Part shown: positions 1 to 64,000 of the stretch, in pieces
How positions within the stretch are numbered: the stretch's first letter is position 1
How the letters are laid out: each line of letters begins with the position of its first letter
Origin: a virus
Virus genome (UHGV): UHGV-0240317
Reading direction: 5' to 3' (one strand)
DNA: 64,000 bases
Notes under the pieces: generated by a model
What the model was told of the DNA's origin: nothing
The model's input: only the letters and a program-made list of their open reading frames with translations
Databases searched by the model: none
Made by a program: the position numbers and the translations under genes

Positions 1-166
1 ACGCATTGTCACTCAGTAAGAAATCCGAGTTCATTGATTATGTCAATGGATTTGGTTTTAAGTTTGATGAGAGTATGAATCTTAAAAAACTTAAGAACCT
101 ACTTAAGACCAAAGCTTAAGTGTGAATAGGGGCTGATGCCCCTTTAACTATTTATAAGGATATTTA

Positions 167-538
167 ATGAAAGCTAAGAGTGCAAAAGACTTTTATTGCT
201 TCCTACAATCCTATATCAATTCCGTGCAAAATGGTGAAAGGTACAACCTTAATGATGTTATCCCAACACCTTTGACATGGAGACTCAGTAAATGGCCTGA
301 AGAAGATATTACACCAACAAGCGAACAACGCACCTACAAACCTGAAATCAATATTCCAGACTCTGAGAATCTATTATATCCAATGTTCCATATTGTTGGT
401 CTTGGAAGATTCCTTATGGATATCCAGTATGTAATTGGTAAAGGTTATAAGGTTAAAGGTATCGTTGTTGGTGATGTATCTCCGCATCACAAAGGTTATT
501 TTAGACTAAACGCACATTTAGAGGCTAAAAAGAAATGA
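167..538 (+). CDS. hypothetical protein; paralog of the N-terminal domain of the next gene
   Basis: ORF track; residues resemble the first ~120 aa of the 535..1917 product (MKAKSAKDF... vs MIKAKTYPDF..., shared YKP, MDLQY/MDIQY motifs). Confidence 0.6.
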   Translation: MKAKSAKDFYCFLQSYINSVQNGERYNLNDVIPTPLTWRLSKWPEEDITPTSEQRTYKPEINIPDSENLLYPMFHIVGLGRFLMDIQYVIGKGYKVKGIVVGDVSPHHKGYFRLNAHLEAKKK

Positions 539-1917
539 TTAAAGCAAAGACTTACCCAGACTTCAAAGAGTTTGTGAAGGGTTTCATTGCAAATGTAAAG
601 GCTGGTAAGAGATATGATTTTAGAACATATCAAGAGGCTATTTTACCACTCACCTATAGCTCGTATTGGCCTGAAGCTGATATTGCAGAAGTTGAGAAGT
701 TTGACTACAAACCAGACTACAAAGTCCCATTTAGTGATGAGTTGCTTTACAGCGTTGGCGCTCAAATGAGAACTTCTGACTTCTTCATGGACTTACAATA
801 TGCAATTATCAATGGTAAAGACGTTGATACTGTTTATTGTGAATGGCTGGCAAGAGTTAAACCGTTCTCAATGTTGAATGCTAAGTTGAAGGATGCTATC
901 AAGCCACCATCAATCACTCAGCAACCAACAAATCAAACAGTAAATGAAGGTGGCACACTTACCCTAAGCGTTATTGCAACCAATGCCACTGGCTATCAAT
1001 GGAAAAAGGATGGTGAGGATATCACTAGTGCCACATCTGCAACCTACACAAAACAGTCTGTAGCACCTTCTGATGCTGGTTCTTATACTTGTGTTGTGTC
1101 TGGAGAGGCTGGGACAAGTGTTACCTCAGATGCGGCAACAGTTACTGTCAACGCACTGCCTGTGATTACACAGCAACCTTCTAGCCAGACCATCAATGAG
1201 GGTGGAAACATCAGCTTGGAAGTGACTGCAACAGGTGCAACGGGTTACCAGTGGAAGAAAGATGGCTCTGACATTCCTTCGGCTACAGAGGCTACCTATA
1301 GCAAGTCTGGTGCGCTGCCAGCAGATGCAGGTTCATACACTTGCGTTGTAACAGGTGCAGGTGGTTCTGTAACATCTAATGCTGCAACGGTTACTGTGAA
1401 TGCACTTCCTGTCATCACTCAACAGCCAACTGCAAAAACAGTTAATGAGGGTGGCACACTGACACTTGACATCGTTGCAACAGGTGCAACAGGCTACCAG
1501 TGGAGCAAAGATAATGTAAGTATTGGTGGAGCAAACTCTGCAACCTTTACCAAAGCTGGTGTAACGCCTGCTGATGCTGGGTCTTACAAATGTACGGTGA
1601 CAGGTGCTGGTGGTGCAGTGGAATCTAATGCCGCTGTAGTAACTGTGAACACGCTTCCAGTAATTACTCAACAGCCAACCAATCAAGAAATCACTGAAGG
1701 TGAGACCTTAACGCTGAATGTTGTAGCAACAGGTGCAACAGGTTACCAGTGGAAGAAAGGTGAGGAAGACATTCTCGATGCAACTACTGCAACTTACACC
1801 AAAGAAGGTGCAACCGCTGCTGATGCAGGAAGCTACACCTGTGTAGTTACTGGTGCAGGTGGTTCTGTAACATCTAATGCAGCAACGGTTACTGTTAACC
1901 CAGCAGGAGGGGCATAA
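535..1917 (+). CDS. protein with unknown N-terminal domain followed by four tandem Ig-like (I-set-like) repeats
   Basis: four ~80 aa repeats each with PVITQQPT..NEGG..ATGATGYQWKKDG..AGSYTCVVTGAGGSVTSNAATVTVN. Confidence 0.8.
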   Translation: MIKAKTYPDFKEFVKGFIANVKAGKRYDFRTYQEAILPLTYSSYWPEADIAEVEKFDYKPDYKVPFSDELLYSVGAQMRTSDFFMDLQYAIINGKDVDTVYCEWLARVKPFSMLNAKLKDAIKPPSITQQPTNQTVNEGGTLTLSVIATNATGYQWKKDGEDITSATSATYTKQSVAPSDAGSYTCVVSGEAGTSVTSDAATVTVNALPVITQQPSSQTINEGGNISLEVTATGATGYQWKKDGSDIPSATEATYSKSGALPADAGSYTCVVTGAGGSVTSNAATVTVNALPVITQQPTAKTVNEGGTLTLDIVATGATGYQWSKDNVSIGGANSATFTKAGVTPADAGSYKCTVTGAGGAVESNAAVVTVNTLPVITQQPTNQEITEGETLTLNVVATGATGYQWKKGEEDILDATTATYTKEGATAADAGSYTCVVTGAGGSVTSNAATVTVNPAGGA

Positions 1918-2381
1918 TGCAACTCTCACAGAAAGGTTTAGAAGCTATTAAGTTCTTTGAAGGTCTTAAGTTAGAGGCTTACGAAGATTCTGCTGGAATC
2001 CCAACAATTGGGTATGGGACAATCCGTATTGGTGGTAAACCTGTTAAGATAGGTATGGAAATTACTGCTGAGCAAGCTGAACAGTATCTTCTCGCAGATG
2101 TTGAAAAGTTTGTTGCAGCAGTGAACAAAGCTATCAAGGTTCCAACTTCTCAGAATGAGTTCGATGCACTTGTAAGTGAAACATACAACATCGGTATCAC
2201 AGCTATGCAGGATTCTACATTTATCAAGCGCCACAATGCTGGTAATAAGGTAGGTTGTGCAGAAGCTATGCAGTGGTGGAACAAGGTTACAGTCAAAGGT
2301 AAGAAGGTCACTTCAAACGGACTGAAAAACAGACGTAGAATGGAAGCTGACATTTATCTTGACAGTGTATATCCAAAGTAA
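1917..2381 (+). CDS. endolysin, GH24 (T4 lysozyme-like) muramidase
   Basis: EGLKLEAYEDSAGIPTIGYGT aligns with T4 lysozyme [21 protein letters not shown] (catalytic Glu/Asp/Thr); 154 aa. Confidence 0.9.
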   Translation: MQLSQKGLEAIKFFEGLKLEAYEDSAGIPTIGYGTIRIGGKPVKIGMEITAEQAEQYLLADVEKFVAAVNKAIKVPTSQNEFDALVSETYNIGITAMQDSTFIKRHNAGNKVGCAEAMQWWNKVTVKGKKVTSNGLKNRRRMEADIYLDSVYPK

Positions 2382-2389
2382 TATCTTCA

Positions 2390-2417
2390 TAGGCTCCTTC
2401 GGGAGCCTTTTTATTTT
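2390..2417 (+). terminator. rho-independent terminator
   Basis: hairpin AGGCTCC-ttcg-GGAGCCT followed by T-run. Confidence 0.7.
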
Positions 2418-2431
2418 CTAAGGAGAAAACT

Positions 2432-2830
2432 ATGAAACTTTGGGCTAGTGACTTTGGAACTTTTAAGTACACTCGTGATGGTTCAATGGTGAGGATTATT
2501 GGCAGCCAGATTGTAGTAAGTGGTGATGAGGTTTGTACAAAGTTCACTGTAGAGTTAGCTGAGCTATCGCCTATTACCCGTTCTAAAAATGGGTTTTTCA
2601 GGTTCGAGATTTACAAAGTAGATGAGTACGGTCGGTTCAACCCTCTTGGGGAAAGTGGATTAGACATTATTTCTGAACACCCATTGACAGCAGAGCAATT
2701 GTCGGGTTATTATAAAACTCTACTTGAAAGAGAGTTAGCAACCCATGAGTGTGAAGCAAAATATCATATAGAGCGTTGCGAAACTCTCAAAGAAAAGATA
2801 AAACTAGCAGAGAGAGGTGATTATGAGTAA
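2432..2830 (+). CDS. hypothetical protein
   Basis: ORF with AGGAG RBS upstream; operon context. Confidence 0.6.
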   Translation: MKLWASDFGTFKYTRDGSMVRIIGSQIVVSGDEVCTKFTVELAELSPITRSKNGFFRFEIYKVDEYGRFNPLGESGLDIISEHPLTAEQLSGYYKTLLERELATHECEAKYHIERCETLKEKIKLAERGDYE

Positions 2831-3221
2831 AGAAATCCCAGTATTAGTTGATGTTACACCTTATGCAAACTGGCTTGATGCAGCATATGCAGAAGCAAAG
2901 ATTTTTGAATTTGACGGTATTCTAAGATTAAAATTTATTAATAATGGTAAAACCCTGTTCCATGTACGTGATGATGCAGATGGTTGTCCTGTTTTTGGAA
3001 TCTTTGATGAAGTATACCCGAAATACGCAATCCACTACCCAGATGGCGGTGAAGACTGGACAACCAAATCAATCTTTGATGAGCTTAATGGTGTTCCATT
3101 TGAGCAAGAAGAAGAAGAAGCGGAAGAACCTGTTGAACTCACCTTCACTTTTATCAAAGAAGAGAAAGTGGGTGACTTATCAGTAACTGAAGCAATTCAA
3201 GTCTCACAGGTTATTCGTTAA
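2817..3221 (+). CDS. hypothetical protein (acidic)
   Basis: ORF with GAGGTGA RBS; overlaps neighbours by a few nt. Confidence 0.6.
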   Translation: MIMSKEIPVLVDVTPYANWLDAAYAEAKIFEFDGILRLKFINNGKTLFHVRDDADGCPVFGIFDEVYPKYAIHYPDGGEDWTTKSIFDELNGVPFEQEEEEAEEPVELTFTFIKEEKVGDLSVTEAIQVSQVIR

Positions 3222-3514
3222 TGAGTAAAGTACAGGTTATTTTCCCAATTTGTGACTTCTCACTAGAGCGTGAACTTGACCTGTATGAAGAAATTACTGA
3301 CGAAATCATCTGGTCTGTTGTAGAAGAGGCTATCAAGAAACTGTATGGTGGCCTCTTAAACCCATCAAGTAAAAAGCTCAATACTAAACAAGTAGCTGAT
3401 ACGTACACTTCATATGATGCCTACAACAAACCTTTTGAGAATACCTGCTTTGACCTTATGGTAGGTAATAACAAAGTCAACTATTTCTTCGTCAGAGAGT
3501 TTAACGATGAGTAA
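3221..3514 (+). CDS. hypothetical protein
   Basis: ORF track; tight packing. Confidence 0.5.
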   Translation: MSKVQVIFPICDFSLERELDLYEEITDEIIWSVVEEAIKKLYGGLLNPSSKKLNTKQVADTYTSYDAYNKPFENTCFDLMVGNNKVNYFFVREFNDE

Positions 3515-3851
3515 GCTCCATGTCACAGTGTACAAAAACTTCTCAGACATCAAAGAGTCTTTAACAAATAAGCTTGACTTACAACGTAAAAGACTCTTTT
3601 TAATGTATGACATAGACAACTACGACCATCCTAAAGAGTTTAACTACAAAGATGGTACAAAGGTTGTTGAATTTGAAGATTCTGTAACAGTGTATGTCAA
3701 ACATGACTTACCAGCAAAGTACATAGGGATGTTAGAGTACTATATATTCAAACATACAGGTATGCGCGGTGAATCTGTCAAGATATCTTCTATAGAAGTT
3801 TTTGAGAAACCTAACACACAACTTAAAAAGTATTTAATGAGGAAACTGTAA
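3507..3851 (+). CDS. hypothetical protein
   Basis: ORF track; tight packing. Confidence 0.55.
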   Translation: MSKLHVTVYKNFSDIKESLTNKLDLQRKRLFLMYDIDNYDHPKEFNYKDGTKVVEFEDSVTVYVKHDLPAKYIGMLEYYIFKHTGMRGESVKISSIEVFEKPNTQLKKYLMRKL

Positions 3852-4432
3852 TGTCCGAAGAGCAACAGAATATTACCCCACAAGTAACACTAGTCCAACA
3901 TTTTGGGAACATTGAAGGTTGTGTTGCACTTTTTCAACCAAGTATCAATTCTCCTGCAAAAGTCTGTAAGTTGACTATGAATGTCAACAATATCAGTGTT
4001 TGCCTTGTTGATGAAGTACAATACTTCAAATTCAATGACAGAGAAGTTGATGCTGCACTATTGAAGTATCGAGCAAGCCTCGAAAAAGACATTGACCACA
4101 AAGAACTTGTCACACTGTTTGGTGACCTACACAAGCTTCTTGAAAAGGTTATTAAGCGTACATACTACATGAACAATGGTTCAATCATCACAACTTTGAT
4201 TTCTCCATGTATCTCAGAGCCAATTCTGACAGATGACGGTGGATACTATGTGGTAGCATCAGCAGATTCTGATTGGTGGATGAAGAACACAGCACTTAAA
4301 ACAGTGATTGAGGCTATCCGTGAACACATTCCTTCATTCAGCCCGTGGAAAGGTAAAAGTGATGATTTCATTGCACTGTTGAGTGAAGAGAGTAACAAGC
4401 GCAGTGCATTGCTGCCTAAAAAATACTCTTGA
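3851..4432 (+). CDS. hypothetical protein
   Basis: ORF with GAGGAAA RBS. Confidence 0.6.
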   Translation: MSEEQQNITPQVTLVQHFGNIEGCVALFQPSINSPAKVCKLTMNVNNISVCLVDEVQYFKFNDREVDAALLKYRASLEKDIDHKELVTLFGDLHKLLEKVIKRTYYMNNGSIITTLISPCISEPILTDDGGYYVVASADSDWWMKNTALKTVIEAIREHIPSFSPWKGKSDDFIALLSEESNKRSALLPKKYS

Positions 4433-4457
4433 CCGAGTATACAATATTGATTATGAT

Positions 4458-4487
4458 GGGAACTATCGAGAGGTAGTTCCCTTTTTA
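4458..4487 (+). terminator. rho-independent terminator-like hairpin
   Basis: GGGAACTA-tcgagagg-TAGTTCCC followed by TTTTT; a TTGACC-17-TATGAT promoter-like sequence lies immediately upstream (4429-4457). Confidence 0.55.
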
Positions 4488-4504
4488 GTTTCTGGAGAGT
4501 AGAT

Positions 4505-5050
4505 ATGGCTAAAGTAAAAGAACACGATAAAATTATTTTGTATGTTAAACAGAATCCTTCAAAAAGTGTTGAGGCTGTTGTAACACATATCTCACACAAT
4601 GGTACAGTTTATTTCCGACCACTGAAGAACTTAGACTTTGACACAACACCAAACCACACATTCAGTACTTCCGCAAGACTGTGTGCAGGGACTGTATACT
4701 CAACTGCTGAGATTGATTCCTTATCTTTCACAGGTGCTTACAAAAACTTTATAGGGATTGCCCTAAAGGACTCTGAAGAATCTTTTAAATTTTTCATGGA
4801 GACTAATAAATGTTGCTACGCACATGTTATGCCAGTCTATAAGAAAGTTGATACAGAACTTACCAGTAAGTGCGAAGAGATTAGTAGTGACCTGAAGGAG
4901 CGCAAAACAGCTATTCAGAATGCCATTTACATCATTGAGAGGAACCATTTAGAAGTTCTTTTCAGAGATATGCTAAAAGCTGGTTTTACTCCAAACGAAA
5001 TTACAAGAGAAACACAACGCCAGTTCAGAAATGCTATGGTGAAAGAATGA
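4505..5050 (+). CDS. hypothetical protein
   Basis: ORF with GGAGAG RBS. Confidence 0.6.
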   Translation: MAKVKEHDKIILYVKQNPSKSVEAVVTHISHNGTVYFRPLKNLDFDTTPNHTFSTSARLCAGTVYSTAEIDSLSFTGAYKNFIGIALKDSEESFKFFMETNKCCYAHVMPVYKKVDTELTSKCEEISSDLKERKTAIQNAIYIIERNHLEVLFRDMLKAGFTPNEITRETQRQFRNAMVKE

Positions 5051-5265
5051 AAAAACTAACTACAGTTGAAGACTACTACAAACTGTCCCTGTTAGAGCAG
5101 TATCATAGGAGCCAGAATATCAGAAAATGCTACGGTAAACACGCTGAAGGTGACTTTTACCGTTGCTACGATGCAGATTTAAAAGGTGTAACACCTAGAG
5201 GGAAAGTCCTGCAAAGACTTGTTGACCTTGAGTGGAACAAACGATTGAGGGGGGTTGGAAAATGA
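5047..5265 (+). CDS. hypothetical protein
   Basis: ORF track. Confidence 0.5.
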   Translation: MKKLTTVEDYYKLSLLEQYHRSQNIRKCYGKHAEGDFYRCYDADLKGVTPRGKVLQRLVDLEWNKRLRGVGK

Positions 5266-5765
5266 TTTACGAAGAAAGATACAAGATAGATTATCAGAAG
5301 ACTGGTCATCATACTTCACTAAGAGTAACCAAACCAAATGGAGATACTGGTATCATAGCACATTTTGGTGGTGATTATTGGTACGGTACAGGTTGCTTTG
5401 AAGGCTACACTCAAGAATACTTGAAAGCTTTCTACAGAGACTTTACAAATGACTACAACAGGGTTGTTGAAGAGAAGAATAAGTGCATTAAGCATGAATA
5501 TCATGCCAGAGGTTGTCTGAATATTGTTATGATACTGGTTTTCTTCTTAGCAACATTACTATCCGTATCAGCAATCAGCTACATAGCTCAAGACTTGACC
5601 ACTACACAGATTAATGCAAAGGTACATGATGTTTGGTACTTGTATGCTGTTCCTTTAGCTGGTATCATCATCTCACTAATGAGGTTCAGAGTTCATAAGA
5701 AACGACTTAAGAATTCTGAGGTTAAACTTGAAGAGGTAAGTAAAGAATGCAACCTACAATTATAG
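5262..5765 (+). CDS. hypothetical membrane protein
   Basis: ATG at 5262 preceded by GGGGG RBS; two hydrophobic segments near C-terminus. Confidence 0.55.
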   Translation: MIYEERYKIDYQKTGHHTSLRVTKPNGDTGIIAHFGGDYWYGTGCFEGYTQEYLKAFYRDFTNDYNRVVEEKNKCIKHEYHARGCLNIVMILVFFLATLLSVSAISYIAQDLTTTQINAKVHDVWYLYAVPLAGIIISLMRFRVHKKRLKNSEVKLEEVSKECNLQL

Positions 5766-5841
5766 CTGTATGTGTTCGTTTTGCAATCGCTGAAATGATT
5801 AACAAGGCAATCTTAAAAGATGCCTATGGAGAGACTAAGTA

Positions 5842-6066
5842 ATGATTAAGACACCTGTACCAATTTTTGGATTTCCTTCTATTGAAGAGTTCAAAGTTTA
5901 TCTTGACAAAAACTTCTACAATGAGCAGCCTGTTACTTTGCTGAAGAGCGACTTATCAGAACTTCTTGATATGGTTATTAAGGCAACTTCTGAGAAGGAG
6001 CCTGAACAGAAAGCTGAGAAGAAGACTAGTAAGAAATCCGATAAGAAGACTGAAAAGTCTGAGTAG
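5842..6066 (+). CDS. hypothetical protein with lysine-rich C-terminal tail
   Basis: ORF with GGAGAG RBS. Confidence 0.5.
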   Translation: MIKTPVPIFGFPSIEEFKVYLDKNFYNEQPVTLLKSDLSELLDMVIKATSEKEPEQKAEKKTSKKSDKKTEKSE

Positions 6067-6120
6067 TAGCTTGAGGGGGTTACTTGATAGCCCCTTTGTA
6101 GAAACTTAGAAGGTAGCGAA

Positions 6121-6549
6121 ATGAAAGAGTATGTAGGTAAAGAGCTTGACATTGTAGATGCAAAGACACAGAGGTATATAACCACTGTTAAGTTTCTTGG
6201 AATTAGTGATATGAGTGATTTTTATCCTCTCCACTGCATAGTGCTAGACAAATTTGAGGTCTGTGGTATTAATTTTAATGAGGATAACTTTATAAGCTTT
6301 GATAAGGACGGTTTCTGGCGTGGTAAGAATCATCCTCAAGCAAATGATTTTGATATGCGTCTAGTGATACCACAAAAAGGTAACCAACAAAACGTAAAAG
6401 ATATCCTTGTAGAAGCCTATGCAGAAGGTATAATAGATGTTGTGAATGATGTTGAAAAAGCTTTAAAACTCATCATGCCACATTTAGAATCTGGAAAGCT
6501 GACTTTAGAGATGCTTAATAGGGTTATTCGGAGAGCTTATGAAAATTAA
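6121..6549 (+). CDS. hypothetical protein
   Basis: ORF with RBS. Confidence 0.6.
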   Translation: MKEYVGKELDIVDAKTQRYITTVKFLGISDMSDFYPLHCIVLDKFEVCGINFNEDNFISFDKDGFWRGKNHPQANDFDMRLVIPQKGNQQNVKDILVEAYAEGIIDVVNDVEKALKLIMPHLESGKLTLEMLNRVIRRAYEN

Positions 6550-7003
6550 AGAAGTAGTCCAAAAAGCAATGCTTGACAACTCAACTAAAGACGAAATGTA
6601 CAAAGAAATTTGTGATAAGTTGAATTGCTCAAGACATGCTGCTAAGGTTCTTGTACATTGTTTTATCTGGGAATGTTCAGAAGCTTATATGCAATATGTA
6701 GCGTTTGAAAGTTCTCACTTACTAGGTGATGTAGAAGCTGGTGAGAAGCTAAAAGAACCTGAGATGAAAACAGTCCCTAGAGTCGGTAATACATACCCTC
6801 TTAAAGATTTCAAGACTGGAAAGATTGTTGCAAAAGGTGTAGTAGAGTCTGTCTACCATGATGGTAAATACTTACTTAAAATATTTGAGTATGATAGCTA
6901 CTATACGCACTTATGTGGGATTACATTCTTGGTAACAGAAGAAGACCTCATTAAGAACAATGACAACAAGTTTGCAGTACCAGATTACCAAGTTTTACGA
7001 TAA
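6539..7003 (+). CDS. hypothetical protein
   Basis: ORF track. Confidence 0.6.
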   Translation: MKIKEVVQKAMLDNSTKDEMYKEICDKLNCSRHAAKVLVHCFIWECSEAYMQYVAFESSHLLGDVEAGEKLKEPEMKTVPRVGNTYPLKDFKTGKIVAKGVVESVYHDGKYLLKIFEYDSYYTHLCGITFLVTEEDLIKNNDNKFAVPDYQVLR

Positions 7004-7016
7004 TGGTGTGATAGAT

Positions 7017-7565
7017 ATGGAAAAAGATAACTTAAAAGAAGTTGAAGGTAACTACCTAGTCCTTGACTGGAGTGATGCTCAAGAAGCACTCTCTGAAGAA
7101 AGTCTTGACAGATTAAAACAGATTGTTTTTGCAGTACGTGGTTACAGAGAAGTTAAAAATGGTAAAGAGCCACTTGAAGGAATCTTTGTAGAGAAGTCTT
7201 ATCCGTTCTATGAAGACACTTTACAGAAAGTTAAGATGTACTTTAGACAGAAGAACCGTAAAGTAGTCACTATGGTATCTCTTGGTGGACAGAGTATGTC
7301 TGTGATGGAAGATATCAACCCTAAGAGACCGAGTAAAGGTGTTTGTATAAAAATCACAGGTCATGAAGAGTATATCTCAGTGGATGACTTTAGAGCATTC
7401 TGTAGTGGTTCTTGTGTCTTTAATGGTTTTCACTATGATATCCGAGTTTACCCAATCAAGGGTGATGGTATCATGATGCAGGTATTTGATAACAACAATG
7501 GATTTACTCATTTTTATCAGACAACCAAGTCATCATTAAAAACAGTTCTGGAAACACTGATTTAA
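7017..7565 (+). CDS. hypothetical protein
   Basis: ATG at 7017 just after the upstream stop; track ORF extends further 5'. Confidence 0.55.
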   Translation: MEKDNLKEVEGNYLVLDWSDAQEALSEESLDRLKQIVFAVRGYREVKNGKEPLEGIFVEKSYPFYEDTLQKVKMYFRQKNRKVVTMVSLGGQSMSVMEDINPKRPSKGVCIKITGHEEYISVDDFRAFCSGSCVFNGFHYDIRVYPIKGDGIMMQVFDNNNGFTHFYQTTKSSLKTVLETLI

Positions 7566-7575
7566 AATATCTTAA

Positions 7576-7601
7576 GAGCCTCCTTAATTGGGGGCTTTTT
7601 A
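7576..7601 (+). terminator. rho-independent terminator
   Basis: AGCCTCC-ttaatt-GGGGGCT followed by T-run; ends the plus-strand cluster. Confidence 0.6.
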
Positions 7602-7609
7602 ATTTTTAT

Positions 7610-9225
7610 AAAATTTTATCGGTTGTTCCAACCTCTGGGTCACCATCATATGTGAATAAAAATATCTATCCTTCTTAACAACCTTCTTAAGCTTACTCTC
7701 TATATATAGTTATATAGTACTATATAGTATCTTAGTATCTATCTAGTGGTCTTAATAGCCCCTCTGTATAGCCCTTCTAAACACTCTTCTAACAAGCCTT
7801 CTTAACAACCTATACAATCACCTTAACCATCTCTCTACACTCTCTTAGAAGCTCCTATACACCTCTTAATCTCTATGTCAGCTATGTTACTCTCTATAGA
7901 TGTTCACTAGGTATTACTAAGCCTCTATATAGACTTTTTTAACAAACTTAACAGGAGTATCTTTACAGACCTTATCTCACAAGGTCTAACACGGTACTAA
8001 CAAGGTATCTTATAAGCCTGTTATTACCTGTATTTTTAAAAGGCTGTATAGGTAATTATTCAGAATCTTAAAATTTTTATAAAATAGGACTATCAAGTCA
8101 TTTTTTAGGGTCTTTGAAGGAACTGAAAAATATCTGTCTAGGATGTATATCTGCTTGGTAGCCCTTAACAGCTCCCTTACAAGTACTTTGCAGAATTTTA
8201 AAGTATCCTTAACAATCTCTTAACAGTTCTCACACCTTCTTAACAACTCTTCAAAGGTCTTAACAGATTCTTAACAGAACTAACAAGGCTGTAACAAGTT
8301 CTTAACAGTCAATACATGGTATTTATAGTTTCTTAACAGATGACTAATAAGAGCTAACAAGTTAATTTTTAAGAGTTATTTTGTAGGGATTGGTAACAAT
8401 ACCAATTAAGATAATTAACAAGTTTCTAACAAGTGTTTAATCTTTTTAACAAGCTATTAACATGGTCACAGTGGTTGGTTACAAACACAACTTCTCTTTC
8501 TTATCGTTCCCTTTGCTTCTTAGTGATTCTTTAAACATACCTCTTAAAAGCTCTGTACAGCTCTGTATAGCCTCTTTTAAGTCTCTTCCTAGTAGTTACA
8601 CCCCAACTGTACAGATAGCTCTTTATAGGGCTTTACAGGGGCTTTTAAGGCTATGTCAAAGACTCTTACAAGGCTTTTACGTGGTCTTAACAGAGATTTA
8701 ACAAGGGGCTAACAAGTTGCTAACAAGTGCCTTAAAAGCATAACTATGTAGGGTTTGTTAAGAAATTGTTGAGAAAATGTTAAGGGGGCTAGCATTTACG
8801 TAACTTTGAAGATACATTTACGTAACTTTATAGCCCCTTTTACGTAACTTCAAAGTAACTTTAAAGCCCCTATAACATACTTTTTAGTGACTATCAAGGG
8901 GTTGTTTAGTTATTCACAAGATAGCTAACGAGATAATAAAGCTTACACCCTTATAAGATTCTTTTAAGGCTCTAGGAAGCTTTATAAAGGGCTTTTTAGG
9001 GTGAGTTAATGCAATCCCTTAAGTTAGGTTGATAAGGCTGTTATAGAGCTTTATAGAGCGTTTAAATGGGCCATCCCCTTTCTGGGGGTTATTGGCTTTT
9101 ATTTAAGTTGATTTGATAAGAGGTTATAGAGTAGACTATAGAGTTATTGCTTTTAAGGTCTGATAAGATTCTGGAAAGGTGAGGAAAGGGATTGTATAGG
9201 GGTTTGATAAGACGTAAAAAAAAAA
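7610..9225. repeat. ORF-free repeat-rich region (iteron-like motifs)
   Basis: many copies of CTTAACA(A/G)/CTAACAAG, three TTTACGTAACTT (8810-8860), four TGATAAG + TATAGAG (9040-9220); no credible ORF. Confidence 0.6.
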
Positions 9226-9282
9226 GCCCCTATGAGAAGGAGCTTTGAAGGTATCTGGGGCTATTTAGCCCCGCTGCGTCGA
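9225..9282 (-). terminator. terminator-like hairpins ending the minus-strand small-gene cluster
   Basis: GGGGC/GCCCC hairpins followed on the minus strand by a T10 run. Confidence 0.45.
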
Positions 9283-9531
9283 TTAGTTATAATCTTGTTT
9301 GTTGTAGTACAGGGAGACGATTTTTTCTCCCCAATAGTGATAAGTGTGACCATGCGTAAGAACTTCCTGTTTTGTTTCCTCCCAGAACTCATCCGAAGGA
9401 TTATAATCTTTGATGGTCTGACTGATAATACCTTTCACCATTTCAAAGGTGTTATCAGTGCCTGCAATGTCAAATTTAACATCCAGAGAGGAAAAACCGA
9501 ACTCGTTAACAGTAGCGCGGATAGTTGCCAT
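9283..9531 (-). CDS. hypothetical protein
   Basis: ORF preceded by class A conserved upstream element with GGAGA RBS. Confidence 0.55.
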   Translation of the reverse strand: MATIRATVNEFGFSSLDVKFDIAGTDNTFEMVKGIISQTIKDYNPSDEFWEETKQEVLTHGHTYHYWGEKIVSLYYNKQDYN

Positions 9532-9595
9532 TTTTGAATCTCCTAGTTTAAGGGTTTTATTTAGTGGGGGAGGTCATCCCCCGTTGATTGACAAT
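9532..9595 (-). repeat. class A conserved inter-genic element
   Basis: GAATCTCCTAGTTTAAGG..TTTAGTGGGG(G/A)AGGTCAT..CCCCGTTGATTGACAATTTAC. Confidence 0.7.
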
Positions 9596-10126
9596 TTACC
9601 GACTTTTAATTGTCTCGTCAATATCTTTTTCAATGTCTTTTAAAGTTTTTTCTAAGTTCTTGATATTAAAGGTTAAACCTTCACCAAGAGTCTTAGAGTA
9701 ACCACTAGGACGTAAATTATACAGCTTAATTTCTTCCACTTTAAAGAGGCTAACTAACTCACCGTTTACATCATAAGCCATTGAAACAGTATTTGCAGGT
9801 GCATTGTAAAACTTGTTTAGTGACTTGATAGAACGTTCATAAGCCATTTTATAACCGTTTAAAAGGTTTTTAACGTGGTTGTGAACGTTTTTACACTCAT
9901 CTAGATAAATCTCTAAGAATAACGGTAATAATTCCGCTACAGCTTGCATAAAGTGAGAGGCTACAACGGTAGAAACATTACGACGATGAACGTAATAAGC
10001 CCCGTTTTCTGATTTAGTGATGGTTGCAAAGTGTACACCATTGCAACGAAATTCATAGGTATCTTTAACAGGCTTTGACATGACATGAATTGAACGGATG
10101 TAGTTGATAGCTTTGAACTTGTTCAT
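9596..10126 (-). CDS. hypothetical protein
   Basis: ORF; class A element upstream. Confidence 0.6.
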   Translation of the reverse strand: MNKFKAINYIRSIHVMSKPVKDTYEFRCNGVHFATITKSENGAYYVHRRNVSTVVASHFMQAVAELLPLFLEIYLDECKNVHNHVKNLLNGYKMAYERSIKSLNKFYNAPANTVSMAYDVNGELVSLFKVEEIKLYNLRPSGYSKTLGEGLTFNIKNLEKTLKDIEKDIDETIKSR

Positions 10127-10200
10127 TTTAGAATCTCCTAGTTTAAGGGCTTTGTTTAGTGGGGAAGTTCATTCCCTCCCCGTTGATTAGTAATTTACTT
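10127..10200 (-). repeat. class A conserved inter-genic element
   Basis: same consensus as 9532-9595. Confidence 0.7.
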
Positions 10201-10351
10201 GTTTTGATATCTGATTGCAAGCAATTTTTTAAGTTTATCTATAAAGAATCTTTTAAGTTAATCCCTTTAAGATAAACCCCCCTCGAACAAAGTTACCAAT
10301 GTCAATAGGTATTGTCAACATTTTTTTAAAAGTTTTTTTGTAAGTCATTGA

Positions 10352-10693
10352 TTAACTGATGAATATTTTTTCAGGTTTTACATAGCTGATACGTTGGTTT
10401 TTTAGCAGGTCATCCCATAACAAGGCGGCAATGTGCCCATATCCGGCCTCACGCAGACCCTTCATCGTTTCAACTCGACTCTCAAAACGATTTGCGTAAT
10501 ACTCGCTATTAAGTGTCGTTTTGTTCCCTTCGTTATCTGTATGGATGATTTGCATCACTTGAAAGGGGCTGACATCCTCGCCTTTGTTCCACTGCTCAAA
10601 GTATTTTAGGCACTGCATAGGTGACATCTTATCACTTACTTGAGTTGACCAAGATGAATCTTCTTTATCGGTAATTATAGTTACATAAGCCAT
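10352..10693 (-). CDS. hypothetical protein
   Basis: ORF; class A element upstream. Confidence 0.6.
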   Translation of the reverse strand: MAYVTIITDKEDSSWSTQVSDKMSPMQCLKYFEQWNKGEDVSPFQVMQIIHTDNEGNKTTLNSEYYANRFESRVETMKGLREAGYGHIAALLWDDLLKNQRISYVKPEKIFIS

Positions 10694-10765
10694 TTTAGAA
10701 TCTCCTAGTTTAAGGACTTTATTTAGTGGGGAAGGTCATTCCCTCCCCGTTGATTGACAATTTAC
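10694..10765 (-). repeat. class A conserved inter-genic element
   Basis: same consensus. Confidence 0.7.
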
Positions 10766-10784
10766 AGACTTTTATCAGGCTTGT

Positions 10785-11018
10785 CTAGTCTTTTTCAATG
10801 ATAATTTCATATTGACCATCGACACTGTCAAAATAGACGCCGTCTTCATCTTCTGTCTTAAAGTAGCATTGAATATCATCACTGGCGGGATAGTCTTGTC
10901 TTGCTATCTGGCAAACTTGAATAGCATTTTCTTTACTTCCTGTGAACTCCTCAAGCCCTTTAAAATCACATGAATGGCCATTACAAATTGAGAGGATGAG
11001 ATAAACGGTTGTTAGCAT
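10785..11018 (-). CDS. hypothetical small cysteine-rich protein with hydrophobic N-terminus
   Basis: ORF; GCCCCTTGTAGGGGC hairpin just upstream. Confidence 0.5.
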   Translation of the reverse strand: MLTTVYLILSICNGHSCDFKGLEEFTGSKENAIQVCQIARQDYPASDDIQCYFKTEDEDGVYFDSVDGQYEIIIEKD

Positions 11019-11084
11019 GATTTAAGCCCTCTAAAAGCCCCTACAAGGGGCTGATTAGTGTTTATAAGGTGATTGCATAGGTTT

Positions 11085-11627
11085 TTAGAAAAAGCTCTTT
11101 AAATCCTCTTCTGCAATGTTTCCTGTCAGTGTATCCATGATGTCACAAAAAACCTGAATACTGTCGGACTGTTGAACACTTTTAGCAAGAAGCTCCAGAG
11201 ACTCATCAAGATAGTTTAAATTTGGATTATCCAATGAAGGAAGACAAAAAGGTGAATACATAGCGTTAAACTCTGTTGTATAGACCTTTTTAATCCAATT
11301 TACATCAAAGTACTCTGTAAAACTTGCTACACTCGACATATTATCACAAGAATAATCATCGTTTAGCTCATCCTCTGGAATATCGAGTTCTAAGATAACA
11401 ATATTTTGAGTCTTCATCTGAAAAGCTGCGGTGATAGTGGCATTGCCTAGAGCCTGCTGGATACCTTCAGAGATTATCTCTTCCTCATCGTCGCCATAGA
11501 TTTTATTTTCTGGGTACACGTAAAAATTGCCGTCCATATCCGAACAATTCCATGCGCCAGATGGTTTATCACCGTTATTAATCAGGTTGAGGAAATTTTC
11601 TTGAGTAGTACCGTGAAAGCATTTCAT
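11085..11627 (-). CDS. hypothetical protein (acidic)
   Basis: ORF; class B element upstream. Confidence 0.6.
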   Translation of the reverse strand: MKCFHGTTQENFLNLINNGDKPSGAWNCSDMDGNFYVYPENKIYGDDEEEIISEGIQQALGNATITAAFQMKTQNIVILELDIPEDELNDDYSCDNMSSVASFTEYFDVNWIKKVYTTEFNAMYSPFCLPSLDNPNLNYLDESLELLAKSVQQSDSIQVFCDIMDTLTGNIAEEDLKSFF

Positions 11628-11712
11628 TTTTGAATCTCCAGTTTAGGATTTAGTGGTAAAGCTCTTTATCTGGGGCTTACTTTATCGAACTGTAAGCCCC
11701 TTGTAAAGTACT
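11628..11712 (-). repeat. class B conserved inter-genic element
   Basis: GAATCTCCAGTTTAGGATTTAGTGGTAAAGCTCTTTATCTGGGGCTTAC...GTAAGCCCCTTGTAAAGTACTTTA with perfect hairpin. Confidence 0.7.
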
Positions 11713-11916
11713 TTATTTGTTATTTTTTACAACTTTTAAAACCGCACGATAACCTAAGCAATAGGAATCACCGAAGAGCGACCGGCCCATGAAGGAGTCC
11801 TCTGTAATATCTTTCGCCGTGACGGTTTTTTCTACGCCGTGAAATAGGACTACATCACCAACTTTAATATCTTTGATGTGCGTTGTTTCAATGGTTAAAC
11901 CGTTAATAATAGCCAT
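11713..11916 (-). CDS. hypothetical protein
   Basis: ORF; class A element upstream. Confidence 0.55.
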   Translation of the reverse strand: MAIINGLTIETTHIKDIKVGDVVLFHGVEKTVTAKDITEDSFMGRSLFGDSYCLGYRAVLKVVKNNK

Positions 11917-12015
11917 TTTTGAATCTCCTAGTTTAAGGGTTTTATTTAGTGGGGAGGTTATCGCCCCCGTTGATGTGTAATTTAATCTATCTAAAAACCA
12001 GTGTCAACAAAATTT
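11917..12015 (-). repeat. class A conserved inter-genic element (long variant)
   Basis: shares a 41 bp tail GTTGATGTGTAATTTAATCTATCTAAAAACCAGTGTCAACA with the copy at 12780-12867. Confidence 0.7.
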
Positions 12016-12420
12016 TTAGAGTTCTGCATAAATTGCATCGCAGATACCACGAAAATCATGATTTGTCAAATTACGTTGTAACCAAGTGGCGAAAAAGTCA
12101 GCTATTGCAAAGTTAGCGTAATACTCGACAGATAGCCACACTTTAACAGCAAACCGAAACATTTTCAAATCAAGCTCTTTATTCATTACCTTAGATTTGC
12201 CTAACATGTCAGCCATTTCATATTGTGCACCGTCTAGCGTGATACCTGCTGCAACGTCAATCAATGAGATTTTCACATTTTCAACGTCTAAGATAACACT
12301 TTGAATCTTCCCGATAATGTTGTGCAATGTTTCATCAGGCGCTGATGATGTCAGAACATTAATCCTGTTGACGGTCAAACGTGCTTTTAAAATTGATAAT
12401 TCACGGTTATTAATAGCCAT
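12016..12420 (-). CDS. hypothetical protein
   Basis: ATG at 12420 (MAINN...) with GGAGAA RBS; track ORF starts at an upstream TTG. Confidence 0.55.
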   Translation of the reverse strand: MAINNRELSILKARLTVNRINVLTSSAPDETLHNIIGKIQSVILDVENVKISLIDVAAGITLDGAQYEMADMLGKSKVMNKELDLKMFRFAVKVWLSVEYYANFAIADFFATWLQRNLTNHDFRGICDAIYAEL

Positions 12421-12506
12421 TTTTAAGTTCTCCAATTTAGGATTGAGTAGTAAAGCTCTTTATCTGGGGCTTACTCTATCGAACTGTAAGCCCCTTGTAA
12501 AGTACT
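12421..12506 (-). repeat. class B conserved inter-genic element
   Basis: same consensus and hairpin as 11628-11712. Confidence 0.7.
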
Positions 12507-12779
12507 TTACATTAAATGCAGTTTTTTGCCTTTTACTATAATGTAACTCGATGCGCTATTGCTTTGCACATCCTGATAAATTCTGCGCAAACGTCCTTCG
12601 TAGTATACTTTCCAACTGGTTGGAATCTTTTTCCCGTATCCTGTAGCAGTTTTTTGGAGTCCTGCAACTTGCCAATCTAAGATATGAGTTTCAGCCTGTA
12701 AATCCTCAAAGTGCATGACACCATCTACATAGTGACGTAGTGTGACATTTAAAGTACGACCGTTGTTAGTAGTATACAT
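12507..12779 (-). CDS. hypothetical protein
   Basis: ORF; class A element upstream. Confidence 0.55.
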   Translation of the reverse strand: MYTTNNGRTLNVTLRHYVDGVMHFEDLQAETHILDWQVAGLQKTATGYGKKIPTSWKVYYEGRLRRIYQDVQSNSASSYIIVKGKKLHLM

Positions 12780-12867
12780 TTTGGAATCTCCAGTTTAGGA
12801 CTTTATTTAGTGGGGAAGGTCATTCCCTCCCCGTTGATGTGTAATTTAATCTATCTAAAAACCAGTG
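12780..12867 (-). repeat. class A conserved inter-genic element (long variant)
   Basis: same consensus; shared 41 bp tail. Confidence 0.7.
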
Positions 12868-13200
12868 TCAACAGTTTTGTTTTCGTTTGCTCAATTCTTG
12901 AACAATTACAGCGTAGTAGTCTTTTAAGTCACTGACATTTAAAGCATTTATCAGAGAATTATAATCATCAACTAACTGAAAATCATCTTTGAAGATGTCA
13001 CTTATCTGATAGGTTTTCGCTTTGTATCTGAAGCTCATCTCTAGCCGCTTTATTTGCTCATCACTTAAACGCTCCAGAAAGCTCCCTACAAGGTTATTGC
13101 TAACCTGTTGTGTGATTGCCTTACTTGCCAGATTATAGGCGCTATAAGCCTTATAGAGCGCCAGAATAGCGATGATTGCAGTTATGCCCATCATTAACAT
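12868..13200 (-). CDS. hypothetical membrane protein
   Basis: N-terminal hydrophobic helix MLMMGITAIIAILALY. Confidence 0.55.
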   Translation of the reverse strand: MLMMGITAIIAILALYKAYSAYNLASKAITQQVSNNLVGSFLERLSDEQIKRLEMSFRYKAKTYQISDIFKDDFQLVDDYNSLINALNVSDLKDYYAVIVQELSKRKQNC

Positions 13201-13490
13201 GGTGCTTCCTCTTTACGTGACACTTTGCCATTTACAGTTATCTCATAAGAATCTAGTAAATCGCTTTTAGATTTGACAGGATTTTTAAGAGTATCATCAT
13301 AGATATTAACTTGCAATACAGGTTTTTTATACTCCCTGCAACTATTCCATAAGCAAATCACTACACGACGACCTTTTATTTTGCCGTGTAACCATTCCAT
13401 AACATCATGGCTGTTTCTTGATGTTTCAATGAAATCAATTTTGTTGAGTAATTTGCTTAGATTTTCACGCACTTGATTTGATAATTTCAT
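13194..13490 (-). CDS. hypothetical protein
   Basis: ORF; hybrid A/B element upstream. Confidence 0.55.
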   Translation of the reverse strand: MKLSNQVRENLSKLLNKIDFIETSRNSHDVMEWLHGKIKGRRVVICLWNSCREYKKPVLQVNIYDDTLKNPVKSKSDLLDSYEITVNGKVSRKEEAPC

Positions 13491-13582
13491 TTTAGAATCT
13501 CCTAGTTTAAGGGCTTTATTTGATAAATCTCTTTATCTGGGGCTATCCTACCAGCTTGATAACCCCGTGTAAAGAAATCTGT
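13491..13582 (-). repeat. hybrid class A/B inter-genic element
   Basis: class A 5' part (CTCCTAGTTTAAGGGCTTTATTT) fused to class B-like CTCTTTATCTGGGGCT hairpin. Confidence 0.6.
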
Positions 13583-14095
13583 TTAGTTCTTAAAGATATT
13601 CATCACTGAATCTTTTAATGCTTCCAAGCGTTCTAATACTTCAGTTTCTGCGTCTGAATTGTTCACCTCTTCTTTTAGTCTATCCTCTAAATCATCGCCG
13701 TCACTATAGCACCAATCAAAGGCATATCCTAGATAAAAACTCTCTAAAACCGTGTTGCCATTTGCATCGATAACTTTCGCGGCAAGGTTGTATTCTGAAG
13801 CCTCTAAATCTCTTTCTAGTTCTTTCTGTAAGCTGGTGTAAGCCTCTTTTGATGGGTTTTCCCGGCCTTGTTTTGCATAGTCACTAGAAAGCTGTTTAAG
13901 GTTATAATTTAAAGGGATTGCATATTTAAAATCGTTACGCTGACAGTTAGGGTTTTTAATAGTCACGCCGCCTTGATGGTCATCTGTAAACTTCCAATTA
14001 TCAAGATTATGGCTTGCTTCGTAGCAATTAACAGCTTCATAAATAATGGTGAATTTTTCTTTTACAACTTCAAAGGTAGCGTCTACAGTTTTCAT
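13583..14095 (-). CDS. hypothetical protein
   Basis: ORF; class B element upstream. Confidence 0.6.
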   Translation of the reverse strand: MKTVDATFEVVKEKFTIIYEAVNCYEASHNLDNWKFTDDHQGGVTIKNPNCQRNDFKYAIPLNYNLKQLSSDYAKQGRENPSKEAYTSLQKELERDLEASEYNLAAKVIDANGNTVLESFYLGYAFDWCYSDGDDLEDRLKEEVNNSDAETEVLERLEALKDSVMNIFKN

Positions 14096-14180
14096 TTTGG
14101 AATCTCCAGTTTAGGATTTAGTGGTAAAGCTCTTTATCTGGGGCTTAAGATATCAGCTTTTAAGCCCCTTGTAAAGTACT
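14096..14180 (-). repeat. class B conserved inter-genic element
   Basis: GGGGCTTAA-gatatcagctt-TTAAGCCCC hairpin plus conserved leader. Confidence 0.7.
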
Positions 14181-14474
14181 TTATTTGTTAATTTTTAGCT
14201 TTGCATAACTTCTCATTGTACGAATGAAGGATGTTAATGCTACGCGTCTAATATATGCCTTTTTCGTGTATACATTTGTCTTCCCGATAGTGTTTACACA
14301 TGTAAAAAGGTTTATCAGTGAATTTTTTAACTTCAACTGTTTATCAACCTTCACGCCCCACCTTACAGCAGTTTGTTTTCCGTTGTCAACCACTTTCCCG
14401 CCTAACTTTTTCGCCATGATGCGAGCGTCATCACGAGTTTTTGCAGGAATTACAACGTTTTTGATAATAGCCAT
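14181..14474 (-). CDS. hypothetical basic protein
   Basis: ATG at 14474 (MAIIKN...) with GGAGAA RBS. Confidence 0.55.
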   Translation of the reverse strand: MAIIKNVVIPAKTRDDARIMAKKLGGKVVDNGKQTAVRWGVKVDKQLKLKNSLINLFTCVNTIGKTNVYTKKAYIRRVALTSFIRTMRSYAKLKINK

Positions 14475-14562
14475 TTTTAAGTTCTCCAATTTAGGATTGA
14501 GTGATAAAGCTCTTTATCTGGGGCTTAAGATATCAGCTTTTAAGCCCCCTGTAAAGTACTTT
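14475..14562 (-). repeat. class B conserved inter-genic element
   Basis: near-identical to 14096-14180. Confidence 0.7.
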
Positions 14563-14769
14563 TTATTTATCGTAGTAGTAAATTGCTGTCTGTCTTGTAA
14601 ACTTCTTAGTGTTTATTGTAAGGTAGCAATTAGAATTAATAGCCGTTTCTACATAGTTGCAATAGTCAGTTTCTGAAATTCTACGCCATGCGCCGCACAC
14701 TTGCATGTAAAAACGTTTTACATTTGTATTAACGTTGGTTGTAACCATCAATTCACGACTGTAAAGCAT
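14563..14769 (-). CDS. hypothetical protein (first gene of the cluster)
   Basis: ORF preceded by conserved leader CCCACTTCCTAAACTGGAGAATCAAAA and the promoter below. Confidence 0.55.
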   Translation of the reverse strand: MLYSRELMVTTNVNTNVKRFYMQVCGAWRRISETDYCNYVETAINSNCYLTINTKKFTRQTAIYYYDK

Positions 14770-14809
14770 TTTTGATTCTCCAGTTTAGGAAGTGGGCTTG
14801 ATTGCCCGT

Positions 14810-14838
14810 CTGATGCAAATATTAGATAACCATACTCA
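14810..14838 (-). promoter_or_regulatory. sigma70-like promoter for the small-gene cluster
   Basis: minus strand TTGACT - 17 nt - TAATAT with AT-rich upstream region; ~35 nt before the ATG at 14769. Confidence 0.65.
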
Positions 14839-14984
14839 AAGAGTCAATAGGAATTTTAAAAATATTTTTGCAAAAATTGTAATGAAACGGGTGCGCGCGA
14901 CTACCACAAAACAGAACTACAATCAAGAATTATTTTTCAATCCGCTACAAATTTTTCTGTTGACTTTTATTTCCAGATGTGGTA

Positions 14985-15240
14985 GCCTTGTGAGAAATGG
15001 CGACATCCCCACCTGTACCCACCTACCTGCACAATTCTAAAATGATTTTTCTTGCCCGACCTGAGCGGGGTCTGCACGTTTTGAAAATGAAAAAGCTCTT
15101 TGGAGATTACCTGCACAGTTTGAAAATGAATTTTCTCTTTGGAGTTCAAAACTTTCTCTATAGATTTCTCTACAGAACTCTACCTGCACAATCCTGAAAT
15201 GAAAAAGCCCTCCTTACCTGAAAAATTTACCAGATAAGAA
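14985..15240. repeat. four copies of a ~38 bp direct repeat
   Basis: ACCTGCACA(A/G)TT(C/T)TGAAAATGA(A/T)TTTT..CTTTGGAG repeated; no credible ORF. Confidence 0.6.
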
Positions 15241-15275
15241 AGGCTTAGTCTATTGTGAATATCTTACAGAGTTTC

Positions 15276-16061
15276 TTAGTTCTTTGCGTCTAAGAAGGTA
15301 ACTTCTGATGATGAGAAAATTTCTTCGATATCCTCATCAGTTCTTGCATAGATGTAGGTGTCTGCATCGTTACCAAATGTCACGGCAATTCTATGATTGC
15401 TCTTCGACAGGTGGGTAACTAGAGCGTTACTTAGAGACATCTTTTCAACCGGAGGGTTACTTTGATGTATCTTACCTTTTCTTCGTCTGAAGAGGGTAAC
15501 TTCATTATCTGCGAACACTGCTACACCTGCAAAGTATTCTGGTTCACAGTAGTTCTTCCAACCTGAGCGTAACTTATGGTACATCTCTCCTTCGTAGACA
15601 TATAGATAAACATCTACACTCTTCATTGCCTGATTGATAATAACTGTGACAGCTTGAGGGTCAAGTCCACCAATACCTGCACCAATCATAGGTAAACCAA
15701 CTTTCTTCAACTGATTAACTTCACAGTATCTGTTAAGCTGTTTCAAAGATGACTCTAAAGCACTGTATCGGGCATCTTTACCAGTCTTAAGCTGAGTGTA
15801 AAGGTTAGCTATACGACCTTGTTTTAAACGTGCTACAGAGAAATTACCCAGTAAATTTTCACAGGGTTTGTGTCCTATACCACCTGCATATAGATAAACT
15901 TCTGTATCGGTCTCATATGCTTTTGGGTAAAGTTTAGAAATCTTGTCAGCGATACCTGCACCCATTAAATTCATACAGTTGCAACCGTGACCGATGATGT
16001 CAAACTTACCTTTATCAAATGCGGCAAAGATATCACCATTGATTATTTTTACAATACCCAT
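15276..16061 (-). CDS. macrodomain protein (TARG1/DarG-like) with unknown C-terminal domain
   Basis: NGDIF..DIIGHGCNCMNLMGAGIA and GLPMIGAGIGGLD match TARG1-type macrodomain motifs as recalled. Confidence 0.7.
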   Translation of the reverse strand: MGIVKIINGDIFAAFDKGKFDIIGHGCNCMNLMGAGIADKISKLYPKAYETDTEVYLYAGGIGHKPCENLLGNFSVARLKQGRIANLYTQLKTGKDARYSALESSLKQLNRYCEVNQLKKVGLPMIGAGIGGLDPQAVTVIINQAMKSVDVYLYVYEGEMYHKLRSGWKNYCEPEYFAGVAVFADNEVTLFRRRKGKIHQSNPPVEKMSLSNALVTHLSKSNHRIAVTFGNDADTYIYARTDEDIEEIFSSSEVTFLDAKN

Positions 16062-16262
16062 TTAACATCTCTCCCAAGACTCTTTATCTTCTGAAGGTTT
16101 TACACGCTGTCCTTCGTGGTCTACCCAGATACATCCACAACCTTCACAGATTACTGGCATTGCGTAGCCAGCTTTAAAGTCATCCTCAGTGATAAGACCT
16201 TTTAAGTCACCTGTATCACGTCCAAACATTTCTATAGAACAGTCTTTGCAGAAGTCAGCCAT
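16062..16262 (-). CDS. hypothetical zinc-ribbon protein
   Basis: CKDC...CEGCGC cysteine pairs; start taken at MADFCKDC. Confidence 0.45.
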   Translation of the reverse strand: MADFCKDCSIEMFGRDTGDLKGLITEDDFKAGYAMPVICEGCGCIWVDHEGQRVKPSEDKESWERC

Positions 16263-16482
16263 TGATAATTGCCTCTTGAATGATGATACCTTTACCACAA
16301 CGGCTTTTAAAGTCTTCCAATGGTTGGGAGATGAAGCCACGCAAGCAATCACTAAATACTAAGTTTTTCCTGTAGGCTATCACATCGTTTGCTGTAAACG
16401 GGATGACTTCATTTCTTCCAATGAATACTGCTGACCGGATGAGTTTCCGTGTCTTTTTATCTCTGGCTAGAATTACTCTCAT
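16255..16482 (-). CDS. hypothetical protein
   Basis: ORF track. Confidence 0.5.
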   Translation of the reverse strand: MRVILARDKKTRKLIRSAVFIGRNEVIPFTANDVIAYRKNLVFSDCLRGFISQPLEDFKSRCGKGIIIQEAIING

Positions 16483-16783
16483 AATTTACCTTCTCAGTTA
16501 GCTCATATAAATCAACATGCTCAATACTATCAATGTTGATATCAATCTTTTTGAAGCGTTCTATCACTTCATTGTCAGTCATCCATATCAGACACCAATG
16601 ATTCTGGATGGATTCTTCAAGAAGTTCAACACAATCTTTAAAAGTTTTTGTATCACTTCTTGTGCCTACTACTGCGATTGTTCCATATAGCCACTTACCA
16701 TTGCCATAAGATACTTGTGCTACGCCAACTTCTTTACCTTTCTCGTAGTAAACGGCTACAAAGTCTCTTCCATTAATCTGCAT
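16457..16783 (-). CDS. hypothetical protein
   Basis: ORF track. Confidence 0.55.
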   Translation of the reverse strand: MQINGRDFVAVYYEKGKEVGVAQVSYGNGKWLYGTIAVVGTRSDTKTFKDCVELLEESIQNHWCLIWMTDNEVIERFKKIDINIDSIEHVDLYELTEKVNYESNSSQR

Positions 16784-16785
16784 AG

Positions 16786-17058
16786 TTACTTCCTCGTTTT
16801 GAGAACTGCTAAGATTTCTTTAGAGTCTGGTAAGAACCATGTGTAGTGATTCTCTTTGATTTCTGGATGAGTGTCAACCTTTATTTTGCACTCTTTACCA
16901 ACATGCTTAAGCTGTGCTGTGATACCTTGCATAAAGATGTGACACATTACATTATCCATAATCGTAGGTAAGAAATCAATCCTCATGTAAGTATCTTTCG
17001 GTCTCGGTAGAAGTAAGTAACCTTCTGTGTAGAAAGTTTCATCATTACTTTGTGTCAT
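16786..17058 (-). CDS. hypothetical protein
   Basis: ORF track. Confidence 0.55.
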   Translation of the reverse strand: MTQSNDETFYTEGYLLLPRPKDTYMRIDFLPTIMDNVMCHIFMQGITAQLKHVGKECKIKVDTHPEIKENHYTWFLPDSKEILAVLKTRK

Positions 17059-17324
17059 TACTGCTTATTCCCTAATAAAATCATATCAATAAGGTTATTA
17101 GCTTTGATTGTGCACTGGTAAAATCCATCACGATAGAACTCAAGGGCTGCTGCCACATCACTACCAGTATTACCTTTGATAGTAAATCTTGAATCTTCTT
17201 GAGTATACTTATCACTCTCACTTACTTGGGAGTTTTTGAATGTACTGTTCACTTTGTTCGTTGAACACCCTGACATAATTATCAGTAACACAAACATTAT
17301 AAAACTCTGGCTTAGTTTTTTCAT
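17058..17324 (-). CDS. putative o-spanin (Rz1-like outer-membrane lipoprotein)
   Basis: signal peptide with lipobox-like MSGC; 5' end overlaps the 3' end of the i-spanin ORF in another frame. Confidence 0.6.
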   Translation of the reverse strand: MKKLSQSFIMFVLLIIMSGCSTNKVNSTFKNSQVSESDKYTQEDSRFTIKGNTGSDVAAALEFYRDGFYQCTIKANNLIDMILLGNKQ

Positions 17325-17565
17325 ACGTTAGTACCTCTTTTGTGTGCTTATTCTTAGCAAGCACATCTTTCAAATCATTTTTGTAATTGGTGCTGAGTGT
17401 GGCTAAACCTTCCTGATAAGCATCTTTGGCAACACTTATTAGTTTCTCATTATTTAGCTCAGTTTCAGCAACTTGGTAGTCTCTGTAAGAGTATCCTCCC
17501 CAGACACCTGTCCCAACTAAGAAAACAATTATGAAAGTAGCTTGACAGAACTCTTTAAATGTCAT
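17218..17565 (-). CDS. putative i-spanin (Rz-like)
   Basis: N-terminal TM helix then predicted coiled-coil; overlapped by lipoprotein ORF. Confidence 0.6.
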   Translation of the reverse strand: MTFKEFCQATFIIVFLVGTGVWGGYSYRDYQVAETELNNEKLISVAKDAYQEGLATLSTNYKNDLKDVLAKNKHTKEVLTYEKTKPEFYNVCVTDNYVRVFNEQSEQYIQKLPSK

Positions 17566-17583
17566 TTAACAATCTCCTGAAAT

Positions 17584-17606
17584 GAAAAAGGCTCCCGAAG
17601 GAGCCT
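17584..17606 (-). terminator. rho-independent terminator
   Basis: GGCTCC-cgaa-GGAGCC with T-run on the minus strand. Confidence 0.65.
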
Positions 17607-17617
17607 GTATCTTAACC

Positions 17618-18082
17618 TTAACCGAGGACTTTAGCAAGGATATTCGCAGCCATCGAAGAAGCTTTTGCAGCAGCAACTACGCCAGCTTTGACAGTGCTAT
17701 CCTTAATAGCAGATACCGTTGCAGCATCAGTAAAGAGATAAGTGATTGTTTTGGAACCACTTGTAAAGGAAAGCATAAGAGTAGTTTCCAGATTGAAAGA
17801 GCGATACGGAGCACCTTCTTTAACGATACCTTCAGCACCTAACTCTGAAGCCTTACCCATATCATAGATAGTCATCAGGTTTTCTTTGTGTGCAGTCGTT
17901 GAACCAACACCTTTTACGTGCTTCTTAACGTTCAACAATGCACGATATTCACGAATGCTACCATCAGCTTTTACATTAACAGCACGGAAAATTTTACCTT
18001 CAAAGTTACCTTGAATCATTTTACGAACTACTTCAGATTTGTTTGCCGTATCGTCCAGTGCTACCGTAATGATATTATTCAT
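17618..18082 (-). CDS. hypothetical protein
   Basis: ORF track. Confidence 0.6.
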   Translation of the reverse strand: MNNIITVALDDTANKSEVVRKMIQGNFEGKIFRAVNVKADGSIREYRALLNVKKHVKGVGSTTAHKENLMTIYDMGKASELGAEGIVKEGAPYRSFNLETTLMLSFTSGSKTITYLFTDAATVSAIKDSTVKAGVVAAAKASSMAANILAKVLG

Positions 18083-18092
18083 AAGTTTTCTC

Positions 18093-18788
18093 TCAATGTT
18101 TAACTAACATGGTTTTAATGTGTGGAAGGATTCTGTTCACCTTCTGCACATTCTTCTCTGTATCTTCTATAAAACATACTATATTAAAGTAAGGCAGAAT
18201 GCAAGACTGAATCATCCTCACTTTCAAACTTTCTGCACTTATAGAGTTAGTTCCAAAACCACGCATAAAAAGCATGTAGTCATGCTCTATGTTATGCCTT
18301 AAGAACATCTCAGTAGGTATTCTCTGAGATTCACCTCTTGCTGTCAAGAGTCCAATGGCAGCATGATTAGCGATTGCATCAATAATACTAAAAACATACG
18401 TTGGTTTTGCTCTTACAGAGTCAAGAAGATTAGTGTACTGTGAGAATGACCCGTCAGTCAATTCCGTTGAGCAATCTTCGTGATTAAAATTTGTAAGAAC
18501 ACCATCAATATCTGCTAAGATGAGGTTACCTTTTTCTACAAGGTCTTTATTGACTATGACTAAACTGTCACGTCTTACACCTATAGATTGCCCCGTCTCT
18601 TTATCCACAACGTTCACAATTGGTTGTGATGTGTGGAACTCTTCAAGTGAACATACAACTTCTCTTGCAGTATCTTCAAAATCCCTGCACTGTTCTGAAG
18701 TCCATACACAGGAATCAAGACCTAACTCATGAGGATGCAAGTCATAAGCATGACACAATACTTCATCAGACTTTCTTAATTTTTTCAT
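18093..18788 (-). CDS. HAD-superfamily phosphatase-like protein
   Basis: LILADIDGVLT motif (DxDG[TV]) typical of HAD hydrolases. Confidence 0.55.
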   Translation of the reverse strand: MKKLRKSDEVLCHAYDLHPHELGLDSCVWTSEQCRDFEDTAREVVCSLEEFHTSQPIVNVVDKETGQSIGVRRDSLVIVNKDLVEKGNLILADIDGVLTNFNHEDCSTELTDGSFSQYTNLLDSVRAKPTYVFSIIDAIANHAAIGLLTARGESQRIPTEMFLRHNIEHDYMLFMRGFGTNSISAESLKVRMIQSCILPYFNIVCFIEDTEKNVQKVNRILPHIKTMLVKH

Positions 18789-19314
18789 GGTTTACCTTAG
18801 AAATGTTTGTTGCAAATTCACATTGAGCGATGGCTTTCATATTGTTGTAGACATCTTGAGAGTATTTCTTAGCTTTAGGGATTTTGTACGAATACCCAGC
18901 ATTATATGATGCTAAAACTTTTTGTAAAGTCTTTTTTGACTTTGGCTGACCATGCACCTTTGTCCAAAACTCAAGCTCTTTATGTGTTTCTTTAGCGGCA
19001 TAATCAAAATCTTTTAAGAGTTTCTTTTTAGCCACATTAGGACTGATTTTGTTACGCTTTACAACAGTCTTCAAGTGATTCTGGAAAATACCATAGTCAT
19101 GGGTCTTTTTGTTCTCTACCTTCAGACCTAACTCTGACTCTTGTAAGGCTATAGCTGCTAGAGTGATACCCCAACCTTTACCCATGTTGTTCTCACCATA
19201 CTGGTAAGCCTTTAACATGTTCACTTTTTGGCTAATTGATAGCTCTGGGCAGTCAACTGCATAAGCTAATTGTGCTGTAAACATTAAGCACAAACCTAGA
19301 ATCAATTTCTTCAT
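18766..19314 (-). CDS. secreted protein, possibly lytic transglycosylase-like
   Basis: cleavable signal peptide; AIALQESELG and YNAGYSY weakly resemble SLT-domain motifs. Confidence 0.45.
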   Translation of the reverse strand: MKKLILGLCLMFTAQLAYAVDCPELSISQKVNMLKAYQYGENNMGKGWGITLAAIALQESELGLKVENKKTHDYGIFQNHLKTVVKRNKISPNVAKKKLLKDFDYAAKETHKELEFWTKVHGQPKSKKTLQKVLASYNAGYSYKIPKAKKYSQDVYNNMKAIAQCEFATNISKVNHEKIKKV

Positions 19315-19375
19315 TGGTTCTCCTGTTTAGTTTATCGTGACAACAATTATACAGCACTCTGCACAAAATACAAAT

Positions 19376-19401
19376 AAAAAAGGCCGCCGGAGCAGCCTTT
19401 T
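19376..19401 (-). terminator. rho-independent terminator
   Basis: GC-rich hairpin GGCCGCCGGAGCAGCC followed by T-run on the minus strand. Confidence 0.6.
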
Positions 19402-19414
19402 AAGAAATTACTTA

Positions 19415-20524
19415 TTAGATTTCACGTTTACGCTGAGAGATAAGTTCACCAGCAGTGCCAACGATGACATGCAGAGCTTCAGTCTTGCCATCCCACGCTT
19501 TCAGTACCTTACGTTGATTATCAACGATTGCTGCAACTTCATAACGAGACGAGCGCATCTTCATATCATTGTAATCAGTTGGAACAGATACAACATCTCG
19601 TGGATGGACACGAACCTTCAGAATTGTATCACCTGAGAAGCAACGAACATAATCCCAAGCACCAACGTGAAGACCTTGAGAGCAAGTCACGTTACGGTTA
19701 TTATCAACCATCCAACGTGGCATTTCTACAACGTTACCCAAATCATTAGGTACTTTGTAGGTGTGGGAGTCAACCAGCTTGCCTTCACGAGTGGATACTT
19801 TCTTCCAACCAATGATGTAGCCTTCCTCATCAATTTCGACATCAAGGTGAGATACGAAGCCCCAAAGTTGTTCTACAGAGTCTTTAGATGGGTTTTCCAT
19901 CAGTTTTTCGAAGAACATCACAAGGCGTTCAAAGCCTTTGTCTCCAGTCTTCATCATGTGAAGAATACGGTCAACCAGAGTAGAACGCATCTCAACAGCA
20001 CCGTAGAATAGCTTGTCGCCTTTGATTGTGATAGCACCCTGAGTGAAGTTTTCGATAAACTTACGAATGTTCATCAGTTCAAATGCTTTCTTGAACTCAC
20101 CTTTCACAACATGAACTACAATCTCTTGATAGTTCGGATGAGTAGACTCAACAATTTCAGATTCTGAACCATAAGTCATAATTACAGAATCACCAGTAAT
20201 CATGTACTCAATCTTGTCATCTTTCTGCATAGCTTCGTGCAGTTTATTTACTGGAGCTTTCTGTACAGCGTCTTTAACTACCTTTTCAACTGGTTTTCCA
20301 GCTTTCTTCTTAAAGGTCTTAGCAACTTGTTTCAAAGTCTTCGTAGCTGGTGTAGAAGTTGCCTTCTTATTCCCTTTTAAGGTTGCTTCATGACGCTCTA
20401 CAGCACGACCAACTGAACGGGTTGAAGTATTGAACTTCTGTGCAATAGCTGTTTTAGTCAGCTTACCTTCTTTAACCAGTTCGTAAATTTCTGCGTCAAT
20501 CTGTGCTTTAGTTTTAGTAGTCAT
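19415..20524 (-). CDS. rIIB: rIIB-like protein
   Basis: directly downstream of the rIIA-like gene on the same strand; size and position only. Confidence 0.45.
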   Translation of the reverse strand: MTTKTKAQIDAEIYELVKEGKLTKTAIAQKFNTSTRSVGRAVERHEATLKGNKKATSTPATKTLKQVAKTFKKKAGKPVEKVVKDAVQKAPVNKLHEAMQKDDKIEYMITGDSVIMTYGSESEIVESTHPNYQEIVVHVVKGEFKKAFELMNIRKFIENFTQGAITIKGDKLFYGAVEMRSTLVDRILHMMKTGDKGFERLVMFFEKLMENPSKDSVEQLWGFVSHLDVEIDEEGYIIGWKKVSTREGKLVDSHTYKVPNDLGNVVEMPRWMVDNNRNVTCSQGLHVGAWDYVRCFSGDTILKVRVHPRDVVSVPTDYNDMKMRSSRYEVAAIVDNQRKVLKAWDGKTEALHVIVGTAGELISQRKREI

Positions 20525-20603
20525 CTTATTACTCTCTCTTGTTAGTTAATAAATCATTTTGTAAGGCTATTCTAAGGGGCTTTGAAGCCCCTTGTCAAAC
20601 ACT

Positions 20604-22970
20604 TTAATCGTAAGTTGTAGTCCCTTCTGGAACACACTTCACATCAAAGCCTAAGAACTTACTCACTTCGATGGGTGACACTTTATTCCAATCTAAATGA
20701 GAAAGCAAGAAGTTTTCTTGTTTTCTTTTTGAAAGGTAGTTTGTCACCTTAATGACCATGCGGTCACCAGCTTTCTTAATTTTCTTGTACAGCTTTGTAT
20801 CATTGTCAAGGCAGTCTTTCAAAGTTTGCAACCTACTAATAGTGTAAGTATATGCAAACGGTGCAGCAACGTATTGGATTTTACCAAACATTGCCTCTAC
20901 AGCATCTTCATTACCTTCTAAGAAGATAGTTTTGTTTGTATCCCGTGAATAACAATAGCCACGAGAAATCTTCCTGTTATTGAACGTAAAGTTTCTGGCA
21001 ATAATCCAACTGCTTGTAAGGTCGAGGACACCATTCATATAGATACGTGTCATATACCTGTTATGATTAATCCAATGAACATCAGTTAAGCTGTCGTTCA
21101 AGAGTTTCTCATCTACTTCAATCCAGTCTTCTGGTATCTTTTTCCAATTTGCTTTTCGGAAAACATAGACTGTCTTACCTGTAACATTGGCAACTGACTT
21201 AGCTACATCTTCTGGAGATGAGCAAAAACATTCACCATCAACGGTATCACCTACCGCCTTAATGTAAAGCTGAGGCTCTTCAATTGTATCAAAGTCCTCT
21301 GAAACCTCTTTATAGGAAGCTACACCTTCTGCTGGAACAGCTTTCCAGAGTTTTACAACACCTCTTACAGCTTCTTTACGCTGATAATGATGTTCCTTAT
21401 CAGACATCTTCACAATCTTTAACAAGCTTTTATCAAGTTTGTGTAGATTGATTAGGTCGTCTAACTCTTTTTCAGTCGAGAATACAAAGACAATACCATT
21501 GTATCTGTGAAACAGATTCGACTCACTGGCATAGTCTCGACATGCACCACGCAAGATTTGATTGCGTCCTACAGTCTTCTCAGTACCGTTTTTATTGCGA
21601 CGGTCATTTATAACAAACAAAAACTGTTCAATTTGGCTTTTACGCATTGCGCCAAAGATATTGAACATACTTGCCTCTTGAGTGTAGGAAAGCGATGTTG
21701 CACGAATCTTACTCTCTAAAGAGTTGAACTTGACATAAGCAACTGGGTCATAAAGATAATCCACTTTAGGGATATTGTTCCCGTTCCTATCAACCTTAAT
21801 ATTACCTTTACCGTCACGTTCGTAAATGACTGAGCCGTCTTCTGCGTAGATAATTCCACGACGAATGTTTAGTAATTCTTCTTCCAGAGAATCAAGCTTA
21901 ACACCACCCCACTCTAGCTTTGGGCACACAGCATTAAACATCTCTCGTGAGTTCAAACGTAACTCAGCATAAGCCTGTGCAGCATCCATGAGTGTAGGTT
22001 GGCTATTAACTTTCTTGATAACATCCTTTGTAATCGCTTCAGTTATCTTTTTAGTAGCCTCAATGATAACATTTTTTGTCGTATCATTCATCTGCAATGC
22101 TTCACGAGAAGCTGCAATAGCAACTGAACCAATAGGCATGTAGATGTTTACAAGGTCTACGCTCCTACGGAAAAACTCTGGCAAGACTTTGAAGAAATCA
22201 TCACCAAGTAATGCTTCCATGTTCACTGGATAGGCAATATTACCCATAACCACGTTAAACTCTGTTCTATTGCTGCTTGAACGCCAGCTATGCTTATGAG
22301 TCATGGCATCATAGACACCTTCTTCACGAGCAATCACATACATATCTGCTAATATATCATTATACTCCACATTACTCTCTGGTTTTACAGCAAAGTATGA
22401 GTATACATTACCAGCCTCTTCAAAGAACTTTGAAATACGGTGGTCAGCAACTGCCACACGTACAGCTAAACCATTAGGTTCTTTTGTTGGGTTAGTGGTC
22501 AGTTTAGTTACTTGAGGGATACCATTCTCAAGATAAACAGAGTACTTATTAACAACACCGTCAACATAGCTAGACACTGTGAATGACTGAGCAATTGCAA
22601 ATAGTGATTTTGAGCCGATACCCATTGCACCAATGTAGTCATCAGAGTCATTCTTCGTAGAAGCCCCATAGTTTAGGTACAAACTCATAACTTTATCATG
22701 AGTTAATCCAGTTCCAAAATCACGAACTTCAAAGTAAGGCTCAAAACGAGTAGGTAAATGCACATGGAACGGGATGTTCTCTTTTCCAGCCTCTTTCTGA
22801 GCATCTACTGCGTTACATGACAGTTCACGAATCACTGCCCTTTCTTTAAAGGTATATACACCAGAACTCAAAAGGCTGAACATTTCAGGTGTCATTGTAA
22901 TCTGTGCTTGAGACGTCTCTAAAGAAGTTGAACTCTTAATCACTTCTGCGTGGTCGTTTACCATGCGCAT
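20604..22970 (-). CDS. rIIA: rIIA-like protein with GHKL-type ATPase domain
   Basis: N-box RELSCNAVDA, G1 box VRDFGTGL, G2 box GAMGIGSKS; 788 aa. Confidence 0.6.
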   Translation of the reverse strand: MRMVNDHAEVIKSSTSLETSQAQITMTPEMFSLLSSGVYTFKERAVIRELSCNAVDAQKEAGKENIPFHVHLPTRFEPYFEVRDFGTGLTHDKVMSLYLNYGASTKNDSDDYIGAMGIGSKSLFAIAQSFTVSSYVDGVVNKYSVYLENGIPQVTKLTTNPTKEPNGLAVRVAVADHRISKFFEEAGNVYSYFAVKPESNVEYNDILADMYVIAREEGVYDAMTHKHSWRSSSNRTEFNVVMGNIAYPVNMEALLGDDFFKVLPEFFRRSVDLVNIYMPIGSVAIAASREALQMNDTTKNVIIEATKKITEAITKDVIKKVNSQPTLMDAAQAYAELRLNSREMFNAVCPKLEWGGVKLDSLEEELLNIRRGIIYAEDGSVIYERDGKGNIKVDRNGNNIPKVDYLYDPVAYVKFNSLESKIRATSLSYTQEASMFNIFGAMRKSQIEQFLFVINDRRNKNGTEKTVGRNQILRGACRDYASESNLFHRYNGIVFVFSTEKELDDLINLHKLDKSLLKIVKMSDKEHHYQRKEAVRGVVKLWKAVPAEGVASYKEVSEDFDTIEEPQLYIKAVGDTVDGECFCSSPEDVAKSVANVTGKTVYVFRKANWKKIPEDWIEVDEKLLNDSLTDVHWINHNRYMTRIYMNGVLDLTSSWIIARNFTFNNRKISRGYCYSRDTNKTIFLEGNEDAVEAMFGKIQYVAAPFAYTYTISRLQTLKDCLDNDTKLYKKIKKAGDRMVIKVTNYLSKRKQENFLLSHLDWNKVSPIEVSKFLGFDVKCVPEGTTTYD

Positions 22971-23002
22971 AATACTTTCCTCTTAGTTTACTGTTAAATT
23001 AC

Positions 23003-23175
23003 TTATTAAACATTTTACCAGAACCACCACACATAGGGCAACAACCTGCTCTTGTATAGCCTTCTCCGTTACAGAAGTCACACTTCTTGTGTTCTGCATA
23101 GTACTTGCAAAGAAGGTAAACAAATACTGCTACACTACCAAGTGACAGTAAAATTTCTATCCAATATGCTTGCAT
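23003..23175 (-). CDS. small membrane/zinc-ribbon protein (not in ORF track; coordinates approximate)
   Basis: own translation: hydrophobic N-terminus then CDFCNG...CCPMCGG. Confidence 0.35.
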
Positions 23176-23492
23176 GACTCACCTCTCATATTCTTGTAAA
23201 GGATAAAGCTTCTGTCATGGACGATACTTGTAGATACTGCAAAGTTACTTTCAAGTATCTGTTTGTTTGGATTGTAGAAGCTTTCTTTAAACTCGTCAAG
23301 TGCAAATTGGTGATTGTCTGGAAGACCTTTTACACAGACTTTTATTGTGATTGCTGCTGCAATCTTGCCAGTCAGTTCTTCTTTAGCTGCTACTAAAATT
23401 TTGTTAAGGAACTTTTTACCATCTTCAGGTTTCTTAATGTTCTCCCAACGTTCTTCTAGGACAACGTTAATGTTCATTTCTTTGATTTTCAT
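23157..23492 (-). CDS. hypothetical protein
   Basis: ORF track. Confidence 0.55.
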   Translation of the reverse strand: MKIKEMNINVVLEERWENIKKPEDGKKFLNKILVAAKEELTGKIAAAITIKVCVKGLPDNHQFALDEFKESFYNPNKQILESNFAVSTSIVHDRSFILYKNMRGESCKHIG

Positions 23493-23509
23493 AGTCTTCT
23501 CCAGAAATT

Positions 23510-23532
23510 AAAAAGGCTCCCGTAGGAGCCTC
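23510..23532 (-). terminator. rho-independent terminator
   Basis: GGCTCC-cgta-GGAGCC with T-run on the minus strand. Confidence 0.65.
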
Positions 23533-23545
23533 TTATCATATACTT

Positions 23546-25327
23546 TTAAAGCTGCTTGTCAATATTATTTCGAATATCACCAAGAGTTGTGTAGCCGAAC
23601 TGCTCAGAGTCGCTAAAGACTAGACGTAAAGCACAAGCTGGATGTTCAAGTGCATCTGCAAAGCTCTGGAACCCATAGCCATCTACAGCTTTCAGGTTTT
23701 CACCATCCCACATAGGTGCTACACCACCAAAAGCAGACTTCTTAACACCACTATCTGTTTTAGGGTCTTTTGCAAGCATAATCTCTTTACCACCAATGCT
23801 TGCAAGAGTTGCTTTAACAGCAAATGCAAAGGTGTCACGAGTCATGTACTGGTAAGTGTAAGAGCCTACGCCAAACACTACGTTAGAGCTTGCAAAACCC
23901 ATTTCATACAGACGCTTCAGGATTTCGTTTGCACGTTCCAGCGTGATAGAGTCGCCATAGATAAGGCCAATGTGCTCATCCAGTACCTTAAAACCTTTAG
24001 AGTTAATAGTTCCTCCAAAGATGTTATACAGTGTCTTGATAGCTCCATCAATCTCTGCTACAGGGCGTGTTACAACGTTTGCAGAACCAACCATATAAGC
24101 GTTCTTCAACATCACTGTATCAGCAACTTCAAAGTCTTCTCTGTCAACAACCATTTCGTAGCCTTCTGACAGTAGCCATCCAGCAATACCATAGTTGATG
24201 TTTTCAAGCTTCATGTTCAGAACAGCATTCAACATTGTGTCACTGGCTTCCAGCTTGCTTAGGTGCTCGTAATAAGCCTTCTTAGCACATTCTAAGTGGA
24301 TTGCTTTATAACCTGTGACAATATGTACAGGGTCTCCAGAGTCAGGACGAATTACCAGTTTGCCATCACGTTCCATAATTTCTTTACGAAGTGCTGGTAA
24401 AATTTCTGACACAGTTCTCCAGAAGTTATAAGTGTCTGAAACAACACTTGCAATACCAGTTGTGTAAGTTTCTGTTAAGAAACGACGGAAGGTTTGTAAC
24501 TCACCTTTAAAGCGTCTTTCATCTTCAATCAATTCATTACCACCCTCCCAAGCAATGTTTGCACACATTACAGAGTGTTCAGTGGCTGGTACAGAACTGC
24601 CAATATCAGAGATTGGGTAAGACTGACCATAGATTCGTTTAGCCGTATACACAGCAGGGAAGCTATCAGTTCCTTTAAAGCTGGTTAAGTGGCCTACAGC
24701 ATTAAATGCGTCATCAGTAAAGCCGGACATACCACGCATAGCAAAGTCATGGCACTGATAAGGCAAATGTAAGTCGTTGTCACAAGTAAGGTCAGCCCAC
24801 TTCTTACAGATACGTTTGTAGTGCAATGCAATAGTTGCAATGGTACAAGCCTTCCAAATCTCAGCAGAGAAAGCATCTTCCAGATAACCTGCTACCCAAT
24901 GGAAACCTGAAACAGTGTTCTGAAAAACAATCATCGGAACACGCATAGGGACAACCGTGCCTTCTTCTACAGCGTATACTTCAACTGGTAGATAACCTAA
25001 GTCGTGAAGTGCTTCCCAATGCTCTCGACCGATAGCATCTTTACCCAGAACACCATTCATGACTTCTAAGATTTCGTCAATTGCTTCTTTTTTATCACGT
25101 TCAAAGAAGGTGGCATTCCAATGGTCTATCAAGTAATCTTTAACGAAACGTTGAATACCAAAAGCCACTACACCATCAATTACTAAGGGGCTGTTAAACC
25201 ACTTATCACTACGTGGTGTCAGGTTCAACATAAGATATTGCGTAGCATCTGGATACTGATATATATGTGATGCCTTGTAAGCATCTGCATTAAGACCTGC
25301 TGGTACTGCATAAAGTGATTTAGTCAT
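23546..25327 (-). CDS. nicotinamide phosphoribosyltransferase family protein (NadV/NAMPT-like)
   Basis: aligns with human NAMPT at DSYK, FKGTD, SVPAxEHS, SVVSDxY, IRPDSG(D/N)P. Confidence 0.85.
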   Translation of the reverse strand: MTKSLYAVPAGLNADAYKASHIYQYPDATQYLMLNLTPRSDKWFNSPLVIDGVVAFGIQRFVKDYLIDHWNATFFERDKKEAIDEILEVMNGVLGKDAIGREHWEALHDLGYLPVEVYAVEEGTVVPMRVPMIVFQNTVSGFHWVAGYLEDAFSAEIWKACTIATIALHYKRICKKWADLTCDNDLHLPYQCHDFAMRGMSGFTDDAFNAVGHLTSFKGTDSFPAVYTAKRIYGQSYPISDIGSSVPATEHSVMCANIAWEGGNELIEDERRFKGELQTFRRFLTETYTTGIASVVSDTYNFWRTVSEILPALRKEIMERDGKLVIRPDSGDPVHIVTGYKAIHLECAKKAYYEHLSKLEASDTMLNAVLNMKLENINYGIAGWLLSEGYEMVVDREDFEVADTVMLKNAYMVGSANVVTRPVAEIDGAIKTLYNIFGGTINSKGFKVLDEHIGLIYGDSITLERANEILKRLYEMGFASSNVVFGVGSYTYQYMTRDTFAFAVKATLASIGGKEIMLAKDPKTDSGVKKSAFGGVAPMWDGENLKAVDGYGFQSFADALEHPACALRLVFSDSEQFGYTTLGDIRNNIDKQL

Positions 25328-25372
25328 CTTTTAATCTCTCTCAAAATGGGGCTTTCAAGCCCCTATAAACTT

Positions 25373-26254
25373 TCAATCAAGGTTTGCTACAGTAACTTGA
25401 CCATAATGTGTTAAGCCACGGTCTTTAGCTTCGCCTAAAGAGTTTGTAGTGTAAATATGGTCGATACCGTTGTCAAGAAGGTTTTCAACACCTTTAGAGA
25501 AGATACCATGTGTTACATAAAGCTCAACACGTTTTGCACCTGCTTCACGTAGGTGTTTAGCTGCCTCTACGAAGGTTCGACCACCATCACAGATATCATC
25601 AAGAATCATGACGGTTTTATCGGTCAAATCAACATCGTCAAGGATTCGCATACCAGTGATTTCTCCAGTCTTAAGATTTCGCACCTTAGACATTGTGATA
25701 TATGGTTTATCCACCTCTTTAGCAGTCTCTGCAATCTTCTTAGAAGCACCTGCATCTGGGGCTACTAAGTAATCAATTAGAGGGTCATTTGCATAGTGGA
25801 CTGCAATCTCCTTTTGAGGAATACTTTGGAAGCAGTTAAACAGGTTATCTGGTACATAACTGTGAGGGTCAACTGCACAGACTGCACCAAATCCCATTGC
25901 ATTTACCTGTTTAGCAAAAACCTTTAAAGCTGCTGCGTCGCCTTTAAACATGTGACGGTCATATCGTGCATTTGGTAAGTAGTAAAAGATGACAGTCTTC
26001 ATGGCATAATCATGAGGAACTAAATCATCAATTGCTTCTTTAGCAAGTGCCACAGCAAACAATGTGTCTTTGTCATAACCCTTTACAATCATAACCACAT
26101 TGTTAATAGATGATGCTGCATAAGCAGTAAAATCAACAAGCTCTTGTGAAAAGTGTCCACCAATCTCACCAGAAGGAAATTGGATAATGTTAAACTCTTC
26201 TTCATGAGTTCCTTTAGTTGGTGAATGAACTGTAACACGGATAGATGTTTTCAT
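25373..26254 (-). CDS. ribose-phosphate pyrophosphokinase family protein (PRPP synthetase-like)
   Basis: ILDDICDGGRTFVEAAKHLREAGAKRV matches the Prs PRPP-binding loop. Confidence 0.8.
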   Translation of the reverse strand: MKTSIRVTVHSPTKGTHEEEFNIIQFPSGEIGGHFSQELVDFTAYAASSINNVVMIVKGYDKDTLFAVALAKEAIDDLVPHDYAMKTVIFYYLPNARYDRHMFKGDAAALKVFAKQVNAMGFGAVCAVDPHSYVPDNLFNCFQSIPQKEIAVHYANDPLIDYLVAPDAGASKKIAETAKEVDKPYITMSKVRNLKTGEITGMRILDDVDLTDKTVMILDDICDGGRTFVEAAKHLREAGAKRVELYVTHGIFSKGVENLLDNGIDHIYTTNSLGEAKDRGLTHYGQVTVANLD

Positions 26255-26383
26255 AGTTTTCTCTCTCTCTCAATCAAAGGTTACGTTTGTTACTGATATT
26301 GCAGCAGAACGTTTTAGGTTTGACAGATACATATCATCTCCAAAATAAAAAGGGAACCTTTACAGTTCCCCTATAGTATCTGT

Positions 26384-26704
26384 TTACTGAGCTACTTTCA
26401 AGATGCTTGTGAATGAAATCTCACTCTCATCCATAAACTCTTTTGCTTCCCCAGTAACTTTTACAAAGTTATCTAGGCAGATAATCTTCTTATCTTTCTT
26501 GCTGTAGGTTAGCTTAACCTTTTCAATATCTTTCTTAGAGCTTTTCTCTTCATTAAAGAGCTTCACAGCTTCTTTGAATGGAAGGTATGAGCCATCATCA
26601 TCGCTAATAAAACCTGTACCACAATAGTAGAAGTTATACTCTTTAGCCATAAACTTGCACAGTACGAAAATCTGTAATTTACGAGTGTTATAAACTTTGC
26701 TCAT
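26384..26704 (-). CDS. hypothetical protein
   Basis: ORF track. Confidence 0.55.
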   Translation of the reverse strand: MSKVYNTRKLQIFVLCKFMAKEYNFYYCGTGFISDDDGSYLPFKEAVKLFNEEKSSKKDIEKVKLTYSKKDKKIICLDNFVKVTGEAKEFMDESEISFTSILKVAQ

Positions 26705-26706
26705 GA

Positions 26707-26964
26707 TTATTTAGCCTTCTTATTACGTTTACGGTTACGAGATTTCTTAGCTGCTCGTTTAATAGCTGCTGCACCAGACGGACGATGGGCTTGTTTCTTA
26801 CCACCTTTGCCACGGCCTACATAGATACTTTTCATAATCTCACTAGCCATCTTCTCATCCATCTTGAAGTTCTGCATAAGATGAGTCACATCAACACCAG
26901 TGAGCATACCTAATGAAGCTAGTGCTGCTTTTACTTTTGATTTAAAACTGTTCCAGAGTCCCAT
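26707..26964 (-). CDS. hypothetical protein with basic C-terminal tail
   Basis: ORF track; K/R-rich C-terminus. Confidence 0.5.
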   Translation of the reverse strand: MGLWNSFKSKVKAALASLGMLTGVDVTHLMQNFKMDEKMASEIMKSIYVGRGKGGKKQAHRPSGAAAIKRAAKKSRNRKRNKKAK

Positions 26965-27308
26965 TTCGTATCTCTCTCAACCTTTTCACAAAAGGTTTTA
27001 AGTTCTTCTTCAGTGACACCAACAATATTGTCGCCGACGTTTAAATTTGTTTTGTAGAACATTGTGTAGTTACCTTTACCGACAACTTCAAATGCTCCAG
27101 CCTTCTCAATCTCTGCTAAGGCTTCCATTCCAACATTACCGAAAAGGAAGTTTGTATACTTTCTCCATTCATCAAGTAGCTCGGTCTTAACTTTATAAGT
27201 ACCCAATAAAGCACTGTTAAAAGAAAGAACCATTACCTCACCTTTTCCGTAACCCACTTTACGACGAGACTTACTCGGCTCTCCACTGACAATCACCTTG
27301 CCACCCAT
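26931..27308 (-). CDS. hypothetical protein
   Basis: start moved to internal ATG with GGAGAAAAG RBS to limit overlap with nrdG. Confidence 0.45.
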   Translation of the reverse strand: MGGKVIVSGEPSKSRRKVGYGKGEVMVLSFNSALLGTYKVKTELLDEWRKYTNFLFGNVGMEALAEIEKAGAFEVVGKGNYTMFYKTNLNVGDNIVGVTEEELKTFCEKVERDTKWDSGTVLNQK

Positions 27309-27756
27309 ACTCTTTTCTCCAGAGGTTTTGGTTATCAGAACCACGATATGGTTTAACTGTTGGTTTAGATGAATCATACTTACCATCAATCACCACGTCA
27401 ACATATTTCATTACATCTAGGTGAATTTTTTCGTGTAACTGAAAACCTGTCCAAAGCCATATAGACTTTTCTGGATAAACAGTTTTAATACGCTTGCATA
27501 TGTTGGTGACCTCTTGAATGTTTCTGTCATCCAGAGGTTCTCCACCAAGTATTGACAGCCCACTGACGGCATTATCATCCATTAACTTAATGATGCCATA
27601 AAGGTTTGCATAAGTGAACTCTTTACCAGCATTAAACTTCCAAGACTCCCTGTTAAAGCAGCCTTCACAGTGATGCTTACAACCAGCTACGAAGAGGCTT
27701 ACACGAACCCCTTCACCATTAGCTGTGTCAAATGGTCGAATCTCCATGTAATTCAT
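27271..27756 (-). CDS. nrdG: anaerobic ribonucleotide reductase activating protein
   Basis: radical-SAM CKHHCEGC motif; ~160 aa; next to nrdD. Confidence 0.85.
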   Translation of the reverse strand: MNYMEIRPFDTANGEGVRVSLFVAGCKHHCEGCFNRESWKFNAGKEFTYANLYGIIKLMDDNAVSGLSILGGEPLDDRNIQEVTNICKRIKTVYPEKSIWLWTGFQLHEKIHLDVMKYVDVVIDGKYDSSKPTVKPYRGSDNQNLWRKEYGWQGDCQWRAE

Positions 27757-27765
27757 CTAGTTACC

Positions 27766-28065
27766 TCACCAATACATATAAGTGTTCTTAGCGGCTTTCT
27801 TTGGAGACTTGCTATCAATGTCAAAGTCTTCATCTAAGAAGGCTGTCTTAGAAAGCTGCCTGATTTGTGTTCTTGTAAGACGTTTAGTAGCCTTCTTAAT
27901 CTCCCTACAAGGTTGACTTGTAAAGTCATAAGAGCCACCTTTTCTGGACATCATATCAGAATGGAAGTAGACATCTGAAGCATTTTCTCTGTTACGTACC
28001 TCATTTCTCCACTCATAGAGTCCATGAACGTTCTTTAAACCTTTTCTTCGAATTGTTTTACTCAT
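27766..28065 (-). CDS. hypothetical basic protein
   Basis: ORF track. Confidence 0.5.
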   Translation of the reverse strand: MSKTIRRKGLKNVHGLYEWRNEVRNRENASDVYFHSDMMSRKGGSYDFTSQPCREIKKATKRLTRTQIRQLSKTAFLDEDFDIDSKSPKKAAKNTYMYW

Positions 28066-28457
28066 TTAAACACCACCTGACAAGGAACCTGTTTAGTAAT
28101 AAATTCTTCACAGTGCTCTTTAATGAAGTTTTGTAGTGGCACACAGTCTTGTGCACAAGTCATTAGCATAATGTACTCTGGATTCATGATGTTTTCAAGA
28201 CTGTAGAAGACAACATCATCAGATAGTTCGTGACCATCTTCTTCAGACCAAGTTCCAGTGACTACAGCTAATTTGTCAAGCAATTCATTAGGCAATGCTA
28301 CACCATCTTCTACAGAATCACTTAGAACGTTGTCGCCGATATACAATGTGAAGACCGTGTGGAATGTTGAGTATCTTACATGATTCTTTTCACAAGAGCC
28401 ACACTCTGAGGCATAATCTTTAATCCACTCTAACTGTTTTTGGCTCAACTTAATCAT
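28062..28457 (-). CDS. hypothetical protein
   Basis: ORF track. Confidence 0.55.
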   Translation of the reverse strand: MIKLSQKQLEWIKDYASECGSCEKNHVRYSTFHTVFTLYIGDNVLSDSVEDGVALPNELLDKLAVVTGTWSEEDGHELSDDVVFYSLENIMNPEYIMLMTCAQDCVPLQNFIKEHCEEFITKQVPCQVVFK

Positions 28458-28654
28458 AATTTCACCTTAGTTGGTAATGCACTGAATGCTATGACTAACC
28501 CTAAAAATGGTTTGAAGCATGACCATAAATCCATCTGACCATGATATGAGAAACTCCATTGTGGGTCTGAAAAACCCCATACCATAACACTAACCCCAAA
28601 GAAGAAGACTAGAATATGGAGTATGTATATCAACGCTTTTGATATCTTAAACAT
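28454..28654 (-). CDS. hypothetical small membrane protein
   Basis: two hydrophobic segments. Confidence 0.45.
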   Translation of the reverse strand: MFKISKALIYILHILVFFFGVSVMVWGFSDPQWSFSYHGQMDLWSCFKPFLGLVIAFSALPTKVKL

Positions 28655-28807
28655 TTTAACTTACCTTTCAATTCGCAATAAGAGAGTCATAAAAAGAACC
28701 CTAGTAAGACAGAACCTATGAACAACCCAATAATACTCTCTGCCATATCTAACATCCAATAAAAAGGTGATGTAAGCCTATCAAGACTCACACCACCATG
28801 TCAAGTT

Positions 28808-29755
28808 TTACATAGAAACCCTATCCTTAATTTCTGCCATCTTAGCGTCATTCATTCGAGACTGACCTTTAATTTTTGTGAATGACAAGTACCCGCACAC
28901 CCTGTTAATCACAGAGATATCGTGTGAATGGCAAACCTCACACTCTTCAACATCAGCCTTTGGTCTGTTACCACAATGTTCACAGATTGCTAAGTCAAAG
29001 TTAAGTCCCTGATAGAAACCTTTCAACATCCCTCTTGTAATACAACTTTTAAGTGCTGATAAGTTTTCTGGATTAGCTACCCTTACATACTGGATTCTGC
29101 CGCCTCTACAGATATGGAAGAAGGGTTCTTCTAAGTCCTGCTTCTCAAATGGTGAGATGTTTGCTGCAACATTCATATGGAAACTGTTTGTGAAGTATTC
29201 CTTGTCAGAAACACCTTTAATAATCCCAAACATCTCTCTGAACTGTTTTAGCTGAGTTCCGCAAAGTGATTCTGCTGGAGTACCATAGACGGCATATAAG
29301 AAGCCATCTTCATTTTTAAACTCTTCGGTTTTCATGTTGATGTATGCCAGAACATCATATGCAAAGCTATAGTTTCCAACTTCATGAAGTCGTTTACCTT
29401 CAGCAAGAACAGACAACTCATCAAGCGCAGTAACACCAAAAGAAGCTGTGAAGGACTTCACAATATCCCAACCAACCTTGTCAGTAGGCTTCTTAGTTCC
29501 TTTGTACAGACCACCTTGTGTAAATGCAAGAGGGTTAGAACTTGCTGGCATATTAGCAATCATTTCATAGCGTTTCTTGTGGAAACTACGAATCATCTCT
29601 AGGTACTTATCAAGCTCTTTCCAGAAATCTAAACCATTCTCTTTAGAGTACTGGTAAATCATCGGTAAGTTCAAAGATACAGCACCAATGTTTGCACGAC
29701 CTACATAAAACTCTTCACCATATTCGTTATGGTATGGTGATAAAAATGCTCTACA
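28808..29755 (-). CDS. nrdD: anaerobic ribonucleoside-triphosphate reductase, exon 2
   Basis: begins CRAFLSPY..., matching T4 NrdD ...SPMG|CRSFL; C-terminal Zn site CEHCG..CEVC and glycyl-radical RVCGYL. Confidence 0.85.
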   Translation of the reverse strand, partial: CRAFLSPYHNEYGEEFYVGRANIGAVSLNLPMIYQYSKENGLDFWKELDKYLEMIRSFHKKRYEMIANMPASSNPLAFTQGGLYKGTKKPTDKVGWDIVKSFTASFGVTALDELSVLAEGKRLHEVGNYSFAYDVLAYINMKTEEFKNEDGFLYAVYGTPAESLCGTQLKQFREMFGIIKGVSDKEYFTNSFHMNVAANISPFEKQDLEEPFFHICRGGRIQYVRVANPENLSALKSCITRGMLKGFYQGLNFDLAICEHCGNRPKADVEECEVCHSHDISVINRVCGYLSFTKIKGQSRMNDAKMAEIKDRVSM

Positions 29756-30497
29756 CTTGTTGTTCAGGTAAGTTCGCTAAGCTTACCCCGCTTTATTCAA
29801 GCTGCTTACTGTCGCCAGTAAGTCCAGACTATATCTTCTACTTATTTCTAAGTAGCGTACCATTTCGAGTCGCTTGACCCTACACCGCTACATTCATCAC
29901 GGTTAGTCGTTCGGCATTTAGATGTATTCAAACTCATATTCGAAGTTATTATGCTCTTTTACACCCTTCAATATTGAAGAGATGGTCTTGCGATTGTGTC
30001 CAAGTATATTGGATAACTCTCGTATTGACTTAGTAACAATAACTTCCTTTGTCACTTTGTGTGTGGCTTTCACGGCATATGAACGCTTGTGGAACTTGTA
30101 GCACCCGTTCTCATAACCCTCTTTAGCATTCTCAGAATGAGTACCCCATTCTAAGTTGGATGCGTGGTTATTTAGTTTGTTATCGTCCTTATGTTTTACA
30201 ATTGGAAGATTATTTGGGTTAGGTACATATTTCTCAGCAACTAACCTGTGGACATACATGTCACGATTCTTCTTACCGTAAAACCTCACTTTCATATACC
30301 CAGTGTTGGATTTCCACTGCGTAAGCTCTACACCATTTTCCCTAAAGACTTTTCTATCTTCAGTGACGTGATAGTTTGGCATGTAAGACTCCTATGTTGT
30401 ATAGTTTCTTACATCGTACATCATTTAGCACAGGATTGTCTACATCTGTAGAGTTTCCCTGTTTAGGCACGTTTTAGATGAGCTATAGAGCTTGTTA
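29756..30497 (-). mobile_element. group I intron in nrdD carrying an HNH endonuclease ORF
   Basis: exon 1 ends with U, intron ends with G, S-like element GAAGATATAGTCTGG; boundaries inferred. Confidence 0.75.
29918..30382 (-). CDS. intron-encoded HNH homing endonuclease
   Basis: HRLVAEKYVPNPNNLPIVKHKDDNKLNNHASNLEWGTHSEN HNH motif. Confidence 0.85.
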   Translation of the reverse strand: MPNYHVTEDRKVFRENGVELTQWKSNTGYMKVRFYGKKNRDMYVHRLVAEKYVPNPNNLPIVKHKDDNKLNNHASNLEWGTHSENAKEGYENGCYKFHKRSYAVKATHKVTKEVIVTKSIRELSNILGHNRKTISSILKGVKEHNNFEYEFEYI

Positions 30498-31694
30498 ACC
30501 CATCGGTGAAATAACCTTACCAGAACGCTCAAAAGCCTCTGCTACAGCACCATGACCAGATACACTTAAGAAGTCTGGATACATTGCTTTAGAGCAACAC
30601 TCAATAGCTTTACTGTACAGGTGACTTTGACAGATATTTTCATCATGTCTCTTCTGGTCATAAATATAAACCAGTTTAGGGAATACAACAGGTTTTTTGC
30701 TCTTGCCTTGTCCATTCATACGAACATCTAGGAGAGTACTTGCAATCATGTATTGTAGTCGATTATCCTCATTAGACATATCTGAGTCAAGTAAACCAAA
30801 TGTTAAAGTTGTGAATGCAAAATCACCACGGCTACAAGGTACGGTATTTAGTTTCATCTCAAGTGACTGAAAACCTTGAGTCAGTTCAATTTGTAACTGC
30901 TCCATTACATAATTGTGGTAATGCTCTTTAGGAATACCATAAGATGATGCTTTCTCAGCATGATAGCGTAGAGACTTCTTAGCATACGGTACAAGTACCT
31001 TATCAATCTCTGCTAAAGTAAAACCACCAAATTGCTGTGCAGTTGCTGAAAGTACTACGTCACCAATAACCTGCAACGCTGACAGTACAGATTTAGGTTC
31101 ACAGTACTCAATGCCGGACATTTCAAAGCCACCTTTTAGTACTTTACCAATGTCAAACAGGCAACAGTTAATACCACCAAAAATCAGGTCTCTCAAATCG
31201 TGGATATAGATAAAGCCTTTCTCAATGGCTTCAAGTTCCTCTGGTGTTAGATGATACTGTTTAAAGATTTCTTTAGTCAGGTAACCACGGATAATTGAAC
31301 CTTTCGTAGAAATTAAACTGCTGTCAAAGTTAGCATTTTCACGGTCACCTAAGAAGAGTGTATCTTTGGTCTTCTGGTAAAGCTCATCCCAATTTTGAGC
31401 AACTTCTTTACGGTAATTTCTATATGTTGAGTAAGACTCATAAATCTCGTGATTGACTTCTGCCAAAGCACCCTCAACAATACTGTGAATATCATTTACA
31501 GAAATTAGCAAATTATTCTGCTTAGTGGACTTTACCAGAATCCTCATAAATGCTGACTCAAGAGCTTGGGTAACATCTGGTGGAAGTTCTTTATATCCAA
31601 CCCTGTTAGCTGACTTTGTGACTGCTGCTAAAACTTTTTTGATATCAGGTTCTTCAAGTGAGCCATTCTTTTTAATAATCTGTACTTTGTTCAT
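30498..31694 (-). CDS. nrdD: anaerobic ribonucleoside-triphosphate reductase, exon 1
   Basis: GGINCCLFDIGKVL and ...AMYPDFLSVSGHG...KVISPMG align with T4 NrdD. Confidence 0.85.
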
Positions 31695-31713
31695 TATTAC
31701 CCCTTTACATGCT

Positions 31714-31736
31714 AAAAAGGTCTCCGAAGAGACCCT
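31714..31736 (-). terminator. rho-independent terminator
   Basis: GGTCTC-cgaa-GAGACC with T-run on the minus strand. Confidence 0.6.
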
Positions 31737-31742
31737 TTCATT

Positions 31743-31949
31743 TTAAATCTTTTTAGAAAACTTCGCAAAGAGTTCTCTTAGTTTTTCAGCGATACCTAAC
31801 TGTATCTCTAATATTTCGAAGATAACCCATAGTAACATGGCTCCAAACAATGAACCTTGTTCAAAGTCAGTAAATAGGTTAACGATAAGCATACCAATCA
31901 CAATAGCTGGTGCATCAACAACCAAACCTTCCCAAATGCGTTTAAGCAT
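31743..31949 (-). CDS. hypothetical small membrane protein
   Basis: hydrophobic helices. Confidence 0.5.
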   Translation of the reverse strand: MLKRIWEGLVVDAPAIVIGMLIVNLFTDFEQGSLFGAMLLWVIFEILEIQLGIAEKLRELFAKFSKKI

Positions 31950-32184
31950 TATTCACCTCTGCCATAAAATTCTGTAGCGTACCAACAGGTTTTAGGTTTT
32001 GTCCATCAGTTTTCATGATGAATGGCATCTGACGAACTGGCATCTGTGCAATATCCATCAGGTCTGATAGTTCATAGTCCTGCCCTAACATTCTCACAAC
32101 ATGGTCAATACCACGAGCTTTTGCAAAATTCTTTGCAGTCTCACACTGAGGGCATCCAGTTTTGGAGTAAATTACATAAGTCAT
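31942..32184 (-). CDS. glutaredoxin/NrdH-like redoxin
   Basis: CPQC active-site motif in an ~80 aa protein next to nrdB. Confidence 0.75.
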   Translation of the reverse strand: MTYVIYSKTGCPQCETAKNFAKARGIDHVVRMLGQDYELSDLMDIAQMPVRQMPFIMKTDGQNLKPVGTLQNFMAEVNNA

Positions 32185-33257
32185 TAAGGAACCTCTAAAA
32201 ATCCACTATTCAAATCATCTACAACAGTATTCAACAGGTACGCACCGTTCTGTTGCTCCTGATTAGCATTCTGCTCTTTATCAATTTCCATCTTCTTAAT
32301 CATGTACTTCAAAGGTGGTTCTTTAGGAGCTACAAAATCTCTGGGAATGCCAAACATATCATACAGTGGTGCAGCATTATAGTAAACCCACTCATGAAGA
32401 AGCTTTGTATTTAAGCCAACTACAGCACGTCCTTCGGAGAAGATATAATACGACCATTTCTCTTCACTTTCAACTACTTCATCTAAGATTACTTTAATCT
32501 CTGGAAGAATTTGTTGAAAAGCTTTCTGCCATTCATCATCTCTTAAAGTTTCTTTTAAAACTTCAATATCAATTTTAGTGTGAAGGATTTCGTCAAGCAT
32601 AATTTTCTGAACAGCTTGAGCAATACCCTGAAATTTATCTTGAGCATCAAGTGCAAAAGTACATGCAAAGGATGCCATAAAAGATATGCCTTCAAGTGCA
32701 GTCACTGCAAATAGACCTTTCAGAATCACTTTATGGAAGTGTAAAGGGTCTTTGTCCAGAAGTGAATCACGGACATAACTCAGTCGATAGTTTATACCTT
32801 CATCCAGTAATTCTTCAAGAACACGATTCACAGTTTTTAATCGGTCTTGTACAGCAATGTTCTGGTTAATCTCATCTAAGATTGTTTCAGGATTTTTAAT
32901 ACACTGTCTTACAATCTCCGAGTAAGTAAGAGCATGTAGGTTTTCAATCTCAGACTGCTTCATAATTGCAGTTGCATAGATGTCATCAGAGATGAATGGT
33001 GCAAAAGCAAACGCTAAACTCTTAGCAACTTGGGTATCTGCTTCCCACTGCCACTTAAGAATCTCAAGCATTACACCTGACATTGATGCTGGTACACTCT
33101 CAAAATCAAGACGTGATTGTTCAAAAGGGAACTCATCTTCTGACCAGTCTTGTGCTTTTTGTTGTTTATAGAGTTCAAAGATTTTTGGGTAGTGCTTGTT
33201 AAGTGAGTCAAATGTCTTTCTCTCACCACCTAAAAAGATTGGGTGCTGGTTAATCAT
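32184..33257 (-). CDS. nrdB: ribonucleotide reductase class I small subunit
   Basis: ~357 aa, adjacent to nrdA; start taken at MINQHP with AAGGAG RBS. Confidence 0.75.
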   Translation of the reverse strand: MINQHPIFLGGERKTFDSLNKHYPKIFELYKQQKAQDWSEDEFPFEQSRLDFESVPASMSGVMLEILKWQWEADTQVAKSLAFAFAPFISDDIYATAIMKQSEIENLHALTYSEIVRQCIKNPETILDEINQNIAVQDRLKTVNRVLEELLDEGINYRLSYVRDSLLDKDPLHFHKVILKGLFAVTALEGISFMASFACTFALDAQDKFQGIAQAVQKIMLDEILHTKIDIEVLKETLRDDEWQKAFQQILPEIKVILDEVVESEEKWSYYIFSEGRAVVGLNTKLLHEWVYYNAAPLYDMFGIPRDFVAPKEPPLKYMIKKMEIDKEQNANQEQQNGAYLLNTVVDDLNSGFLEVP

Positions 33258-33595
33258 AGCGTGATTTCTCCTTTCTTTATCATTTCTAAGGCTTGTTTTC
33301 TGTCTAAAACTTCCCAATTTTCTTTGTTAAACATCTCATAAGGTCTTGCATAGATTTTACCATCTGCTGTAGAGATGTAAGAGATACCAGCAACCCATGA
33401 GTCATCATTTTGTTTTATCATCATGTCTGTGCTACTCACATAGTACATCGTTTTCCGAGGCTTGTGGAGCAAGTATATTGGTCGCTCATGTTTTTCTATT
33501 AAATCTTTCATGGTCTCTCCAAAGTTATTTTTAGAGGGTCTTTTACGACCCTCATAGTTATTAAAACTAAACACCACAACCCTCGCAATAGGCAT
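33254..33595 (-). CDS. hypothetical protein
   Basis: ORF track; overlaps nrdA stop and nrdB start. Confidence 0.5.
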   Translation of the reverse strand: MPIARVVVFSFNNYEGRKRPSKNNFGETMKDLIEKHERPIYLLHKPRKTMYYVSSTDMMIKQNDDSWVAGISYISTADGKIYARPYEMFNKENWEVLDRKQALEMIKKGEITL

Positions 33596-35801
33596 CTTGC
33601 AGTGCAGACTTACCTACACCGATGCGACTGTTAAGGTAGTACATGGTTTTCATACCTACCGAGTTGGCATAAATCATGTACTTCAAAGCTTGAGCCAATG
33701 ATACCTTCTTAGACTTTGCATAGTCAACATAGAAGTCTGAAGAGATAGCTTGACCAGTGAACTTTTGAACAATTGCATAACAATCAATCAGGTCAAAGGT
33801 GTCAATACCCCAAGCAATTTCATATACATACTTCAACTCTTCATAATCTGGAACAATAAACAGTACATTACCAGTTGCAGACTTTTTAGTTAAAATAAAG
33901 TCACGAATTGGGTACAATCCATTTGTTGTATTAGTCGCCAGTGAAGAACTCTCATTAGGCATATAAGCCTCAAGTACAGAGTTTCGGATTCCACCATTTT
34001 CTTTGATACGTTGTGCTAAGTCATCCCAATCATATCGTAGTTTTGCATCATGCTTTTCATCAATCTTCTTGTTGGCTGTCTTTGGAGGAACCCAGCCTTC
34101 AGGATACTTAGTGAACTTCATGTACTCTGGAACTCCACGCTCTTTAGCAAGTCTCAGAGAGGCTTCGTGTAAGTAGTAAGAGTGCATTTCAGCAAGCTCA
34201 TGAAGCTTCGTCTTACCTGCTCTTGAAGAGTAGTTCACGTAGTTTTTTGCAAGGTAATGAGCCACATTTGTAAGGCCAATACCAACAGAACGACGCTTCT
34301 GAACATGGTTACGCATCGACGGATACGGATAATCCATAAGGTCAATAACGGAGTCAACCATTGCAAGAGCATAATAAGCAACGTCAGCGTATTCATCTTC
34401 TGAAATTCTCCCTGCAACCAAACTAGCTAGGAAGCAAAGAGCTACCTCACCATCCTCTTTCACAGCATCATCTCTGTAAAGGTCTGTCTCTTTCTCAAAG
34501 CCGTACACTGGCAACACAATTTCCATACAAAGATTTGACATCTTCAAAGGTTCTTTAAATGGCGTATGTGTGTTTGCATTATTCGTGAAGAATGGGTACA
34601 CACGGCCTGTTGCATAACGCTGCTGGATAAACAGTTTAGCAATTTCACGAGCCTTTACTCGTCTGTGCTTAACACCTGAATGGACTGCGTGACCAACTGC
34701 CATAGCAAACTCATCAGCAGATGCTGTGTAGAACATGTCATAGAGTTTTGGTGCATCCTTGTAAGAGAATAGCAACCAGTCTGTATCATATTGAACACAC
34801 TGCCAGAAATAATCATTTGTACCAAATGAGTAGTCCATCTCGTTAATACGTTTCGAAGGAACCGTTGTAGGGTGCTTCAAACGCAGTAAATCTTCAATCT
34901 GCGGGTCTAGAGCAGTATAGAAGTTGTTAGCTGAACCACCACGACTCTTCTGTTTGTTTGCCTCTACAGATGAACGTACAAGCTTGTAATAAGGTAGCTT
35001 ACCCATGTGTTCAATAGTATTTTGACGGATACCATCACCAATAGTGCGAGTCTCCATCAGCATCCCGATACCAGCTTGCTTTGTAGTCATATCATAAGCA
35101 ACCTTTGCAGCAATACCGAGAGATTCAGCGGTATCATTCGCCTTAATCAAACAGCATGACGCATAACCTGATTTAGTGGCTCTTAAACCATTCAGGTAAG
35201 GAGTAGGAGCGTTAATCTTCAGGTCAGATAGGTAAGTGTACAGCTTGATAACATCTTGCAGTCTACGGTGCTTTGGTTGCTTCTCAAAGGCTTTCATAGC
35301 CATACCCATAAACATAAATTGTGGTGACTCAAAAAGTCTTCCCGTTTTAATATCACGGATACCATACTTGTCTCTGAACTGTTTCAGGACTGCATAACCA
35401 TAAGAGATATCTTTTGAGTGCACAATGTACCCTTGCAGGTATTCAAGCTCTTCCTGAGAATAGTCCATCTTCTCCCAAAGTCCTGCTCTCTCCATATTTT
35501 TAACGAAGGTAACCAGCGTAGGAACCTTAGTAAAACCTCCAAAGGCTTCTTTGTAGATAATTCCCAGAAGTAGCCGTCCAGCCATATCTGAGTACTCTTG
35601 AGTTTGTTTATCAACACAAACATCAATCATGGCTTGGTGCATCTCTTTTGTAGTGCAACCTTCATAGACACGTTTCATGGCTTCCATAGTGACTTCTGAC
35701 CAGATGATTCCGCGCTTATCTGCCCATGATGCCCACTTATTCAGTCTTTCTGGGTCAAAGCTTACTACTGTACCGTTTGATTTTTTAATTGTCTTAATCA
35801 T
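33567..35801 (-). CDS. nrdA: ribonucleotide reductase class I large subunit
   Basis: N-terminal ATP-cone-like region; SNLCMEIVLP active-site motif; 744 aa. Confidence 0.9.
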   Translation of the reverse strand: MIKTIKKSNGTVVSFDPERLNKWASWADKRGIIWSEVTMEAMKRVYEGCTTKEMHQAMIDVCVDKQTQEYSDMAGRLLLGIIYKEAFGGFTKVPTLVTFVKNMERAGLWEKMDYSQEELEYLQGYIVHSKDISYGYAVLKQFRDKYGIRDIKTGRLFESPQFMFMGMAMKAFEKQPKHRRLQDVIKLYTYLSDLKINAPTPYLNGLRATKSGYASCCLIKANDTAESLGIAAKVAYDMTTKQAGIGMLMETRTIGDGIRQNTIEHMGKLPYYKLVRSSVEANKQKSRGGSANNFYTALDPQIEDLLRLKHPTTVPSKRINEMDYSFGTNDYFWQCVQYDTDWLLFSYKDAPKLYDMFYTASADEFAMAVGHAVHSGVKHRRVKAREIAKLFIQQRYATGRVYPFFTNNANTHTPFKEPLKMSNLCMEIVLPVYGFEKETDLYRDDAVKEDGEVALCFLASLVAGRISEDEYADVAYYALAMVDSVIDLMDYPYPSMRNHVQKRRSVGIGLTNVAHYLAKNYVNYSSRAGKTKLHELAEMHSYYLHEASLRLAKERGVPEYMKFTKYPEGWVPPKTANKKIDEKHDAKLRYDWDDLAQRIKENGGIRNSVLEAYMPNESSSLATNTTNGLYPIRDFILTKKSATGNVLFIVPDYEELKYVYEIAWGIDTFDLIDCYAIVQKFTGQAISSDFYVDYAKSKKVSLAQALKYMIYANSVGMKTMYYLNSRIGVGKSALQDAYCEGCGV

Positions 35802-35817
35802 TTTTGAATCCTACAGA

Positions 35818-35842
35818 TGAAAAGAGCCTCCGAAGAGGCTCC
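35818..35842 (-). terminator. rho-independent terminator
   Basis: GAGCCTC-cgaa-GAGGCTC with T-run on the minus strand. Confidence 0.6.
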
Positions 35843-35847
35843 CTAGT

Positions 35848-36183
35848 TTAAATCTTGAAAATTTGCTCATTCTGCCACATATCGTAAAACTTATCACTTA
35901 CTTTTGTGACTGAAGAGGCGTGCATACAATTTAGGAACCATGACGGTGTACTAGCATCCATAATTGTTTCAAGTTTTTGTGTGACATTCACATCCATGTC
36001 TGCAACAACGTAATTGCCTCGCATCTTGCAAACAATTCTTCCAAACAAGATTGCACTTCTACCTCTTCTGTCGTCACAGTACATAACTGTGTCTCCGTGC
36101 TTAACATCTTGTCCGATACTATCAACACCTAATTTAGCACCTGAGATAATGTCATCATAAGATAGCTTTTTTGCTTTAGGCAC
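35848..36183 (-). CDS. hypothetical protein
   Basis: ORF track. Confidence 0.55.
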   Translation of the reverse strand: MPKAKKLSYDDIISGAKLGVDSIGQDVKHGDTVMYCDDRRGRSAILFGRIVCKMRGNYVVADMDVNVTQKLETIMDASTPSWFLNCMHASSVTKVSDKFYDMWQNEQIFKI

Positions 36184-36508
36184 GGTATTTCTCCAAGTTT
36201 CTTTTTAGATATAACCAACCATAGTCAGTTCTTTCTACACCCATGAAGAGTGGAGCCATTACAACTTTACCAAAAGTATTCCTGTGTTGACAGATTTCAA
36301 AAGAATACTCTTTCTCAATATCAATCCCGTATTTGTACAGGACTGCTTTTAAAACTTGTTCATTATCCAGAAGTGTATCTGGAGTCTCACCATACTTCTC
36401 AAGTAACGGGTCATTCATAAACACCGTCATAGAGATATTGTAGTTTGAGAAGTGGCTCTTCTGAGACACACCTTCTTTATTAATGTTCTGTGAATCCATT
36501 ATAACCAA
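36176..36508 (-). CDS. hypothetical protein
   Basis: ORF track. Confidence 0.55.
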   Translation of the reverse strand: MVIMDSQNINKEGVSQKSHFSNYNISMTVFMNDPLLEKYGETPDTLLDNEQVLKAVLYKYGIDIEKEYSFEICQHRNTFGKVVMAPLFMGVERTDYGWLYLKRNLEKYRA

Positions 36509-37235
36509 CCCCTTTTAACCAGCACTTCAGGTTATTAGCATCATAATTCAGTTTCGGGTATGAGGTTACATGGAACTGCTCACCATCATAGTAGACAATA
36601 TCTGCAATCCATAGTCCATTCTCTTTACAGAAGTCTTTATCTGCTTTAGAGGTAATTGGATTAACTTCTACAAAACCATCTACACCCAAATCCTTTAAGC
36701 TACATACAATACCTTTGCAGATAACGCATGTGTCAGATACTACCACAAAAAGTTCTTGGCTTTCAAGTTCTACAATGTATTCACCAAGCTGAACTTTAGG
36801 GAGATTAGATTGCTTCATAATCTTCCCATCGGCTGCGCGAACAATTGCATACCACTCTTTACCATCAACTACTGACATTCTGATGATACACTCTTGACCA
36901 GTACGCTTCTCAATATCTGCAAGACGTTTTAAAGCTTCTTCATAGTCGTCTGTGTACTTCAGGTCATTATTATGGCAAACGGCTTCCATAGCGCCATTGT
37001 GGTCATGCTGTGACAGGTAAATCAAACCGTCAAGAACATATTGCAAATCTGCCTGAGCATCCAATGTCTCAATGGGGTCTTTCTCTTCAATTGCTTTTAC
37101 AAGCTCTTTTGCTTCTTCAAGCATACACAGAGATTGAGATTTCAAAGATTCCCAATACTCATTACTGTAGGGTTGCTTTTGAGTGTTTCCACAACGAAGG
37201 TTCCAGTTTTTTACTGATTCTCTTGAGTTAAACAT
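36480..37235 (-). CDS. hypothetical protein, possible MazG-like N-terminal region
   Basis: EEAKELVKAIEEKD...DLQYVL weakly MazG-like. Confidence 0.4.
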   Translation of the reverse strand: MFNSRESVKNWNLRCGNTQKQPYSNEYWESLKSQSLCMLEEAKELVKAIEEKDPIETLDAQADLQYVLDGLIYLSQHDHNGAMEAVCHNNDLKYTDDYEEALKRLADIEKRTGQECIIRMSVVDGKEWYAIVRAADGKIMKQSNLPKVQLGEYIVELESQELFVVVSDTCVICKGIVCSLKDLGVDGFVEVNPITSKADKDFCKENGLWIADIVYYDGEQFHVTSYPKLNYDANNLKCWLKGVGYNGFTEH

Positions 37236-37459
37236 TCGGACTCCTTAAAATATCTGTTAACTTTTAGCTCTCGTGTTTCAATATATTCTAGATGCTCACG
37301 TAGCTCTTGGCGTTTAAGCATTAGGTGCTGCATTTGAGATTCAACAGCTTCAACTTCTTTAATTATCGACTCTCTAGCATTTGCAAGAGTTCGCTCAAGT
37401 TCTTCAATCTTGCTGTCAACCTTTGCTACATGACTCACAGCTTTATTTTTGTTAAACAT
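37211..37459 (-). CDS. hypothetical coiled-coil protein
   Basis: start at MFNKNK with GAGAGAG RBS. Confidence 0.5.
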   Translation of the reverse strand: MFNKNKAVSHVAKVDSKIEELERTLANARESIIKEVEAVESQMQHLMLKRQELREHLEYIETRELKVNRYFKESECLTQENQ

Positions 37460-37480
37460 TTTATTCTCTCTCAATAGTTA

Positions 37481-37978
37481 TCAAGCACAATTTGCTTTCA
37501 TTACCTTATGGATTCTTTTTTCAGCATCTTCATAAGTTTCTTTAGTAATAAACTTAATTGCTGCAATATTGGCATTGTAGAAGAGCCTGAGCTTCGAGTC
37601 AATCCTTTTTGTCATTACATCGAATTTATGTTGAAGGTTTGCTTCACCATAGACTAGACCACCTTTTGTGTAGTAGGTTTGAATAATGTAAAAATCAAAA
37701 GATTCTTTTCCAAAGCTTTCAATATCTTTTTTAATATACTCAGAAGAGGTTTCGTAAGTCATCCAATCACTCTCCTTAGTGACTACCTTCTTCCGAGTCT
37801 TCCCAGCAACTTTTCTTTTTGTCACACTGTTAAGCTGTTTCTTTCCGATATAATATTGTCCAGTCTTCTTACAGTGCACTAAATAGACAAAGCCAAAATG
37901 TTTAGTGGGGTCAACTTCCCCACATAAAGATACCCAATGACCGTAGGTAGGGCAATTGCCAAATCCTTTAATCTTCAT
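37481..37978 (-). CDS. GIY-YIG domain protein (putative Seg-like endonuclease)
   Basis: FVYLVHCKKTGQYYIGKK resembles the GIY-(10-11)-YIG motif. Confidence 0.45.
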   Translation of the reverse strand: MKIKGFGNCPTYGHWVSLCGEVDPTKHFGFVYLVHCKKTGQYYIGKKQLNSVTKRKVAGKTRKKVVTKESDWMTYETSSEYIKKDIESFGKESFDFYIIQTYYTKGGLVYGEANLQHKFDVMTKRIDSKLRLFYNANIAAIKFITKETYEDAEKRIHKVMKANCA

Positions 37979-39008
37979 TCATACACGGCTCCCAATTATA
38001 TTTCTTGAAAGAGAAATTGTCTTTTGGATTTCTCTCTTGATATGCTATCCAGAAATGCTGTTCCATTAACTCTAATGGTGTTTTGGTAACAGTCTGTCCA
38101 TCCCATGACACATAGGTATAAGAATCTTTTTTAGCATAAAGTTCATAGATAGCGTCAAGACACTCTTTGTAGGTCTCTTTACCCTCTAAAGCATTCATCA
38201 CAGCTACTTTACCAGCACCTTTTAGGCCGAAGTAGTTGTCTGCATTATCTCCAGCAACAGCCTGATAGCACAAGAATTTAAAACCTACACCAACTGTTTT
38301 TGCAGCTTTTGGTTTTGATTTGATAGGACAATCCCAGATATCACCAACATTATTGTCAGCAATAAAGATTAGTGGTGATTTTTCATAGGTCATATCAATG
38401 CAGTAAGTCCCTTCAGCTTGTCGAAGGTCTTTGTCAATGCTCATAAGAGCAGCTTTCTTACCCATCTTTTCAGCTTTAGCAATTACGATTGAATCGGCTT
38501 CGAAGCCACCCTTTAAGAGTTTGAATTCTGGTCTTGACAGAAGATACTCACGACAAGCAACTAAGTGTGTTGGTGTGACAGCATCTTTACGGTTACCTTG
38601 ATATTGGTGCTCAAGACCTTTAATGTCTTTATGTTTATGCACACCTTTCTCTGTTAAATAACCTACCCAAGTTCTCTCTTTACCAACAATCTTAAGCCAT
38701 TCCTGAAGCACCTGTTGAGTAGCCATGATAGCTTCTTTTTCACTCTTAGCTTCTTTCCAAGTCTGTCTTTCCCATTCATCTTCATCAAATGTCAGGCCAA
38801 GCTCTTCCACAAGGATTCTCTGGTCTGCTAACCATCTTGCAGCATCTTTCGCATTATCAAATGGCTCAGATTCTTCTGCTGTGAGTTTATTGATGTATTT
38901 ATATTTTGCTTTCTCAACTACACAAGCACCTTTATAGGCAATACTGTCAGAGTCGATAAAAACATGTGTAACTGAATCGGGAAGTTTTGTTAATGTGTAC
39001 TTCTCCAT
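37968..39008 (-). CDS. RNase H / 5'-3' exonuclease (T4 RNase H-like)
   Basis: VFIDSDSIA, FEADSIVIA, MSIDKDL align with T4 RNase H ICLIDFSQIA, YEADDHIAV, ISSDGDF. Confidence 0.7.
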   Translation of the reverse strand: MEKYTLTKLPDSVTHVFIDSDSIAYKGACVVEKAKYKYINKLTAEESEPFDNAKDAARWLADQRILVEELGLTFDEDEWERQTWKEAKSEKEAIMATQQVLQEWLKIVGKERTWVGYLTEKGVHKHKDIKGLEHQYQGNRKDAVTPTHLVACREYLLSRPEFKLLKGGFEADSIVIAKAEKMGKKAALMSIDKDLRQAEGTYCIDMTYEKSPLIFIADNNVGDIWDCPIKSKPKAAKTVGVGFKFLCYQAVAGDNADNYFGLKGAGKVAVMNALEGKETYKECLDAIYELYAKKDSYTYVSWDGQTVTKTPLELMEQHFWIAYQERNPKDNFSFKKYNWEPCMNED

Positions 39009-39070
39009 TATGGCTCTCCATATGAAAAAGCCCCATACTAAGTACAGGGCTTTAAAGTAACTTTTAGAGA

Positions 39071-39928
39071 TTAGTCTTCTGTATCGAAGTCTTCATCTTC
39101 TTCGTCATCTGGGTCTGGCAAGTCTTCATCGTCACCATCATCAGAATCATTCGAAGATTTATGGTCTGTTGCGTCTTCTTCAGTGATTTCACCGTTATCT
39201 TCGACACCATCAAGACCAAGCATAGCCAGTTCATCTTCATCCAGTTCAGGTTCACCGTTAGCACCGTTACCACCAGTGTAAGGTACAAGAGTATCAATGA
39301 TAAACTGTTCCTGAATAGGTTTTGTCAGAACATTGTTCTCAAAGGTGTAGAAGTGAGTAGAAAGAATCACACTACCAAAAGAACCGTTACCAACTGCAAT
39401 ATCTGGATGAATTACATCATAGTTCTTGTCATCTTCATGTTTATCAGATGCTTGAGCTTTGATTTTCTTCATCGGCTGCTTAACAGCTACACGCTTACCA
39501 TTTACTTCTTCAATCAGCATTACAGGGAATGACTGTTTAGCTGTCCATACAGCACCATCTTTATAAGCTGCTGCACGACTTACTTTCAAGATGTAGTAAG
39601 TGTCTGCTTCAAAAGGTGGTTTGCAACCAAACTTCTCTTCGAAGTCATCTGCATCAACTGCTTCAGTAGTAACTTTATCCCAACCTTCTGGGTTCTTCTT
39701 AGACTTAGTAAACTCTTTAAACAGTTTGTTACCGTCTTCTGCCAGAATTGATACGCTGTAGTTACAGTCCTTGCCTGGGAATTTCTTATCAATAGACTTA
39801 CCTTTTCCCGGACGTGGTGAAGTGTTCAGGTAATAAAACCAGACATCTTTCAGGAGGTAACGCAGAGTTTGACGTTCAGTACCGTTGTACTTCTCTACCG
39901 GAGCTTTCATTTTAACAACTTTAGACAT
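39071..39928 (-). CDS. putative single-stranded DNA-binding protein
   Basis: ~200 aa body then highly acidic tail; located in the replication module. Confidence 0.5.
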   Translation of the reverse strand: MSKVVKMKAPVEKYNGTERQTLRYLLKDVWFYYLNTSPRPGKGKSIDKKFPGKDCNYSVSILAEDGNKLFKEFTKSKKNPEGWDKVTTEAVDADDFEEKFGCKPPFEADTYYILKVSRAAAYKDGAVWTAKQSFPVMLIEEVNGKRVAVKQPMKKIKAQASDKHEDDKNYDVIHPDIAVGNGSFGSVILSTHFYTFENNVLTKPIQEQFIIDTLVPYTGGNGANGEPELDEDELAMLGLDGVEDNGEITEEDATDHKSSNDSDDGDDEDLPDPDDEEDEDFDTED

Positions 39929-40000
39929 TATTTAAACCTCTATCTCAATTTATGAAGAGTACCAATTCTAATTTGTTGATACTCTATTGTCAAATATTAA

Positions 40001-40150
40001 TTACTGGAAGTTGTGCTTATCTTTAGAAGCTGCTTTACGTGCAGTTTTTCCAGTTCTTACACGCTTCTCTTCATAGTATTTTGCTGGTTTTCCAGCAGTG
40101 GCTTTTAAGGAATCCCCAAAAACTTTTTCAAATGCTTTAGAGTGTTTCAT
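40001..40150 (-). CDS. small basic protein (not in ORF track; coordinates approximate)
   Basis: own translation MKHSKAFEKVFGDSLKATAGKPAKYYEEKRVRTGK... Confidence 0.3.
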   Translation of the reverse strand: MKHSKAFEKVFGDSLKATAGKPAKYYEEKRVRTGKTARKAASKDKHNFQ

Positions 40151-40440
40151 GATATTCTCCGATATACTTGATATTCAAACACATTTTCTTTTATTACAAA
40201 CAGCCAACCAATATTATGTTCAGGTATAGCGATGATGACTGTGACAGTATTGTGATAGGACTTTTTCTCTACTTCGACACCACCATCACATTTCATGTAG
40301 AGCATTCTATAGAACCTATCAACCTTTGTCAAACACTCTTCCTGAAATTCATTTAAACTTTTTTCTCCAAAGAAGGGTATGAACCCCTCTCTTTTATAAC
40401 TATCACTCAGTTTCAAACGGGCAGTCATCTGCATCCTCAC
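40147..40440 (-). CDS. hypothetical protein
   Basis: ORF track; overlaps primase-helicase 3' end. Confidence 0.4.
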   Translation of the reverse strand: MRMQMTARLKLSDSYKREGFIPFFGEKSLNEFQEECLTKVDRFYRMLYMKCDGGVEVEKKSYHNTVTVIIAIPEHNIGWLFVIKENVFEYQVYRRIS

Positions 40441-42394
40441 TTAATACAGGTGGAATCGTTGAGCTTTGACGCTGTTCTTCAGTATAGACTTCACCAGTCT
40501 CACGGTCAAACACTTCATCTTCATAATGAGGTAGAGAGTCATCATAATGGTCTTCAGCTTCACCAATACCAAACTGTTGACGAATATTTTCTGCTGCACC
40601 ATCAATGTCAACACCACATCCAGAAGCTTTGATAAGACGTCCTGTGTCGGGATTGTACCAAGTATGACCAGCAATACCTGTTGACTTACCATGACGACGA
40701 CACTTAGTTAACTTGATTTTTGTCAAGTTTTTCTTAACAGGGTCTGGGTCAACCTTGTTACGCATTAACAGAATGTTGTTCATAGAAATCTGGAAATACG
40801 CACCAGAACCTTTAATATCCTCTTCAGAGATATCTCCACCTTCGGAGTTAGCCTTCTGACCACCTGCACTCTTACGAACGTGACAGACGTTCACCTGTGC
40901 ATACTGGTAGCGTTTGCAACGGCGCAATAGCTCAGACAAAACTTCCTCTTCATCCGTATCTGAACGTGACAGAGCCAACGTAATAGGGTCAAGAATAATA
41001 ATCTTACAGTCTAAGCTGTTAACAAGATAGTCAACAAACTCCAGCAAGTTATCTTGGTCAATTGCCCCTTGATGGTCTACGATGTGGATACGACGACCTT
41101 TAGACAGTTCTACGTGTGCTTCCTTCAATTCATCCCAATCACGTTCGTCATAAGGAATCTCAGAAATCTGCTTGCTAAGGTGGATTGCACAGAGCATCTC
41201 CATCAACTCTTCATAGGTATCTTCTACAGGAATTACACCAATATTGTAATCGGTATCTTTCCAAGCAGTGTAAATCATTTCACGAGTGTATGCTGATTTA
41301 CCCACTGAAGATGGTGCTGCCAGAGTTGTAATCTCTCCTAAACCGTAACCACCATAAGTCAGCCTGTTCAAATCTCCGAAAGATTCTGGGAAAGGAATCA
41401 ATGGAATCTGACCACGATTCTTCATTGCCTCAAAACCATCTGCGAAGTTCTTGATACCAGCAGGACAGTAACGAGGTGCATTGTAGATACGCTGCTTAAA
41501 TCCTTCCAGAACTGTATCTTTCTCTTTATAGAACTTTGTCCACCATTCGTTAAGGTCTTTTACACCTTCTGGATACTGGAATAAACGAACCTTCTCGATA
41601 GGGAGAATGCCAGCAGCCTCTTTGGTAGCTTTAGCACCTGCTTCATCGTTATCAAAGCACAAGTAAATCTCATCAAATGATGTGATGTACTGATAGTTGT
41701 CTTTGATAGACTTAATGTTTGCACCTGATGGAACAGATACGTGACAGTAATTCTTACGACGAGACTTGTCCTTAATCGCAAGAGAAGTCATATAGATTGC
41801 TGTCGCACATTCCATCTCACCTTCCCAGATGAATAGACGGTTACCACCTTCTGGAGCAATCCATGAACCGAACATTGCCAGCTCACCTTTAATGTCTCCA
41901 ACACCACCTGAGAAGTCTTTTAGCTTACCTCGTAGGTGTTCTTTTGGATGGTCTTCTGGATAACGATGACGTACACGGTAACCAACGTGCTCTAGCTTAC
42001 CATCTTCATTACGTTTGTAAGTTGGATAGAAATGCGCATCAATTTCACCATCACTGTCAATGTCAACCTTGATACCTAAACGCTCAAGAACTTTTGCAGG
42101 AATCTTCCTGTCTTTTAAGTCCATTGCTTCAAGGTTTTCTTTCACATCGTCTAAATCCATTCCACGGAAAGTACGGTTTTTATTGTCTGAACCAGTAGAA
42201 TAAGTGCTCACGATTTGTCCTTTATCAAAATCCCACTCTGGGAAGCCTTTGTTACAACTAAAGCAAGTCATCGAATAAGAATCATCGTCATGATGATAGA
42301 TTGAACCAGCATCTGATGAACCACAACGTGGACATGCACAATGACCAATAAACTGACCAGCCTCTTTCAATTTACGACCTTTAGACATTAACAC
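40403..42394 (-). CDS. DNA primase/helicase (T7 gp4-like)
   Basis: N-terminal zinc ribbon CACPRCG...CFSCNKG, central TOPRIM-like region, Walker A AAPSSVGKSAY. Confidence 0.85.
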   Translation of the reverse strand: MLMSKGRKLKEAGQFIGHCACPRCGSSDAGSIYHHDDDSYSMTCFSCNKGFPEWDFDKGQIVSTYSTGSDNKNRTFRGMDLDDVKENLEAMDLKDRKIPAKVLERLGIKVDIDSDGEIDAHFYPTYKRNEDGKLEHVGYRVRHRYPEDHPKEHLRGKLKDFSGGVGDIKGELAMFGSWIAPEGGNRLFIWEGEMECATAIYMTSLAIKDKSRRKNYCHVSVPSGANIKSIKDNYQYITSFDEIYLCFDNDEAGAKATKEAAGILPIEKVRLFQYPEGVKDLNEWWTKFYKEKDTVLEGFKQRIYNAPRYCPAGIKNFADGFEAMKNRGQIPLIPFPESFGDLNRLTYGGYGLGEITTLAAPSSVGKSAYTREMIYTAWKDTDYNIGVIPVEDTYEELMEMLCAIHLSKQISEIPYDERDWDELKEAHVELSKGRRIHIVDHQGAIDQDNLLEFVDYLVNSLDCKIIILDPITLALSRSDTDEEEVLSELLRRCKRYQYAQVNVCHVRKSAGGQKANSEGGDISEEDIKGSGAYFQISMNNILLMRNKVDPDPVKKNLTKIKLTKCRRHGKSTGIAGHTWYNPDTGRLIKASGCGVDIDGAAENIRQQFGIGEAEDHYDDSLPHYEDEVFDRETGEVYTEEQRQSSTIPPVLSEDADDCPFETE

Positions 42395-42581
42395 CTCTTC
42401 GTTGTAGTTCTGCCTTCAATCCATTTTCAATCTTGTCCAGTTCATGAATCTCATCTGCAATCTCTTTCCTTCGTGATTCAACTCTCTTAAGACGTTCAAT
42501 CATTACCTCATTGGAAAGAGATGAGAGTTCCACTAAACGGTGGTCAATAACTTTAAAATTGTCTTTTACTCTCATCTTCAT
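42381..42581 (-). CDS. hypothetical coiled-coil protein
   Basis: ORF track. Confidence 0.45.
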   Translation of the reverse strand: MKMRVKDNFKVIDHRLVELSSLSNEVMIERLKRVESRRKEIADEIHELDKIENGLKAELQRRGVNV

Positions 42582-42589
42582 TCTCTCTT

Positions 42590-43333
42590 TTAAATCTTCA
42601 GGATAGCTCTTAGCTTGCTCTCAAGGTCTGCAAGAGTACCATTATTATGAATAATGTCACGCTCATATTTTGTAGAAATCCCATTTTCTGAAACATGTGA
42701 TGAAACTTTGTCCACATTGTCTCTTTTTACTTCAATGGTTTGGTGTGCAAATCTACTCAGCCACTCAGCTTCAGAGTCAAATCTTAAATCACTGATTAAA
42801 ACAACACCTTCTTGATTTCTAAGTGAGCAAACATCAAAGAAATTTACCATTCGTTTTTCGAGGTCTTTAGCCCAGAACTTGTCACCCATAACTTTACGGA
42901 TAACTTCAGTGCCCCAAATCTGTTGGATTTGTCTTGATGAGAATTTATACTTTTTACTAAATCCCAGACGTGTTAATAGGGTCGGCTTAGCAACCTTCTT
43001 AAGTTCCATGATTAATCGTCCGGTTAACTCTGACATAAGCTTAAAATCCATATGGTAACGCTCACCTTTGAAGGTGAACTCCATAGCCTCTGTAACTTTG
43101 GACATCAGTTCAGGATATGATAAATCAAAAACCTGTGGAGTCTCTTTAGTTTCACCATACAGGTCATTCCAAGTCAGGTCAAATATCTTTGATGCAGATA
43201 GCTTAAGGTTGTCTGCATAGGCCATTACTGCAACATTGTAGCCGTACTCATCCTCTAAGATGTTCTTCACAATAGAACATGAGGTGTCTTTTCCAGAGCG
43301 TGCCTTTCCAGTAAATGCGATAATATTACTCAT
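42590..43333 (-). CDS. deoxynucleoside monophosphate kinase (T4 gp1-like)
   Basis: P-loop FTGKARSGKDT matches T4 gp1 LSGVKRSGKDT. Confidence 0.65.
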   Translation of the reverse strand: MSNIIAFTGKARSGKDTSCSIVKNILEDEYGYNVAVMAYADNLKLSASKIFDLTWNDLYGETKETPQVFDLSYPELMSKVTEAMEFTFKGERYHMDFKLMSELTGRLIMELKKVAKPTLLTRLGFSKKYKFSSRQIQQIWGTEVIRKVMGDKFWAKDLEKRMVNFFDVCSLRNQEGVVLISDLRFDSEAEWLSRFAHQTIEVKRDNVDKVSSHVSENGISTKYERDIIHNNGTLADLESKLRAILKI

Positions 43334-43351
43334 TTTATCTCCCTTAATTAC

Positions 43352-43378
43352 TAAAAAGCCCCCAACTAAGGAGGCTTG
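43352..43378 (-). terminator. terminator-like hairpin
   Basis: imperfect GC hairpin with T-run on the minus strand. Confidence 0.45.
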
Positions 43379-43394
43379 TAAGATTTATAAAGAC

Positions 43395-44195
43395 TTAGTG
43401 CAGTTGCTCAGCAGACTCTTTTTCAGACATAGCTGAGATTTGCTTCACAAAATCATCACCGAAGTTAATGCGTAGCTTCTCTTCAATGATTGAAGCACCA
43501 ATACTCACCAAAACATCATTGATTGCTTGCATACTAACGCCACCAGTCATCTCCTCAATGAACTCAATACTCACACCCATCATCTGTGACAGTTGGATTA
43601 GTGCAACGATATTCATCATCGTAGAGATAGCTGGAATCATCAGTGCAACTTTCACCTGAAGTGGTTCAATGTCAGCTACAGAGTCATTTTCAACAGCTTT
43701 TTCCAAAGACTCTTTAGTTTGCTGGATAATCTCTTTGATTCGTGGGTTTAATTCTTCTACGCCCCAATCAAGTTTTTCATATCGTGAAAGTTTCTCTTCC
43801 ATGCGCTTCTCAAGAGCAGCCATAACAGCACTAGTTGATGAAATTAACAGGTCAATTAGTTCATCATTACCTGCGAGTAGTAGCAAGTCTTTTTCTTCAG
43901 TGGTCATGGCAATATAGTCATTTTTCTGCATCTTATAAAAAATGAACTCTGCAAGAGCATCAACACCTACAACGATAGATGCTAAAGCAAGTGTTTTGTC
44001 GCAAAGCATCATGTTAACCTGTTCTGCAAAAGCACCGTTATCAAACTTGTCTTCAGGCAAGTTATAGCTTGCAGGCATAAACTGTTCTGTGTAGTTGTTG
44101 CCACGAAGAATCATAGCCATGCTTTCTACGGCATTGATTAAGAACGCTTCGTCAACACCTTTTTCTTCAAGCATCTTTTCTACATCGATATTCAT
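43395..44195 (-). CDS. hypothetical protein
   Basis: ORF track. Confidence 0.6.
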   Translation of the reverse strand: MNIDVEKMLEEKGVDEAFLINAVESMAMILRGNNYTEQFMPASYNLPEDKFDNGAFAEQVNMMLCDKTLALASIVVGVDALAEFIFYKMQKNDYIAMTTEEKDLLLLAGNDELIDLLISSTSAVMAALEKRMEEKLSRYEKLDWGVEELNPRIKEIIQQTKESLEKAVENDSVADIEPLQVKVALMIPAISTMMNIVALIQLSQMMGVSIEFIEEMTGGVSMQAINDVLVSIGASIIEEKLRINFGDDFVKQISAMSEKESAEQLH

Positions 44196-44196
44196 A

Positions 44197-44619
44197 TTAT
44201 TTCTCTCTCAGTTTGTTAAGTTTCTTTCTAGAACATTTTAAGTTTTCGGATGAAGAAAAGTCAAGTGTCTTTTCAGAACGTGGATAATAGTGCCTATCCC
44301 AAGAAGTTTCAACATCGTTAATCAGTGATGCTAGGTTACACAGGTCTGTACCACTTTGCAACCTCTTTTTAAGAGAATCTAGTAAAGCAACTGTGTCTTT
44401 AGCTTTACGTCTCGCTGTAGCAACATCTTTCATATGCTCAAATACAGAGCATTTTAAGTCATCTTCATAGTTTTCAGACAACTCTATTTCATGTTGTATA
44501 TCAACCATTCTCCTGTGATGGTGAGCATATTCCCGCTGAGCAGCAATGTCAAGTTCTTCCAACTTCTGCAAAGCTCTAACAAAGTCAGCTATGTCTGGGT
44601 GAACAAACATTTTCTGCAT
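44197..44619 (-). CDS. hypothetical protein
   Basis: ORF track. Confidence 0.6.
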   Translation of the reverse strand: MQKMFVHPDIADFVRALQKLEELDIAAQREYAHHHRRMVDIQHEIELSENYEDDLKCSVFEHMKDVATARRKAKDTVALLDSLKKRLQSGTDLCNLASLINDVETSWDRHYYPRSEKTLDFSSSENLKCSRKKLNKLREK

Positions 44620-44876
44620 GTAAGCCTCTTTTAAGTAACTATTAAGTTTTAATCTTTTATCTTAACGTATTCTATACGTTATACTTTAAAGCTTTTTAAA
44701 AGCTATTAAATAATCTTTTAAGAGTTTTAAAGTATCTGTATAGTTAAACTGTTAAGTAACCTTTTAAGTAAAAACCCACTTCGCAAAGATTAACACCTTG
44801 TCAAGTGCATTGTCAACTTGCTTTTTATAATTTTTTGCAGTAATGTATGAGGTTAATGATTTTAGAGGGAGTAAAA

Positions 44877-47019
44877 ATGGAAAACGTAGATTTTAAAAAC
44901 TTACATTTAGTTGGTGATACAGAAACTGATGGTTTACTCCTTGAGTTCACTAAAGTGCACGTAATGGCTTTCGCAGACTATAAATCTGACGATGAAGAGC
45001 CACCTGTATGGGTCTTTACAGATGAGCCTATCCTCGGTCACAAGTATACCAAGTACATTAAGGGTGGCTTACGTGAAGGTGTTGAATTTGCGTTAAAGGC
45101 AAAACGTCTTTGCATCCATAATGGTCTCGGTTATGACTGGTGGGTTTTTAATCACATTGCACCTGATTTATGGAACTTTGATAATCCAAAGTGTAAACCG
45201 TGGAGTAATTTCTTTCAGGATTCTCTTATCCAGTCTCGTGTTCAGTGGATGGATAGACCAACCCCAAAAGGTTATAAGGGTGCTCATGGCTTGGCTGCAT
45301 GGGGTGCTCGTGTTGGTGTCCGTAAACCAGAGATTGAACATTGGGGTGTGTGGAATGCAGAAATCTTCACTCGTGTTGTAGAAGATATCCGTATTAACGC
45401 CAAAACTAAACGGGCACTTGATAATGAATATCTCAAGCTTAAGAAGTGTGGCATAGATACTTATGAAACCTACATGCGAGCTAAAGAAACATCTTTTTGG
45501 ATGAGTCAACAAGCTATCAATGGCTGGAAAGCTGATAAAGAGCTTATGGAGTTCCATGTAAAGGAACTTGACAAGTTGACTAATGAGCTTGCTTCAGAGG
45601 TTGAACCACATCTACCTCCAACTATTAAGACCAAAGGTAAAGTCACTGGAGAAGAGTTTGCAAAAGCTTGGAATGAGTATGTTGAAACATTTGGTCATGC
45701 AGATGGACTGAAGAGAATTACCAAGTACCCTAAGACAAAGTATCGTCAGCAGGTACGTAATGGTGAGATGCAGACTTATGAAATCAAACCATTTGGTAAG
45801 CCAACTACAAAGATTTTTAACATTGAAAAGAGAAATTGCTATACACCAACCAACTCTGTAACTGGTGAAGAGTACAAGGAAGGTTTTGTAGCAATGAAGG
45901 ATGCTCGTGCAATTTGCAATGAGTTGAATGCAAAGATTGGTAAGAAATGCAAAGACTGGAAGCCAGCAAAAACAGTTAAGACTGTGAAGTACTATAACAG
46001 CCATGTTGTTAACCACTTTGAGCTTGAGTCAAGTCGCTACACAGGTTTGATTGATGCACCATATACACCAATCGAGTTCGAAGTTTCTCGTATGACTCAG
46101 GTAGCAGTTGTTAAAGACTACTTGAAATCAGTTGGTTGGATTCCAGATGACTGGAACTATAAGAAAGACTCTGATGGTCGTCCTGTTAAGGTTTGTCGCT
46201 TCAAAGACAACAAAAAGATGATTACAAAGCATCCTAAATGGCAGGAAATGGTTGAACGGTGTGGTTTGAGCTATGTTGAACATGAAGGCGTCCAGTACAT
46301 TGAGCATAACTGGTCTGTGAAGAAATACACAGATTTGCTTGAGCCTTGCTTAATCCGTACTTCACCAAAACTTACTGAATCATCTTATGATACGATTGAA
46401 GGTGAGCTTGGACAGAAGATTGCTAAGTACTATACTTTGATGCACCGACGCAGAACTATTGAGAACTCAAAGGATGATGAGAAAGGTTGGTTAAACCAGA
46501 TTCGTCCTGATGGTCGCCTTAGTGCTGGTGCAATGGTGTTTGGTACTTCAACTGGACGTATGACACAATATGGTATTGTAAACGTACCGTCTGGTGCTGC
46601 TGTCTATGGAGCACCTATGAGGGAGGTGTGGATTTGTGAAGAGGGGACTAACATTGTTTCTGTTGACCAGAACTCAGCCCAGCTTGTTTTACTGTGTAAC
46701 TTTATGGGTGATAAAGACTTCACCAAAGCAGTAACTGAAGGTAAAGAGTCAGTAGAGTTCACTAAGCAAGATGATGGTAGATACTACTGTAAACATCTTG
46801 ACAAGTATCTTAACCCAGAAACTGACAAGTATCTGCGTTATGATGCTGAAAATGACCTCTATGAAGTCTACACAGGGACTGATGCGCATACACTGAACAG
46901 TATTTACTTTGGTCTTAACAAGGAAGAAGATATTGTCCGTTGTAGGGAGACACAGGGTGAGGAACTTCTCCACGAGATTACAAAAGGTCGTAAGAAAGCC
47001 AAAAATGGCATTTATGCGT
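44877..47019 (+). CDS. DNA polymerase family A, exon 1
   Basis: start at MENVDF with GAGGGAG RBS; exo I DTETDGL; motif A VSVDQNSAQL; first half of motif B RKKAKNGIYA. Confidence 0.85.
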
Positions 47020-47287
47020 CAGTGGCGCATGTAAAACGTTGTGAATTGCTGGAAGCCTAAGTCTGTAAAGATATGGTAATCAGCAGCGAAGCCTCTTGAG
47101 AGGAACGTTCAGAGACTATCGAAAAGCATACTTAATGTATGAACTGAGTAGAGTAGGGTGGTAAGCTAATGACCATACCCAAGTGCAACGGTAGCATCAC
47201 TGCTACGTGATATAGTCCGACACTCCGTAGAAATGCGGAGAAGTTCATAAGAGAACTGGTACACCTTGCGAGTGTATTGACCAGATG
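47020..47287 (+). mobile_element. ORF-less group I intron in the DNA polymerase gene
   Basis: Q-like AATCAGCAG, R-like GTTCAGAGACTA, S-like GATATAGTCC; stops in the polymerase frame; boundaries inferred. Confidence 0.75.
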
Positions 47288-47844
47288 TATTGTTCGGTGC
47301 AGGTGATGAGAAGTTTGCCAAAACCATTAAGGCAGCTTCTACAGAGGAAGGTGCATTGACTAAGCAGACCTACTATATGCGTCTACCAAAGATTAAGAAA
47401 CTACTTGATAGCTTAGAAGCCGATTTTAAGGCGTCTAAAAAGGCTCTGGAAGAGGTTTTTGGGAAGAATTCTTCAATTGCTAAAGGTGGTTATATCAGAG
47501 TCGCTGGAGCATGGATATGGTGCAAATCTCCACATAAACTACTGAACTACCTCCTGATGAGTTCGGAAGCACAGATTCAGAATGAGGCCATCAACCTAGC
47601 AGCAAGAAAAGCCTGTGAAGATGGCCTGACAAAACTGAATGCTCGAAAACCAGCTATCGGAGCAAGGTTACTTCTGGCATATCACGATGAAAATAGTTGG
47701 GAATGTCCAGAGGGTATGACACAGGATATGAAAGCAATTGCTGACTGGATGTATGGACAAGCTTCAAAAAACTTAGGTTTGAGGAAAGAAACACTTGTAA
47801 CTGGTACAGCAAAGGTTGGTAAGAGCTGGTATGAGGTGCATTGA
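47288..47844 (+). CDS. DNA polymerase family A, exon 2
   Basis: continues motif B as LFGAGDEK (T7 pol FLYGAGDEK); carries the C-terminal polymerase domain. Confidence 0.8.
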
Positions 47845-48381
47845 TTGATGGATTTTATTTCACAAAAACGTTTAAAGGAGCTACTACACTATGACCCCGA
47901 AACAGGGGTCTTTACTTGGCTTCGTAGAGAAGGTAAATCAAGAGCTGTTAGTGTTTTTAACAGTAACTATGCAGGAAAGGTAGCAGGTAATGTTCAGACA
48001 GATTCAACTGGTCATAAACAGATTAGTATCTATTTTGACAAGAAAGCACATAAAGCACACAGACTCGCATGGCTTTATGTATATGGCAAGATGCCAAAAG
48101 GTATCATTGACCATATCAACGGAGACTCTCTTGACAACAGGATTGCAAACTTAAGGGAAGCAGATGACTTCCAAAGTGCTTGGAATAAAGGTAAACTAGC
48201 CACCAATAAATCTGGGTACAAGGGTGTAAGCCTTAAGAAGAAGTCTGGTAAGTGGGTCGCACAGATAAGTTATAAAGGTAAGAAGATGTTTTTAGGTTAC
48301 CATGACACCCCTGAAGAAGCCCATAAAGCTTACTGTGAAGCTGCTATGAAACTCCACGGAGAGTTTGCAAAACTAAGTTGA
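47845..48381 (+). CDS. HNH-AP2 homing endonuclease (free-standing)
   Basis: HNH motif HRLAWLYVYG..IDHINGDSLDNRIANL plus AP2-like YKGVS..KWVAQI..GYHDTPEEA. Confidence 0.85.
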   Translation: MMDFISQKRLKELLHYDPETGVFTWLRREGKSRAVSVFNSNYAGKVAGNVQTDSTGHKQISIYFDKKAHKAHRLAWLYVYGKMPKGIIDHINGDSLDNRIANLREADDFQSAWNKGKLATNKSGYKGVSLKKKSGKWVAQISYKGKKMFLGYHDTPEEAHKAYCEAAMKLHGEFAKLS

Positions 48382-48432
48382 CAAGGTGCTCATGGAAGAG
48401 TACCTTATACTATATCTTATATAGGAGGGCTT

Positions 48433-48642
48433 ATGAGCCATCGTGGAAGAACCCATGCAGCGATGATGAAAGGTGCTTCAAAGGAAACTATCAAGAACCG
48501 TAAGCAGAAGTTGTTTGAGAGAATGAATAGACTCATTGATAACACTTCCCTGTCTGGTGGTGAGAAAGTTTTCCTTAAAAGTAACCTTAAAAGCATTGCA
48601 CAAGAACTTGTAGATATTGAATATTGGGGACATCAAAAATGA
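48433..48642 (+). CDS. hypothetical protein
   Basis: ORF with RBS GGAGGG. Confidence 0.5.
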   Translation: MSHRGRTHAAMMKGASKETIKNRKQKLFERMNRLIDNTSLSGGEKVFLKSNLKSIAQELVDIEYWGHQK

Positions 48643-48857
48643 CACTTGCAGACGTTATTCAGCAACTTCATGATAACTGCTATACTCCAGAGTTGATTCA
48701 GGAGATGTGTATTGTAGTGATGCCTAGCAAGTTCGTAAAAGCCTTTAACAGTGACACTTTAAGGTCTGCACACATTCTTATTGTTGAAGGGAAGATTGCA
48801 AAAGACCGTACCGGAGTCCTTAAGGGTGAACGTATTGATATTGACTTAGCTTTTTAA
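48624..48857 (+). CDS. hypothetical protein
   Basis: ORF track. Confidence 0.5.
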   Translation: MGTSKMTLADVIQQLHDNCYTPELIQEMCIVVMPSKFVKAFNSDTLRSAHILIVEGKIAKDRTGVLKGERIDIDLAF

Positions 48858-48866
48858 GGGAAAACT

Positions 48867-49073
48867 ATGGAAGTCTTAGTAAACTATATCTATTGTTATG
48901 ATGTTGTTCACTCCACTACAACCGTAGCTCAACGTAATCCCATCATCCCACGAGAAGGTGAGTTGGTTCGCATTGATGGTTGGACTTACACTGTGGAAAG
49001 CATCATTCATAAGTTTGATGTTGCTGGCGATGTTCAAGTTATCGACGTAGAGATTGGTGGTAAGAGAAAATGA
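48867..49073 (+). CDS. hypothetical protein
   Basis: ORF track. Confidence 0.5.
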   Translation: MEVLVNYIYCYDVVHSTTTVAQRNPIIPREGELVRIDGWTYTVESIIHKFDVAGDVQVIDVEIGGKRK

Positions 49074-50170
49074 CAATCCTGTACAAACAAAATAAAGACG
49101 GTTCCTTCAACGTCTGGTCATGCGTTGCTGTAGGTGACAAAGTTATTACAACCTACGGTAAAGAAAATGGCAAGATGACGTTTGAAGAGTATACAGCAGA
49201 ACCTAAAAACATCGGTAAAAAGAATGAGCGTAACGCTGAACAGCAAGCCCTCTTTGAAGTTGCTGCTAAGTATAAAAAACAAGTTGACCGCAAAGGTTAT
49301 GCTTACACAAAAGAATCTGCACAGAATACTGAGAAGGTAGGTGTACAGCTTGCTCATGATGCTGCAAAGGTTAGTCATGCAAAGTATCTGAAGTTCCCTG
49401 CTGATGCTCAACCAAAACTTGATGGTGTCCGTTGTAGAATTTCAAGAGATGCTGATTCAGTCAGTTTCACAGCTTATTCTCGTGAGAACACTATTTATAA
49501 AATTCCTACTGAGCTAACACCTGACATTATGGCAATGTTGAGGCTCCATAAAGATGTTGATGAATTTGATGGTGAGATTTATGCTCATGGGTGGGACTTA
49601 GAAGATATTGTCTCTATGATTAAAAATGAAGACAATCCTGACAGACACTTACTTAAGTTCTACTGGTATGATATCTGTGACAGTACTAAAACGTGGCCTG
49701 AGCGTAGAGATATTATTGAGACTTCACCATTGAATGACTTTAGAGACGGCTGTAAAGTTGTTCCTGTTAAATCTCGTCGTGTAAATTCTTGGGAAGAGTT
49801 TGATGAAGCTCATGATAAGTGGGTTGAAGCTAAGTTTGAAGGTGCAATGTACCGTTCAATCTCTGAAGACTCCTTCTATGAGTGTTGTCACCGTTCATAC
49901 TTCTTGATTAAGCACAAGAAGATGCACACTGAAGAGTTTAAAGTGACTGGTGTAAAGACTGATAAGCGTGGTCATGGCAAGTTCGTTGTAGAGACTCTTC
50001 CTAACGTCTTTGTAGATGTCTCATGGAAGACTACTCATGAGAAGAAACAGTATCTTGCTGAACATCCTGAAGAGTTTATCGGGAAACCTTTGACGGTTCA
50101 GTTCCAGAAGATGACTCGTAAAGGTTCTTTACAGTTCCCTGTTGGGTTAGTTATTCGAGACTACGAATAA
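49070..50170 (+). CDS. ATP-dependent DNA ligase
   Basis: adenylation motif I PKLDGVRC; ~366 aa. Confidence 0.8.
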   Translation: MTILYKQNKDGSFNVWSCVAVGDKVITTYGKENGKMTFEEYTAEPKNIGKKNERNAEQQALFEVAAKYKKQVDRKGYAYTKESAQNTEKVGVQLAHDAAKVSHAKYLKFPADAQPKLDGVRCRISRDADSVSFTAYSRENTIYKIPTELTPDIMAMLRLHKDVDEFDGEIYAHGWDLEDIVSMIKNEDNPDRHLLKFYWYDICDSTKTWPERRDIIETSPLNDFRDGCKVVPVKSRRVNSWEEFDEAHDKWVEAKFEGAMYRSISEDSFYECCHRSYFLIKHKKMHTEEFKVTGVKTDKRGHGKFVVETLPNVFVDVSWKTTHEKKQYLAEHPEEFIGKPLTVQFQKMTRKGSLQFPVGLVIRDYE

Positions 50171-50177
50171 AAAGTTG

Positions 50178-50205
50178 TTGACATAGGAAATTTGGTGAGT
50201 ATACT
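50178..50205 (+). promoter_or_regulatory. sigma70-like promoter
   Basis: TTGACA - 16 nt - TATACT just downstream of the ligase stop. Confidence 0.6.
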
Positions 50206-50229
50206 GAGCAGCATAAACCAACGGGTACT

Positions 50230-50590
50230 CACCAGCATCACTTAAGAGTCTTTTAAAAGGGTTTTTAAGTAATGTGATGTTTGGTTTGGTGTGGTCAGGT
50301 AATGTGATGTCTGGTTTAGTGCGGTGATGTGCGGTCCGGTAAGGTCCGGTGCGGTAAAGTGCGGGTAGTTAGTCTCAGCTACATTAAAATGAGACTTACC
50401 TTTTTAAAAGGTCTTTAAGAGGGTCTTTTAATAAGGTGCTGTATGGTAAGGTGATGTCTGGTGTGGTAGGGTGAGGTTAAGTGAAGTGAAGTGAGGTGAG
50501 GTATGGGTGGATGGTAGTAGCCACGTTAAAAATCTACCAAGTTTCTAAAGAGTCTTCTGTTGAGGGTTCTTTACAAACAACTTAACAATC
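50230..50590 (+). repeat. GT-rich structured repeat array 1
   Basis: AAGAGTCTTTTAAAAGGGTTTTTAAG-type motifs, GGT-rich tracts, hairpin 50363-50400, terminal hairpin 50513-50538. Confidence 0.7.
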
Positions 50591-50596
50591 AACTAA

Positions 50597-51202
<606 letters not shown>

Positions 51203-51204
51203 TT

Positions 51205-51645
51205 ATGAATACAAAAGCATTAGCAGCAAAGTTTAGTTATGGTGACACTGTATCACACTCTGAGATGGACACCTTCTTAGGTATTGTGAAGCCAACTTAT
51301 CAAGGTGACATTGTTAAGTACGAAGATGAAATGAAGGCTTATGCGCTTACACGTCTAAACCGACTTGAGAAGTTTATTGAGAAGCTTCTTAAAGAAGAGA
51401 AGATTTATCTGGTTGCTTCAATGGGTGTTGGTTATCGTGTGGTTGAACCTAAGCATCAAGCAACTATTGCAAAACGCAAAATGTCTGGTAAGATTGGTCG
51501 TGCTTTAAAGCAAGCCACTCAAGCTATTGAGAATGTGAACACTATGGCACTTAGTCATCAAGAACGCTCACGACTGATTGAACAGCAAAACCATTTAGCT
51601 GCTATGAAAGCTAACATTAACAAGCAACGTAGAAAACCTTTCTAA
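51205..51645 (+). CDS. hypothetical protein
   Basis: ORF directly after the previous gene. Confidence 0.6.
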   Translation: MNTKALAAKFSYGDTVSHSEMDTFLGIVKPTYQGDIVKYEDEMKAYALTRLNRLEKFIEKLLKEEKIYLVASMGVGYRVVEPKHQATIAKRKMSGKIGRALKQATQAIENVNTMALSHQERSRLIEQQNHLAAMKANINKQRRKPF

Positions 51646-51654
51646 GTTGACTAG

Positions 51655-51680
51655 GTAGCCTCTTCGGAGGCTCCTTTTTA
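51655..51680 (+). terminator. rho-independent terminator
   Basis: AGCCTC-ttcg-GAGGCT followed by T-run. Confidence 0.65.
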
Positions 51681-52075
51681 AAAGGTCTTTAAGAGGGTCT
51701 TTTAATGAGGTTTGGTATGGTCAGGTATGGTGTGGTGTTGTAAGGTTTGGTGCGGTCAGGTTAGGCTTGGTATGGGTAGTTAATCGGAGCTACATAAAAA
51801 TCCGATTACATCACTTAAGAGTCTTCTAAGAGGGTTTTTAAGTGGTGTTTGGTAGGATAGAGTAAGGTAAGTTAAGGTAGGGTGAGGTCTGGTATGGTAA
51901 GGTAATGTATGGGTAGTTAATCGGAGCTACATAAAAATGAGACTCACATCACTTAAGAGTCTTTAAAAAGGGTTTTTAAGTGTTGTGAGGTGATGTAAGG
52001 TCGGGTATGGCTATGTCTTGTATGGTTTGGTATGGAAGGATGGCAGTAGCCTTATAAAAAATCTGCCAAATAAGC
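51681..52075 (+). repeat. GT-rich structured repeat array 2
   Basis: same unit as array 1; hairpins at 51773-51808 and 51910-51946; terminal hairpin 52041-52067. Confidence 0.7.
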
Positions 52076-52086
52076 TATAAAATCTG

Positions 52087-52115
52087 TTGACAGTTCAGGT
52101 GTTATAGCTTATTTT
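52087..52115 (+). promoter_or_regulatory. sigma70-like promoter (weaker -10)
   Basis: TTGACA - 17 nt - TATTTT upstream of 52154. Confidence 0.4.
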
Positions 52116-52153
52116 TATACTCAACGTCATACAAAATTTAATATAACTTTGAG

Positions 52154-52543
52154 GTGTTTATGAAAAAGATTTTATTAGCTGCTGCAATGGTTATGGCAAT
52201 GAGTTTACCAGTTAATGCAACAGAACTGCCAAATGTGAACTTATCAGGTGTCCCAGAGGATACTTGCCAGATTGTAAAAGGTGTTGCTCTAGCTAATGGT
52301 GAACTACTTAAACCAATCTCTGAAGAGTCTTTAACAGAGATGACTGACAAGGTAACTGACTATCAGTATCGTGTTCTTGCAGAGTATTTCCTGCAATCTG
52401 CAAATATTAAAGAGAAGCACCATGATGATATTGATGTACAGGCTATGCTTAATCATCGTATTCAGTTTAAAGAAGATTTGATGCAAAAAGCTATGTATGG
52501 TGTTGAGTATTTCTTAGAAAACAGAAGCTGCACAGGTATTTGA
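52154..52543 (+). CDS. hypothetical secreted protein
   Basis: N-terminal signal peptide MKKILLAAAMVMAMSLPVNA. Confidence 0.6.
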   Translation: MFMKKILLAAAMVMAMSLPVNATELPNVNLSGVPEDTCQIVKGVALANGELLKPISEESLTEMTDKVTDYQYRVLAEYFLQSANIKEKHHDDIDVQAMLNHRIQFKEDLMQKAMYGVEYFLENRSCTGI

Positions 52544-52544
52544 T

Positions 52545-52757
52545 ATGGCTCTTAAAAAGTTACATCCCAGAAGCGGTTATGGTAAGATAATTGATGATAC
52601 AGACGGCTTTACAGTCTTTACAGTTATCTGTCAAGATGATTCACAGATTGAAAAGGCTCTTGATGATTATCTTAATGATGAACGTGAAAAGGTTAGGGCT
52701 ACAAACATAGATTCATTGATTGACACTTCACGCAAACGGAAGAAGAAAGATGAATGA
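52545..52757 (+). CDS. hypothetical protein
   Basis: ORF track. Confidence 0.5.
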   Translation: MALKKLHPRSGYGKIIDDTDGFTVFTVICQDDSQIEKALDDYLNDEREKVRATNIDSLIDTSRKRKKKDE

Positions 52758-53049
52758 AGTTTTTGACCCTTATGCCCCACAAGATGATTGGGAGGCTGAT
52801 AGAGAGGCTGAAATGGAGAGTTATATTTGTCCAATGGATGTAGACGAAATGAGAGACTTCGTTGCACATCGTTTTAAGAGAGAGATTAAATCAAGAGGTC
52901 TTTCTCAAGAGCAAGTTGCTAAAATTTGTGGTATCTCTCAGTCTCGTGTATCCAACATAATCCATCTCACTGGTAATGTCTCCCTTGAGTATATGTTGGA
53001 AGTATGTGAAAAATTTGGTGTTAATTTCAATTTAAGGTTGGCAGATTAA
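52750..53049 (+). CDS. HTH-domain DNA-binding protein (putative transcriptional regulator)
   Basis: LSQEQVAKICGISQSRVSNIIH helix-turn-helix-like segment; start at MNEVFDP. Confidence 0.55.
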   Translation: MNEVFDPYAPQDDWEADREAEMESYICPMDVDEMRDFVAHRFKREIKSRGLSQEQVAKICGISQSRVSNIIHLTGNVSLEYMLEVCEKFGVNFNLRLAD

Positions 53050-53050
53050 T

Positions 53051-53410
53051 ATGAAACGTGAAAACATTATCCACTCTGAAAACTTCGCATTAGGCTTTTA
53101 TGGTGTACCTACTCACCTTGAAAAGTATTATGGTGTAAAAATTCTTTCCAATCTCATTATGGCTTACAAAGATGGTAAGATTAAGCATACTGAGAAGAAA
53201 CGTGTCATGGGCTATATGGCTGTAGGTTCAGCAATCTCGAACATTAAGCTGGAAACAACTAGCAGTCAGATTGTGAAAGACCACTTCATCAAAGAGCTTT
53301 ACCAGAATCTTGATGGTGTAGATGTTCAGGCTGTTTGGCTGGATGTTGATGGTCACAACTACACAAGTTTTGTTTTTAAAAACGATGACATCAAGTGTCT
53401 GTTCCCATAA
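53051..53410 (+). CDS. hypothetical protein
   Basis: ORF track. Confidence 0.55.
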   Translation: MKRENIIHSENFALGFYGVPTHLEKYYGVKILSNLIMAYKDGKIKHTEKKRVMGYMAVGSAISNIKLETTSSQIVKDHFIKELYQNLDGVDVQAVWLDVDGHNYTSFVFKNDDIKCLFP

Positions 53411-53422
53411 TAGGTGATTACT

Positions 53423-53938
53423 ATGATTGATATCTACTTACAAGATGCTCATGCAGATTTCCTTAAAGTGATGCTTAAAAAGTTTATGGCTTCACAGTAT
53501 GAGAATGAAGCATCTTTTAAAATAGTTACATGTGGCGATGAAGCTGGTTTTGTTGAGATTGAACATGAAGGTACTGGAAAGATTGTTTGTAAGCTACCTG
53601 ATAGTATGTTCTCTAGCACATTCTTAACAAAGACTAGTATAAATGTTAAGCTTGTGCCTCAGATTGAAACATACTCTGGTACAGATTACCCTAAAGGTTT
53701 TAAGTCACTGATGAAGCACTTCTTAGATGACTTTGTAAGTAATCTTCTGAGGGAGGTAAAAGAAAGTCGTACAGTGTTGACTGTAGAGAACATAGGAGGA
53801 ACTATCAAGGTCACTTCTGACTGTTTTGTTATGAGCCTCTTCGACTTCGTCCCTAAGAACTTTGATGGTATTCTGGATGAAGAAGATGACTGTGTAGATT
53901 TTATATTGGTTCTTGAGCCAGTTTTTGAGGTTAAATAG
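53423..53938 (+). CDS. hypothetical protein
   Basis: ATG at 53423 with AGGTGA RBS. Confidence 0.55.
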   Translation: MIDIYLQDAHADFLKVMLKKFMASQYENEASFKIVTCGDEAGFVEIEHEGTGKIVCKLPDSMFSSTFLTKTSINVKLVPQIETYSGTDYPKGFKSLMKHFLDDFVSNLLREVKESRTVLTVENIGGTIKVTSDCFVMSLFDFVPKNFDGILDEEDDCVDFILVLEPVFEVK

Positions 53939-54199
53939 ATGAAAATTGAACACTGCTATGAGTCTGATGGAACACCTATCCGTTGTCCACATTGTGGGTG
54001 TACAGACTTACAAGGTGAGGTAAGTGAAATAGTCAACGGTCATATTGCTGAAGAAAGTACCCGATGCACAGGGTGTAATGAAATTATCGCTTTCTGGGCT
54101 TATGGTTCATACCAACCATCTCCACATTTTATCTACCATCGTAGTAAAGTTGTGAAGAGTGTCATCAACTGGTTCATTAAGAAAGGGTTTACAAAATGA
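53939..54199 (+). CDS. hypothetical zinc-ribbon protein
   Basis: CPHCGC...CTGC cysteine pairs. Confidence 0.5.
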   Translation: MKIEHCYESDGTPIRCPHCGCTDLQGEVSEIVNGHIAEESTRCTGCNEIIAFWAYGSYQPSPHFIYHRSKVVKSVINWFIKKGFTK

Positions 54200-54741
54200 T
54201 TAAACTAATATTTGCAAGTGGTGAAAACGGTGAATTTGGTACACCGACTGGTATGCCGTGGCCTCGACATAAGCAAGATATGCAAGAGTTTAAGAGACTC
54301 ACTAAAAACAACTTAGTAGTGATGGGTAATGAGACTTTCAAGACTCTGGGGGGTAAGCCTTTACCAGAACGTGCAAACCTCATCTTAACAAATTCTGTAC
54401 CATACTTAGGCATAGACTTTGGCAAAGATGATGTAATGTATGCTAAAGCCAGTAAAGAGTCATTTGGAGCATTTTTGAAGTATCTTGATAGCTCTATTGA
54501 TGAAGATGTCTTTGTAATTGGTGGCGCAGGTGTCCTTGTCGATGCTTTACCGTATGCTGATGTAGTGTTCCATACTGTTTTCCATAAAGTTACTGAAGAG
54601 GTCACTGTGTATTTACCTTTTGAGAACTTCTTTGAGAAGCTGTATGATAACCGTGTATTTACAAAGGTGCAGTCAAGACCCTCAGATGATGGTAAAGCAA
54701 CCTTTGAAATTTATGTTCCACAAGTAAAAGGACACTTTTGA
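54196..54741 (+). CDS. folA: dihydrofolate reductase
   Basis: GMPWPRHKQDMQEFKRLT...VVMGNETFKTLGGKPLPERANLILT aligns with E. coli FolA. Confidence 0.85.
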   Translation: MIKLIFASGENGEFGTPTGMPWPRHKQDMQEFKRLTKNNLVVMGNETFKTLGGKPLPERANLILTNSVPYLGIDFGKDDVMYAKASKESFGAFLKYLDSSIDEDVFVIGGAGVLVDALPYADVVFHTVFHKVTEEVTVYLPFENFFEKLYDNRVFTKVQSRPSDDGKATFEIYVPQVKGHF

Positions 54742-54742
54742 T

Positions 54743-55642
54743 ATGTCACAAGCAGATTCAAGTTACAAAAATATCCTGAACCATGTTTTATCCGTTGGTG
54801 AACTGCGTACTACACGAACTGGAGACGTTATCTCTGCATTTGCTCCACCACAATTTCGTTTTGATATGAGAACTGGTTTCCCACTCTTAACATCTAAACA
54901 GGTGTTTACACGGCAAGTTATTGGGGAAGCTTTATGGTTCCTGAATGGTGAGAATAAACTTGGTGAACTCCGTTACCGTACTTGGGGTGAAAATGACGGA
55001 GAACGTTGGACTATCTGGTCAGATGATTTTAAACGATGGCTAAGTTCTAATTATTCTTCTGAACAAGATTGGTTAGAAGATGCAGGTGGGAGAATCTATG
55101 GGGTCCAGTGGAGAAACTTCGAAGGTCATAATGGTTGTGTTGTAGACCAGTTAGAGACCTTAGTAACGAAGATGAAGGGTGATATCACAGACCGTTACAT
55201 GCTTGTTAATGCTTGGAATGCAGCAGATATTGCAGCAAACTCAATGGCTTTAGCACCTTGTCATGTTCTGTTTCAGATTTATATAACTAATGAAGGTGAA
55301 GTGGATTTGCAATGGTATCAGCGTTCTGTAGACACCTTTTTAGGACTTCCGTTTAACATTGCGTCTTATGGCTTCATCTTAGAAGTTCTTTGCAAGATGA
55401 CTGGATACACTCCACGGTACTTGATAGGTGTCTTTGGAGATACTCAGATTTATCAGAACCATATGAAGCAGGTTTATGAACTGATGAACAATGAAGAGTT
55501 CCATGCACCTACTTTTGAGATTGGTGTACAGCTTAACACTTTAAGTGACTTAAAACATCTTACTGCAAGTGACTTTATTGGTGGAATTAACAACTACCAA
55601 CATGCAGGGAAGATTGAAGCACCTTTGTCAGTAGGTAAATAA
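54743..55642 (+). CDS. thyA: thymidylate synthase
   Basis: RTGTGT-like loop, ALAPCH active-site Cys, QRSVDTFLGLPFNIASY conserved block. Confidence 0.9.
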   Translation: MSQADSSYKNILNHVLSVGELRTTRTGDVISAFAPPQFRFDMRTGFPLLTSKQVFTRQVIGEALWFLNGENKLGELRYRTWGENDGERWTIWSDDFKRWLSSNYSSEQDWLEDAGGRIYGVQWRNFEGHNGCVVDQLETLVTKMKGDITDRYMLVNAWNAADIAANSMALAPCHVLFQIYITNEGEVDLQWYQRSVDTFLGLPFNIASYGFILEVLCKMTGYTPRYLIGVFGDTQIYQNHMKQVYELMNNEEFHAPTFEIGVQLNTLSDLKHLTASDFIGGINNYQHAGKIEAPLSVGK

Positions 55643-55644
55643 AA

Positions 55645-55685
55645 CAAAAAAGGCTCCCGTCAAAAGGAGCCTTAAAATTTTATTT
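55645..55685. terminator. bidirectional rho-independent terminator
   Basis: GGCTCC-cgtcaaaa-GGAGCC flanked by A-run and T-run, between convergent genes. Confidence 0.65.
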
Positions 55686-56051
55686 TTCAGTATTCTTTGT
55701 GTTCTTCTCAGTAATAGCTTGGAGGGCTGATACTGATTGAGCCAGATTATTCACACTGTCAGAGAATTTATCAAGAGTTTTGGTAAGTTTTGCGTTTTCA
55801 CCCTTAACATTCTCTAACTGAACTTTCTGGTTCTCCATCCCTAACTGAATCAGTCTCATGTCAGACTGTAAATCACGAATAGCTAAATAGTTACTTTTGG
55901 AATAATTATCGAGCTGCTGTAACTTTGTTGTGACAGACACTTCTTGTTTACCACTTGAAACTTGCATCGTGGTATACATCCCAATAACACTAAAAATACC
56001 AACTACAATTGCACCAATATTATTTTTAAAAGCTTCCTCTAGCCACTTCAT
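55680..56051 (-). CDS. hypothetical membrane-anchored coiled-coil protein
   Basis: N-terminal TM helix then coiled-coil-like sequence. Confidence 0.5.
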   Translation of the reverse strand: MKWLEEAFKNNIGAIVVGIFSVIGMYTTMQVSSGKQEVSVTTKLQQLDNYSKSNYLAIRDLQSDMRLIQLGMENQKVQLENVKGENAKLTKTLDKFSDSVNNLAQSVSALQAITEKNTKNTEK

Positions 56052-56245
56052 TTATTCTCCCCCTTAAAAGCTTTTTCTAAGTTATCTACGAACTCATCAT
56101 CAATAGGTGTGTCTGTTTTACTCGCAAGGTATCTTGCAAGCTTAAAGAACACTTTCTCAATCATGTATTCACTTAGAAGGGATAAAATGAGTTTCCAGAA
56201 GAAGCTACCTAGATTTTTTAGAAGAATTGCTAGGATTGTAGGCAT
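56048..56245 (-). CDS. hypothetical small protein
   Basis: ORF track. Confidence 0.45.
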   Translation of the reverse strand: MPTILAILLKNLGSFFWKLILSLLSEYMIEKVFFKLARYLASKTDTPIDDEFVDNLEKAFKGENK

Positions 56246-56324
56246 TTAATCACCTCATCAGCCAAGATGGTGAGAATACCCATAAAGAATATTAACACCA
56301 TCTTAACAATCAGTCAACAAGGGA

Positions 56325-58892
56325 TTAAGCAGTTCTTACCCAAGCCATTAACTTGTAGAACTGGTTAGTAACACTAAATGCTGAACCAGAACCTGTACCA
56401 CCAGTGTTACCACTAACTGTATGAGTGTGAGCACCGATACCTACAGAGTGGGAATGGTCGCCAGCACCACTTGTAGTACCAGACCATGTATGTGTATGGT
56501 TGCCAGTTGTGTTAGTGTTAGGGAATTTATTGTCCCTTCTGTCAAGCCAGTCAAGTGTTCTAGGGAGACTGTTACCAATGGTTGTATAACCGTACAAAGC
56601 ATCACCACCATTAACCAATAGTAGACCTAAGTGGTGAGCGTGGTCACCAGCAGCACTTGTTGTACCACTTACAGAGTGAGTGTGTCCACCAGTACTATTA
56701 GTTCCCTTCGTACCATAATCAAAAGATGAAGTAGTTGCAGAGAAACTATGAGTGTGTGATGGTAAGTTACCAACAGCTAACGTCACAGAATCTGAACCAC
56801 CTGTTGTAGCAACATCTGAACCGTTTGCTGCTGCAATTCTGATAGTTCTACCAACACCATTGTTCAGGTACGTCCAAGTTAACCCAGGCAACGCTGTGTT
56901 AGGGTTAACATTACTGTTAAACCACGTTACAATACCAACTGGGTAGATTTTATTAAGGTCTGTAGAGTCACTTACTGCCTGTGCAATCTTCTGGTCAGTC
57001 TCAGCTTTAGTGTATGCACCGATATCTGAAGGGGTTGGTTTTTGCATACTTGTGTAGTATTTTGCAACAGTGCCTTTAACAATACCTTGTGGTGCATCAT
57101 CAAATGTTTGTGGAGTTTCAAACAACTGTACACTTGCATTACTAGAAGACTGAACTCTTGTTGTTGTCCCATTTTGGGAATTACCAACTCTACAGTAGAT
57201 ATCATAAGTATCACCAGACGTATTCACATAACCAATGTCACTGATAAGATTATTCTTCGAGACTCTCCAAGCTACAGCGTTTAGACCCTTCGGTCTGTTA
57301 TTTGATGTTCTCAAGACAATCTCACACTTACCTGCCTGATGTGGTGTATTAGCCTTAAAACCTGACCCACCAAATACTTCAATCACCGCAGTGGATGCAG
57401 CTTGTGGCATCACAACAGTAGCAAGTTTAGCCCACTTGTCAGTGCTTCCTTTATTGAAGCCAGTACTTCTGATTCTCAAATATCTCTCATCACTAGTACT
57501 TTGGGTGAAGTATCTCCCATCAATGTTAGTCCAATCAGAAGGTCGAACTTGACCAATGATGCTCAATGTTTTATTGATAACAGCGATACTAGATAGAATA
57601 ACTTCACAATCTGTCTTGTGATTGCGAATGGTAACATCATCACTCCCTGAGCCATTACCTACATACCACCTGTAAGCACCAGTGCTGTCCTGACCTCTAA
57701 TGTACAATGGTGAGTTCTCAGAAGAGTTTTTTAACCTAATGGCTTCACCGTTTGCTTGAATAATTTGTTGGAAAGTGAAAGTGTTAGCCACATTAATCTT
57801 AGCAAGATTACTCAAAGTAGCTGCTGGAATGTATCTAGAGTCAATGTTAGCCCAATCAGAAGGTTGAACTTGACCAACGACTTTAAGTTGCTTATTAACC
57901 TTAACATAACCATTGTCGAGTCTAAGATTAGAACCATACGTATAGTTGTGGATTAATACAGCAGGTGTATTATCACCATTACCTACATACCACTTACCAG
58001 AGCCATCATTAGCTTCGCCTTTAATGTACAGTGCACCATTAGCTACAGTATTTTTTAACCTTAAGGCTGCACTATTCGTCTCAATTGATAGGATTTGATT
58101 AAATGTATTCACGCCTCTAAAGGTATTATCACCAGATAACTGTGCAAACCTCTGATTAGCTGCTGTCTGAGTAAAATACCTAGCATCTAAGTTAGTCCAA
58201 TCAGAAGGTCGAACTTGACCAGTGATTTGAATTGATTTATTCACAGAGATTAGGTTAGCTAAAATAGCTACGTATGCACCAGATTTAACGTTTTTTAAAA
58301 CAAGGTTGTCTGTGCCTTTATTATCATTGCCTAGATACCATCTGTTAGTACCATCTGCATCTTGACCACGAATATACAGCGGCATTCCTTGTGTAATATT
58401 CTTAACAATAAGAGCTTTATTGTCAGAGAGAATAGCTTGAGTACCTCTAAATGTGTTATTTACAGCTAATCTTGAGTATCTTGCATCATTTTCTTCATTA
58501 GTTCTCATCCCAAGTTCATTAGGACTTGGTTTATTCAGAGTATGATAAACAGTTGCTGACCTTGAAGCATCTGCAATAGTCAGTTTAAGACCATTTGCGT
58601 TGATTTTAAAAGTCTTTAAAACATCCCCGATATTAATCTCAGAAGAGCCTGTTGGGTTAAATACTACCTTACCACCATAAAGTAACTTAACAATTCCTAA
58701 GTCACCCGTCATAGTGCTACCAGCAATCTGAACAAATCTTTCAAGTTTAAAAGAAGCTAAGAAATCTCGATAGGTCATTCGACGGTCTTCATCGCCAAGC
58801 ATTTCAGGTCTCTTTTTAACTCTGACATGAAGAAGGTCATCTGAACGGATTGTATCGATTGAGTTTAATTCACTCAACTTGTAATCTGCCAT
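56325..58892 (-). CDS. tail fibre protein (long) with internal repeats and His-rich C-terminal domain
   Basis: three ~70 aa internal repeats (LYI(R/K)G..W..GQV.PSDW.N.D.RY); C-terminal HTHS/HSHS/HTHT motifs ending ...VRTA. Confidence 0.8.
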
Positions 58893-58911
58893 TATAAATT
58901 TTCCTCTTAAA

Positions 58912-58929
58912 AGGGGCTATCAAGCCCCT
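58912..58929 (-). terminator. inter-genic hairpin (attenuator/terminator-like)
   Basis: GGGGCT-atca-AGCCCC then TTTT on the minus strand. Confidence 0.4.
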
Positions 58930-58938
58930 GTAAAGAAA

Positions 58939-60126
58939 TTAAGCTGTTCTCTGCCATACATAAAGTACGAAGGATGGCTGCTCAATGTTAAAAGCTTGTC
59001 CACCACCAACTCTGTTAGTGTTCCCGCTATGCGTATGCTCAGAAGAAGAAACTGTTACAGTACCATTGTGTGTATGTGAACCAATACCAACCGTATGGCT
59101 GTGAGCACCAATACCAACCGTGTGGTTGTGGTTACCAGTCGTGTTAGTGGTCACACTGAAAGAGTGGGCATGTGAACCAGCAACTTCACAGACAGCATCT
59201 GCTGAGTACCATGATTGGTCATTCCTTGAAGACCAAACCATTGCAGGTCTTTCCGATAAACCACCACCTGCTTCATAGGTCAATCTGTGGTTGTGAGCAC
59301 CAGCCGCATTTGTTGACCCACTACCCACATGGTTGTGGTTACCAGTCGTGTTAGTGGTCTTTGTTCCATAGTCAAAAGAGTTGGTAGTCTTAGTTCCATA
59401 ATCAAAAGCTGAAATTGACACCGTTGCATTATGGGTGTGACCACCGCCACTAAGAGACACAGAGTGTGAGTGTTGTGGCATGTTATTAACTGACAAAGTG
59501 ACAGTTGAAGCACCAAATACAGAGCCTGCTGGTCTTGTATCAGAGTCATAACCAACCAATGCTCTACCTTTTGAAACTAACTCCCAAGTTCCTCCACAAA
59601 TTAAATACGTAGAAGGGTTTGCAGAGTTCATGGAAAGATGGATAGTACCTACTGGATAAGAAGCCTGAACAGCCTTGTACAAGTTATTTACTGCTCTTGC
59701 TGTAGCATACTTATCTGCATCTTCGTTATAAAGGTTCGATGTTGTCCAGTTCTGGACATTGCGCAACCCTACCTGTGCCTTAGTTGTATTGTGTGGGTTG
59801 CTCTTGTCCTGAATATGCTGTTGAACAAGATTATTAACCTCTTCTGAAGACATAATCTGTAGATTTGCTCTTGCCTGAGCTACATTAGTAACGTCTGATA
59901 AGTTATTTGCAGCAACTAACTGAAGAGCATTAATAACATTATCTAAACCAATTTGTGTTTTAGTAACACCATGAGGGTTATTTCTTAGGCTTGAGTGTGG
60001 AGCAAGTAATTGCTCAAGAGTGCACCTCTTATCCTCAATACCCTGCTTAAGATGGAAGATATCACTAAGGTCAATTGGTAAGGCTGCTTGAGGCAAGGCA
60101 CTAATTTGAATTTCACCTACTGCCAT
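58939..60126 (-). CDS. tail fibre protein (short) with paralogous His-rich C-terminal domain
   Basis: C-terminus HSHS/HTHN/HNHV/HSHT motifs and ...WQRTA as in the 855 aa fibre; tandem FDYGTKTTN duplication. Confidence 0.8.
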   Translation of the reverse strand: MAVGEIQISALPQAALPIDLSDIFHLKQGIEDKRCTLEQLLAPHSSLRNNPHGVTKTQIGLDNVINALQLVAANNLSDVTNVAQARANLQIMSSEEVNNLVQQHIQDKSNPHNTTKAQVGLRNVQNWTTSNLYNEDADKYATARAVNNLYKAVQASYPVGTIHLSMNSANPSTYLICGGTWELVSKGRALVGYDSDTRPAGSVFGASTVTLSVNNMPQHSHSVSLSGGGHTHNATVSISAFDYGTKTTNSFDYGTKTTNTTGNHNHVGSGSTNAAGAHNHRLTYEAGGGLSERPAMVWSSRNDQSWYSADAVCEVAGSHAHSFSVTTNTTGNHNHTVGIGAHSHTVGIGSHTHNGTVTVSSSEHTHSGNTNRVGGGQAFNIEQPSFVLYVWQRTA

Positions 60127-60128
60127 TA

Positions 60129-64000
<3,872 letters not shown>

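What the first reader, a model, noticed from the sequence alone, without database searches (positions are those of the whole stretch)
47020..47287. Compact ORF-less group I intron inside motif B of the family A DNA polymerase
The polymerase frame closes at 47060 in the middle of motif B (RKKAKNGIYA...) and resumes after a ~230-270 nt gap with ...LFGAGDEK, the rest of motif B. The gap has stops in the polymerase frame and contains group I core-like elements (AATCAGCAG, GTTCAGAGACTA, GATATAGTCC). A splice joining U47019 to position 47288 after G47287 would give ...AKNGIYALLFGAGDEK, matching T7 polymerase AKTFIYGFLYGAGDEK in length. The intron has no ORF, so its spread would depend on an endonuclease acting in trans.
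Basis: partly seen in the sequence, partly recalled or inferred. Interest (0 to 1): 0.55.

Follow-up and report, generated by a model that had tools for sequence, protein, structure and literature searches.

The report
ORF-less group I intron in polymerase

Summary
Confirmed. The window is a Felix O1-like myovirus (Felixounavirus). Its family A DNA polymerase gene is interrupted at 47020-47287 by a 268-nt group I intron (Rfam RF00028, 62.3 bits against a cut-off of 50). Removing exactly these bases gives a single 909-codon frame. At the junction it matches intron-less relatives in length and amino-acid sequence (...KNGIYALLFGAGDEK...). P1 has the U.G pair at the 5' splice site, P10 and the terminal G are present, and P3-P9 are supported by compensatory changes. 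P7.1/P7.2 place it in subgroup IA (IA2-like).

The intron has no ORF. About 41 related genomes carry the same ribozyme with an Endonuclease VII-type homing endonuclease gene in the P6a loop, and others carry a deletion remnant or no intron.

In the window a ~70-nt tract of foreign polymerase-lineage variants (46997-47335) surrounds the intron. That is a gene-conversion footprint. How the ORF-less form moves is unresolved.

The site, in motif B at T7 residue 528, differs from the published polymerase intron sites (674, 676, 881). The Meda genome announcement (PMC6486253) already records this ORF-less intron, so it is a known element that has not been characterised. Interest is low to moderate.

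The parts
44847..47019 (+). DNA polymerase exon 1 (exonuclease domain, motif A, first half of motif B). Relatives annotate alternative starts equivalent to 44856 or 44877.
   Evidence: ORF list. Collinear with the single polymerase CDS of bumzen and FGS030.
47014..47030 (+). P1. Exon AUGCGU (47014-47019) pairs with the internal guide GCGCAU (47025-47030), giving U47019.G47025 at the 5' splice site.
   Evidence: Read from the sequence. Intron-containing alleles all carry GCGT|TAT here, whereas intron-less alleles carry GCAC|TGC or GCCC|TGT.
47020..47287 (+). Group I intron, 268 nt, no ORF, ending in the terminal G47287.
   Evidence: Rfam RF00028 at 62.3 bits. Boundaries fixed by intron-less alleles. 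Spliced frame is open.
47020..47024 (+). P10 partner: CAGUG pairs with the first five bases of exon 2 (UAUUG, 47288-47292).
   Evidence: Read from the sequence.
47058..47060 (+). In-frame TAA, 13 codons into the intron, that stops ribosomes reading in from exon 1. It lies inside the P5 receptor motif.
47037..47190 (+). P3 (47037-47043 with 47184-47190), enclosing P4 (47047-47052/47080-47085), P5/P5a (47056-47063/47070-47076, with the CCUAAG...UAUGG tetraloop-receptor motif), P6 (47086-47087/47107-47108), P6a hairpin (47092-47103), the 5' strand of P7, P7.1 (47127-47141) and P7.2 (47156-47180).
   Evidence: All pairs are canonical, and the unconstrained MFE fold recovers 45 of 61. Against two outgroup introns, P3 has 4/7 and 3/7 pairs changed on both sides and P5 has 1/2.
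47092..47103 (+). P6a hairpin CCUC-UUGA-GAGG. This is where relatives carry a ~540-nt insert with the Endonuclease VII-type homing endonuclease gene.
   Evidence: Alignment of the four allele types. The C73-G84 pair here is U-A in all ORF-containing forms.
47112..47218 (+). P7 (guanosine-binding helix): G47112 plus 47114-47118 pair with 47213-47218, with A47113 bulged. P7 forms a pseudoknot with P3.
   Evidence: Pairs checked. Invariant in the outgroup introns.
47191..47206 (+). P8: GUAGCA-UCAC-UGCUAC.
   Evidence: Natural variants show C-G, U.G and U-A at pair 176/183.
47223..47283 (+). P9 (47223-47240, 7 bp with a GAAA loop at 47230-47233), P9.1 (47243-47256) and P9.2 (47257-47283).
   Evidence: Against the outgroups P9 has 5/7 and 3/7 pairs changed on both sides, and the GAAA loop is kept in all three introns.
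47288..47844 (+). DNA polymerase exon 2 (second half of motif B, motif C, C-terminus).
   Evidence: Pfam DNA_pol_A, profile positions 218-381. Collinear with intron-less relatives.
46997..47335 (+). Co-conversion footprint: a patchy tract of polymerase-lineage-B variants (23 nt of exon 1 and 48 nt of exon 2) flanking the intron in an otherwise lineage-A gene.
   Evidence: 10 of 16 diagnostic sites in the tract are B-type against 5 of 103 elsewhere. Fisher exact p = 1.7e-7.
47845..48381 (+). Free-standing HNH_3 + AP2 endonuclease gene directly after the polymerase stop codon. It is a candidate trans-acting or collaborating endonuclease. Its link to the intron is not shown.
   Evidence: Pfam HNH_3 5e-15 and AP2 1.7e-12. 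The gene is polymorphic or absent in relatives and is not correlated with intron state.

Best explanation
47020-47287 is a compact group I intron of subgroup IA (IA2-like, without P2) that interrupts codon 725 of the family A DNA polymerase gene of a Felix O1-like phage. The site is in motif B, at the position of T7 Phe528 (E. coli Pol I ~764).

Proposed mechanism:
1. After transcription the RNA folds into the group I core.
2. Ribosomes entering from exon 1 stop at the in-frame TAA 47058-47060.
3. An exogenous guanosine attacks after U47019, which is held in P1 by the guide GCGCAU.
4. The freed exon 1 attacks after G47287, aligned by P10.
5. Ligation gives GCG-U|UA-UUG and a 909-aa polymerase.

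The fold and the splice sites are shown by homology, covariation and intron-less alleles. Catalysis itself is inferred.

The intron has no endonuclease gene, so it is non-autonomous. It reached this polymerase lineage by gene conversion from a donor with a different polymerase allele, which the flanking tract shows.

Inferred, at about even odds: further spread needs an endonuclease supplied in trans. The most likely source is the Endonuclease VII-type homing endonuclease encoded in the P6a loop of the otherwise near-identical sibling introns in related phages.
For: - **Family match.** Rfam RF00028 at 62.3 bits against 50.
- **Boundaries.** The exact boundaries give an open 909-codon frame whose junction peptide matches intron-less relatives in length and sequence.
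- **Splice-site features.** P1 with U.G, P10 and the terminal G are read.
- **Co-variation with the exons.** Exon bases next to the junction co-vary with intron presence: GCGT|TAT with the intron, GCAC|TGC or GCCC|TGT without it.
- **Selection on the fold.** All 16 variable positions among 11 natural copies lie in loops or bulges or keep pairing. Two are compensatory pairs, 73/84 and 176/183, the latter with a U.G intermediate.
- **Outgroups.** Introns of phages LAMP and Moonfish keep every helix, with changes on both sides in P3, P5 and P9. They also keep the P5 CCUAAG/UAUGG-type receptor and the GAAA loop on a 7-bp P9.
- **Subgroup.** P7.1 and P7.2 are present, separated by a GUA-containing linker.
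- **Expression of exon 2.** No promoter-like site lies on the + strand before exon 2. No ATG or Shine-Dalgarno motif precedes it.
- **Viable carriers.** About 97 sequenced phage records carry the intron.
- **Gene conversion.** Lineage-B variants are confined to 46997-47335 in a lineage-A gene, p = 1.7e-7. The tract has different lengths in eight other carriers.
- **Endonuclease in siblings.** A Pfam Endonuclease_7 ORF (6e-20) sits in the P6a loop of relatives. It is intact in VSe102 and Si3 and frameshifted in VpaE1. It is present in 41 records.
Against: - No RNA data exist, so splicing is inferred.
- The thermodynamic z-score of the intron alone is modest, -1.85.
- **Mobility step.** If an ORF-containing intron were the donor, its ORF would normally be copied too. 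Mobilising the ORF-less copy would need a mixed infection that supplies the endonuclease in trans.
- High ribozyme identity across lineages (97-100%) is not by itself evidence of recent transfer. The endonuclease gene embedded in the same ribozyme has diverged as much as the host exons, at 73-76% identity.
- The endonuclease target site is unknown.
Confidence: 0.88

Rival explanations
1. The insertion is not spliced. The polymerase is made as two separately translated polypeptides (737 aa and 184 aa) that assemble, as many GenBank records imply by annotating two 'DNA polymerase' CDSs.
For: Most related records annotate two polymerase CDSs. A TTG at 47290 could formally start exon 2.
Against: - The break falls inside motif B, two residues after the Tyr that aligns with T7 Tyr526.
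- The first ORF would gain 13 unrelated residues.
- Exon 2 has no ATG, Shine-Dalgarno motif or promoter-like site before it.
- The spacer is a complete group I ribozyme under purifying selection on its helices.
- Intron-less alleles are exactly collinear.
- The Meda record joins the two parts into one CDS.
Confidence: 0.03
2. Collaborative or trans homing. The free-standing HNH_3+AP2 endonuclease gene directly downstream (47845-48381) cuts intron-less polymerase alleles at or near the insertion site and so mobilises the ORF-less intron. Precedents are the free-standing endonucleases that target intron insertion sites, and T4 MobE acting on the nrdB intron.
For: - An ORF-less intron and a free-standing HNH gene lie about 560 nt apart in one operon.
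- Trans and collaborative homing are documented in phages (PMC3984707, PMC2790892).
- A related intron in phage Moonfish encodes an HNH_3+AP2 protein 31% identical to this one.
- In the sampled loci, intron-less phages carrying the window-type HNH gene (95-96% identical) all have the divergent lineage-A insertion-site sequence.
Against: - The HNH gene type does not track intron state. The window-type gene occurs with and without the intron, and the intron occurs with two HNH gene types only 46% identical in protein.
- A second HNH type coexists with both intron-less site sequences.
- The conversion tract in the window is centred on the intron and does not extend through exon 2 to the HNH gene.
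- The flanks moved from lineage B into lineage A, not outward from an A-type donor.
- The lineage-A site divergence (9 of 11 codons) is close to the general synonymous divergence between the lineages.
Confidence: 0.15
3. The 268-nt form is an immobile leftover. It descends from the ORF-containing intron by loss of the endonuclease gene (the late stage of the homing cycle). It now persists only by vertical descent and ordinary recombination because it splices cleanly.
For: - ORF decay and loss do occur in this family. VpaE1 has a frameshifted ORF.
- EC106-type introns (311 nt) keep a 43-nt remnant, apparently deleted between short direct repeats GACTCCTAAA.../GACTACCTAAGCAAA.
- All nine sampled carriers of the 268-nt form share one P6a hairpin and an A-type exon 1, consistent with one origin.
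Against: - The 268-nt P6a (CCUC-UUGA-GAGG, C73-G84) is not a simple deletion product of the ORF form (UCUCUGUUAGGA...UCCUAACAGAGA, U-A). It would need extra substitutions.
- Both outgroup introns have short P6a hairpins with C-G basal pairs like the ORF-less form, so that form looks ancestral rather than derived.
- Carriers show at least two different flank haplotypes and several tract lengths, which suggests repeated conversion events.
Confidence: 0.25

Closest known systems
DNA polymerase intron of Salmonella phage Meda (MH586731; PMC6486253)
   Same: The same element. It is 268 nt, 98.5% identical, at the same site and has no ORF. [quoted passage not shown]
   Different: Only a one-sentence mention. 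No class, structure, splice sites, allele survey or mobility analysis is given. Meda has a different downstream HNH gene type and a different conversion tract.
[quoted passage not shown]
   Same: A family A polymerase gene of an enterobacterial phage. Subgroup IA2 features (P7.1/P7.2). In those introns and in the ORF-containing siblings of this one, the endonuclease ORF sits in P6a.
   Different: Those introns are at E. coli Pol I position 881, and this one is at ~764 in motif B. They carry an HNH ORF, whereas the window's copy has none and its siblings carry an Endonuclease VII-type ORF. The host here is a myovirus of a different family.
Polymerase introns of SPO1, SP82, Bastille and cyanophage Pf-WMP3 (I-HmuI, I-HmuII, I-BasI, I-PfoP3I) and phiL7
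   Same: Group I introns in conserved finger-domain regions of phage family A polymerases. Pf-WMP3 is also IA2 without P2 (PMC3428280).
   Different: Insertion sites are 674 and 676, not motif B. All of them encode nicking HNH endonucleases.
Polymerase intron of Escherichia phage LAMP (Kuravirus, MG673519)
   Same: ORF-less group I intron (RF00028, 100.8 bits) in motif B of a family A polymerase, with a visibly related core: the same P4, P6 and P7 sequences, the P5 receptor, the GAAA L9 and P9.1. The record joins the exons.
   Different: It is inserted exactly 6 nt (two codons) downstream, at the T7 Tyr530 codon. It has a P2 and a long P6a, and it is in an unrelated podovirus.
Trans homing and collaborative homing (T4 MobE with the nrdB intron, PMC2790892; free-standing endonucleases targeting intron insertion sites, reviewed in PMC3984707)
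   Same: An endonuclease-lacking or defunct intron sits next to a free-standing HNH endonuclease gene in the same gene cluster, with a conversion footprint around the intron.
   Different: No cleavage or cross data exist here. The comparative data do not tie the adjacent HNH gene to the intron.

Membership tests
Group I intron (Rfam RF00028) | Covariance-model score at or above the curated gathering score | tested here: met
   62.3 bits against 50, E = 2e-13, full model 1-253.
Group I intron (Rfam RF00028) | 5' splice site after a U that forms a U.G pair in P1 with an internal guide sequence, and a 3'-terminal G | tested here: met
   AUGCGU/GCGCAU with U47019.G47025, and G47287. The boundaries are the only ones that reproduce the intron-less protein.
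Group I intron (Rfam RF00028) | Conserved core helices P3-P8 with the P3/P7 pseudoknot and a bulged nucleotide in P7 | tested here: met
   All pairs are canonical. There are compensatory changes in P3, P5, P6a, P8 and P9. P7 is G-(A bulge)-GACUA/UAGUCC.
Group I intron (Rfam RF00028) | Guanosine-dependent self-splicing | not testable with these tools
   Needs RT-PCR or in vitro transcription with GTP.
Subgroup IA2 | Extra helices P7.1 and P7.2 between P7 and the 3' strand of P3, joined by a GUA-containing linker | tested here: met
   P7.1 is at 47127-47141 and P7.2 at 47156-47180, with the linker ...GAGUAGAGUAGG.... The criterion is as stated in PMC3428280.
Subgroup IA2 | Assignment by a subgroup-specific model or alignment, separating IA2 from IA1 and IA3 | not tested
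   No subgroup-specific models are available here, so the assignment is 'IA, IA2-like'.
Autonomous mobile (homing) intron | Intron-encoded homing endonuclease gene | tested here: not met
   The window has no + strand ORF of 30 aa or more in 47020-47287. Sibling introns in 41 records do carry an Endonuclease_7 ORF.
Autonomous mobile (homing) intron | Co-conversion of flanking exon markers | tested here: met
   A lineage-B tract at 46997-47335 in a lineage-A gene, p = 1.7e-7. Tract lengths vary among other carriers.
Collaborative / trans homing pair | A free-standing endonuclease gene within recombination distance of an ORF-less intron | tested here: met
   HNH_3+AP2 gene at 47845-48381, 558 nt from the intron.
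Collaborative / trans homing pair | The free-standing endonuclease cuts intron-less alleles at or near the intron insertion site | not testable with these tools
   Comparative data give no support. The HNH type and the intron state are uncorrelated.

The most novel reading that the evidence does not exclude
The 268-nt ORF-less intron is the ancestral, pre-invasion form of the Felixounavirus polymerase intron. Its P6a resembles the outgroups, and the ORF-containing form is derived. It is still mobilised in trans, either by the Endonuclease VII-type endonuclease of sibling introns or by the adjacent free-standing HNH_3+AP2 enzyme.

One genus of easily grown coliphages would then hold every stage of intron-endonuclease association at a single site: empty site, bare ribozyme, ribozyme plus endonuclease gene, decayed gene, and deletion remnant. 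That would make the formation and decay of mobile introns directly testable by phage crosses.
Probability: 0.2. Interest if true: 0.5.

Novelty: already known. Interest (0 to 1): 0.27.

Why it matters
**Annotation.** Most GenBank records of these phages list two separate 'DNA polymerase' genes, and often an unrelated-looking 'endonuclease VII', where there is one spliced gene. Felix O1-like phages are widely proposed for biocontrol and therapy, so correct gene models matter.

**Biology.** The site adds a fourth intron position, in motif B, to the three documented in phage family A polymerases. A related intron sits 6 nt away in an unrelated podovirus, which points to motif B as a recurrent target.

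**Model system.** Empty, ORF-less, ORF-containing, frameshifted and remnant alleles coexist in about 255 sequenced relatives. That makes this a convenient natural system for studying the homing cycle and non-autonomous introns. No new principle is involved.

Tried and rejected
- **Ribozyme identity as evidence of recent transfer.** I first read the 97-99% intron identity against 75-88% exon identity as proof of recent horizontal transfer. I withdrew that as sole evidence after finding that the endonuclease gene embedded in the same ribozyme has diverged as much as the exons. The conversion tract is the stronger evidence.
- **Site divergence as endonuclease resistance.** I tested whether the lineage-A insertion-site sequence (9 of 11 codons changed synonymously) marks resistance to the adjacent HNH enzyme. 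The excess over general synonymous divergence between the lineages is not convincing, and a second HNH type coexists with both site types.
- **Simple ORF deletion.** I tried to derive the 268-nt P6a from the ORF-containing form by one deletion, and found no such junction.
- **Staphylococcus phage 6ec.** I checked whether its intron shares the site. It lies in the amidase/endolysin gene region, not in a polymerase.
- **Thermodynamics.** The fold z-score (-1.85) is uninformative for a tertiary-structured ribozyme.
- **IMG/VR scan.** It gave only 16 related loci, one of them with an intron, so the census rests on GenBank phage records.
- **Literature.** The original collaborative-homing papers (Bonocora & Shub 2004 and 2009) are not held in the library. 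Their content is cited through reviews.
- **Covariance model.** I did not build one, because a 268-position model would probably exceed the calibration limit. Helix-by-helix checks were scripted instead.

Full report
**What the window is.** The 2.5 kb around the finding matches 261 phage records. Nearly all are Felix O1-like myoviruses (genus Felixounavirus) of Escherichia, Salmonella, Shigella and Citrobacter, and the best matches are 95-97% identical. Many of these records annotate two adjacent 'DNA polymerase' CDSs. Others have a single polymerase CDS and match the query in two pieces covering 88% of it.

**Checking the observation.**
- The polymerase ORF that starts at 44847 closes at TAA 47058-47060, and an ORF reading ...FGAGDEK... 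runs from 47290 to 47844.
- The three core-like strings are at 47078-47086, 47107-47118 and 47209-47218.
- The Rfam group I intron model RF00028 matches at 62.3 bits (gathering score 50, E = 2e-13). It is the only family above threshold in the whole window.
- The Rfam alignment misplaces P1/P2 into the exon, so I fixed the boundaries independently.
- Intron-less relatives bumzen (L001) and FGS030 (L003) are collinear with the window once exactly 47020-47287 is removed. The junction then reads ...KNGIYALLFGAGDEK... in all three.
- The spliced frame is 2730 nt, i.e. 909 codons plus stop, with no internal stop.
- Shifting both boundaries by one base in either direction breaks the conserved Ala-Leu-Leu.

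**Anatomy.**
- **P1** is exon AUGCGU (47014-47019) paired with GCGCAU (47025-47030), with U47019.G47025 at the splice site.
- **P10** is exon 2 UAUUG (47288-47292) paired with CAGUG (47020-47024). The last intron base is G47287.
- There is no P2.
- The remaining helices (P3, P4, P5/P5a, P6, P6a, P7 with a bulged A, P7.1, P7.2, P8, P9, P9.1, P9.2) are listed with coordinates under 'parts'.
- All 61 nested pairs and the 6 P7 pairs are canonical. An unconstrained minimum-energy fold recovers 45 of the 61.
- P5 contains the sequence of the classical 11-nt GAAA-tetraloop receptor (CCUAAG...UAUGG), and P9 is a 7-bp stem capped by GAAA. From established knowledge of group I architecture, that is the expected L9-P5 docking pair.
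- P7.1 and P7.2, joined by a GUA-containing linker, place the intron in subgroup IA. By the criterion quoted in PMC3428280 it is IA2-like. No subgroup-specific model was available to formalise this.
- The thermodynamic z-score is only -1.85, which is unremarkable for ribozymes that depend on tertiary contacts.

**Evidence that the fold is under selection.**
- Among 11 natural copies from different phages, 16 positions vary.
- Every one lies in a loop or bulge, converts G.U to G-C, or is half of a compensatory pair.
- The compensatory pairs are 73/84 in P6a (C-G against U-A) and 176/183 in P8 (C-G, U.G and U-A all observed).
- Two divergent relatives serve as outgroups: the introns of Kuravirus LAMP (RF00028, 100.8 bits) and of the schitovirus Moonfish (91 bits).
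- Both keep every helix at the same place.
- P3 has 4/7 and 3/7 pairs changed on both sides, P5 has 1/2, and P9 has 5/7 and 3/7.
- P6a, P7.1, P7.2 and P8 are rebuilt from different sequences. The P5 receptor-like motif and the GAAA L9 are retained.

**Expression.**
- Exon 2 has no ATG and no Shine-Dalgarno motif before it. There is no promoter-like site on the + strand.
- The split falls two residues after the Tyr that aligns with T7 Tyr526. The phmmer alignment to T7 DNA polymerase puts query residue 159 at T7 residue 517, so the junction Leu is at T7 528.
- By the known T7 Tyr526 / E. coli Phe762 equivalence, the site corresponds to E. coli Pol I ~764.
- A polymerase cut there and carrying 13 foreign residues is unlikely to work, and the gene is essential. 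Yet about 97 records from isolated phages carry the intron. Splicing is therefore strongly inferred, although no RNA data exist.
- The in-frame TAA 13 codons into the intron matches the common arrangement in phage introns. It is thought to stop ribosomes so that the ribozyme can fold (PMC3984707).

**Allelic states in relatives.** The same site exists in at least four states:
1. **Empty**, for example bumzen, FGS030 and most IMG/VR loci.
2. **The 268-nt ORF-less intron.** This is the form in the window and in pSJ21, BPS17W1, Meda, phiWec174, LNA1, BPS17L1, HMD-P8 and fKMPT1.
3. **An ~800-nt form.** The P6a loop carries a ~540-nt insert with a 160-161-aa ORF.
4. **A 311-nt form** (EC106, S19cd, Tf). 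It keeps 43 nt of the insert, apparently deleted between short direct repeats.

The ORF of the ~800-nt form matches Pfam Endonuclease_7 (6e-20). Its nearest solved relatives are Hpy99I and T4 endonuclease VII. It is intact in VSe102 and Si3 and frameshifted in VpaE1. Endonuclease VII-motif homing endonucleases are a recognised family (PMC6083498).

Rough census: 261 records match the polymerase region, a few of them not Felix O1-like. 97 have the intron and 41 of those have the endonuclease gene. That leaves roughly 45-50 ORF-less copies and about ten remnants.

**Footprint of gene conversion.**
- The polymerase genes fall into two lineages that differ by 12-19% in nucleotides over the compared 2 kb.
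- At 119 sites that distinguish five intron-less lineage-A genes from nine intron-less lineage-B genes, the window is A-type almost everywhere.
- The exception is a patchy tract from 46997 to 47335, where 10 of 16 sites are B-type against 5 of 103 elsewhere (Fisher p = 1.7e-7).
- The tract includes the Ala-for-Ser change in KK[A/S]KNG.
- The eight other sampled carriers of the 268-nt intron also have an A-type exon 1, with conversion tracts of different lengths.
- There are at least two flank haplotypes, GGTGCAGGT and GGGGCTGGC.
- The bases immediately at the junction (GCGT|TAT) travel with the intron and are the ones that form P1 and P10.
- This is the pattern expected from repair of a break at or near the insertion site using an intron-containing donor.

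**Limits on the mobility inference.**
- The ribozyme is 97-100% identical across all forms, while the exons are 75-88% identical.
- However, the endonuclease gene embedded in the ribozyme is only 73-76% identical between the VSe102 type and the VpaE1/Si3 type. It has diverged as much as the exons. Ribozyme identity alone therefore cannot date the transfer. The contrast itself is unexplained. It could reflect strong constraint, homogenisation of the ribozyme halves by conversion, or old endonuclease alleles.
- The direction of change between ORF-less and ORF-containing forms is also open. ORF decay and loss clearly occur (VpaE1, EC106).
- Against a deletion origin, the 268-nt P6a is not a one-step deletion of the ORF form. 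Its C-G basal pair and short hairpin resemble both outgroups. This favours an ancestral, never-invaded ribozyme.

**The neighbouring endonuclease gene.**
- Directly after the polymerase stop lies an HNH_3+AP2 gene at 47845-48381.
- The arrangement recalls collaborative homing and the T4 MobE/nrdB trans-homing case (PMC3984707, PMC2790892).
- A related intron in Moonfish encodes a 31%-identical HNH_3+AP2 protein.
- The comparative data do not link the gene to the intron. The locus holds at least three divergent HNH genes or none. The window-type gene occurs with and without the intron.
- The intron occurs with two HNH types that are only 46% identical in protein. One HNH type coexists with both empty-site sequences.
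- The window's conversion tract does not reach the HNH gene.
- I keep this as a minority hypothesis.

**Comparison with what is known.**
- Group I introns in phage family A polymerase genes are well documented. They occur at E. coli Pol I positions 674 (SPO1, SP82, Bastille, Pf-WMP3), 676 (phiL7) and 881 (PhiI, W31). Those assigned to a subgroup in PMC3428280 (Pf-WMP3, PhiI, W31) are IA2, and their endonuclease ORFs sit in P6a.
- The present site, ~764 in motif B, is not among these.
- It is not unique, however. The LAMP intron lies exactly 6 nt downstream. I confirmed this by finding my predicted spliced LAMP peptide contiguous and 100% identical in an intron-less kuravirus.
- For the Felix O1 group, the type phage was reported to lack introns (PMC3185647).
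[quoted passage not shown] Meda's intron is 98.5% identical to this one, and its record joins the exons.
- A paper on phage SPJ41 lists 'two introns' from an RNA scan without detail (PMC9951933).
- The element is therefore already known to exist. Its class, structure, insertion-site novelty, allele series and conversion footprint appear not to be described in the literature I could search.

**Verdict.** This is an ordinary, well-formed IA-type phage intron, non-autonomous in this genome, at a site that is hit recurrently. Interest is low to moderate. Its value lies in correcting annotations and as a tractable natural series for studying how introns and homing endonuclease genes associate and separate.

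Noticed in passing
window 28808-31694, minus strand: A second group I intron splits the anaerobic ribonucleotide reductase gene nrdD. The exon ORFs are 30495-31694 and 28808-29674, and an HNH_3 endonuclease ORF (29918-30382) lies inside the intron. The ORF splits the Rfam match into two sub-threshold halves (33.1 and 15.5 bits), so the gathering-score scan missed it. This agrees with the Meda announcement (PMC6486253).
   Followed up: partly
L004, L005, L030 (VpaE1, VSe102, Si3 intron inserts): The endonuclease gene inside the sibling introns is only 73-76% identical between allele classes, the same as the host exons. The ribozyme halves around it are 97-100% identical. One search shows at least three endonuclease allele classes. 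The cause is unexplained. It could be constraint, conversion-driven homogenisation of the ribozyme, or old endonuclease alleles.
   Followed up: partly
window 47845-48381 and the equivalent locus in L001-L033: The slot directly after the polymerase gene is a variable site for free-standing HNH_3+AP2 endonuclease genes. There are at least three divergent types (46% protein identity between two of them), or none. In Meda, BPS17L1 and EC6 the last part of polymerase exon 2 switches lineage next to this gene. That suggests the HNH genes home there with their own co-conversion.
   Followed up: partly
L025 (Escherichia phage LAMP, MG673519) 2459-2762: An ORF-less 304-nt group I intron with a closely related core lies in motif B of an unrelated podovirus polymerase, exactly two codons downstream of the Felixounavirus site. 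59 phage records encode the predicted spliced LAMP peptide at 99% identity or more, and the one inspected (TH38) encodes it contiguously.
   Followed up: yes
L007 (Shigella phage Moonfish, PQ613263) 2955-3900: A related group I intron (RF00028, 91 bits) lies between the RNAP2 subunit A CDS and a short downstream CDS annotated 'RNA polymerase'. An HNH_3+AP2 ORF follows the ribozyme core. The record annotates the pieces as separate genes.
   Followed up: partly
L018, L019 (IMG/VR contigs), insertion site: Two intron-less, more divergent polymerase alleles carry GCGT at the 5' side of the empty site, the version otherwise seen only with the intron. One also has TA on the 3' side. They could be precise intron-loss alleles or natural pre-adapted targets.
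   Followed up: no
search hits H2, H3 (MG065664, MG065668): Two unannotated records labelled 'Campylobacter phage A132/A126' are 96% identical to this Felix O1-like region, intron included. They are probably mislabelled or contaminated assemblies.
   Followed up: no
L033 (Escherichia phage EC6, JX560968) 2514-2996: In the original EC6 record the intron-encoded endonuclease ORF is annotated as 'DNA polymerase I', while the true polymerase exons are 'hypothetical protein'. This is an annotation error caused by the intron.
   Followed up: no

What the first reader, a model, noticed from the sequence alone, without database searches (positions are those of the whole stretch)
47845..48381. Free-standing HNH-AP2 homing endonuclease immediately after the intron-containing polymerase gene
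The ORF starts one nucleotide after the polymerase stop (TGATG overlap). It has an N-terminal HNH motif and an AP2-type DNA-binding domain. It lies ~560 bp from the ORF-less polymerase intron, an arrangement consistent with collaborative homing, where a free-standing endonuclease mobilises a nearby intron or marker-excludes competing polymerase alleles.
Basis: partly seen in the sequence, partly recalled or inferred. Interest (0 to 1): 0.5.

Follow-up and report, generated by a model that had tools for sequence, protein, structure and literature searches.

The report
Free-standing HNH-AP2 homing endonuclease after polymerase

Summary
Window 47848-48381 (+) encodes a 177-aa protein with an HNH_3 nuclease domain and a C-terminal AP2 domain, 3 nt after the polymerase stop and 560 nt after a 268-nt ORF-less group I intron (47020-47287). 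There is no TGATG overlap. The window is a Felixounavirus.

Across about 263 related records the gene is one of at least five alleles of a cassette. The cassette sits exactly between the pol stop and a conserved TTGACA element, and the site is empty in 103 records. The gene is under purifying selection (dN/dS about 0.15). In one lineage it is more conserved than its flanks. It marks the right edge of a 1.2-kb hypervariable block that spans the intron site.

The intron occurs in three forms: 268 nt (45 records), an Endonuclease VII-type ORF in P6a (41), and a 310-nt ORF-deletion remnant (about 11). No ORF-less intron was seen without a neighbouring HNH-AP2 gene, against 15 of 41 ORF-containing introns. 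This favours hitch-hiking or HEG turnover, but shared ancestry confounds it (p about 0.06 at haplotype level).

Cleavage at the intron site is untested. Intronless genomes with alleles B and D argue against it for those alleles. Verdict: a known kind of element, collaborative homing partly supported, moderate interest.

The parts
44847..47019 (+). DNA polymerase (family A) exon 1. It ends after U47019, inside motif B (O-helix) ...KNGIYA.
   Evidence: Alignment with the intronless pol of phage bumzen (L001).
47020..47287 (+). ORF-less group I intron of 268 nt. It has a short P6a hairpin (GCCUCU-UGA-GAGG), a 63-nt insertion relative to the Rfam model between J6/7-P7 and the 3' strand of P3 (where IA-type introns carry P7.1/P7.2; my reading) and omega-G at 47287. 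It is the ORF-less form of an intron that elsewhere carries an Endonuclease VII-type ORF in P6a.
   Evidence: Rfam RF00028 62.3 bits. Boundaries. The three forms were compared.
47288..47844 (+). DNA polymerase exon 2, with stop TGA at 47842-47844. It contains the Shine-Dalgarno-like GAGG (47833-47836) for the HNH gene.
46650..47844 (+). Hypervariable block of the pol gene (67-82% identity to other Felixounavirus alleles, against at least 95% upstream). It spans the intron insertion site and ends at the HNH cassette.
   Evidence: Sliding identity profile. Mosaic exon-2 haplotypes.
47848..48381 (+). Free-standing HNH-AP2 homing endonuclease gene, allele type A (177 aa plus stop). The conserved start is ATG 47848; TTG 47845 is not conserved in relatives.
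48052..48159 (+). HNH_3 catalytic core (aa 69-104). D88, H89, N97, N101 and N113 are invariant across the five allele types; N113 lies just 3' of this span.
   Evidence: Pfam. Alignment A1. I-HmuI match.
48211..48360 (+). AP2 DNA-binding domain (aa 122-171).
   Evidence: Pfam. PDB hits to WRI1, ERF096 and AtERF1.
48307..48383 (+). Conserved right flank of the cassette. The last 24 codons are invariant in all alleles, with 90-100% third-position identity. The stop TGA (48379-48381) overlaps a conserved TTGACA (48378-48383) that also follows the pol stop at empty sites.
   Evidence: A promoter is annotated at the empty-site junction in phage AYO145A (H368).
47893..47910 (+). Perfect 6-bp GC-rich hairpin GACCCCGAAACAGGGGTC inside the 5' end of the ORF (codons DPETGV). 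It is identical at the nucleotide level in allele types A, A', B and D. Function unknown.

Best explanation
The ORF is an active free-standing homing endonuclease gene of the I-HmuI-like HNH plus AP2 type. It is allele 'A' of a polymorphic cassette inserted exactly between the polymerase stop codon and the conserved TTGACA element of the downstream genes in Felix O1-like phages.

Proposed mechanism:
- It has no promoter-like site of its own. It is probably expressed by read-through from the polymerase transcript, using the GAGG inside the last pol codons (inferred).
- In mixed infections the enzyme nicks or cuts a related genome that lacks this allele, somewhere in or next to the 3' third of the polymerase gene (inferred; the site is unknown).
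- Repair copies the endonuclease gene and a variable stretch of adjacent polymerase sequence from the donor. This is intronless homing.
- Exchanged blocks ending at this gene reach about 1.2 kb leftwards, past the intron site 560-830 nt away. The ORF-less intron can therefore be carried along as a passenger, as in MobE-type trans homing. This would explain why ORF-less forms of the intron were found only next to an HNH-AP2 gene.
- The intron's own cognate endonuclease is the Endonuclease VII-type (DHHRN family) ORF present in P6a of the same intron in sister phages. That ORF is absent from this phage.
For: - **Domains and catalytic residues:** (I-HmuI 1U3E, E 1.2e-8).
- **Precise filled or empty site:** empty is ...CAC TAA TTAGTA TTGACAAGG; filled is ...CAT TGA [HNH] ...AGT TGA CAAGG. 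The site is empty in 103 records and filled in about 160 of 263.
- **Allele diversity:** five allele types share 48-54% aa identity with type A (type A' about 87%). They share an invariant 3' tail and a conserved 5' motif, so they behave as exchangeable cassettes.
- **Purifying selection:** dN/dS 0.14-0.19, with dS up to 0.63.
- **Horizontal spread:** allele A' is 87% identical while the adjacent exon 2 is only 74-75% identical.
- **Block boundaries:** the divergence block 46650-47844 ends at the HNH gene, and flanks are at least 91-95% identical.
- **Cassette breakpoints:** window-type pol carries alleles A, B (SP116) or D (LNA1), with breakpoints 0-25 nt from the pol stop.
- **Intron forms:** 268 nt (45 records), Endonuclease_7 ORF form (41 records), 310-nt deletion remnant.
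- **Association:** ORF-less intron 56 of 56 with an HNH gene, ORF-containing intron 15 of 41.
- **Literature:** Fang et al. 2018 (PMC6083498) list the JH2, EC6 and FSL SP-010 proteins as intron-encoded relatives of F-CphI. Trans homing and co-conversion up to about 2 kb are described for T4 MobE in PMC2790892.
Against: - No cleavage site can be derived from sequence. Activity, strand preference and target are all inferred.
- The intron-HNH association is confounded by shared ancestry. Counted as about 7 haplotype groups against 16, it gives p about 0.06.
- Exon 2 between the intron and the HNH gene is itself strongly mosaic, and HNH type assorts freely with exon-2 haplotype. Long joint tracts are therefore not the rule over evolutionary time.
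- Flanks next to the intron change within 7-75 nt of the insertion site. This looks like breaks made at the intron site rather than 560 nt away.
- Cassette swapping could be plain homologous recombination through the conserved flanks, without any endonuclease action.
Confidence: 0.6

Rival explanations
1. Strict collaborative homing. [quoted passage not shown] The intron interrupts that site and protects the phage's own gene, and the break mobilises intron and endonuclease gene together, as for F-CphI and the psbA intron of cyanophage S-PM2.
For: - The arrangement matches: an ORF-less intron 560 nt from a free-standing HEG.
- ORF-less introns were found only next to HNH-AP2 genes.
- All 11 intronless records with allele A carry a private insertion-site variant with about 10 synonymous changes and one A-to-S change in 45 nt. 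This could be a resistance allele.
- Flanking-marker changes are concentrated within 7-75 nt of the insertion site even for ORF-less introns, which implies breaks at that site.
- The concept is documented in PMC3984707 and PMC6083498.
Against: - The same intron has its own Endonuclease VII-type HEG in 41 records. That enzyme is the obvious source of breaks at the insertion site.
- The private site variant also occurs with allele B (SP116) and with Felix O1-type alleles, so it may simply mark a polymerase clade.
- Intronless genomes carrying alleles B or D have the same insertion-site sequence over +/-90 nt as genomes with no HNH gene.
- HNH cassette breakpoints sit at the pol stop, not at the intron site.
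- The free-standing and intronic endonucleases belong to different Pfam families. No HEG-into-intron transfer is therefore in evidence.
Confidence: 0.17
2. HEG turnover without cooperation. The intron and the HNH gene are independent selfish elements that happen to share a hot spot. The intron was spread by its Endonuclease VII-type ORF and later lost it. The HNH gene neither cuts near the intron nor carries it along. The co-occurrence reflects ancestry and linkage.
For: - The 310-nt form is a clean deletion remnant of the ORF-containing intron, so ORF loss does happen.
- The window-type polymerase clade always carries some HNH allele, with or without the intron.
- The association is only borderline at haplotype level.
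- Barth et al. 2023 propose turnover as an alternative origin of collaborative-homing-like loci (PMC10448857).
Against: - The ORF-less intron is found with at least five different HNH alleles and several exon-2 haplotypes, and never with an empty site. In contrast, 26 of 41 ORF-containing introns sit next to an empty site.
- The 268-nt form is 97-99% identical across polymerase backgrounds that differ by 20-30%. It has therefore spread recently although it encodes no enzyme.
Confidence: 0.15
3. The protein has been recruited for another job (for example exclusion of co-infecting relatives as a benefit to the phage, or AP2-mediated regulation), or it is an inactive remnant.
For: - AP2 domains act as sequence-specific DNA binders and have been co-opted repeatedly (PMC10448857).
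- The gene is absent from 103 related records, so it is dispensable.
- A few relatives may carry damaged copies. D1-2 has a 535-nt match, and MBP4696116 is annotated as two ORFs.
Against: - The catalytic D88, H89, N97, N101 and N113 are invariant over five deeply diverged alleles, and dN/dS is about 0.15. This argues against decay and for retained nuclease activity.
- Presence/absence and allele replacement at one exact site are the behaviour of a mobile HEG.
Confidence: 0.08

Closest known systems
F-CphI and the ORF-less psbA intron of cyanophage S-PM2 (collaborative homing; Zeng, Bonocora & Shub 2009; Fang et al. 2018, PMC6083498)
   Same: [quoted passage not shown]
   Different: F-CphI is an Endonuclease VII-motif (DHHRN) enzyme with a demonstrated cut at the intron insertion site. 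Here the free-standing enzyme is HNH_3-AP2 with an unknown target. The DHHRN-type enzyme is instead found inside the intron of sister phages.
T3 and other T7-like phage DNA polymerase locus (Bonocora & Shub 2009, as cited in PMC3984707 and PMC10448857)
   Same: A free-standing HNH gene lies just downstream of a family A DNA polymerase gene, and related phages carry a group I intron with the ORF in P6a.
   Different: - By my recollection of that paper, which is not held in the library, the free-standing and intronic enzymes there are homologous. Here they belong to different families.
- The insertion site differs. PMC3428280 gives E. coli Pol I position 881 for phiI/W31 and 674/676 for SPO1, Pf-WMP3 and phiL7. 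Here the site lies in motif B, at about position 763/764 by my own alignment.
T4 MobE and the nrdB intron with defunct I-TevIII (trans homing; Wilson & Edgell 2009, PMC2790892)
   Same: A free-standing HNH endonuclease lies beside a gene whose intron has no working endonuclease. The intron is proposed to spread as a passenger on co-conversion tracts. This is the model that best fits the data here.
   Different: MobE nicking and inheritance were shown experimentally; nothing is shown here. MobE is not reported to have an AP2 domain.
I-HmuI (SPO1 DNA polymerase intron, PDB 1U3E)
   Same: It is the closest solved relative of the nuclease half (profile E 1.2e-8). Both act in the context of phage family A polymerase genes.
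   Different: I-HmuI is intron-encoded, and its C-terminal DNA-binding module is a different one (from memory). The protein here is free-standing and has an AP2 domain.
HNH-AP2 homing endonuclease family (Magnani et al. 2004; 'IPA-HNH' HEGs and HEG islands of Barth et al. 2023, PMC10448857)
   Same: - The architecture is the same: HNH followed by AP2.
- 29% of the IPA-HNH genes that lie in essential-gene neighbourhoods sit near DNA polymerase genes.
- The nuclease gene sits at the boundary of a block of genetic exchange.
   Different: ICP1 IPA-HNH domains are too divergent for the HNH_3 profile, whereas this one matches it well. The Felixounavirus locus was not analysed in that paper as far as the passages I read show.

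Membership tests
HNH (beta-beta-alpha-Me) homing endonucleases, HNH_3 / I-HmuI type | HNH_3 catalytic domain with conserved His and Asn residues | tested here: met
   Pfam HNH_3 E 5e-15. D88, H89, N97, N101 and N113 are invariant in five allele types. Profile hit to I-HmuI 1U3E, E 1.2e-8.
HNH (beta-beta-alpha-Me) homing endonucleases, HNH_3 / I-HmuI type | Site-specific nicking or cleavage of a long target in alleles that lack the gene | not testable with these tools
   This needs an enzyme assay. No target could be inferred from sequence.
Free-standing homing endonuclease genes (intronless homing) | Presence/absence polymorphism at one precise intergenic site between conserved genes | tested here: met
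   Filled and empty junctions were aligned to the base. There are 103 empty-site records and about 160 filled.
Free-standing homing endonuclease genes (intronless homing) | Evidence of horizontal spread: the element is more conserved than its flanks, or sits at a boundary of exchanged sequence | tested here: met
   Allele A' is 87% identical against 74-75% for exon 2. The divergence block ends at the HNH gene.
HNH-AP2 homing endonuclease family | HNH nuclease domain followed by a C-terminal AP2 DNA-binding domain in one polypeptide | tested here: met
   Pfam AP2 E 1.6e-12 at aa 122-171. PDB AP2/ERF hits.
Collaborative homing (F-CphI type) | [quoted passage not shown] | tested here: met
   Intron 47020-47287 with no ORF; HNH gene 560 nt downstream.
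Collaborative homing (F-CphI type) | The endonuclease cuts intronless alleles at the intron insertion site | not testable with these tools
   Only indirect evidence is available. Intronless genomes with alleles B or D have the same site sequence as HNH-less genomes, which argues against this for those alleles. For allele A the data neither support nor exclude it.
Collaborative homing (F-CphI type) | The intron protects the carrier genome by interrupting the target | tested here: inconclusive
   11 records carry allele A without the intron. All of them have a private insertion-site variant, but that variant also occurs with other alleles.
Trans homing (MobE / I-TevIII type) | The neighbouring intron lacks a functional endonuclease of its own | tested here: met
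   The 268-nt form has no ORF. The 310-nt form is a deletion remnant of the ORF-containing form. The window has no Endonuclease VII homologue.
Trans homing (MobE / I-TevIII type) | Intron and endonuclease gene are co-inherited through co-conversion | tested here: inconclusive
   ORF-less intron 56 of 56 with HNH against 15 of 41 for the ORF-containing intron (p 2e-13 by records, about 0.06 by haplotype groups). The exchanged block spans both elements. Exon 2 between them is mosaic.

The most novel reading that the evidence does not exclude
The Felixounavirus polymerase locus is a natural time series of homing-endonuclease turnover. A group I intron that entered with a DHHRN (Endonuclease VII-type) HEG loses that ORF and persists only where a free-standing HNH-AP2 cassette next door takes over its mobilisation. 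ORF-less introns are then obligate passengers of the neighbouring HEG, and the competing HEGs drive the hypervariability of the last third of an essential polymerase gene.
Probability: 0.3. Interest if true: 0.6.

Novelty: new member of a known kind. Interest (0 to 1): 0.4.

Why it matters
Free-standing HNH-AP2 endonuclease genes beside phage DNA polymerase genes, and collaborative or trans homing, are established ideas. The gene itself is already annotated as an HNH or homing endonuclease in dozens of GenBank records.

What this locus adds is an unusually rich natural experiment. Roughly 260 sequenced Felix O1-like phages are widely used in Salmonella and E. coli biocontrol. They carry every combination of three intron states and at least five endonuclease alleles or an empty site, within an otherwise 95% identical backbone.

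If the association between ORF-less introns and the neighbouring endonuclease is causal, it gives a tractable E. coli/Salmonella system for an open question. That question is whether collaborative-homing arrangements arise by cooperation or by HEG turnover, as raised by Barth et al. 2023. The same crosses would measure how selfish nucleases diversify an essential replication gene.

Practically, it also explains why the polymerase is annotated as two genes and why this region is a recombination hot spot in therapeutic phage genomes.

Tried and rejected
- **More independent genomes.** IMG/VR gave only 16 related loci. The ORF-less junction pattern matched one IMG/VR contig already known and no metagenome contig. 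A shorter intron-core pattern pulled 90 metagenome loci, all unrelated group I introns with no Felixounavirus polymerase. The association therefore rests on GenBank records only.
- **Literature.** No held paper describes the Felixounavirus polymerase intron together with the HNH gene. The Felix O1 genome paper reports no introns in Felix O1 itself. Bonocora & Shub 2009 is not held.
- **A second copy or a cognate intron enzyme in the window.** There is no paralogue of the HNH-AP2 gene and no Endonuclease VII homologue in the 64-kb window. There is only one Rfam hit.
- **A counter-example to insertion-site targeting by allele A.** I searched for allele A in an intronless genome with the common site sequence. 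None was found; all 11 have the private variant.
- **A universal co-conversion tract.** I first thought all intron-bearing alleles share an identical -37..+10 exon flank. More loci showed that only about -7..+10, the P1/P10 nucleotides, is universal.
- **Own promoter or terminator.** The consensus scan found no promoter-like site between pol and HNH. Its only terminator-like site is the internal hairpin at 47893-47910.
- **Not run.** Structure prediction and the large protein searches were not run, because Pfam and PDB profile hits already settle the fold assignment.

Full report
**What the window is**

The polymerase region (44800-48700) matches 263 phage records. Nearly all are Felixounavirus (Felix O1-like myoviruses of Salmonella, E. 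coli, Shigella and Citrobacter), and the best matches are 96% identical.

**The observation**

- The ORF listing gives an ORF at 47845..48381 (+) directly after the ORF that ends at 47844.
- The sequence reads ...CAT TGA TTG ATG GAT....
- Close relatives read TGA TTA ATG. The conserved start is therefore ATG 47848, which gives 177 aa, and there is no TGATG overlap. Such an overlap exists in allele type B of other phages.
- Pfam finds HNH_3 (aa 69-104, 5e-15) and AP2 (aa 122-171, 1.6e-12).
- PHROGs gives phrog_99, HNH endonuclease, 5e-72.
- A profile of the five allele types reaches I-HmuI (1U3E, 1.2e-8) for the nuclease half and plant AP2/ERF structures for the C-terminal half.

**The intron**

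- Rfam RF00028 scores 62.3 bits against a gathering score of 50.
- Alignment with the intronless polymerase of phage bumzen fixes the intron at 47020-47287 (268 nt). Splicing restores ...GRKKAKNGIYA|LLFGAGD..., which is motif B of family A polymerases.
- By eye, P1 (exon AUGCGU pairing with intron GCGCAU, U.G at the splice site) and P10 (intron CAGUG with exon UAUUG) fit these junctions.
- Published polymerase intron sites are E. coli Pol I positions 674/676 and 881 (PMC3428280). By my own alignment this site is near 763/764, so it is a different site.

**The gene is one allele of a mobile cassette**

- In 103 records the site is empty...GTACAC TAA TTAGTA TTGACAAGGTGCTC....
- In the others an HNH-AP2 gene sits exactly between the pol stop and that TTGACA. 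Its own stop (AGT TGA CAAGG) overlaps the TTGACA.
- At least five allele types occupy the site. They are A (the window), A' (87% aa identity), B, D and E (48-54% aa identity to A).
- Their bodies are saturated at third codon positions (14-50% identity). The last 24 codons are invariant with 90-100% third-position identity, and the 5' YDPETGV motif is also conserved at the nucleotide level. This is what exchangeable cassettes with homologous flanks look like.
- The catalytic D88, H89, N97, N101 and N113 are invariant.
- Among A and A' alleles dN/dS is 0.14-0.19, with dS up to 0.63. The protein is under purifying selection.
- In SUSP2-type phages the A' allele is 87% identical to the window gene while the adjacent exon 2 is only 74-75% identical. 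The element has moved between backgrounds.

**A hypervariable block bounded by the gene**

- Against genomes of other polymerase clades the window is 95-100% identical over 44250-46650.
- Identity falls to 67-82% from about 46650 to the pol stop. It returns to at least 91% within the last 75 nt of the HNH ORF.
- The block starts about 370 nt upstream of the intron site and ends at the endonuclease gene.
- Inside it, exon 2 is a mosaic of several haplotypes, and HNH type assorts freely with them. The window-type polymerase carries allele A, B (SP116) or D (LNA1), with left breakpoints 0-25 nt from the pol stop.
- This matches the 'HEG island' and boundary-of-exchange picture of Barth et al. 2023 (PMC10448857).

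**The intron has its own endonuclease elsewhere**

The same intron, 97-99% identical, occurs in three forms:

| Form | Length | Records | Feature |
|---|---|---|---|
| (i) ORF-less, short P6a | 268 nt | 45, including the window | Short P6a hairpin |
| (ii) ORF-containing | 780-805 nt | 41 | 161-aa ORF in an extended P6a |
| (iii) Deletion remnant | about 310 nt | about 11 | Keeps the extended P6a and the ends of the insert |

- The ORF of form (ii) matches Endonuclease_7 (PF02945, 6e-20).
- Form (iii) shows that ORF loss does happen.
- Fang et al. 2018 already list the JH2, EC6 and FSL SP-010 proteins as intron-encoded relatives of F-CphI in the DHHRN family (PMC6083498).
- VpaE1 has an intron 98% identical to the window's in exons only 78-83% identical. 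The intron is therefore horizontally mobile.
- Only about -7..+10 around the insertion site, the P1/P10 nucleotides, is common to all intron-bearing alleles. Further out the flanks switch haplotype at different distances, as expected from repeated repair events at that site.
- The window contains no Endonuclease VII homologue.

**Cross-tabulation of intron state and HNH presence**

| Intron state | With HNH-AP2 after pol | Empty site |
|---|---|---|
| 268-nt ORF-less (45) | 45: A 32, B 8, D 2, E 3 | 0 |
| 310-nt remnant (about 11) | all 10 listed | 0 seen |
| ORF-containing (41) | 15 (13 of type B; DE7 and PC79-13 not typed) | about 26 |
| Intronless (about 166) | about 89 | about 77 |

- fBSPA4 among the type E records was not fetched. 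I inferred its state from fKMPT1, which has the same match coordinates.
- By records, ORF-less against ORF-containing gives p = 2e-13.
- Records are not independent. Counted as roughly 7 haplotype groups against 6 or 16, p is 0.06-0.07.
- The association is striking but not proven.

**Bearing on collaborative homing**

In favour:
- The arrangement and the association both fit.
- Exchanged blocks ending at the HNH gene are long enough to include the intron.
- All 11 intronless carriers of allele A have a private insertion-site variant with about 10 synonymous changes and an A-to-S change.

Against cleavage at the intron site:
- That variant also occurs with allele B and with Felix O1-type alleles, so it may only mark a clade.
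- Intronless carriers of alleles B and D have the same site sequence over +/-90 nt as HNH-less genomes.
- Cassette breakpoints lie at the pol stop.
- An intron-encoded enzyme exists that is expected to cut at the site.
- The two endonucleases are unrelated at family level. The T3-type route, in which a free-standing HEG moves into the intron, is not in evidence.

**Conclusion**

The gene is a functional free-standing HNH-AP2 homing endonuclease that spreads by intronless homing at the pol/promoter junction. The ORF-less intron most likely travels with it as a passenger, as in MobE-type trans homing (PMC2790892). Alternatively the locus reflects HEG turnover, as Barth et al. suggest. Strict insertion-site targeting remains possible for allele A but is the less likely reading. 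None of the enzymology can be settled computationally. The decisive assays and crosses are listed separately.

**Limits**

- Counts come from BLAST listings capped at 60 rows. I combined several complementary queries to cover them.
- GenBank/RefSeq duplicates and near-identical isolates inflate the numbers.
- HNH state for some records was inferred from match span and annotation rather than from fetched sequence.
- The promoter role of the TTGACA element rests on conservation and on one record's annotation (H368).

Noticed in passing
window 46650-47844: The last third of the polymerase gene is a hypervariable, mosaic block (67-82% identity to other Felixounavirus alleles; some 80-nt segments reach only 52-65%). 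It sits inside a backbone that is at least 95% identical, and it is bounded on the right by the HNH cassette.
   Followed up: partly
window 47893-47910: An 18-nt perfect hairpin GACCCCGAAACAGGGGTC inside the 5' end of the HNH ORF is identical at every synonymous position in allele types A, A', B and D, which are otherwise saturated. It was flagged as terminator-like. It could be an attenuator, a recombination handle or a product of gene conversion.
   Followed up: partly
window 47827-47862: The predicted RNA fold pairs the Shine-Dalgarno-like GAGG and the ATG 47848 of the HNH gene in a hairpin (z = -2.4 for the 111-nt stretch). This resembles the translational restraint known for some T4 endonuclease genes.
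   Followed up: no
window 48307-48383: The last 24 codons of all five HNH-AP2 allele types are invariant, with near-identical third positions. The stop codon overlaps a conserved TTGACA that directly follows the pol stop at empty sites. The right edge of the mobile cassette therefore lies inside the ORF.
   Followed up: yes
L020:1613-2098 (VSe102); L019:3109-3569 (VpaE1): The same intron carries a 161-aa Endonuclease_7 (DHHRN-type) ORF in P6a in 41 records. In VpaE1 it is split into two overlapping ORFs, probably by a frameshift. In S19cd-type phages a 310-nt form keeps only the ends of the insert.
   Followed up: partly
window 49500-49800 and 48750-49100: The DNA ligase gene has its own divergent patch (72-77% identity to several relatives). 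Relatives also carry insertions of 190-720 nt between the small ORFs upstream of ligase. The pSJ21 and tootiki records annotate an extra short 'DNA ligase' ORF there.
   Followed up: no
window 50850-51600: This region is replaced by unrelated or very divergent sequence (46-64% identity) in L005 (BPS17W1) and L007, while other relatives are 95-100% identical.
   Followed up: no
GenBank MG065664/MG065668 ('Campylobacter phage A132/A126') and GU169904 ('Staphylococcus phage SA1'): Records named for Campylobacter and Staphylococcus phages contain Felixounavirus polymerase/HNH sequence at 96-100% identity. They are probably contaminated or mislabelled assemblies.
   Followed up: no
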